Positions 1-43,132 of a stretch of DNA of 43,132 bases are shown here, piece after piece. A program made the translations under genes and the position numbers. The notes under the pieces are model-generated. The model saw nothing but the letters and a program-made list of their open reading frames with translations. It did not search any database and was not told the origin of the DNA. The DNA comes from Octopus sinensis (taxonomy: Eukaryota). Location of the stretch: positions 1-43,132 of the forward strand of contig NW_021835075.1 in NCBI RefSeq assembly GCF_006345805.1, read 5' to 3'. How positions within the stretch are numbered: the stretch's first letter is position 1; every line of letters starts with the position of its first letter.

Positions 1-160
1 TTGTAACACACTGTGTGACGCTGAATCTCTCCGAGAACTACGTTAAGTTTACACGTGTCTGTAGCATGCTCAGCCACTTTCACGTTAACTTCAAGAGCAT
101 GCTCTTCCGTTGATCGGATCAACTGGAACCCTCGTTACGACGGTAATCGACGGAGTTCCA
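1..160 (+). mobile_element. SINE 3' tail fragment (tail Y)
   Basis: Matches 25560-25715 (gtcacgctgaat...cacgtgtctgtggagtgctcagccactt...gatcggatcaac.ggaaccctc). Truncated by the window edge. Confidence 0.8.
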
Positions 161-1136
161 CGATATATATAAATATCCACATACACACTCACCCACACGC
201 ACACACTCACCTATATTCATGCGCACTAATAAGTACGTACATATACATAAATTCATATAAACACACACATATATTTATATACTTATGTCTCTCTTTTTTT
301 ACTTTTACTTATTTTACTCACTAGACAGCGGTCACCACGGCGAGGGTTCCTGTGGTCGATTTGCTCGACTAAAGGCAGTGCTCCAGCATGGCAACAGTCA
401 AATGACTCAAACAAGTAAAAGAGTATATAGATTTAATATACTCACATGTTTATAACCAGAAAGATATGAACTTACGTAAAAAAAACTTACTTAGAAACAA
501 AGCTCCAACTTTGATGTTTGTCTGCTTTGAATGTCTCGGATGTTAATCTTGAAGGTGTTTGAAAAATGCCCGGTGCAGAACATATGTTTTACGAAGAATT
601 ATGGCTCTGTATGGAAAAGTGTTGCGTGGAGGAAGTGCTGTGTGAGGGATACATCATCAGATGGACGTAAGTGTATAACAAAACAGCCTAAACCCATGTA
701 AAAGACTGCAAATCTTCACTTGATATCGATTGTTTATAATGATTAAGAATGATACAGTAAGCATTGGATTTAATCCAATATAAATTTGGATTAAGTGAGC
801 TAAATTCGCGATAGTATTAGTTAGTGACGGAATTGCCAATCTCATTTTACGATAGCATTAAGAAATCTACACATAATGGCAGGATAGTAATGATTCGTTA
901 GCAGGGTTGAGTAATACTGATAAAACACCTATTAATTTCCTTAATGTCACTTTATTGTAAGTTACTCTATAACTCTAAAAGCCTACAGAAACGAGTAGAA
1001 GCTAAACCTTAATATATAAATGCGATGTAAATACGCTCGTGTTTGTCAATCGAAAACAAAACCTTTTTTTGATAGTGAATCTGATTGGAAAAGAGCGTCT
1101 TACAAAACAAACTCTTGAGACTTAAGTATAGGATCA

Positions 1137-1425
1137 AAAAAAAACGTCGCCCCTTTTCAAGCCTAGTCATGCTCATGGGCCCGTATGTGTTCCCCCCCCC
1201 CAGCTGGATGGGACGCCACTCCATCGCAGCGTTACTCAAGAATCAGGAAGAGAGAGGGAGAGAAAATTGTGGCGAACAGGGGGTCGCCACTACCCCCTGT
1301 TGGAGCCTCGTGGAGCTTTTAGGTGTTTTCGGTCAATCAACACACACAACGCCCGGTCTGGGAATCGAAACCGCGATCCTCCGACCGCGGGTCCGCTGCC
1401 CTAACCACTGAGCCATTGCACCTCC
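1137..1425 (-). mobile_element. tRNA-derived SINE, head A + tail X
   Basis: Reverse complement of 4737-5027; A/B-box-like head; TSD ataggatca at 1128-1136 and 1426-1434. Confidence 0.9.
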
Positions 1426-1789
1426 ATAGGATCATAGAGCAGTGTGAATATATGACGGTGTAGGATTATACATCTTCGAATGACTAACATTCTATAACAT
1501 ATTTCGGGCTGTATAGAGATGAAAGGTTAGTTATAACAAGGTTCAGTTATAGTCACATTTCAGAGAAAATGAAAAAAACCCCAACAGCTCCACATTTAGA
1601 ACTTTAAAGTTGTGATGCTTGATTTTTTTGTACACTTATGTATTTCATATAAATCTCCCATGATACAATTTAAACAAGTATTCATACTACCAGTCACAGT
1701 TTTTAAGCTTTTTGTCGTCAACATCATCAAAAGGATTATCAGTCTAACTACAATTCAGAAAATATTCGATCGAAGCAGAACTCTTTACT

Positions 1790-1844
<55 letters not shown>

Positions 1845-1849
<5 letters not shown>

Positions 1850-3077
1850 TTACTTGTTTCAGTCATTTGACTACGGCCATGTTGGAGCACCGCCTTTAGT
1901 CGACCAAATCGACCCCAGGACTTATTCTTTGTAAGCCTAGTACTTATTCTTTCGGTCTCCTTTTCCGAACCGCTAAGTTATGGGGACGTAAACACACCAG
2001 CATCGGTTGTCAAGCGATGTTGGGGATACAAACACAGACACACAAACATACACACACATACATTCATATATGTATATATATATATATATATTAAGGTATG
2101 TAGAAAAATACAACATGGACAAGAACGTATAACTCTTAGAAGACGATACAATAAACACGGACAGGACATTCGAAACCCTCAGTCTTCAGTCAAGAACCGG
2201 ATCATCGTAGTAATTTCGGCTGATTAATCTTGAGATTACTAGATCACGGCCAGCCCTCCAAGAAAAACTAAGCAACGAGCATTAGAGAAACTAAGCTGGG
2301 AGCGTAGATTTCCTGGAAGAAGGATCGAATGCATACGGACACCAGGACAGCAAAGGGACGAATATAAAAAAACAAAATAATAGAATACAGAAACATGAAA
2401 TACAGAAGCATTAACGGTGAAAACAACAACAAGTGTCTTACGACTGATAACAAGCAAACAAATTTTTCTGGCGCGAGGAAAGGAGCCTTATCGGCGATGC
2501 CTATAGCGGCGGACGAAAAACAACGATGTTAACACGACGCTGGTCAGAAGCTGAAAGGCAGATTTCGGCCAGCAGTCACGTGACAGACAAGAGAGAAGAG
2601 AAAAGAAAAGAAAGAGAAGCAACGGAAGAGAGAGAGAGAGGAGGGACAAACGCAACAAAGAGAGAGAAGAGAGAGAAAGAAGGAATCAGAGAGGAGAAGG
2701 GATGGGTGTCGAAGATTGACCTGTGAGTGCAGAGCGAGACAAAGAAATAGGGGGTAGTGGAAGATTAGACCAAAGAATCAGAGGAAAGAGAAGAGAAAAA
2801 GAGGATGAGTAGAGAGAGAGGGGACAGATCAAGTAAAAGTGAGAGAGAGAGAGAGAGACAAACAAAGAGTCGTACCAGTTATTAAGAATATGTGCTCACA
2901 TTAATGTTAAGAGGGTACGTGGCGCCTGGAATATATGTTAAGGTATGTAGAAAAATACAACATGGACTAGAACGTATAACTCTTAGAAGACGATACAATA
3001 AACACTGACAGGACATTCGAAACCCTCAGTCTTCAGTCAAGAACCGGATCATCGTAGTAATTTCGGCTGATTAATCT

Positions 3078-3116
<39 letters not shown>

Positions 3117-3243
3117 TATACAGGCTTCTTTTAGTTTCCGTCTACCAAATCCACTCATGAGGTTTTGATCGGCCCGAGGCTATAGTAGAAGACACTTGCC
3201 CAAGGTGCTACGCAGTGAGACTGAACCCGGAACCATGTGGTTA
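1845..3243 (-). mobile_element. tRNA-derived SINE family C, split by an insertion in its internal (TA)n
   Basis: 1845-2075 and 3118-3243 are the two halves of the element seen intact at 16420-16840. Confidence 0.85.
2091..3080. mobile_element. ~990-bp insertion with 143-bp terminal direct repeats (PLE pseudo-LTR-like)
   Basis: 2091-2233 and 2938-3080 differ at 2 positions; no TG..CA ends; inserted in (TA)n; internal (GA)-rich tract. Confidence 0.65.
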
Positions 3244-3633
3244 AAATTCGGTTAAAATATTATATACTCATACGCCTTACACCATCCTCATCTAATCTAA
3301 AAAGAATCGTCCAAACATTGTGTCCTGGTTTCAACTTTAATTCAGTTGCTGCTACCACTAACATCTACGAATTTATCTTAAATGCAAGTACCTGCCAGCT
3401 AACCGAGTGTGTATAGAAATCTCTTTTTAATAGTCTGAAGTGAAGGTTTCACACGTATTCATAATTTTATTCAGAAAAATGCACGTCCGTAGAAACGAAT
3501 ATCACGAGTGATTACTACAGATACGGAGATGGCTAAGTTCACCCGCGAGATAAAATTTGCATTCCAGAAGTTTCGAGGCATTTTAGTAGAAACAGTTAAA
3601 ACTGTCCTAAATTGTAATAATTTTAGTATATCT

Positions 3634-3894
3634 AATAAAAATAAATGCGCCACTTTTAAAGCCTAGCCAGGCTCATGGGCCCGTTTTCCCGGTTTCTATG
3701 GCGTATGTGTTCCCCAGCTGGACGGGACGCCAGTCCATCACAGCGTTACTCATTTTTACCAGCTGAGTGGACTGGAGCAATGTGAAATGAAGTGTTTTGC
3801 TCAAGAACACAATGCGTTGCCCGATCCAGGAATCGAAACCACAATCTTATGATCATAGTGCTGACACCCTAACCACTAAGCCACGCGCCTCCAC
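3634..3894 (-). mobile_element. tRNA-derived SINE, head B (CORE-like domain) + tail X
   Basis: Reverse complement of 38672-38931; TSD agtatatct at 3625-3633 and 3895-3903. Confidence 0.9.
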
Positions 3895-4139
3895 AGTATA
3901 TCTTTACTATACATCTAAGAAGCTGATCCGCCAGCTTTTGTTGGTCCACATTGAAGTGGACGGCTGTAACAACACTTTGTAATACAGCCTTCTAAACACT
4001 GCAGACCAGTTTGCAGAATGCAGATACGACATGAAGACAAAATGGAAGATCGCTAAGCAATAACGCTATGTGTTAATCTGGGCAACAGATTAACGCCAGA
4101 TAAATTTATGAAATGCCCCATAAAGCTTGTGGATTAACT

Positions 4140-4700
4140 TGTATGAGCCGAGTATATTTTTCGCTGGTCTTACACAAGCGGTCAAGCAAATCGAGTTCAC
4201 CGGGAAGCTCATGGTGATCCTCTTTTTCGACAGCAAAAGCTTCATTGACAAACACTAGGGCTTCTCTAACCATACATATGGGACGGTCAATAAAGCGTAT
4301 TTGCTGATTTTGACGGAGTTCAGGAAGACATTTCTTTGCAAATGACTAGTCTCTGCAGCAGGACAATACAGCAGTCCACGATTCTATACCAGGAATTAAG
4401 TACTTGACAGAGATGGGCTTCAAAATTAATTACTCCTGACCTTCACTGTAATCTAGAAGTTGGTCTCTATGACTTTTGGTTGTTCCCCAATGCCATTCTG
4501 AAAGAGCCTGCGAAATAGGGATTCTGGACATCTCCATTTTGGAAAACTTCAATGGGACCGCCACAAAGCGACCGGATCAAAAAAAAAAAAGGGCACTGAA
4601 GCCGGAGGAACTTATTTGAACAAAATTAGAGTTTTGTACTTCTTTGAAATTAAAAACGTCTCTCCTGCAAACGATCCAAAACATTTGGAACGCATCTTTT
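4140..4700 (+). pseudogene. Degenerate mariner (Tc1/mariner) transposase remnant
   Basis: Frameshifted translation gives GKLMVILFFDSK, GTVNKAY, QQDNTAVH, YLTEMGFK and YDFWLFP, matching mariner catalytic-domain motifs (HQDNAP.H, DLAPCDFWLF). Confidence 0.8.
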
Positions 4701-4736
4701 AAACTGAATTTTCAGAAAATAGGAACTGAAGTTAGT

Positions 4737-5027
4737 GGAGGCGCAATGGCCCAGTGGTTAGAGCAGCGGTTAGAGGATCGCGGTTTCGATCCCCAGACCG
4801 GGCGTTTTGTGTGTTTAGTGAGCGAAAACACCTAAAGCTCCACGACGCTCCGGCAGGGTGGTGGCGACCCTGTTGTACTCCTTCGCGCCAACTATCTCTC
4901 ACTCTTTCTTCCTAATTCTTGGGTAACGCTGCGATGGACTTGCGTCCCGTCCAGCTGGGGGGAACACATACGCCATAGAAACCGGGAAACCGGGCCCATG
5001 AGCCTGGCTAGGCTTGAAAAGGACGCA
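4737..5027 (+). mobile_element. tRNA-derived SINE, head A + tail X
   Basis: Head ggaggcgcaatggcccagtggttag...ggtttcgatcccc; tail gaaaccgggcccatgagcctggctaggc; ends in (ATGT)n. Confidence 0.9.
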
Positions 5028-5237
5028 TGTATGTATGTATATACATACATGTATGTATATATATATGTGTGTGGGTAGGTGTGCACGGACGCGCAATCGT
5101 GTATGTATGGAGGAAGAAGATATATATCAATGTATACATACCGGAGTAATCAAATAAATGTGAAACAAGGTGGAAAAAAGAGTATTCAAATACCAGAGGC
5201 AGAGTAATATGCTTTATTTAAATGCCCCAGAAATATA

Positions 5238-5286
5238 ACAAAAGCTGTTACTCAATATCACTGAAACTCTGAGTAACAGCTTTTGT
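5238..5286. repeat. Perfect 17-bp inverted repeat with 15-nt spacer
   Basis: acaaaagctgttactca (5238-5254) / tgagtaacagcttttgt (5270-5286). Confidence 0.85.
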
Positions 5287-5669
5287 ATCCATCAAGCACA
5301 CGTATCCATCATATATGTGTACGTGTGTGCGTATGTACATATTTATATACATATGTAGTTATGTATATATATATATATCAATGTATGTATATATATTGGT
5401 TGTGAGCATGGGTACTAATTTATTTCATTAAGTTTTACTGTAATCAGATTGAATTTTAAATAAAGCTCTCTATTTTTTTTCTCTTTTGTTTATTGTTTTG
5501 CCAGAAACTATTTTTCCTCTCCTATCTTTGAGATTCTTGAAATGTTCTTACACGTGATTTAGTAATTTTCTTTTATTTTTCGTTTACACCCTAAACACAT
5601 CCGATTATTTCTTTAAACATTAACACGCGCATACACAACACACGCTTGTTCAAGTGTATACATGTACTG

Positions 5670-5712
<43 letters not shown>

Positions 5713-6249
5713 TATACGTACTTGTATATAAATGTGTTTATATATATATATATCTTAGTCTTTTCTGCTAATTATTTGTATCAACTTGTAAAATTCATTC
5801 TCGTAATTTCTTAATCTCTCTTTAGATGCACAGTTTTTTTTTAATCAGTAATTTTCTTTATCTATACTTAGTTACCTAGTTTATTTTGAAGTTTTTATTC
5901 AATACATTTGAAAAATATTTGTTTCACTTTGTCACCTATCATGATATTCGTGTGTATATCTATGAAAAGATCTGATCACAGTTAGTATATATTTTGTCCT
6001 TCCAGCGTATACGCCGATATTGCTAATTAGCTTTTTTTTCTGTTATACGTACACACATGCTCACGATAGAGATATATGCTCCTGCTTATTTTAACGTACG
6101 TGTATACCTAAATACATTTAAAGATGCATATACACGCACACGTACAAATTCAGGCATATATAAACCCACAAGCACACGTATCCATCATATATGTGTATTT
6201 ATGTGTGTGCTGTGTGTATGTATATATTTATATACATATGTATTTAAGC

Positions 6250-6280
<31 letters not shown>

Positions 6281-6344
6281 TACACGTATATATGCATAGA
6301 CTTTCATACACACACGCTCACATCTATATACATACATACACACA

Positions 6345-6380
<36 letters not shown>

Positions 6381-6429
6381 TATACATATACATATATATA
6401 CATATATATATATACATATATATATATAA

Positions 6430-6486
<57 letters not shown>

Positions 6487-6500
6487 TATATATACTTAAA

Positions 6501-6551
<51 letters not shown>

Positions 6552-6555
6552 GTAT
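6250..6555. repeat. Compound microsatellite (TACA)n/(TA)n/(TG)n
   Basis: Directly visible. Confidence 0.95.
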
Positions 6556-7879
6556 GTTCTGCTGCATTGCTTGAAGTTTTTTTCTTTTCTATAAAAAGTT
6601 TTAAAATATTCCAGACATGTAAAACTTGCCTATCTTATTATTTAATTCATATTTGCTTTTCTATCTGTTTTTTTATTTTTACCTTTTATTGTTATTCTTT
6701 TGTTTTCAGTTTTAAATTTCCTGTAAGCATTACAAAAGATATTGCCTTATCACCTATTCAAAATCTGCCAAAATTTTCTACGTTCTTTAAATATAAATAT
6801 TTTGCGACAGCTTTTTTCCTTTTTTTTTATTTACAAATATATTTTATTACTATTATTTTGCTGCTTATCTTTTGAACTTATATTATTTTATTTCAATTAC
6901 ATTTTCTTCCCGGACACCGTGTGTCTTGTCACGTATTTTGCACACTTTTTTTTCCTGTTCATATTTTGTCATATTTTCTCATACTTCGCGACTTTTTCGT
7001 GTTTCAAATAACTTTATGTTAATTTGTTGTATATGTGTAGTGTGTGTCTAATTTTATTTTTTCCAAAAATTTTAAGCTGAAAACTGTTTTGAAAGCAAAT
7101 CAAATTTGATCCCTGTACAGATGTGCGAACGGTAAGAAGAAGAAGACGAATGTAAATAAATGCCGTTGGTATATTAACAAGACAGATCGCTAAACTTTTA
7201 GCTATGAGAACAATAGAAGAGATTTCTCGTGTGTTGATATATATTGGTCAAAACTAACAAAGAAAAATCCTGAGATAACAGTAACTAACAAAATAGATAC
7301 GGGAGAAAAAAATATCAACTCTAGAGAAATTAAAATTTATTGAAATAAATGAGAATAACACGAAGGAGCTTAGGTGTGTAAACTTAAGTGAGCAGGTATA
7401 ACTGAGAAACCTACCACTGGAATTCTAATAAGGCAGAACAAAAGATTCAATAAATATAATGTAGGTGTATAATCTAATGAATTGTTATTTCGCACCTGGG
7501 TAAATAGCAATCTACTCAGGTGAGAAACTGTAACTATGAAACAAAGAATGAGAAATGTTAATTAAGCCGTCCGCGAAATTGTATTTCTTTCTACTTTGTT
7601 ATCACTCATAATTAAGAAATTCTATGGTCAATGAGATTCCAACGGTGACCGCCCCTATTTATTTATATCACTGATTACATTGATGGATCGATCTTCTTGT
7701 TTAAGACGGTGCACTTTGATTTAAGTGAGATTTTCTGGCATTTCTCCGCAAGGTGATCGACCATGCTGCGACGCCTTATTTATTAGTATTGCCTTGTATT
7801 TGCTTCAGACATTGATGGTCTGTCACGCTAGCGCATATCTTTACCAAAATACCAAGAAGGCGGATAGAATCGGTTGAAG

Positions 7880-8020
7880 AACTGTGTGGTAAGCAGCTTG
7901 GTTTTTAACCACATGGTTCGGGTTGAGTGGCATCTTGGGTAGGTGTCTTCTAATATAACCTCAGACCCACGAAAGACTTATGAGTGGATTTGGTAGACGG
8001 ATTCTGAAAGACGCCAGTTG
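7880..8020 (+). mobile_element. Diverged SINE family C head fragment
   Basis: ctgtgtggtaag...cacatggttcgggtt...gagtggatttggtagacgg; a diverged 3' half lies at ~8460-8625. Confidence 0.65.
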
Positions 8021-8093
8021 TTTATTCACTTATATATATATATATAAGTAAATAAACGGAGTTGAACGCAGATGCTATTCAAATTCTTTTACG

Positions 8094-8172
8094 TTCGACA
8101 TATGTTTCGAAGACAACATTGGTTTTATTCCAAAGGAATAAACGGTGTAAAATGCAATCTTCTGATCAGGAA
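8094..8172 (-). ncRNA. Type-I hammerhead ribozyme motif with extended stem II (core G8C, probably inactive copy)
   Basis: Minus strand: UUC CUGAUCA GAAGAUUGC..(UUUAUUCC UUU GGAAUAAA)..GUUGUCUUC GAAA CAUAUG UC GAA; palindromic stem III; GUC triplet. Confidence 0.65.
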
Positions 8173-8390
8173 AGAAAGAGAGCCTATCTCGACAACAAGA
8201 CATTATAACAATTTTGATGACTCCATTTATTTACTTATACTACACAAATTACTGCACATTAACCCGGAGTTTCTACCTTTGAATAGGTCGCTACATCCTT
8301 GTTGCTTGCGTGAATTTTGCTACCCTGGTAACTGTTTATTGAATGTTCCATGTTAACGGTAAACAAAGGATAATTCATTCATCCATTTAC

Positions 8391-8441
<51 letters not shown>

Positions 8442-9035
8442 TACGAGGCTTTTATCTGAGTTTGTCTCCTCACCAGCCCTTGACAATCGATACTGGTGTG
8501 CTTTGCCGTTCGGAAAAATATTACCAGGCAATAAGCACTGAGTTGATGCATTCGACTAAAACTTCTTCAAGACAGTGGTCCAGCATGGTCGCAGACTAAT
8601 GACTGAAACAAGAAACAGATAAAAGATTAATGCAATAACTGTACATGATTTCTACATTTTGTAAATAAGTTTTAAAATGACAGTTTTTCGCAAATCATTA
8701 ATTACACATAAGTAGTATAAAACAGAATTAATCCTTCGATGGAATTTCTAAAAATTTAACGCATCGCCACGCGCGTTTCCACAAATTACACGTCTCTTAG
8801 GACCATATCCTGTATTCCTGGGGTGATTAGAGTGTATCCGTAGTATCCGTGGACATCGGAGATTTACCAGAGGGATGTGTATTCCTTTCGACCAGTGCGA
8901 AGGTTGGCTGAGTTATGTGAGTATTTCTGTGTGGTGGAAAGAGAGAAAGGCATGATAGTAATATGCGAAAAGATGCACACAGACACAGACACATATATAT
9001 CTACATACATATATACTCACATACATACATACATT

Positions 9036-9102
<67 letters not shown>

Positions 9103-11789
9103 ATATATACATATGTATATACATATATATATATATACGATAAATGGAAAACAGAGGCAAGCGCACAAGATGTTATATAAATCATTTATATTGCCGACAA
9201 TGATATTAATAATATCTTCTGCGTTTGTCTCCATTTTCCATTTGTCTTATGTTCTCCAAAACAGATCTCACTTCTCCTTGGAATTATTAGCCATGTATGT
9301 ATGGTTACTAATATTTTAAAGTGGTTATGGGACATGTGGCTACACCGGTAACTATTTCTCCGGTTCTTTCCTTGTAAATTAAACACACACACAAACACAT
9401 ACACACACACACACACACATACATACACACATGTACACGCACCCATATATGTACTCGAACGGTTTGACTCGAAGTAGATAAAGCTATACATAAGAGCGCG
9501 GACATGTTAGGTAAATTCAAACCTCTGCAGAGGTAAGTGGAAGGCACTCTATGGAACACGAAACCACATTTTTTGCAAAACGTAACAGATATTCTACCAA
9601 AGCAGCCTCTGACTCTTTTTTTTTTATCCAAAAGTATTCTTCATAGCGCAATCTGCTTCGAGTTTCACTATTCTCTTTTTGTTGTCTCACAGATTCATAA
9701 TTCTCATGTGTGAGTGTGTGTGTGTTCATGTATGTCTGTGTGTATATCTATCTATCTGTCTATCTATCCATCTATATATGTCTGTGTATCTGTGTGTGTA
9801 TATATATCTGTCTATCTATTCATCTATATATGTGTGTGTTGGACTGGATTAATCTTGCGGTAGACCAGCTCCCCGTCCGGTAGACAGGAAATATACACGC
9901 CACAGAATCCGGAAACCGGTCTTATGAAACAGTGGCTCGGGAATGATTTTAATGGCTTCTTTTTTTAAGGATGATCGTAGGTCTCTGTCGTTCGACGATG
10001 AAGATTCACTTACTTGATGGATTAAATTAGTTGCTCTTAACTGTATAACCGAGCATTCTTCTCACACGTGTAAATCTGGCGCAGTTTTTAGGCAGAACCA
10101 GCGTGACACGGATGTAACTTTGAAATGCAGGTAAGGCACTCGATTGGCAAAGTGTATAGAGCTTCAAAGGGAAACTTCACATTGTTCTTTTCGACTCAAT
10201 GTGCTCTGAGTTCAAATCCAAAAGTAAGTAAAATACCAGTTCAGTCATGCGAATCATCTTTCTTCTTCTTTCCCATCATCGCCCTCTTTTACACTGTTCC
10301 TCGCGTTCTCTGAGGAACTACTGGGGAAGATGTTGTGTAGACGCCCCCAAACGATGAAGTAGGCTCGCCCAATACGTAGATATAGAGGGAGAAGCCTAGA
10401 CGTCAAGAGAGCAGGTGTAGTAGCAGTCGTAGACTAGACTAGAGTAGTAGAGTAGCAGTAGAGAGTCGAAGTTGAGTAGTAGAGGCATCCGAACGTGCGA
10501 GATAACAGGAGATATTCAGAGAGAGAAAGAGGGTAGACGAGATCTTCGTACTAAACTTGTACTTATTTTTAGATGAGTAATTCTTGTTCAACCGAACAAC
10601 ATATCGCCAGTCGAGGAATCGAAACCACGACCGTTTGGTCGTGAGCGCAAAATACTAAATCCTCAGTCCACGTACATTCATCAATTAAACCACAGAAACT
10701 TAATAACTCCTTACAATAAAGTAACATAAATGAATTTTAATTCTCCCCCTTGCTTATAGCAGTCATATAAATTTCTGCAAAATAACAATATATTTAGAGT
10801 TAAACAGACCCAATGAATATTAAGAGACTTTCTCAAAGATATAGTTTCGACTCTCAGACACTAGTTTTAAATTCAATTATTTCATTTATTTGAGATTTAT
10901 AGTGTACTACTAGAATTAGATATTACATTTTATCTTTATTGCATACTAGTAATAATACAAAACATGTTTCATATTGTGAAAGCCATTCTTATATTACAAG
11001 AAACGTCACTTTTGAGTTTCAGGGATATGAGAGAAAAGGATAAAAATGCAGAATTTTATTTTATTTTTTTCACTTTGTTTTTTTTTTTTCTTTTCTTTTT
11101 GTCTTTGTAGCAAAGCCAGATTAAAGCTTGTAGTTTGTGTTGTTAGTAAGAGGCCTTGTGTTGTGTGGCTGTATCGCTTTCTGATTCTGAAAGCATGTTC
11201 AAAAAGCAATTATTTTATTTGAAGTGATGAGGAAACAAACGGAACACAAAATCTCCCTGAACTATGAATCAGCTATTAGAATCAATAATCTTCTCCTTTC
11301 AAGAGTTTGCATGGATTGTTTTTAACTGTCAGCTAGCCATAAAGTATTATGCTAACTGATGTGGAATGACAGCATCCCTTGATTCAACTTTCACAACATT
11401 AAAGTTAAAATAATTTCACTGTAATCAAAGCATAAACTTCACTTATGCCATTACGTTTAACGATTTGAATTTACGCTTTATATTTAAGAATAGAACACAC
11501 ACGGTCACAAATAGATAGATAGATAGATAGGTGATAAGTATACTTGAGTGAATCCTTATCCTAGAATATTATTACTACGCGTCTCATTGACCTTCCCCCT
11601 CCGAGGGAAGGAAATTAAATTAAGCTCCACCGAGATTTGAACTTCGGTCGTAAAAAAAAATGTAACTAAACCCTGGAAGTCATTTTTAACCATGCTTTAT
11701 TAAATCTACCCTAACAAAGTCATGCTCAGTATTTATCAGTCATTGAAGCAGACGAGGTAGCTGCACCACGGTACTTGTAATACTGTGCT

Positions 11790-12930
11790 CGGGCGGCGAG
11801 CTGGCAGAAACGTTAGCACGCCGGGCAAAATGCTGAGCGGTATTTCGCCTGCCGTTACGTTCTGAGTTCAAATTCCGCCGAGGTCGACTTTGCCTTTCAT
11901 CCCTCCGGGGTCGATAAATTAAGTACTAGTTACGCACTGGAGTCGATATAATCGACTTAATCCGTTTGTCTGTCCTTGTTTGTCCTCTATCTATGTTTAG
12001 CCCCTTGTGGGTAGTAAAGAAATAGGTATTTCGTCTGCCGTTACGTTCTGAGTTCAAATTCCGCCGAGGTCGACTTTGCCTTTCATCCCTCCGGGGTCGA
12101 TAAATTAAGTACTAGTTACGCACTGGAGTCGATATAATCGACTTAATCCGTGTGTCTGTCCTTGTTTGTCCTCTCTGTGTTTAGCCCCTTGTGGGTAGTA
12201 AAGAAATAGGTATTTCGTCTGCCGTTACGTTTTGAGTTCAAATTCCGCCGAGGTCGACTTTGCATTTCATCCCTCCGGGGTCGATAAATTAAGTACTAGT
12301 TACGCACTGGAGTCGATATAATCGACTTAATCCGTGTGTCTGTCCTTGTTTGTCCTCTCTGTGTTTAGCCCCTTGTGGGTAGTAAAGAAATAGGTATTTC
12401 GTCTGCCGTTACGTTTGAGTTCAAATTCCGCCGAGGTCGACTTTGCCTTTCATCCCTCCGGGGTCGATAATTAAGTACTAGTTACGCACTGGAGTCGATA
12501 TATCGACTTAATCCGTGTGTCTGTCCTTGTTTGTCCTCTCTGTGTTTAGCCCCTTGTGGGTAGTAAAGAAATAGGTATTTCGTCTGCCGTTACGTTCTGA
12601 GTTCAAATTCCGCCAAGGTCGACTTTGCATTTCATCCTCTCGGTCTCGATAAATTAAGTACCAGTTATGCACTGGAGTCGATATAATCGACTTAATCCGT
12701 TTGCCTGTCCTTGTGTGCCCTATCTATGTTTAGCCCCTTGTGAGTAGTAAAGAAATAGGTATTTCGTCTGCCGTTATGTTCTGAGTTCAAATTCATCCTG
12801 TCATCCTTTCGGGGACGATAAATTAAGTACCAGTTATGCACTGGGGAAGATGTAATCGGCTTAATCAGTTTGTCTGTCCTTGTTTGTCCTCTCTGTGTTT
12901 ATTTAGCCCCTTGTGGGTAGTAAAAAAATA
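11790..12930 (+). mobile_element. SINE family D as a head-to-tail array of six ~184-bp units
   Basis: Units start at 11839, 12025, 12209, 12393, 12574 and 12758; single tRNA-like 5' head; central gcctttcatcc..cggggtcgataaa..aagtaccag resembles the Meta-SINE domain; TSD ggtacttgtaatactgtg at 11770-11787 and 12931-12948. Confidence 0.9.
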
Positions 12931-12984
12931 GGTACTTGTAATACTGTGTTGGCTTAAACGATAGGGAGTCAAGAAAACAACGGC

Positions 12985-13490
12985 TTGCCGCATTTAGATA
13001 CCCTCCATCAGGCATTTGCCATATTCTGAACGCCTTACTTCCCTGGGCATGGACACATGTCTGGCAGCTGACTTGGCAGACACCCATAAAATTATCAACC
13101 ATCTTACAAACAATAACTCTGAACACCTTTTCAAACTCCACCTGTCAAACACCCGTGGACATATTTACAAAGTCAGAAAACAGCACAGCTCCCATGACTT
13201 TAGGAAATATTTTTTCACGCTGAGAGTTGTTGAAGCATGGAACAAACTGCCGGCATCAGTTGTTAGTTGTCGGAGCACTGCATTCTTCAAAACTTCCATG
13301 CTTTCTGAGATTCACCAATACTACACCTGATTTTCTCCCCTCAATACACACACAAGCATGTATCTGACTCATACATTGTTCGCTTTCCAGACATCTGGAC
13401 AGTACTGCATATGCTCTATACGCACTTTCTGACAAGTTGTGGTGCACCTGAGCACTGTATACAATAACTTCATTATATTATATTATATTA
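12985..13490 (+). mobile_element. 5'-truncated CR1-clade LINE (ORF2 C-terminus + 3' UTR)
   Basis: ORF 13016-13330 PYSERLTSLG...TRGHIYKV...RKYFFTLRVVEAWNKLP is the typical CR1 ORF2 end; (ATTAT)n tail at ~13472-13490. Confidence 0.9.
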
Positions 13491-13609
13491 TCTCAACGAG
13501 GACGACTATGCCGCTCATTAGACCAGTGACGATAAAATAAAACACTGGGTTCGATTTCAATTATGATGCACTTCATTTAATATATATGTGTGAGTGCGTG
13601 TGTATGTGT

Positions 13610-13910
13610 GAAGGCGTGTGGCTTAGGGCGTTCGACTCATAATCGTAAGGTCGTGAATTCAATTCCCGGCGACGCATTTTGTCCTTGCGCAAGACACTTT
13701 ATTTCACGTTGCTCTCAGCTGGCAAAAATGAGTAGTACCTGTATTTCAAAGGGCCAGCCTTTTTACACTCTGTGTCACGCTGAATCTCACTGAGAGCAAC
13801 CATTAAGGGTACACGTGTCTGTGGAGTGCTCAGCCACTTGCACGTTAATTTCACGATCAAGCTCTTCTGGTGATCGTATCAGCTAGCACGTCCGTCGTCG
13901 TATCCGACAA
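13610..13910 (+). mobile_element. tRNA-derived SINE, head B + tail Y (diverged)
   Basis: ggcgtgtggcttag head; gcaagacactttatttcacgttgctc core; tail matching 25530-25715. Confidence 0.8.
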
Positions 13911-15097
13911 GGGAAGTGTTGGAAAGCAACATCTGGTATCGACTTGCCTTTACCACGAATTATCCCCGAGAGAGCAGTCCTCCTTGTTACTCATGGTACA
14001 GCTCAAGAATTTTACTGTTTTCCTTGGTTTCGGTTATGGTGTTAACTATATATGCAGATATACGAACCTTCTATTTCGTTGTGTTTCGTTTCAACGTCTC
14101 ATGGCTACAAAAGGAACAAGGCTTAAGCACAAAAGGATACAAAAGAGATTAAGATAAGAATACTTAGCAGAAAGCCTACGTGGTTCTGAGTAGTTGCGAT
14201 AAGTCTTATTTAAAGTTGGTTACTGGACATACGATGCCGTATGCTGATGACGAAACCACCGATTCTTTCTAGCTTAGAAATGCCCCATTGAACAGCAATG
14301 GGTGACATTGCAATACGATTTTACTTGGAATAAACAAATAATAAATTCCCTCATTGAAGCCAGATCTACCGTCAACTTAAAAACTTTCTTAGAAATATCG
14401 CATTGGTTAGAGATTGACATGGATAGACCTACCGGAAGCTGAACAGCTTTATTCCACAACTGTTATATTAGCAACGACCATACTCTGTGCTTAACTATGT
14501 TTTAAACAGAGTGCTGGGATCAAATACTCTTTCGCAACCTCCCACACACAGTTCAGACTTGTCCTCAACATACAGACTGCTCAATTCACATGACTTGGAA
14601 TAATATTACGCTGCTTCTTGTTACAATACATAACTGTCAAATATGATTAACAGATTTGGTATATCAACAGTTATGTACGGAAGACAGGTAATCTATTCCT
14701 GGAAATTTGACCAACGAATTTCTCCAGTACTTCTGCTGAAATTGTTTTTGTCTTTTTTTTCAACGAATTCAGTTTTTCCTCCAAGACTCTGTCCAAATAA
14801 GTGCCGAACTCTTTCGCTTCCTCTCCGTCGTTACGTACGAACAGACCGGCAATTGTTCCCTGCTCGGCAACAGAAAGCAGATTATTAATGCGTCACCAAA
14901 TATCAGCTGCACTTCATTATAAAACTCTACTGCATGTGTGTATGGAACGTCTTCCGTTCACTGACATTTCAGTCTATGGACGCTACCATGAACAACGCAA
15001 CATATCGCACTTCTTGTTGAGGAAATGGATAATGGATATTCCCACCGTGACGACATCCCAAGCGATAACACTTCTGTTCTAATATAGTAACTTATTT

Positions 15098-15300
15098 AAG
15101 GCGGCGAACAGCCGGTAGCACGCTGAGCAAATGTTTATCGACATTTCGGCTATCTTTACGTTCTGAGTTCAAATCCTACGCAGGTCGCCTTTGCCTTTCC
15201 CCCTTTGGGAGTCGAAAGCAATTGAGCACTGGAGTCGATGTAATCAAAAGATAGATCCCTCTCCCCGAAAATTACTGGACTTGTGCCAAAATTTGAAGCT
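15098..15300 (+). mobile_element. Diverged SINE family D monomer
   Basis: ggcggcgaac...ttacgttctgagttcaaatcc...ctttgcctttcc...cactggagtcgatgtaatc. Confidence 0.7.
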
Positions 15301-15469
15301 AACATATTAATCTATTTCTCTAATTTATAATCTTTAAAGGTACATGTAAAAGCTACAAAAATTTGCTCCAATTTTCTTCTTTAATTCAGAAATAACGGCT
15401 TCATATTTTACACTTATATTTGTAAATAATACTTAATAAGTTCGCTAATTTGCGATTTTGACAAATTTC

Positions 15470-15929
15470 CAAGGCAAGGAAGAATCATGATTGTGTCGGT
15501 GGCTACATCCATATTGGTAGATTCTGAGAATCGTTAGAAGGACGGAGAAAATAAGTTGCTGTCTTTGTTCTGTGTCTGAATATCACGACATAGAGGTACA
15601 GTAATCCCTCACCATATCGCGGTTTATTATTTAAGCTTGCGTCAATTGAAAGTGCAGCTGAAATGTATCCCAGTACTTATATGTCTATTGAGAACTAGTC
15701 TAAAAAGATTTGAACAGATGGATAGAAGAAATAGGCATAAAACCCAGATTAGTACAGCCGCAGAAAACAGTATTATTAGGGACAATTAGGATAATTAGGA
15801 GGGTTCTTGGTATCTAAGGTTACTTGCTGTAACCCAATAGAAGGGTTCTTGACATCTAGGGAAAATTGTTGTAGCCTGATGTCAGGATTCTTTTCTTTTC
15901 CAACAGTCTAATCTTTTGAGTGTATATAC

Positions 15930-15975
<46 letters not shown>
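15470..15975 (+). mobile_element. R4/Dong-clade non-LTR retrotransposon 3' remnant ending in (TAA)n
   Basis: C-terminal WIEEIGIKPRLVQPQKTVLLGTIRIIRRVLGI* (to ~15817) matches the REL-domain end QK..LLGTARI.RKVL; followed by (TAA)n at 15930-15975. Confidence 0.75.
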
Positions 15976-15976
<1 letters not shown>

Positions 15977-16230
15977 TCTTTTTACTATAGGTAAAAGGCC
16001 TGAAATTTGAGGAGGTTGGTCAGTTGATTAGATCAACCCCAGTACGAAACTGGTACTTAATGTGTCGATCCCCAATGGATAAAAGGCAAAGTCGACCTCG
16101 ACAGAAATTAAAATCAGATTGCAGTGACGGGCGAAATACCGCTAAGAATTTCGTCCAGCGTACTGACGATTCTGCCTTTGCTTTTGTTATGATTATGTAT
16201 TTCTTTATTGCCCACAGAGGATGAACATAG
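15976..16230 (-). mobile_element. Diverged SINE family D copy
   Basis: Reverse complement of the D unit (aaaggcaaagtcgacctcg...gaaataccgctaag). Confidence 0.7.
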
Positions 16231-16419
16231 GGGACGCATTTATCATAATAATAATAATTATCCTTTCCACTAAAGGCACAAGGCCTGAAATTTTGAGGGA
16301 GGGGGCTACTTGATTACATCAACCCCAGTTAATTTATTGACCACCAATGCATGAAAGGCAAATTTGATCTCAGAAAAGTAGGACGGATGAAGTGCTGCTA
16401 ATCATTTTACTGGGCATAC

Positions 16420-16840
16420 TCTTTTACTCTTTTACTCTTTTACTCTTTTATTTGTTTCAGTCATTTGACTGCGGCCATGCTGGAGCACCGCCTTTAGTCG
16501 AGCAAATCGACCCCGGGACTTATTCTTTGTAAGCCCAGTACTTATTCTATCCGTCTCTTTTTGCCGAACCGCAGGTTACGGGGACGTAAACACACCAGCA
16601 TCGGTTGTCAAGCAATGCTAGGGGGACAAACACAGACACACAAACACATACACACACACACATATATATATATACATATATACGACAGGCTTCTTTCAGT
16701 TTCCGTCTACCAAATCCACTCACAAGGCATTGGTCGGCCCGGGGCTATAGCAGAAGACACTTGCCTAAGATGCCACGCAGTGGGACTGAACCCGGAACCA
16801 TGTGGTTGGCTAGCAAGCTACTTACCACACAGCCACTCAT
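16420..16840 (-). mobile_element. Full-length SINE family C nested in an older family D copy (16260-16865)
   Basis: tRNA-like head gagtggctgtgtggtaag..gggttcagtccc on minus; internal (CA)/(TA) tract; (GTAAAAGA)n tail; host D sequence resumes at gctaacgattctgccagctcgccg. Confidence 0.85.
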
Positions 16841-17029
16841 GCTAACGATTCTGCCAGCTCGCCGTCTCAATGCTATCTACAACGGGTACAAGACCATATC
16901 TTTCCTTATAGTAGAGGCGGCTATTGCTTAAGTCGATCCCAATGCACAACTAGTACTTATTTTGTCCAACTTGAAATCAGAAAAGGTAAAGTCGACCTCG
17001 GCGGAATAATAATAATCATAACAAAAACA

Positions 17030-17260
17030 AAGGAGGTGAGCTGACAGAATTGTTAGCAAGCCGGGAGAAATGGTTAGCGGTATTTCGTCTGTCTTTGTGT
17101 TCTGAGTTCAAATTCCGCCGAGGTCGACTTTGCCCTTCATCTTTTAGGAGTCGATAAATTAAGTACCAGATGCGTACTGTGATCAAGCTAATCTCTTGGC
17201 CTCCTCCCCAAAATTTCGGGCCTTGTGTCTAGAGTAGAAAAGAATAATCATAACAACAAC

Positions 17261-17314
<54 letters not shown>

Positions 17315-17490
17315 TCTTGCTACTATAGGTACAAGGCCCGAAATTTTGGGGGAGGGAGCCAGTCGACTTATATCGACCCCAGTACGCCACTAGTACGTAG
17401 TTTATCGACCCCGAAAGGATGAAATGCAAAGTCGACCTCAACGGAATTTGAACCCATACATAAAGACAGATGAAATACAGCTAAGCATAT
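17030..17490. mobile_element. Two family D SINEs in opposite orientation (17030-17250 +, 17315-17490 -) flanking (AAT)n
   Basis: D motifs on both strands either side of the (AAT)n at 17250-17315. Confidence 0.8.
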
Positions 17491-17512
17491 CGTGATAATA
17501 ATAATGATGATC

Positions 17513-17551
<39 letters not shown>

Positions 17552-18019
17552 TGTATGCCATGTTCTGAATAAGATGGCAAATATTACATATATAAAATAT
17601 AGATTACCACAATTTGTAAAATACGCTAATTTGTCAGTGAACGAAGATGGACGAAATTACTTGATATTTTGTATTTATATGAGGGAGGAGTCTTTGGCCC
17701 ATTATGTGCCATCAGAACATTACACCAAAGATACTTTGAACCCTTTCTGCGGGGACATGAACTGTAGAATATGAAGATGTAATTAAATATTCTGACACAA
17801 AAGTTGACTCAGAACAGGCAGGAGAGTATAAAATACAATAAAATGACACAGCATGGAATATTTGTCTTCTTTTCGACGAAGAAAATGTAACTAGTTTATT
17901 GACCTTCTTTGAAACTGAAGAATTGTACCGAGCAAAGACACAACTAAAAAAAAACAAAAAACAAAAATTATGAAGAGAAAAGCAGCACCAAGAAAACAAT
18001 CGAAAGAAGGAAAAATGTA

Positions 18020-18024
18020 ATATA

Positions 18025-18060
<36 letters not shown>

Positions 18061-18225
18061 TGTATGTATGTATGTATGTATGTATGTATGTATGTATGTA
18101 TGTATATGTATATATATATGTATGTATGTATATATATATATGTATATATATGTATATATATATATATGTGTGTATAAATATATATATGTATGTATGTATG
18201 TATATATATGTATGTATGTATGTAT
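18020..18225. repeat. (ATGT)n/(TA)n microsatellite
   Basis: Directly visible. Confidence 0.95.
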
Positions 18226-18363
18226 ATTACACATAACTTAAGAATGCTCATTGTTTCTCTTTGTGGTCCCTTTTTTCCAGTTCACACCAGTACAGACAAT
18301 GGGGAGCAGATCAAAGAATATGGGAAACATTCAACAAAAACCCCAAAAATATAATAAAATAAT

Positions 18364-18414
<51 letters not shown>

Positions 18415-18821
18415 GGTATGTAACAGAGAACTTCAGTGTTAGAGTTCAGATGATTCAATATGTGTTTGAAATTATCGGTTCCTAATCACCGTTAAGGGAC
18501 AACAGTCTTTTTCGGACTTGCCGTTGCCAAGGTGCTGGTCTGAAGGGACAATGTCTTGCGGTGCATAAAATTATTAATCGACAATTCGAGATACAATTTC
18601 ACCTAGAGTAAAGAATGTTTTGGGATGAGAAAAAGATAGTTTCCGTAGCGATAAAAAGTATTGGGAGATGATTAATAGAAGACGGTATATTTGTAATTAT
18701 CTATAAAGATATGAACTTTATATATGTAGTAAATCCCACCGAATAATGAAGAACAAACACAGAAAAAACAACAACGCGAGGACGTGATACATGTAAAGTA
18801 TTAAGGAAGGAAACAAAGGTA

Positions 18822-18856
18822 GTTTTACATTTCGAGCGAAGCTCTTCTTCAGAAAC
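18822..18856 (-). ncRNA. Minimal type-I hammerhead ribozyme motif within a PLE-like fragment (~18720-18905)
   Basis: Minus strand: GUUU CUGAAGA A GAGC UUC GCUC GAAA UG UA AAAC; intact core, stem I and stem II; GUA triplet. Confidence 0.8.
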
Positions 18857-18999
18857 GGAGAAAAGTTCAATAGGAAAGGAAGACGGAGAGAAAAAATTGC
18901 CAACGATTTCGACTAACTGTGGAGTATCTAATTCTTCCTGCCATCGGATTACATTACTTTGTTCATTCCGAATACGCCATTTCTGCACCTTGATTTTGA

Positions 19000-19037
19000 A
19001 TCATATATATATATATATATGATTCAAAATCATATAC

Positions 19038-19132
<95 letters not shown>

Positions 19133-19143
19133 TACATATATAT

Positions 19144-19220
<77 letters not shown>

Positions 19221-19225
19221 GTATA
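19000..19225. repeat. (TA)n microsatellite
   Basis: Directly visible. Confidence 0.95.
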
Positions 19226-19231
19226 TCAAGT

Positions 19232-19392
19232 CGCAAAAGTGGCTGTGTGGTAAGTGGCTTGCTTACAACCATATGGTTCCGGGTTCAGTCCCACTACTTG
19301 CCACCTTGGTTAAGCGTCTTCTACTATAGCCGCGCGCCAACCAAAGCCTTGTGAGTGATATGGCAGACGGAAACTGAAAGAAGCCCGTCGTA
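19232..19392 (+). mobile_element. SINE family C 5' half
   Basis: gtggctgtgtggtaag...gggttcagtccc...gacggaaactgaaagaagcccgtcgta. Confidence 0.85.
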
Positions 19393-19466
19393 TATGGGTT
19401 TGTATATAGGTATATATATATATATATATATTATATACACACATATATATGTATTAAATATATATA

Positions 19467-19509
<43 letters not shown>

Positions 19510-19549
19510 CATACATATATATATACATATATATATATATATTATAATA

Positions 19550-19867
19550 AATGCTGAGACCCTCTTTGGTCATGACTGATCATGGGATTGCACCAAGAAA
19601 GTTACCCTCCCAAGCACAAGTCCAGGCAAAGTTGTTTATGGAAGACCAGCAATCGCCCATGCATACAGGTCTCCCCACTCCACGCCGCCAGTGTTTTCCA
19701 AGAGAAAGGCAAAGGCCGATACAGCTTGGCATCTGTAACGTCGCAACTCATTTCTACAGCTGAGTGAACTGGAGCCACGTGAAATAAAGTATCTTGCTCA
19801 AGAACAAAACGCGCAGTCGATCCGGATTCGAACTCACAATCTCACGATCGTAAAATCGACGCTCTAA

Positions 19868-19872
<5 letters not shown>
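19550..19872 (-). mobile_element. tRNA-derived SINE, head B-like + a different tail (W)
   Basis: cagctgagtgaactggagc.acgtgaaataaagt.tcttgctcaagaac core shared with head B; the 3' part is unrelated to tails X, Y and Z. Confidence 0.7.
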
Positions 19873-19904
<32 letters not shown>

Positions 19905-19907
<3 letters not shown>

Positions 19908-20093
19908 GTATGTGGCAGAAAAGTTCCTGGTTTTTAGGTTATGGCGAACTCTTTTACGGAGCTCAGAAAAACTGAAGGACTTGCGCAATAACTGTGAACC
20001 TGAGATGGGAATTTATTGAACAAAATTATAATTAACTGATGCTTCTCTATTTTCTTTTAGCCAAAGCCAAGAGCTTTCCAGCACACCCTCGTA
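19905..20093. mobile_element. Mariner-type MITE (~190 bp)
   Basis: Degenerate TIRs cacgtatgtggcagaaaagttcctgg / ccaagagctttccagcacaccctcgta; right end ctcgTA. Confidence 0.65.
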
Positions 20094-20141
20094 TATAGGT
20101 ATGTATGTTTGTATGTTCATCTGCGTATCGAATGAATATTT

Positions 20142-20187
<46 letters not shown>

Positions 20188-20298
20188 GTCTGTGTGTGTA
20201 TGTGTGTGTGTGTGTGCGTGTGTGTGTGTGTGACCGCGTGTGTATCTTTGGCGATTTTCTTTCTCCATCTTCCCTTCCTTGGCCTTTCCTTTTTGTAT

Positions 20299-20333
20299 GT
20301 TTCTGACGAAGACCTCCGCTCGAAACGTTAAAT
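20299..20333 (+). ncRNA. Minimal type-I hammerhead ribozyme motif within a PLE-like fragment (~20250-20415)
   Basis: GUUU CUGACGA A GACC UCC GCUC GAAA CG UU AAAU; same family as 18822-18856 (shared downstream acgtcctcg.gttgttgt); one stem II mismatch. Confidence 0.75.
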
Positions 20334-20410
20334 CCGTCCTTCTTTCCTTTCCTGAGCGTCCAATAACCACTATACTTGTTCAACGTCCTCGTGTTGTTGT
20401 GTTTTCTCTT

Positions 20411-20461
<51 letters not shown>

Positions 20462-21946
20462 TATATATATAGAATTGGCGCGTGAAATAAATAAAATTTG
20501 AATGAAAAGGCGATTATATGAAAAGAAAGAGATTCTATCGTAACAAGTGACTATATTCAGAATTCCAGTAATACTGTCCGTCTGGAAAAAAAATGAACAA
20601 AATGGATTTAAGGAACATCAAGAAAACTTGAAATAATTATCTTTCGTATTTGAATTTCCTGGTAAATTGTATTCCCTTAAAAGCACCTCTCAAGTACTGT
20701 TGAAATATTTCGGAATGATTACATATAAAATGATAAAAATGTGAATGAAATCATAAACTGGAGTGACTTCTTAGCAAAAGAAGTACGAACTTTACTGTAG
20801 TTAATAAAAAAAAACAGTATATATTTTATTCGAAGATCATAAGAGTTTCCTTATATGGAATTTTGTAGAAAAGAGAAGGTATGTAATTTTGTTTCAACTT
20901 ATCTAGAAGCCATTTCTGTTTTCTTCGCTTAATTCATACCGTATTTAGATGACATTGTTAATAACACTTCTGTAGTGAATTGTACTCAAATGTGTTTTAG
21001 TAAAAAAAAAAAAAATATGTACTAGAAGGCAGCATGAATCTCATGTCATTTGAGTTACATGTCCAGCTTGAGATGGAGATGAATGAAAATGCACAAAAGA
21101 TAAGGAAAAAAAAATACAAACCGCTCGTGGTTATTCTCTTTGTTTGAAATATTTCAAGTTAAAGTTTGTGGTTTTGTTTAGTGTCTTAACATTTTGTAGT
21201 CAAAAGCGTGGCTCTCTAAAAGCATGGCTGCTTTAACCAATACCGTTGAAACACCCAAGGGAACAAGGAAGTAACAGAATGTGAAAAATAAAATGAAATT
21301 ATACAGTTTTAATATCTTTTTTCTAAATTTTTATTTTTAGATATTAAAAACTAAAATAAACAGTAAATCAAATTAGGAAATTATTTTTTTGTTCTGAAAG
21401 AAAATTTCAAAAATATATTTTAGTATTAGCATAGAAAAAAAATGGAAGAAATAACAAAATTAATTATAAAATCCCAAACCCCTGTTAGCAATAATAACAA
21501 GGCAAACCTGACATTACCGAAGAAAAATGAAAGAAGAGAGTTGTATTTGTGAGAAAGAAAAGAAAAACAATTAGCGTTATGGGTATATTTTTCGTAAATG
21601 TGAAAACGTGAATGACAGAAGGCATGTGGGATTTGTAATGGTAACGTAGAATTGAAATGAAATAAGCGGACAACCTAGCATTGTACATTTGCTGGTTTCA
21701 GGCATGAAGTTGGAGCAATCAAAGAGAAACATACGTCAAAGAGAAAATGAAAGGAGAGAAAGCAGTCGAAAAATGTTTTTTTAGACGTATTTTTCGTTTG
21801 TTTTACTTCTCTACGTTGAAAAGAATTAGTAAACGTAGCTCTCCAAGCGGACAAACACAAATAAAAAATTTCAGGTCATTCACGTAAGTGAAGAGCACGT
21901 CAGTATCATCACCATCATCATCATCATCATCAGAAGCAGCAGCATA

Positions 21947-22718
21947 AGGCGGCGAGCTGGCAGAATCGTTAGCATGCCGGGCGAAATGCTTAGCGGTATG
22001 TCGTCTGCTGTTACGTTCTGAGTTCAAATTCCGCAGAGGTTGACTTTGCCTTTCATCCTTTCGGGATCGATAAATTAAGTACCAGTTACGCACTGGGGTC
22101 GATGTAATCGACTTAATCCGTTTGTCTGTCCTTGGTTGATCCATTTATGTTTAGCCCCTTGTGGGTAGTAAAGAAATAGGTATTTCGTCTGCCGCTACAT
22201 TCTGAGTTCAAATTCCGCCGAGGTTGACTTTGCCTTTCATCCTTTCGGGGTCGATTAAATAAGTACCAGTTACGCAATGGGGTCGATGTAATCGACTTAA
22301 TCCGTTTGTCTGTCCTTGTTTGTCCTCTCTGTGTTTAGCCTCTTGTGGGTAGTAAAGAAATAGGTATTTCGTCTGCCGCTACGTTCTGAGTTCAAATTCC
22401 ACCGAGGTCGACTTTGCCTTTCATCCTTTCGGGGTCGATTAAATAAGTGCCAGTTATGCACTAGGGTCGATGTAATCGACTTAATCCGTTTGTCTGTCCT
22501 TGTTTGTCCTCTCTGTGTTTAGCCTCTTGTGGGTAGTAAAGAAATAGGTATTTCTTCCACCGCTACGTTCTGCGTTCAAATTCCGCCGAAGTAGACTTAG
22601 CCTTTCATCCTTTCGGGGGTCGATAAATTAAGTACCAGCTACACACTGGGGTCGATGTAATCGACTTAATACCTTGCTCCAAATTTGAGGTCTTGTGCCT
22701 CCAGTAGAAAGAATTATT
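21947..22718 (+). mobile_element. SINE family D tandem array (three 184-bp units plus a terminal unit with an alternative tail)
   Basis: Unit starts at 21995, 22179, 22363 and 22547. Confidence 0.9.
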
Positions 22719-22744
22719 GTTTTTACTATTGTTTCGCTTTTTAT

Positions 22745-25068
22745 AATAAGATGCTTTGGAAAGAGGTACAGAGGGTAAGAAACGTGTTTGGAGGAAGAGA
22801 AGAAAGAATGAAGGATGTAAATTGAAATTTGTTGAAAGGAAGTAAGGAAGTACAAAGAAGATGGGCAGAGTATTTTACTGAGCTATTAAATGTGGAGGAT
22901 GCTATGTAGAGGCACCTATAGTGATTGTAGGAAGAGATAGAATAATACCTGTTGTTGGGGAATTGAACCACTGTGCAATTGGCAGGGAGTAGGTGAGGGA
23001 ATCCTTGCGGAAGATGACAAACCGGAAGGTGCCAGGTATAGATGGGTGAACAGTGGAATGCCTAAAGAAAGGGTGTGTGACAGTGATTGAGCGATTAGTG
23101 AGGCTTATGAATGTTTGTTACATGGCTGAAAGAGTACCAAAGGAGTGGCGCAGTGCCTGTATAGTGCCACTGTATCAGGGGGAAGGGGATAAATGTAAGC
23201 GTGGAAATTTTAGTGGTATAAGTGTGTTGTGTGTTGTTGGTAAACTGTATGGGAGAATTCCGGTTGTTAGGGTGAGGAACCAGAGAGTGTACGAGGGGAG
23301 GAGCAGTGTGGTTTTAAGTGTGGAAGGGGTGTACAGATCAAATATTTGTTGTAAGACAGATGTGTGAGAAGTTTTTGGCAAAACGGAAGGAGGTGTATTG
23401 AGCCATTATGGACCTAGAGAAGGCATATGACCGAATGGCTAGGGATGCAATGTGGATGGTAGCTTGTTGAGAGCTGTTCAGAGATATTATAGGGGAAAAA
23501 GGGCGTGAGTTAGGGTGGGTAGTGAAGTAAATGAGTGGTTTGATATGGTTGTGGAGTTAAGACAGGTTTGTGTGATGTCTCCGTGGCTGTTAAATTTATT
23601 TATGGACGATGTGGTGAAAGAAGTAAATGCTAGAAACCTTGATAACGGAGCCCAAATGGTGGGAGAGAATGGAGAGAAATGCCTGGTGAGTCAGTTGTTG
23701 TTTGCTGATGATACAGCACTGGTGGCAGATTGGGAAGAGCAGCCAAGGACTGGTGGTAGAGTCTGGGAGAGTGTGTGAGAGTAGGAAACTGAAAGTGAAT
23801 TCAGCTAAGAGTAAGGTGATGAGATGTTCGAGAGATGGGAAGGCTGGTAGGATGGATGTGAATATAAATAGTGAGATGTTAGAGGAGGTGAGCGTTTTTA
23901 AGTATCTAGGATCACATCCGATGGGATGGAGGGGTGAGGAGGTGGGATACAGAGTGAGTGGGAAAAGAGTAAGATCCTTGGAGTTGTGAAACGTATGATA
24001 TGAGATAAAAGGTTGAGTATGAAGGGGAAAATAGGTGTGTATGAGGGCGTGATTTTGCGGACAATGTTATAGGGGTTAGAGACGTGGGGACTGAAAGAGG
24101 CAGAAAGGAGGCGACTAGATGTGTTTGAGATGAGGTGTCTGAGGGCTATGGTTGGTGTGACACGGATGGACAGGATGAGGAATGAGGAGATGTGAAGATA
24201 AGCAGGAGTGAAAGAAAAACTAACAACCAAAATTGGATAAACGAATATTGAAGTGGTTTGGTCACATGGAGAGGATGGATGGAGAGCGGATGGTGAGGAG
24301 GGTGATGAAGGCTGAAGTGGTAGGCAGCAGAACCAGAGGCAGACCTCGGTTTGTGTGGGTGGATGAATGGATGGATGGATGAATGGATGGATGGATGGAG
24401 TGAGGAAAAGTTTGGTAGTTAGAGGTGTTGGAGTGAAAGAGGCAAGAGAGTTTATAAATGACTAGCAGTATCGCCCGTCGTTGCTCGGGTTTGTAAGGGA
24501 AATAACTATAAAGCACTTTTAGAGAGTTATAGCCAAAAAATAGCAAAACAATGATGGTAAATTTTTTGAGAGTTAAAAAGGTCGAGTTGCGTCCCCTAGA
24601 CAGTCTGTGGTTTGTGTTACTGATTCTCGACCCCATGTCGAATTTATCGATTGTTTTCAGAACTGGGGGAACTTTGCGTTAGTTTTGAATTATGACATTG
24701 GGCTATGTGTGTGTCAAGTTTCATCAGAATCGGTTGAAAGCCGTGGTCAGGGTGAGGGTACAACCTAACAGGCACACAGACACGCAGACAGACAAACTGC
24801 CGTTTATATAGAGAGAGATAGTAAAGATTAGAAAGTGTTTGTGGACGGTTGAGTGGATTTAGGTGTTGCTCAAATGGGTACAGTGGGTGTAAACCAACAT
24901 AAGCTGTAAGGCCCCGCTGCTGATTTTGAGGGTTGCGTTCTATGTCTTGACCCCATTATAGAATGGGGTTCGCCCCTTTGAGCTGGACAATGAATGGAAT
25001 ACCTGGTGTGTGTCTTGCTGTGGCTATCTTCTAAAAAAAGATGGGGAACAAGCCTGGGTATATGTTTT
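22745..25068 (+). pseudogene. Decayed RTE-clade LINE (reverse transcriptase domain, C-terminus, probable 3' UTR)
   Basis: VPKEWRSACIVPLYQGEGDK..NFSGISVL..VGKLYGRI; LRQVCVMSPWLLNLFMD; LLFADDTALVAD (FADD at 23701-23712); FKYLGS; WFGHMERM; many stops and frameshifts. The 3' boundary is approximate. Confidence 0.9.
24462..24818 (-). mobile_element. Non-autonomous Helitron inserted into the RTE
   Basis: On minus it begins TC and ends CTAG, with a hairpin cccgagcaacgacggg 8 nt before the CTAG; inserted between A and T with no TSD; RTE sequence rejoins across it. Confidence 0.85.
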
Positions 25069-25075
25069 ATTATTA

Positions 25076-25160
<85 letters not shown>

Positions 25161-25325
25161 TCTCTTTTTCACAGGTTTTGTTGCAGCTCCTAGAGTCTTA
25201 TATGCATGGTGGGCTTGCTATCTGCAGCCTACGGTACCATGCTACCCGTTCTTTTCAGTTATCTAATACTTTCCTGATAATTCTGGCCGTGACAAGGAGG
25301 CAAACCTTTTGTAACAGTTCTACAA
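25068..25325 (-). mobile_element. R4/Dong-clade 3' remnant ending in (TAA)n
   Basis: Minus translation VELLQKVCLLVTARIIRKVLDN*, then a short UTR and (TAA)n (25068-25160). Confidence 0.75.
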
Positions 25326-25334
25326 TTAGCTATT

Positions 25335-25719
25335 GGAGGCGCAATGGCCCAGTGGTTAGGGCAGCGGACTCGCGGTCGTAGGATCGCGGTTTCGATTCCC
25401 AGACCTGGCGTTGTGAGTGTTTATTGAGCGAAAACACCTAAAGCTCCACGAGGCTCCGGCAGGGGATGGTGGTGATCCCTGCTGTACTCTTTCACCACAA
25501 CTTTCTCTCACTCTTACTTCCTGTTTCTGTTGTACCTGTATTTCAAAGGGCCGGTCTTGTCACTCTCTGTGTCACGCTGAATATCCCCGAGAAATACGTT
25601 ACGGGTACACGTGTCTGTGGAGTGCTCAGCCACTTACACGTTAATTTCACGAGCAGGCTGTTCCGTTGATTCGGATCAACCGGAACCCTCATCGTCGTAA
25701 CCGACGGAGTGCTTCCACT
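25335..25719 (+). mobile_element. tRNA-derived SINE, head A + tail Y
   Basis: Intact head; TSD attagctatt at 25325-25334 and 25720-25729. Confidence 0.9.
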
Positions 25720-26039
25720 ATTAGCTATTATTTTTAGCACATCTCACAACCATTATTTAATGAGCCAAATTTGACTGCGTGAGTAAACAGCTTGGTAAAC
25801 AGCTCGGTTTGTTACTATGGAAACAAGCATGATTGTATCTCTGGCTTACGATTGGCTAAAATTACTTAAAATTCGATAAAATTTAAAAGTTATTACTCTG
25901 CATTTCTTGACTGATGGCGAAAATGAATTTCACGTCAATGATTAGCTTACGAAACTACATCATTACACCTAATACGAAATCAATTGAAACAAAAATTGGA
26001 GAAATTTAAAAGTGACAGTCAAAGAAGAAAGATCCGTAT

Positions 26040-26074
26040 ATGTGTATGTATGTATGTATGTATGTATAGATAGA

Positions 26075-26106
<32 letters not shown>

Positions 26107-26110
26107 TAGA

Positions 26111-26144
<34 letters not shown>

Positions 26145-26155
26145 AGCAGACAGAG

Positions 26156-26194
<39 letters not shown>

Positions 26195-26195
26195 C
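26040..26195. repeat. (TATG)n/(GATA)n/(GACA)n microsatellite
   Basis: Directly visible. Confidence 0.95.
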
Positions 26196-26943
26196 AATTA
26201 TATCTATATCTATTTGCAAATATGTATATATGCATGTATGTGTGATTCAAATATCCGTTTAGCATTAATATACAACTTAATTTGTAACCGTCATACTACC
26301 CCCACCTCGTGCTATCCCCTTCATCCACCTCTTCACTCCATCCACTGAAACCACAACCCTTGTCACACCATTGAATGCCACACCTCACCGATTGTAGATA
26401 TACTGATCTGCCCCACTACTGTCCATGCTAACAGCATGGCCCAATTGTACAAGGCATATTATAATAACTGACCAAAATTAATGTTACTTTGAGAAGTCTT
26501 TTTGTTTTTTTTATTTTTTGCACAATGAATTATTTATCCCATAATTTGATAATGGCATTTTTTTAAAAATCAAAGAATAAAAGAATCTATCTTAATCAAA
26601 ATACACAAATTAATTAAAGTAATTTAATATTTTATAAATCACAAAGTGATTTCTGAAAAGAGAGTAAAAGATATTCGACAGAAGATGGAACAGGTAGAGA
26701 GTGAGAGATAGGAAAAGAGTTTCCATGTAAGAACATCTCTCATAGAAGTTTCACCTGTCTCTGAGTCCACCTCATGTTTTCATCTACCAGCAATTGAAAA
26801 TAGAATGTAGACGAAGATAAGTTCCACTCAGGCTAAGCCTACTTCCACACACATGGCCGTACCATAGTTTGAGGGATTTGGGTAGTAAAGATATGAATCG
26901 ATCGGGTGTCATGCGTTTGCTAGAAAATGACAAAAGGATATTA

Positions 26944-27195
26944 TGTTGTGTCTGGGGAGAGTCATTTTCTTTTTGTGCCTTATAATGTAACACACTCTCC
27001 GGTAAAACTTCCACTTATTTCTTATTTTTATTTTCCTAAAATTTTCGTTGCGTCTTGCAACCTTTTCAATAGTCTTGACTCTGTCCGTTATTTAAAAGGT
27101 TGCAACACGCAAAGAAAATTTTAGGAAAATAAAAATAAGAAATAAGTGGAAATTTTACCGGCGCAAAAAGAAAATGATTCTCCCCAGACACAACA
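26944..27195. mobile_element. Fold-back element (~110-125-bp inverted arms) with hammerhead-like motifs; PLE pseudo-LTR-like
   Basis: tgttgtgtctggggaga...gcaaccttttcaata is the reverse complement of tatttaaaaggttgc...tctccccagacacaaca. Confidence 0.8.
27036..27072 (-). ncRNA. Hammerhead ribozyme motif, U3-A8 core variant
   Basis: CUA UUGAAAA G GUUGC AAGAC GCAAC GAAA AU UU UAG; a degenerate mirror copy lies at 27088-27124 (+). Confidence 0.6.
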
Positions 27196-27419
27196 GAAAG
27201 ATGTTGGGATTTCATTGGTTAAAATTCTTAAAATTAAACTACGTTTAAGTTACGAATTACAATTTTGTTTTCAATTTTGTTTACAATAATGTTTTCTTTT
27301 GACACATTCTACCAGTATACGAAGCTTCAAATTGTTTAGTTAACTAGGAAAATCTGGCCTTCAAAATGAAAAGATCCTATATATGTATATATATATATAG
27401 TATAATAAAATATATATGT

Positions 27420-27488
<69 letters not shown>

Positions 27489-28039
27489 TGTGTATGTCTG
27501 CTTGTCTGTCCGTCTCTCTATCTGTCTGTATGTATGGATATGTGTATACATGTGGGTTTAGGTATCGGTATGCTTATTTACACCTGCGGAGATAGTACGG
27601 AAATGAGAAAAAAGAAAGGGAAAAAAAGAAGGTTTAAAGCCGAAAAAGAAGAGGGGGAAATTGGCGATAAGGAAAAGAATAGCTGAACAAAATAAGTAGG
27701 ATTGCAGAAACTGGCAGAATATGAAGAATCACAAACAAGATACAAAGAGGTAAAAATGTATAACAGCCATAAAAACATTCCAATGAACTTATGTTTGGCT
27801 GTGAATAAATGTATACATTTACAACTTTATAAGTATTGTAGAGTTGCAGTGCGTTGCTTTATTTTTCAGGTGTGTGTGTGTGTATATATGTTGTTAGTGT
27901 GTGAGTGTGTTTGAACATGTGTGCGGGCGTGTAAATGTATGTGTATGTATGTGTGTGTGTGTGCATGTGTGTGTATGTATGTGTGTGTGTGTGTAGTTTT
28001 ATAGACAGTTAAATATGCATATACCTATCTGTAAAATGC

Positions 28040-28073
28040 TATGGGTATATATTATATATATATGCATATATAT

Positions 28074-28113
<40 letters not shown>

Positions 28114-28242
28114 GTACATATATATATCATATTATATATATATATATATACGTACATATATATATATATGCATATATATATATATATATACGTACAATAT
28201 ATATATATATACACACTATATATATATATATATACATATATA

Positions 28243-28280
<38 letters not shown>

Positions 28281-28397
28281 TATAATATATATATATATAT
28301 ATACGTACATATATATATATATATATATATGCATATTTATATATATATATGTATATATACTTACATATATATATATATACACACACACACAACACAC

Positions 28398-28437
<40 letters not shown>

Positions 28438-28440
28438 CAT
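28040..28440. repeat. Long interrupted (TA)n microsatellite
   Basis: Directly visible. Confidence 0.95.
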
Positions 28441-29952
28441 ATTGGAGGCCTTGCTAATTCTGTAGTCGAAATGAACATGCATGCTGGTTATTTTAGAAAA
28501 TAGGAAATTAAGTGTAGAAAAATAGAACTATGAATGAAAAAAAAAAGTTGTTCTATATACAATTTGAGGTTGTTGTTATTGTTGTTACTGGTTCTGTTTT
28601 TCTATTATTTGGCCATTTTTTTTTCTTTTATTAAAGAAAAATTCCATAAGGCAGGAAATATTGCTTTGCATTAGTCTCGCTGTGGGAAATCCGCGAAAAT
28701 TCATGCAGTGATAACGCTATGCTGTGCCACCTGCGCGCTTTGAATCGCGATTCTTCCTTGTTGCAGTTATGTATAATTAGACTGAGGAAAAATCTTTCCA
28801 GTTTTTACCATTTTTGTAGATGACACAGCTATGGTGACACCAGCAATGATATCCTTCTTACCAAAGCGTGTATAGTTCCTCAGACCGAAACCTGCTGAGA
28901 TACACGCTAAATATCTTCATAGTCGACAGATGAATTTTTTTTTTTTTTTGTGGAGGTAGAAAAATCTGGAGTTTTAGAATTTTTTTATATATTTAATTTT
29001 AATTTCACCGTTTTTCTTGCTTCTGATTTTATTCATGGTATGAACACACTCAATGTTTTTTTTTTTGTATTTGATTTGGAGATTTCTTTCTGTGCTCCAG
29101 ATTTTCCTCTTTCTCTCGCTTTCTAACTGCATTTTTTTAAACAATCTTTGGTTCTACATCGATATTCCAGTAAAGTCTGGAGTTACAAGAATTTAGTTGT
29201 GCAATACATACACTTATATATACATACATGCATATACACATATTCATATATACGTATGTGTAAATATATATATATATAAAGGTGTGGGTGTGTGGCTGTG
29301 TGTGTATAATTAGTTTTTAACAAGTGAACTTGAAGTACATTAAGCTATAAATAGCAACATATCACTTTTGGATTAAAAAAGTCTTCGGATAGAAAAATTC
29401 AAAAGCTGCCCGTCGGATTGAAACCCTCATTTCTAACATTCGCTGTAAGCTATCGTTCTACTATTTTTTTCTATTCATTGTCTATCATAAATAATATTTA
29501 TTTTACATATAAAGAGAATGCACCTCAGAAGAACGACAAAGGACCACGCGATAAGAACAGTAAAGAACACACACAATAGATACGGCCATACTCGAACTCT
29601 CATCAGTTATCGACCAAATATGATCACAATTTCGACACCTTCTGATAATATTGTTCAATTTTTTTTTTTTGTGGTAGCAACGTAAGCTGTTGGGACCATT
29701 ATAAATGTGAGGGCATGGTAGACGTCAGCAAACAAAATATATGAATCAAGTTCAATAAAGGTAAAAGATAATGTTTGCATATTGAACGCTAGAAAAGAGT
29801 TATAAGGGGTATGGTAAAAAGCATATAATCCGAAAGAAAGAATGAAAGAAAGAAGCAAGGACAAATAATTACGAAATAATTACGAAAGACACCGTGAGAA
29901 TATATACATTATTTACATTTGACGGATATTCGTCTTCATCTTGTTTGTTGTT

Positions 29953-29998
29953 AACACAACGTTTCGGCTGATATGCCCTCCAGCCTTCTTCAGGTGTC
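29953..29998 (-). ncRNA. Minimal type-I hammerhead ribozyme
   Basis: GACAC CUGAAGA A GGCUG GAGGGCAUAU CAGCC GAAA CG UU GUGUU; intact core, 5-bp stems I and II, ACGU palindromic stem III. Confidence 0.85.
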
Positions 29999-30117
29999 TT
30001 AGGGAAATCTCGAACCTGGGTTCTCATTCCTAAGGTATTCTTCGATGTTATTATTATTATTATTATATTATTATTATTATCATTATTATTATTATTATTT
30101 TTATTATTATTATTCTG

Positions 30118-30201
<84 letters not shown>

Positions 30202-30217
30202 GTTCAGGTCACTGCTT

Positions 30218-30272
30218 GGAATTGAACTCGGAATCTTGGGGTTAGTAGCCCGCGCTGTTAACCACTACGCCC
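30218..30272 (-). promoter_or_regulatory. tRNA-derived internal Pol III promoter (A/B boxes)
   Basis: ggcgtagtggtt (A box), gggCTACTAAccc anticodon-like loop, gagttcaattcc (B box); 5' acceptor end missing. Confidence 0.7.
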
Positions 30273-30274
30273 AA

Positions 30275-30320
30275 GACACCTGAAGAAGGCTGGAGAGTAT
30301 ATCAGCCGAAACGTTGTGTT
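30275..30320 (+). ncRNA. Minimal type-I hammerhead ribozyme
   Basis: GACAC CUGAAGA A GGCUG GAGAGUAUAU CAGCC GAAA CG UU GUGUU; differs from the minus copy only in loop II. Confidence 0.85.
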
Positions 30321-31213
30321 AACAACAAACAAGATTAGGACTAATATCCGTCGAATGTAAATAATGTAAATAATGTACATAATTCCTCATCTCTTAAATA
30401 TAGAACGACACCGTGAGATATTCGTATAGAAATACGATAATAGCAACACGTGCAAAACAACGCTAAGATATCCGTATACTCATGTACAAACAATTTAAAT
30501 TCGTTTTGATTAAGCTTGTAGTTTTGCCTGATGACTTGTTCAGGTAAGACACTGCAAATAATTCGAATATTGAGAAAACTTCAAAATTCACAGACAATAT
30601 GGCTTGACATATCAGGTTTATATTCTGGTTGAATAACTTTTAGCCAAGCGCATTCAATATGGTTAAAGAATACCTAGCACTGCTAGTACTCTCAGTATGT
30701 GCTAGCTGACCAATTGCATTATTTTTATGCAACCGTGTAACCATTGTATCTTTGACGTGTCTTGCTTGTATTCACCGACTAGATTTCAATGCATATAGTT
30801 AAAATGACAAAACTATAAATTATGCTATGAAAATTGCACTTCAGGTTTGTAAGTCCGATGAAGTTATAAGGTGATAAACAAGCATTCAACAATGAGCGCG
30901 TTGCATCTTATAACAGAAACAGCCGTAAAGTGGTTCATGATACAATTTCTTATTCCTTTGTTATTTTTAATTTCTTTAATACTACTCGGTACTCGACTGA
31001 CTCTTTTTTCTGATGATTATGTGTACTGAGTTCTAACATCTCTATGCTTGTCTTCTTTTTTCTAGTTTTTTTTCTGTTTTTTTTTTGCACCTGTTATAAA
31101 ATTGTAACTTAAAAAACTGATGATGTCATTCCACCAACGTGTGGACGCTGGTTGCTCTCGTTCATACTTTACGTTTAAACTTCTGTAATTTTGAATTTTT
31201 ATCACTTCTCATT

Positions 31214-31256
31214 TTGAACTTGACAAAGACAGACGTACTGTTGAAATATCGTTCAA
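31214..31256 (+). ncRNA. Type-I hammerhead ribozyme, U3-A8 core variant
   Basis: UUGAAC UUGACAA A GACAG ACGUA CUGUU GAAA UA UC GUUCAA; perfect 6-bp stem I, 5-bp stem II, AUC triplet; AATAAA begins 3 nt downstream. Confidence 0.75.
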
Positions 31257-31343
31257 CTAATAAAATATCTTAGAATCGAATCGCGCTCTTCGTGTTGACG
31301 TTTCACCTTTCTGAAGAGTTACGTCAATCCTCTATAAAATATA

Positions 31344-31378
<35 letters not shown>

Positions 31379-31384
31379 TAATAA

Positions 31385-31960
31385 TAATAACAGATAAATG
31401 CCCTGATGCAGTACCAGGCAGTGACTCTCATGGCTTCTGATCTTAACTGATTGGAAGTGTCATCATGTACATTGTTTTGTCTTGGTATAAATCATGGCCT
31501 ACAGCAAATATTCTGCTCAATAGCACAGATTTGCTTGTCAGTTGTTTGATCTTAACCAGTTGAGCATGTCCCTTAGTGGCTGACGATATGTGCATCTCTG
31601 ATCACGAGCAGAAACTGTGAGGGCGCATCATAGCCATGTGTTGAGAGGAGTTCTTTGGACCTTGAATATTTCACCTCTGGAAACATGGATGTTTCATTCA
31701 GCAGCCTCGAGCATCACTTATTGGGGTCCTTTCATCTGGATGGGCTACTCGACCTGAAGAACATTTTAGCTGACCTCTGCCTGCATGATATTGCTCTGTT
31801 TATCTTGAGATGAGGTCACCATGTCATGCGCATAAGCTTCTCATGTATGTGATTGGTGTACCCTTAACATACAAGGAGTCATTATGGGTATAATGGGCCT
31901 CACATATTTGTACCACAGTGCCATTTCGAAGGCATGTACTGCTCACTCACTCGATAATAG
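31385..31960 (-). mobile_element. Probable LINE 3' end (clade not assigned) adjoining a (TTA)n tail
   Basis: GC-richer block with a broken reading frame on minus running into the simple repeat at 31340-31390; no diagnostic motif recognised. Confidence 0.4.
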
Positions 31961-32155
31961 TAATGACATGTGTATGCGGTTTACAACTCAAAATAAAATA
32001 CTCAAAGACATCCACAGCCAACAACCATGTATCAGAGATATATCAAAGTAAACTTCTCGTCCGGTCATTCATACAAACCAAAGCAGACGTACAAAGCAAA
32101 GTGCAGATAACAAATTTTGAAGGAACATGAATTGCATAACGAAATTTATTAGCTG

Positions 32156-32315
32156 TAGGCGTAGGAGTGGCTGTGTGGTAAGTAGGTTGCTTTCGAACTA
32201 CATTGTTCCGGGTTCAGTCCCACTGCGTGGCACCTTGACCCGGTGTCTTCTACTATAGCCTTGGGCCGACCAAAGCGTTGTAGTGGATTTGGTAGACGGA
32301 AATTGAGGGAATCAC

Positions 32316-32372
<57 letters not shown>

Positions 32373-32452
32373 ATACACACACACCACATATATATATATA
32401 TGTTTTACTTGAAATGAGTGCGTCGCGTTCAATTAAATAATAAATAATATAG

Positions 32453-32495
<43 letters not shown>

Positions 32496-32815
32496 TCAGG
32501 AGTGGCTTGCTATCCAACCATATGGTTCCAGGTTCAGTCCCACTGCGTGACACATTGGGAAAGGGCCTTCTACTATAGCCTAGGGCCTTGTGAGTAGATT
32601 TGGTAGACGGAAGCTGAAAGAGGCCCGTCGTATGTGTGTGTGTGTGTGTGACTGTGTGTTTTTGTGCGTCTGTGGTTGTCACCCACCATCGCTTGACAAC
32701 CGATGTTGGTTTGTTTACGTCCCCGTAACTTAGCGCTTCGACAAAAGGCGGTGCTCCAGCATGGTGGCAATCAAATGACTGAAACAAGTAAAAGAAATAA
32801 AAGCAATAAAAGAAT
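32156..32815 (+). mobile_element. SINE family C: 5' half (32156-32317) followed by a second, near-complete copy (32500-32815)
   Basis: Repeated ggttcagtcccactgcgtg...gatttggtagacggaa; tail gcggtgctccagcatgg...gactgaaacaagtaaaag. Confidence 0.85.
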
Positions 32816-32921
32816 ATAGGTATACATTATTTTATATAAAGCCCATTATAGCCATCATGACTCTGTGTTGTGGGTATATCAGGCATGCACGCACACACGC
32901 ACACACACACATATATACATA

Positions 32922-33248
32922 CCGGCACTTCGTCGGTTGCGACGATGAGGATTGCAACTGATCCGATCAACGGTACATCCTGCTCGTGAAATTAACGTGC
33001 AAGTGGCTGAGTACTCCACAGACACGTGTACCTCTGTAACGTAGTTCTCGGAGTAATTCAACGTGGCATGGTATATGACAAGGTTGGCCCCTCTGAATTT
33101 CAGGTACAACTCATTTTTGCCAGCTGAGTGGACTTGAGCATCGTAAAATAATATCTTGCTCAAGGACAAATCGCATCGCCGGATATCGAAGATACCCAAG
33201 ATTTTACGATCCTAAACCGAACACCCTAACCACTAAACCACGCGCCTT
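32922..33248 (-). mobile_element. tRNA-derived SINE, head B + tail Y (diverged)
   Basis: Reverse complement of the 13610-13910 pattern. Confidence 0.8.
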
Positions 33249-33253
33249 CGCTA

Positions 33254-33306
<53 letters not shown>

Positions 33307-33329
33307 ACGACTGATTGGATCTGTGTTGT

Positions 33330-33718
33330 ATACTTTTCTTTTCTGCTATATGCACAAGACTTGACATTTCGGGGAAGGGGATAGTCGATTTGATCGACCC
33401 CAGTGAGTAACTGGTATTTATTTCATCAACCCCCAAAAGAATGAAAGGCAAAGTCGACCTCGGTGGAATTTGAACTCAGAACATAGCGACGTGCGAAATA
33501 CCTATTTCTTTACTACACAGAGAGGACAAACACGGACAGACAAACGGATTAAGTTGATTATATCGACCCCAGTGCGTAACTGGTACTTATTTAATCGACC
33601 CCGAAAGGATGAAAGGCAAAGTTGACCTCGGCAGAATTTGAACTCAGAACGTAACGGCTGACGAAATACCGCTAAGTATTTCTCCCGGCGTGTTAACGAT
33701 TCTGCCAGCTCGCCGCCT
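33330..33718 (-). mobile_element. SINE family D dimer
   Basis: Two D units on minus, joined at gaaatacctatttcttt (same junction phase as the other arrays). Confidence 0.85.
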
Positions 33719-35029
33719 TGGCTCTGTGTTACAAACTGAAGCAGTGTTGGAAATATACTCAAGAAAGATTTGCTCTTTAAGACACAAATGTAGATCAGCG
33801 TATATCTATAAAGTAAAGTGTTACTAGACCATCCTTGAATGCTTCGGGGAATCAACCTTGTGCTTCTATCTGTATTTACTAGAAAATAAATGCTTACGAA
33901 GACACTGATGAGGTTTACGCTTTAAGAAAAGACCTGCAAAACAACGGGGACGAAAGAGCCTAAATGTAATTTCCTAATTAAGGTTCTGTGTGCGTTTGGA
34001 AGAAAGAAAAGCTTTCATTCAGACAAAATGTACAAAGTAACTGAACTGACGAATGAAGAAAGAACACTTTGAAAGCTCTGTGTCGTTGAAATCACTCTAA
34101 CTTCGTTCACATACCCGTATTTCTTCAGGTGTTATAAAACCATTATCGTTTAAGGAAAAAAAAAACCTAGCTTAAATATGTATCCTTATATATGATTAAT
34201 TATATTCATATTGTCTGGGTGATAAGTAATTTTTCACACAGACACACATTTCTTACACAGGCACACATGCATATATACATGAGAACATAAATACACACAC
34301 ACACATATGTATATATATATACATATATATATATAAGTGTAAGGTTAAGTTATATGTATATATATATACATACATACATACATACATAATATATACATAT
34401 ATATGTATTTCAATGCGCATATACATATAAACATTTAGGTATATATGTAAATATATACACATACAAAACATATATATATATATATATACATACATATATA
34501 TATATGTGTGTATATATATATATATACACTCATATACATATATTTATTTTACCTATATACATGTGTGTGTGTGAATGATTATGTATGTTTGTACGCGCAT
34601 ATTACAGAGGTGTCCAAATATATCTTTGTCGCCATTAAAAAGTCTAAAACTCTCAGTAAAATACAAAGAAAGAAAATAACAGTGATGTACGGGTAGGTGT
34701 CAAGCGAAATGGCAGAATACTGCAATGGAAATCTATTCTGTTTTCTTTTGTATAATTTTTCACTATTTTTAAAAAGGAAGATTAAAGAATCTAAGGTGAT
34801 ATCACTGCAGGGTATATAGACCAACTGATAATTATGAATAACTGCAATACCAACTAGATTACAGCTTCAAGTGTTGTATTGATAACTTTTACACTATTAT
34901 TTCTGCAGCTCAAAATACACATTTGTGCCCCTTTTCCCGCTCTTCCTGCTTCTTTTCTATTATCTCAAGCTTCTGTTTTTTTTTTGCTCTTCAGTCACTC
35001 TCTTTTCTACCTACGTACCTACCTCCCTA

Positions 35030-35059
35030 CCTATCTATCTATCTATCTATCTATCTATA

Positions 35060-35091
<32 letters not shown>

Positions 35092-35134
35092 CATCTATCT
35101 ATCTATCTATCTATCTACCTATCTACCTATCTAC

Positions 35135-35174
<40 letters not shown>

Positions 35175-35289
35175 ATGTCTGTCTATCTATCTATCTAGCT
35201 ATCTATATATCTATCTATCTATCTTTCTGTCTATCTATCTATCTATCTATCTATCTATATCTATCTATCTATATCTATCTATCAATCTA

Positions 35290-35346
<57 letters not shown>

Positions 35347-35365
35347 GTCTATCTATTTATCTATC
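35030..35365. repeat. (CTAT)n microsatellite
   Basis: Directly visible. Confidence 0.95.
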
Positions 35366-35789
35366 TTCATCTCTGTCTCTCTCTATCTCTCTCTGTCATT
35401 GTCTATTGATCGTAGCTATTTCAAACAAAAACTCTTTACTTTCGTATATATTTTACAATGTATTTCTTGCCGTTCTTTTCTCCTGACCAGTCATATACAT
35501 ACGAATCTTTACCATTAAAAAAAAATGTTATTCCTGTCTGTGTGATTTAGCTCCTTGACTTCTTTGTTAGAATTAATTTGTGGTTAAGTGTACGCATGCG
35601 TGTATGTGCGTGTCGGTGTACGTTTTTGTGTTGAGTTTGTGTAGAAATGTTATAGTTCCTCATTTGTACAGATATACCAGCCTGTTTCTAGGCAAATAGA
35701 TGATAGTGTATATAGCGTATATGAATATATATGAATCTATGTGTATATATACATACATATATATACATATATGTATGTGTGTACGTCTG

Positions 35790-35910
35790 TATTTAAATGT
35801 TGAAGCGAATCTAACGGTTTTGTGTGTTTCTTAAATGGCTTATAAACACCTTCCACGTTGCAATTGTTTTCGTTGCAGCACACAATCTCATATCCTGTAC
35901 ATCTCCATAT
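35790..35910 (+). mobile_element. 3' fragment of the 36955-37317 fold-back family
   Basis: atttaaatgttgaag.gaatctaacggtttttgtgtgtttcttaaatggcttataaacaccttccacg matches both arms. Confidence 0.8.
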
Positions 35911-35946
35911 ATTTATAAATATATTTATCTAAATATATAAATTCAT

Positions 35947-36172
35947 GTGGAGGCGCGTGGCATAGTGGTTATGGTGTCAGCATCGTGATCGTAAGATTTT
36001 GGTTTCGATTCCTTGAGCAAAACGCTTTATTTCACGTTGCTCCAGTCTAGTCAGCTGGTAAAAATGAGTAACGCCTGCGATGGACTGGCATCCCATCAAG
36101 CTGGGGAGCACATACGCCATAGAAACCGGAAGACCGGGCCCATGAGCCTGGCTAGGCTTTAAAAGGGCGCAT
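35947..36172 (+). mobile_element. tRNA-derived SINE, head B + tail X
   Basis: Similar to 38672-38931, with an internal deletion. Confidence 0.85.
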
Positions 36173-36671
36173 TTATTTTTATTTATATAAATACATACGC
36201 ACACACATATATATGTAGTCGTGTATGTGCAGTGTGTGTGTGTGTGTGTGTGTACGAATGTAAGTAAGGGAATAGTCGATGAAATTGATGCTGTTACATC
36301 ATGCTAAAGATACAACAAATTAATGCCCATCGTAAATTTACTTTTTCTCTTATGACATGATAATATTTCATAATGGAAGTGTCAGAATTTACTCATCGAA
36401 TGCAATACCACGTAAATTTTAATTTGAATGTCAATCGCCCTTTTGTCGTTACGCAGACACATTTGTTATCGTTCAGAAGGAAATTCGGACTCTAAATAGC
36501 GATAAAAGAAAGCCTCGACATGAAATACATACATACATACATGCATGCATACATATATACATACACACACATGCACAAACATATACATACACGCACACAC
36601 ACACACACATGTTCGTGTGTGCATGTTTGTGTGCACTCACGTGTGTCTGCGTGTGCGTATGTATTTATATA

Positions 36672-36932
36672 GATAAAAAATAAATGCGCCCTTTTAAGGC
36701 CTAGCCAGGCTCATGGGCCCGGTTTCCCGGTTTCTATGGCGTATGTGTTCCCCAGCTGGACGGGACGCCAGTCCGTCGCAGCGTTACGCATTTTTGCCAG
36801 CTGAGTGGACTGGAGCAACGTGAAATGAAGTGTTTTGCTGAAGAACACAACGCGTCTCCCCGTCCAGGAATCGAAACAACAATCGTATGATCATGGAGCT
36901 GACACCCTAACCACTAAGCCACGCGCCTCCAC
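36672..36932 (-). mobile_element. tRNA-derived SINE, head B + tail X
   Basis: TSD atgtatttatata at 36659-36671 and 36933-36945. Confidence 0.9.
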
Positions 36933-36954
36933 ATGTATTTATATATTTATAAAT

Positions 36955-37317
36955 ATATGGAGATGTACTTGCATAGCAAGGGACCTGATCTGAGACCGTG
37001 TGCTGGAACGAAAACAATTGCAGCGTGGAAGGTGTTTATAAGCCATTTAAGAAACACACAAAAACTGTTAGATTCACTTCAACATTTAAATTTAATTTAT
37101 CAAAATATTTTCGTCGCTTTGAAAACGCAACCTGTTCGTTCGAACAGTTCGAACTAACTGTTATCTTCTCAGGTGTAGCACGGAATTTTTCAATAAACAG
37201 GTTACGGTCTGAAAGCGACGAAAATATTTTGGCAAATGAAATTTATATGTCGAAGTGAATCAAACGGTTTTTGTGTGTTTCTTAAATGGCATATAACATC
37301 TTCCACTGCTGCAACTG
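36955..37317. mobile_element. Fold-back element with degenerate hammerhead-like motifs; PLE pseudo-LTR-like
   Basis: Inverted arms ~37015-37136 and ~37196-37317; the left arm has a ~60-nt extension also present at 35870-35910. Confidence 0.75.
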
Positions 37318-37399
37318 TAATATATATATACATATATATATATATATTATAATATATATATATATATATATATCTATATATATATATATATTATAGTGA

Positions 37400-37954
37400 T
37401 TATGTAATTTTTGGTAGTAATGACTTTGTCCTCCTCCTAGTGTGAGGCATTTATGTGTATAATGCCTCTATACAATATAGATATAATTAATTTGTTCAAA
37501 AGAAAAAAATTATTTTCGAATTCTTTTTCTTTTATGAGGTTTTTCACGCTAACTACCTGATAATTTCTTGTTAAGATTCCTTATTAAGAAGTTATCCTTA
37601 ATTGCTAAATTTATTCCGAAATACTTTTCTCATCCGACATGCAGTTCGAAAAAGCCCGCCATTTACCGGATATATGATTTATAAACATTCCATGTGCTTG
37701 GCCGGAGTGAATAGATGTCTGTTCGTCTTCGCTAGGTAAGGTTGGTGGTTTATTTATGATGTGTTCAGAATCAGTTCTGCTGAGGATCATAAAACGTAAG
37801 TTAAATGTGAAATCACGGTGATACAGAACTAAATTCATTTTTTAAATGTCTTGCTTTGAAGAGCTGCATTTAGGTATGATTAGTGTAATTTTGGTAGTAA
37901 TGACTTTGTCCCTCTTAGTGTGAGGCATTTATGTGTAATAATGCCCTCTATACA

Positions 37955-37959
<5 letters not shown>
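37400..37959. repeat. Pair of ~75-bp direct repeats (~37404-37478, ~37885-37959)
   Basis: gtaattttggtagtaatgactttgtcc...gaggcatttatgtgta.aatgcc.ctatacaatata occurs twice. Confidence 0.85.
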
Positions 37960-38006
<47 letters not shown>

Positions 38007-38671
38007 TATGTATGTATATATGTATGTATATGTATCTATGTATATATGTATGTATGTATGTATGGTATGTATGTATGTATATGTGTGTGTGTATGCATGT
38101 ATATATATATGTGTGTAGAATATATTTAAGGGATAGGGACAGAGAGAGAGAGAGAGGGATTGAGAGGGATTGGAGTTTGCATGCGCACACTCATAGCGAG
38201 GCAGTCATTGACATGATGTTATAAATTGTTTCGCCACCTCACTGTGGTCAGTCACACTTAGTTTTATTTGACCTTTTATACTATTTGACCATTTGCTTGC
38301 CAATAGAAGCTTTTCACAAAGTTTGTGGCTGCTTGCGGATGGCCAAAATCAAAAGCATTTGACTAACTGCTCCGACTACTTTTTTCCTTTATGAATCCGC
38401 TGATGTGGCTCGAAATTTGTGCAACTCGTTATGGCTTCAAAATTTAATTAATCATTAGCGACAAAAATAGTATTGATGCCAAAAGGTCATCTTATATTCG
38501 ACTAAACACCAATGCTTTGTTAGGACAGCGGATACTGCATCATTAACCTTGAGAAATCCTCTTCTATAGGCGCGTAGTGCATAAAAGTCCATGTAGATTG
38601 TGGCTGACGAAATTCGTTTCTCACGTCTAAATCGTATGATAGAAGCTTTAGTGAGTTCTATGTCTTTTGAC

Positions 38672-38931
38672 GTGGAGGCGCGTGGCTTAGTGGTTAAGGT
38701 ATCAGCACCATGATCGTAAGATTGTTGTTTCGATCCCCGGACCGGGCGACGCGTTGTGTTCTTCAGCAAAACACTTCATTTCATGTTGCTCCAGTCCACT
38801 CAGCTGGCAAAAATGAGTAACGCTGTGATGGACTGGCGTCCCGTCCAGCTGGGGAACACATACGCCATAGAAACCGGGAAACCGGGCCCATGAGCCTGGC
38901 TTTAAAATGGGCACATTTATCTATTTATTTT
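38672..38931 (+). mobile_element. tRNA-derived SINE, head B + tail X
   Basis: TSD tatgtcttttgac at 38659-38671 and 38932-38944. Confidence 0.9.
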
Positions 38932-39127
38932 TATGTCTTTTGACACCTGAGGGTCAAACAAGCAGTGGTTTTCATGGAAAAGAATAGCTCCTTTCGACTT
39001 ACCATCGTGTTCAAGTATCGTGGAAGGACGACATGGGTTCAGATCAGTCTCTATAAACTTTGCAGCTGATTTGAAATGTTGATACCAAGAACACCATTGC
39101 GTATGCCTCACAATCCACGCTATAGAA

Positions 39128-39457
39128 TCCTTTATTGGCCACGCAGGGCTAAACACAGAAGGGTCAAAATACAAAATAGAGCTTCACTGTTTGGGAAGAA
39201 GAGAAGGGGAAAAAAGAGGGGCGAATTCCGATCAAAAGGGATCGTGAAAAAAAGAAAAAGATAGGGGTGAATTCCGATCAAAAGGGATCGTGAAAAAAAG
39301 AAAAACAAAGGGGTGAATTCCGATCAAAAGGGATGGTGAAAAAAATAGGTGGGGGCCGATCCGATCAATAGGGATCGTGTATCACAGAGATGTCAATGTA
39401 AAAAGGGGAAACAGATTAGGTTTGTCCGTGGATAGAAAAGTCTACGGAAAAGACCAC
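39128..39457 (-). mobile_element. Retroelement 3' end containing four ~46-bp tandem units
   Basis: Units ggggYgaattccgatcaaaagggatcgtg(A)n start at ~39218, 39264, 39310 and 39351; the minus-strand end ctgtgtttagccctgcgtggccaataaaag resembles the family D tail. Confidence 0.65.
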
Positions 39458-40014
39458 AGAATTGCTGCAGTATTAGAAAGTGAGTGTAATGACTTTTTTT
39501 AAAATTTAAAACCGAATTCCATACAAATACACAGCTTTTGAAATCTTGCATTTTCGACTTAGACATATCCCTGAGTGCACGATATATTCTTTCAGTTTCG
39601 AACATTTATATCGATGGTTGATCGATGTCACGTGTTGTGACTAATAAAAGACTCGATTTCATGTTTACACGTAGTACTCCAGTCAAGAGTTTTACAGCCA
39701 AGAGACAGCTGCTTGTTGTGCTAGCGTTGAGAATATGAATTTAAATTGTCAAAAATAAACACCGGAAAACCGAAGCATTATTCCATTAGTTCACATTGTT
39801 CGACATCAAAGGGAGCAAACGAACGACAGCAAGTAAATGAGAAGGAACTGGCGAAATATATCAATTAAGACGGTAACTTATTGTTCAACGTATTCATTCA
39901 GGAAAATGTGTGAAAGTGGATAAGATCTTTTTCTATCTGAAAATCAGAGGGAGCTTTCTAAAGTCTTTCGAATTACATCGAATTGCTGATGTGTGACAGA
40001 ATATGATCTATAGA

Positions 40015-40421
40015 AGGCAGCGAGCTGGCAGAAACGTTAGCACGCCGGGCGAAATGCTTTGTGGTATTTCGTCCGCCGCTGCGTTCTGAGTTCAAATTCC
40101 GCCGAGGTCGACTTAGCCTTTCATCCTTTCGGGGTCGATAAATTAAGCGCCAGTTACGCACTGGGGTCGATATAATCGACTTAATACTTTCGTCTGTCCT
40201 TGTTTGTCCCCTCTGTGTGTAGCCCCTTGTGGGTAATAAAGAAATAGGCATTCCGTCTGTCTTTATGTTCTGAGTTCAAATTTTGCTGAGGTCGACTTTG
40301 CCTTTCATCTTTTCTGGGTCTATTAAATAAGTACCAGTTACGCACTGGGGTCGACTTAATACGTTTGTCTGCCCTTGTTTGTCCTCTCTGTGTGTAGCCC
40401 CTTGTGGGCAGCAAAGAAATA
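40015..40421 (+). mobile_element. SINE family D dimer
   Basis: TSD agaatatgatctataga at 39998-40014 and 40422-40438. Confidence 0.9.
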
Positions 40422-40988
40422 AGAATATGATCTATAGACAGGATTCGTATAAAAGAATCTATCTGGTCTTTAATAAAGAAAGGTGTTTGGCAGAGAGTGC
40501 GTAATAAGCCCCCACAACAGTTAGTAACACTAAATATGACTTTCAGGTATACGTGGATACTTTTCAGGGATGCTAGTTCGGAGGGCTAGCACTTAATGTC
40601 ACCTTTACACAAAAGTGTAGATATGTGAAAGTGTACCGTAACAATTGAAACTGGGATTGAGACTGCATGGAGATTCTGATAATCCTGAGTACCACAATCA
40701 CTGGGCAATCGTTAAGCTGCACTCAATTCAGGGACCAGGGAAGAGGTCAATGAATCATAATTTGGTGCAAGATGAAATGCGCAGCAGCTATATCTGTATA
40801 TGTTACTTTGGGGTTTTATGCTCAGAAGCGGAATTGAAAGAAAAAACCAGGAAGGGAAAAATCCAGAGCAGAAGAGAGCATCTTAAGCAATACCGGCAAC
40901 AATATTCTACCACTGACCATAGTTGCTGCTACCGCTGTTTCCTGGGTATTGTATCTTACACTGCCAAGCTTTGCTACAGCTGAAGCAG

Positions 40989-41370
40989 TGGAGGCGAAAT
41001 AGCCCAGTGATTAGGGCAGCGGACTCGCGGTCGGAGGAGGATCGCGGTTTCTATTCCCAGACCGGGCGTTGTGTGTGTTTATTGAGCGAAAACACCTAAA
41101 GCTCCATGAGGCTCCGGCAGGGGGTGGGGGGGGTGACCCCTGTTGTACTCTTTCGCTCCAACTTTCTCTCACCTTTTCTTCCTGTTTCTTGTCCCCGACT
41201 TCCTACGCAACCGGTGAGCCTGGATGCGCATTCATCCATCCGTCGATGCTCTCGGTGTCGGGGGTTGACCTGCTATCTCTTCTGCGGGTCTTACGAATAG
41301 CGAAGGACCACGTTTCGGACTTCTCCCAAGAGGACGAAGACCGCTTCGCTCAACAAACAAACAAACAAAC
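40989..41370 (+). mobile_element. tRNA-derived SINE, head A + tail Z
   Basis: Head A to ~41190, then a unique tail ending in (CAAA)n. Confidence 0.85.
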
Positions 41371-42469
41371 AGTGCAACACTATCGAATAGCAATGTTAGA
41401 AAAGAGAAACTTGAGAAGACTGCGGATATTTCGAGACATTTAGAAATAGGAGCGTCGAACAAGTGTAAACTCAGTCAAAAATTAAGAGGACACAAACGCT
41501 TCAACAAGTCCCAAAATCTACACTGTGTCAGCATTTACGATAACTCAGAAGAGCTCAAGATGACTCTGATTTATTGGTGACCCTAAAAGAACATCAGTCG
41601 TATTCTGTACTGTTTGAAGTTGAGATAGGGCCATGCGACCTAAGATGATAGATGGACGTTAAAATAAACTCTTCAAAGTGTACAAAATTCCTTCTGGAAG
41701 TCCATCTCCCTTTCTGGCATTCTGAGTTGAACTTACATCGAGGGTAACATTGTATTTATCTTTATTGAGGTCGATAAAATTTTGCCAAAGTTACAAACAC
41801 AGAAATTAGTTTGGCAGAACCGCTGAGGTATTTGCTCCAGAGATTTACATTTTCTGTTCAAAAGTCACCCAAGTCATGTTTAAATCTTATTCATTCATGG
41901 TCGATAAAATCAAAAATTATGTACCAGTGTTCTACTGGAATCTACTACATTATCTTGTCTACTTGATGATATACACAATATATGTTTTTTGCATCTGATT
42001 TAAGACAGTGTATATGCCCACCCTATGTATTGTTGTATACGACATATTTGTCTCTTGTATTTCGTTATATATGCAATATAGTTGCCTGTTGTAATTGATG
42101 TTAGATGTAATATGTGTGACTTCTGAATTTTTCAATTTGCGATAAGCAGAAAGACTAGCTTATATATCGGAGAGCTGCGTAAGAAGAAATATATGACCGA
42201 AGGGTAGATGGAAGAGAAAATTCAAATCTAGAATGCGATAAAACAATCGCAAAATTTGAGAAGGATGCAATAATGCACGCATATATATGCACAAGCAGAG
42301 AGGGAGAGAATGATAGAGAGAGAGAAAGAGAAAGAGAGAAAGAGAGAAAGAGAGAAATAGGGAGGGATGGAACAGGCAGGCAGGTAGACAGGCAAACAGA
42401 CAGACAGACAGAGCACTCACAAAAACCATATAAAATCACCGCTATACACATACGCACATTAGCATATAC

Positions 42470-42661
42470 GTTTATATGAATATAAATTTATGAATGTATT
42501 GGAATTTAAATATATTAAATATATGTATATATATGTATATATATATATATGTGTGTGTGTGTGTATAATATATATATTATATGCATATTCATATATGTAT
42601 ATATATATTATATGTGTATATATATATATATATATATTCACACACATACACAGACATAATT

Positions 42662-42707
<46 letters not shown>

Positions 42708-42895
42708 TATACATATATACGGGTATTCCTGTGTGTGTTCGCATGTGTATATGCTTACCTACGTATTACATCAGTATACATGCACTCGAATGCAGAAGCA
42801 CGAATTTATCAATTCATATAAACATATACATTCATGCATATGTATATATATATACATATATGTACACGCATCTATAAGCGTGTACAAACTACGTA

Positions 42896-42934
<39 letters not shown>

Positions 42935-42950
42935 TTACAAATATACATGC
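42470..42950. repeat. Degenerate (TA)n/(TG)n low-complexity region
   Basis: Directly visible. Confidence 0.9.
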
Positions 42951-43132
42951 ACATTGGTGCACATGCATATATCAATACACATGGTTCTACACAAACTCAA
43001 TCACACATAAATACGATATGCAGGAGCATCCATGGTGAGCAAACATGCACATGAAGTTAAATTCGCTATCAGTGATATTTCTTTGCTGCCGGCGTGACAA
43101 ATGATATGTGTATAATTATATTTCAAGGAATA

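What the first reader, a model, noticed from the sequence alone, without database searches (positions are those of the whole stretch)
29888..30418. tRNA-headed, hammerhead-bearing element with Penelope-type inverted ends: candidate PLE-mobilised ribozyme SINE
Seen: a 507-bp insert inside a perfect 12-bp TSD (gacaccgtgaga). On the minus strand it reads tRNA-like A/B-box head (30272-30218), then a (TAA)n/(GAA)n tract, a second B-box-like ggttcgagatttcc, an intact hammerhead (29998-29953) and a tail. An inverted copy of hammerhead plus tail (30273-30406, with a ~30-nt extra extension) is fused directly onto the 5' end of the tRNA head. The two ribozymes differ only in loop II. Known: minimal type-I hammerheads, inverted pseudo-LTR copies and a short tail extension are hallmarks of Penelope-like elements; tRNA promoter plus hammerhead is known from Schistosoma Sm-alpha repeats. 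Inference: this is a Pol III-transcribed, self-cleaving non-autonomous element that borrows PLE RT/GIY-YIG machinery rather than LINE machinery. That would be an unusual SINE-partner class; I cannot confirm novelty without a database search.
Basis: partly seen in the sequence, partly recalled or inferred. Interest (0 to 1): 0.85.

Follow-up and report, generated by a model that had tools for sequence, protein, structure and literature searches.

The report
Penelope retrotransposon carrying a tRNA-type promoter
This 507-base insert is the truncated, partly inverted end of an abundant protein-coding jumping gene (a Penelope element) rather than a separate SINE; unusually, the element carries a tRNA-derived promoter sequence and has no run of four Ts on its coding strand, so it is likely copied into RNA by RNA polymerase III, an enzyme thought to serve only short non-coding elements.

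Summary
In detail: 12-bp TSD, tRNA-like A/B-box head, (AAT)n tract, minimal hammerhead, inverted arm with 34-nt tail. The SINE reading does not. Walking upstream from the head leads straight into the GIY-YIG end of an 833-codon RT+endonuclease ORF of a Penelope/Poseidon element, and the 'second B box', hammerhead and tail are that ORF's first codons. The insert is a 5'-truncated copy with an inverted 5' pLTR. Short and ORF-linked copies share the same variants, so there is no separate SINE lineage. The unusual part lies in the autonomous element. Its pLTR begins with a tRNA-derived head. 37 of 48 copies that reach the head's 5' edge stop there. Its 2.77-kb sense strand has no T4 run (the Pol III terminator), whereas 0 of 41 homologous ORFs and 0 of 12 LINE ORFs of this genome lack one. 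Best reading: an autonomous Penelope transcribed by Pol III from its own pLTR, with the SINE-like copies being run-off cDNAs (about 55%). Rival: Pol II transcription, with a hairpin causing the truncations. RNA-seq was uninformative. Repbase and Dfam could not be checked.

The parts
29888..29899 (.). Left target-site duplication (12 bp)
   Evidence: inverted-type insertions of this family have a TSD of 8 bp or more in 20 of 44 cases (control 1 of 44), mostly 11-14 bp
29900..29952 (-). 3' end of main copy (short-type end, about +55 after the ribozyme cut); encodes ORF N-terminal codons; inferred first RT start site
   Evidence: translation; bimodal 3' ends
29953..29998 (-). Minimal type-I hammerhead (stems I and II, core CUGAAGA/GAAA, palindromic AACGUU), inside the ORF start; predicted cut 29958/29957
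   Evidence: architecture as in PMC4209133
29999..30048 (-). 'Mid' segment with the predicted ORF start codon (ATG at 30027) and the B-box-like motif (30016-30003), which is coding sequence
   Evidence: 833-codon frame in the family consensus; homologue P0003 also starts upstream of the ribozyme and reads through it
30049..30203 (-). Expanded (AAT)n/(AAG)n tract (about 27 nt in the consensus); part of the predicted 5' UTR
30204..30272 (-). tRNA-derived head: A box 30272-30262 (first base lost at the junction), B box 30227-30219; 5' end of the pLTR and predicted Pol III promoter
30270..30406 (+). Inverted 5'-truncated pLTR: hammerhead 30275-30320 (predicted cut after 30315) plus long-type 3' end with 34-nt tail 30373-30406 (inferred second RT start site); joined to the head by a 2-nt microhomology; carries two stop codons
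   Evidence: tail and RT start sites as in PMC11167929
30407..30418 (.). Right target-site duplication

Best explanation
[quoted passage not shown] Shown: the unit is ORF end, head, (AAT)n, ATG, hammerhead, rest of an 833-codon RT+GIY-YIG ORF; 3' ends of copies fall at two sites; most 5' ends fall at the head's 5' edge; the sense strand has no T4. Inferred: Pol III starts about 6 nt upstream of the tRNA-like sequence in the upstream pLTR of a partial tandem and runs through the terminator-free ORF into the next pLTR. The protein nicks both target strands about 12 bp apart and starts cDNA inside the RNA at the two tail sites, as shown in vitro for the anole Poseidon. Starts at the first pLTR-ORF junction run off the RNA 5' end after about 300 nt and give the SINE-like majority, often snapping back on a TGCCC/GGGCA palindrome. 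Starts at the second junction give ORF-bearing copies. The window insert would be two such cDNAs, one from each site, joined head to head. The ribozyme is predicted to need dimer formation or the protein to cut. How an uncapped RNA would be translated is unexplained; the unstructured (AAU)n leader is a speculative aid.
For: Element anatomy: (L336 full length; L222, L231 and L247 have head-ribozyme-ORF in cis with 5' ends at the same edge). Poseidon-type homologues with PF00078/PF26215/PF28514, 1583 hits. 5' ends of 91 segments picked without regard to their 5' end: 11 reach the ORF, 37 end at the head edge, 13 inside the head, 30 in the tract. Genome-wide, 246 of 1258 exact head-edge matches continue upstream, against roughly 65% expected from divergence alone (my estimate); 377 are snap-backs. 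DNA-contig depth drops about 8-fold across this edge. Zero T4 in the 2772-nt consensus at depth 19 or more; decayed copies 0.40 per kb, scattered. Controls: 0 of 41 homologous ORFs lack T4 (409 observed against 364 from synonymous shuffles); T-matched ones predict 6.6 runs, P(0) about 0.001-0.003; 12 of 12 LINE ORFs of this genome have 6-18. No A+B box pair flanks any of the 41 controls, though several flanks are short. No lineage split between short and ORF-linked copies.
Against: No direct transcription evidence: RNA reads (3 runs, one study, a related organism) fall equally on both strands, follow the copy profile and show no pile-up of starts. Internal nulls for T4 absence are only moderate (iid P 0.009, synonymous shuffle 0.03, second-order Markov 0.24), and G4 runs are also absent. 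A consensus is compared with single copies, and the 41 controls are not all independent. The sequence upstream of the head forms an imperfect hairpin with it (about -13 kcal/mol, among the most stable 50-nt windows) that could cause stops or snap-back on long templates, and palindromes at pLTR 5' ends are known in other PLEs (PMC3846280). Pol III is described as weakly processive (PMC10886601), and its RNA is uncapped (recalled). No intact copy was found.
Confidence: 0.58

Rival explanations
1. Ordinary Pol II-transcribed (or read-through) Poseidon element that once captured a tRNA-derived SINE head in its 3' UTR. The pile-up of 5' ends comes from the hairpin at the head edge, and the lack of T4 is chance in an A-rich, T-poor ORF.
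For: Hairpin and palindrome at that edge; pLTR palindromes and putative TATA/Inr motifs in rotifer PLEs (PMC3846280 passages); a pLTR start site with an intron in Penelope and Chlamys (PMC8557442 passages); second-order Markov null P 0.24.
Against: Many ends lie 5' of the whole hairpin and are joined directly to flank, with a sharp upstream limit about 14 nt before the A box. Equally stable windows exist in the ORF, though the sample was too small to test them for stops. 0 of 53 control ORFs are T4-free.
Confidence: 0.22
2. Mixed system: the full element is Pol II-made, while the head drives short Pol III transcripts from solo copies that are remobilised in trans, i.e. a nascent Penelope-dependent SINE (closest to the first reader's idea).
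For: Short copies dominate and start at the head. They are slightly less diverged (5.6% against 6.9%) with a tiny between-class distance (0.0008, permutation P 0.01), though ascertainment differs between the classes. The window copy has a T4 about 40 nt downstream.
Against: No diagnostic sites, and shared dimorphisms at equal frequency in 43 ORF-linked and 67 short units. The anole Poseidon needs ORF sequence beyond the RT start sites (PMC11167929), which solo copies lack. It does not explain the T4-free ORF.
Confidence: 0.17
3. Chance nested insertion of unrelated tRNA-SINE and ribozyme pieces at this locus.
For: None found; 5 of 20 head-picked loci showed no mid, ribozyme or tail within about 475 nt.
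Against: Linkage at fixed order across the family; a single TSD around the whole insert.
Confidence: 0.01

Closest known systems
Penelope/Poseidon PLEs, e.g. anole PAc (PMC11167929) and Adineta Pen2a (PMC3846280)
   Same: Single ORF of about 830 aa with RT and C-terminal GIY-YIG; ORF start overlapping the hammerhead; pLTR partial tandems; inverted 5' pLTR with TSD; optional 30-40-nt tail; two 3'-end classes
   Different: The pLTR begins with a tRNA-derived A/B-box head and the sense strand lacks T4. Described pLTR promoters are Pol II-type (TATA/Inr or intron-associated, per the passages read). None of 41 homologous loci had such boxes.
tRNA-derived SINEs, including Schistosoma Sm-alpha/Sj-alpha (PMC2770079 passages) and octopus OK/OR1/OR2 (reference title only; sequences not seen)
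   Same: tRNA-like head with A/B boxes, short high-copy form; tRNA head plus hammerhead in Sm-alpha
   Different: Here the head is part of the autonomous element, short copies are not a separate lineage, and the body is ORF sequence with a minimal ribozyme
Non-LTR retrozymes and non-autonomous PLE derivatives (bioRxiv 10.64898/2026.07.22.740005; Chlamys MRC1 in PMC8557442)
   Same: Short type-I hammerhead elements related to PLE pLTRs, proposed to use PLE enzymes
   Different: Defined by tandem units; that preprint has no occurrence of 'tRNA' or 'promoter'; this family is dispersed and contiguous with its ORF
TRIMp3 (Cassandra, Helenus, Ajax; PMC10886601 passages)
   Same: Small-RNA-derived Pol III promoter inside a terminal repeat
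   Different: Those are short, non-coding LTR elements; the paper argues that autonomous partners must use Pol II

Membership tests
Penelope/Poseidon PLE | Single ORF with PLE-type RT followed by C-terminal GIY-YIG endonuclease | tested here: met
   828-833-codon frame; homologues; 56% identity to full-length P0003. The GIY-YIG label is read from the motif and homologues; the local Pfam scan found no family for the L091 frame.
Penelope/Poseidon PLE | pLTRs from partial tandems and inverted 5'-truncated copies | tested here: met
   44 of 91 segments have an inverted 5' arm; direct pLTRs in L336, L075, L236
Penelope/Poseidon PLE | Optional 30-40-nt tail (two 3'-end classes) | tested here: met
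   3' ends cluster at about +49 to +68 and +90 to +105 after the cut site
Penelope/Poseidon PLE | Minimal hammerhead in the pLTR overlapping the ORF start | tested here: met
   motif read by eye, not called by Rfam
Penelope/Poseidon PLE | RT phylogeny within the Penelope/Poseidon clade | not tested
   No tree with named references was built; placement rests on similarity and domain order
Penelope/Poseidon PLE | Ribozyme self-cleavage | not testable with these tools
   Needs an in vitro assay; PAc cleaves only with protein (PMC11167929)
SINE | tRNA-derived head with A and B boxes | tested here: met
SINE | Independent non-autonomous lineage with its own fixed structure, separate from the partner | tested here: not met
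   Head is contiguous with the ORF in autonomous copies; no diagnostic sites
SINE | Pol III transcription | tested here: inconclusive
   Indirect support; RNA-seq uninformative
Non-LTR retrozyme | Head-to-tail tandem non-coding units, each with a hammerhead | tested here: not met
   Copies examined are single or inverted pairs and are ORF-derived

The most novel reading that the evidence does not exclude
An autonomous, protein-coding retrotransposon that captured a tRNA promoter into its pLTR, purged every Pol III terminator from a 2.5-kb ORF, and is transcribed whole by RNA polymerase III. Its run-off cDNAs make a high-copy 'SINE' without any separate SINE lineage: a direct view of one way SINEs can be born from their partners.
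Probability: 0.5. Interest if true: 0.87.

Novelty: new variant of a known kind. Interest (0 to 1): 0.68.

Why it matters
Autonomous retrotransposons are generally taken to be Pol II products and Pol III elements to be short and non-coding; PMC10886601 states this outright. A Pol III-made mRNA for an 830-aa RT-endonuclease would break that split and raise the question of cap-independent translation. It would also give a sharp marker of where Penelope RNA starts, an open point in PLE biology, and it fits the internal RT initiation shown for the anole element. Practically, a family of very roughly 20,000 segments (my extrapolation from 3569 exact matches) that looks like a SINE is a PLE, which bears on repeat annotation. 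The T4-absence plus A/B-box test can be run on any PLE library.

Tried and rejected
Rfam and ARAGORN gave no tRNA or hammerhead call; a relaxed ARAGORN run gave only an implausible fold. The Pfam scan of the L091 frame found 0 families. A search of viral contigs found no relative. Searching the genome with a 43%-identical homologue returned top hits that, where inspected, were the same family, so no head-less PLE family was available as an in-genome control; LINE ORFs were used instead. Run search: no RNA holder listed. The three raw RNA runs laid were uninformative on strand and start. Earlier-findings look-ups were empty. The SINEBase supplement could not be read, so OK/OR1/OR2 were not compared. 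Rejected: the second B box as a promoter part (it is coding); chance nesting; a tandem retrozyme. Rows dropped: 39 of 80 metagenome loci without a 400-aa frame; self and duplicate loci in the consensus and lineage tests; 2 of the 11 'ORF-reaching' segments (L158, L159) may be false extensions. Snap-back copies were scored a little upstream (2504-2527) by the aligner and counted with the edge class after reading them. A few palindromic sites are counted on both strands.

Full report
Observation. Rfam and ARAGORN call neither tRNA nor ribozyme. The family head is nonetheless colinear with all 11 genomic tRNAs compared (40-49 identities, z 4.0-7.5; best Arg-TCT and Ala-TGC, from a sample of 8 anticodons) and holds the element's only A box and B box matching my patterns. 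The window lies in a 2.72-Gb genome and is otherwise full of other repeats and microsatellites, with no PLE ORF. The repeat landscape looks like an octopus; that is recalled, not tested.

It is a family. The mid+arm search had 2054 candidates, 40 scored at 93-97% identity; 24 of the 29 other loci carry head sequence beside it. An exact 29-mer occurs 3569 times, control 0. Of 20 loci picked by the head alone, 15 have mid, ribozyme or tail downstream and 5 do not within about 475 nt.

It is the end of an autonomous Penelope. Two loci shared sequence upstream of the head. That sequence is itself high-copy, is followed by the head in 28 of 29 loci, and is the C-terminus of a GIY-YIG domain preceded by RT. 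Of 29 loci found with the RT, 17 carry the head in cis. L075 shows ribozyme and tail running directly into the ORF, and L336 is a single full-length copy. A majority consensus gives one open frame through the ribozyme, 833 codons from an ATG in the 'mid' segment; the window copy encodes its first 42 codons. Homologue P0003 starts the same way. 1583 homologues carry RT and PLE-associated Pfam domains. This matches Poseidon anatomy: in the anole element the ORF starts in the ribozyme, and RT initiates at two internal sites that define the tail (PMC11167929, parts 1-2 of 4 read). Here 3' ends are likewise bimodal, and the window has one arm of each type. 44 of 91 segments have an inverted 5' arm, and 20 of those 44 have a TSD of 8 bp or more, against 3 of 47 non-inverted (controls 1 and 0), as in rotifer Penelopes (PMC3846280, passages).

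No separate SINE lineage. Among 43 ORF-linked and 67 short head+arm units, the variable sites are CpG decay or dimorphisms shared at similar frequency. The net between-class distance is 0.0008 (permutation P 0.01), and short units are a little less diverged, which may reflect how they were picked.

Sign 1 of Pol III use: 5' ends. For 91 segments taken in chromosome order from the first listed places, 11 extend into the ORF, 37 end at the head's 5' edge, 13 inside the head and 30 in the tract. The edge is about 14 nt before the A box, where a Pol III start is expected (recalled rule). Genome-wide, 1258 exact matches reach the edge, 246 continue upstream and 377 fold back on the palindrome there. 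Contig depth in an independent run drops about 8-fold at the edge, and snap-back loose ends appear in all 4 runs. Copies running head-ribozyme-ORF start at the same edge in 3 distinct loci of the 30 examined, plus one snap-back. Against: the upstream UTR pairs with the head into a hairpin that could itself cause stops, and palindromic pLTR ends are known (PMC3846280).

Sign 2: no terminator. The 2772-nt consensus (depth 19 or more) has 30 A4 runs and no T4; decayed copies have 46 scattered T4 in 114.7 kb. Internal nulls give P 0.009 to 0.24, and G4 is also absent. External controls are stronger. 41 of 80 metagenome homologue loci had a frame of 400 aa or more; none lacks T4 and none has an A+B pair nearby. 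The 13 T-matched ones predict 6.6 runs (P0 0.001-0.003), and 12 LINE ORFs of this genome have 6-18 each. Caveats: consensus versus single copies, and non-independent controls.

Expression. No RNA holder was listed. Three raw RNA runs from one study of a related organism gave equal strands, a profile like copy number and no start pile-up: inconclusive.

Mechanism. Shown: anatomy, end distributions, T4 absence. From the literature: two-strand cutting, internal RT initiation and a protein-assisted ribozyme (PMC11167929); low-activity dimeric minimal hammerheads (PMC4209133, parts 1-2 of 4 read). Inferred: a Pol III start at the pLTR edge, read-through of the ORF into the next pLTR, short copies as run-off cDNAs, and the window insert as two joined cDNAs. 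Translation of an uncapped RNA is unexplained.

Literature. Nine searches listed no paper whose title or abstract describes a PLE with a tRNA-derived promoter or a Pol III-transcribed autonomous retrotransposon. Passages were read in PMC8557442, PMC3846280, PMC13282606, PMC3531059, PMC2770079 and PMC10886601; part 1 of 5 and passages in the retrozyme preprint. The octopus OK/OR1/OR2 and Sm-alpha papers were seen only as references. Repbase, Dfam, the SINEBase supplement and the repeat-library supplements were not seen, so the family may already be catalogued.

Verdict. Membership in Penelope is about 95% certain; whole-element Pol III transcription is about 50-58%. New variant of a known kind; interest 0.68.

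Noticed in passing
family consensus, just upstream of the head (e.g. L028:1775-1800, L380, L386): The 3' UTR before the head resembles a degenerate inverted copy of the head's 5' end, suggesting the head was captured through a snap-back event.
   Followed up: partly
L098-L187: A TSD of 8 bp or more is found mainly around insertions with an inverted 5' arm (20 of 44) and rarely around non-inverted ones (3 of 47), a hint that clean two-strand priming makes the TSD.
   Followed up: partly
P0001-P0030: A cluster of 55-68% identical homologues on long unnamed contigs; their DNA would be the best test of whether head and T4 absence co-occur.
   Followed up: no
window 4731-5042, 13606-13909, 25320-25717, 35909-36184, 38668-38934, 40986-41192: Other repeats with tRNA-like starts (…GGTTAG…/…GGTTCGAT…), apparently different SINE families.
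   Followed up: no
window 11790-12937, 21905-22749, 32146-32837, 40001-40434: Very abundant repeats shared with 50 or more fetched loci; probably the host's main SINE families.
   Followed up: no
L204: Cluster of seven tRNA-Cys genes within 3 kb.
   Followed up: no
L358-L369: Long open LINE-type RT frames (765-958 aa), many on unplaced contigs, suggesting young LINE families.
   Followed up: no
L003, L010, L107-L109: Several copies of the Penelope end lie within a few hundred bases of each other, including a near-duplicate with the same junction in L010.
   Followed up: no
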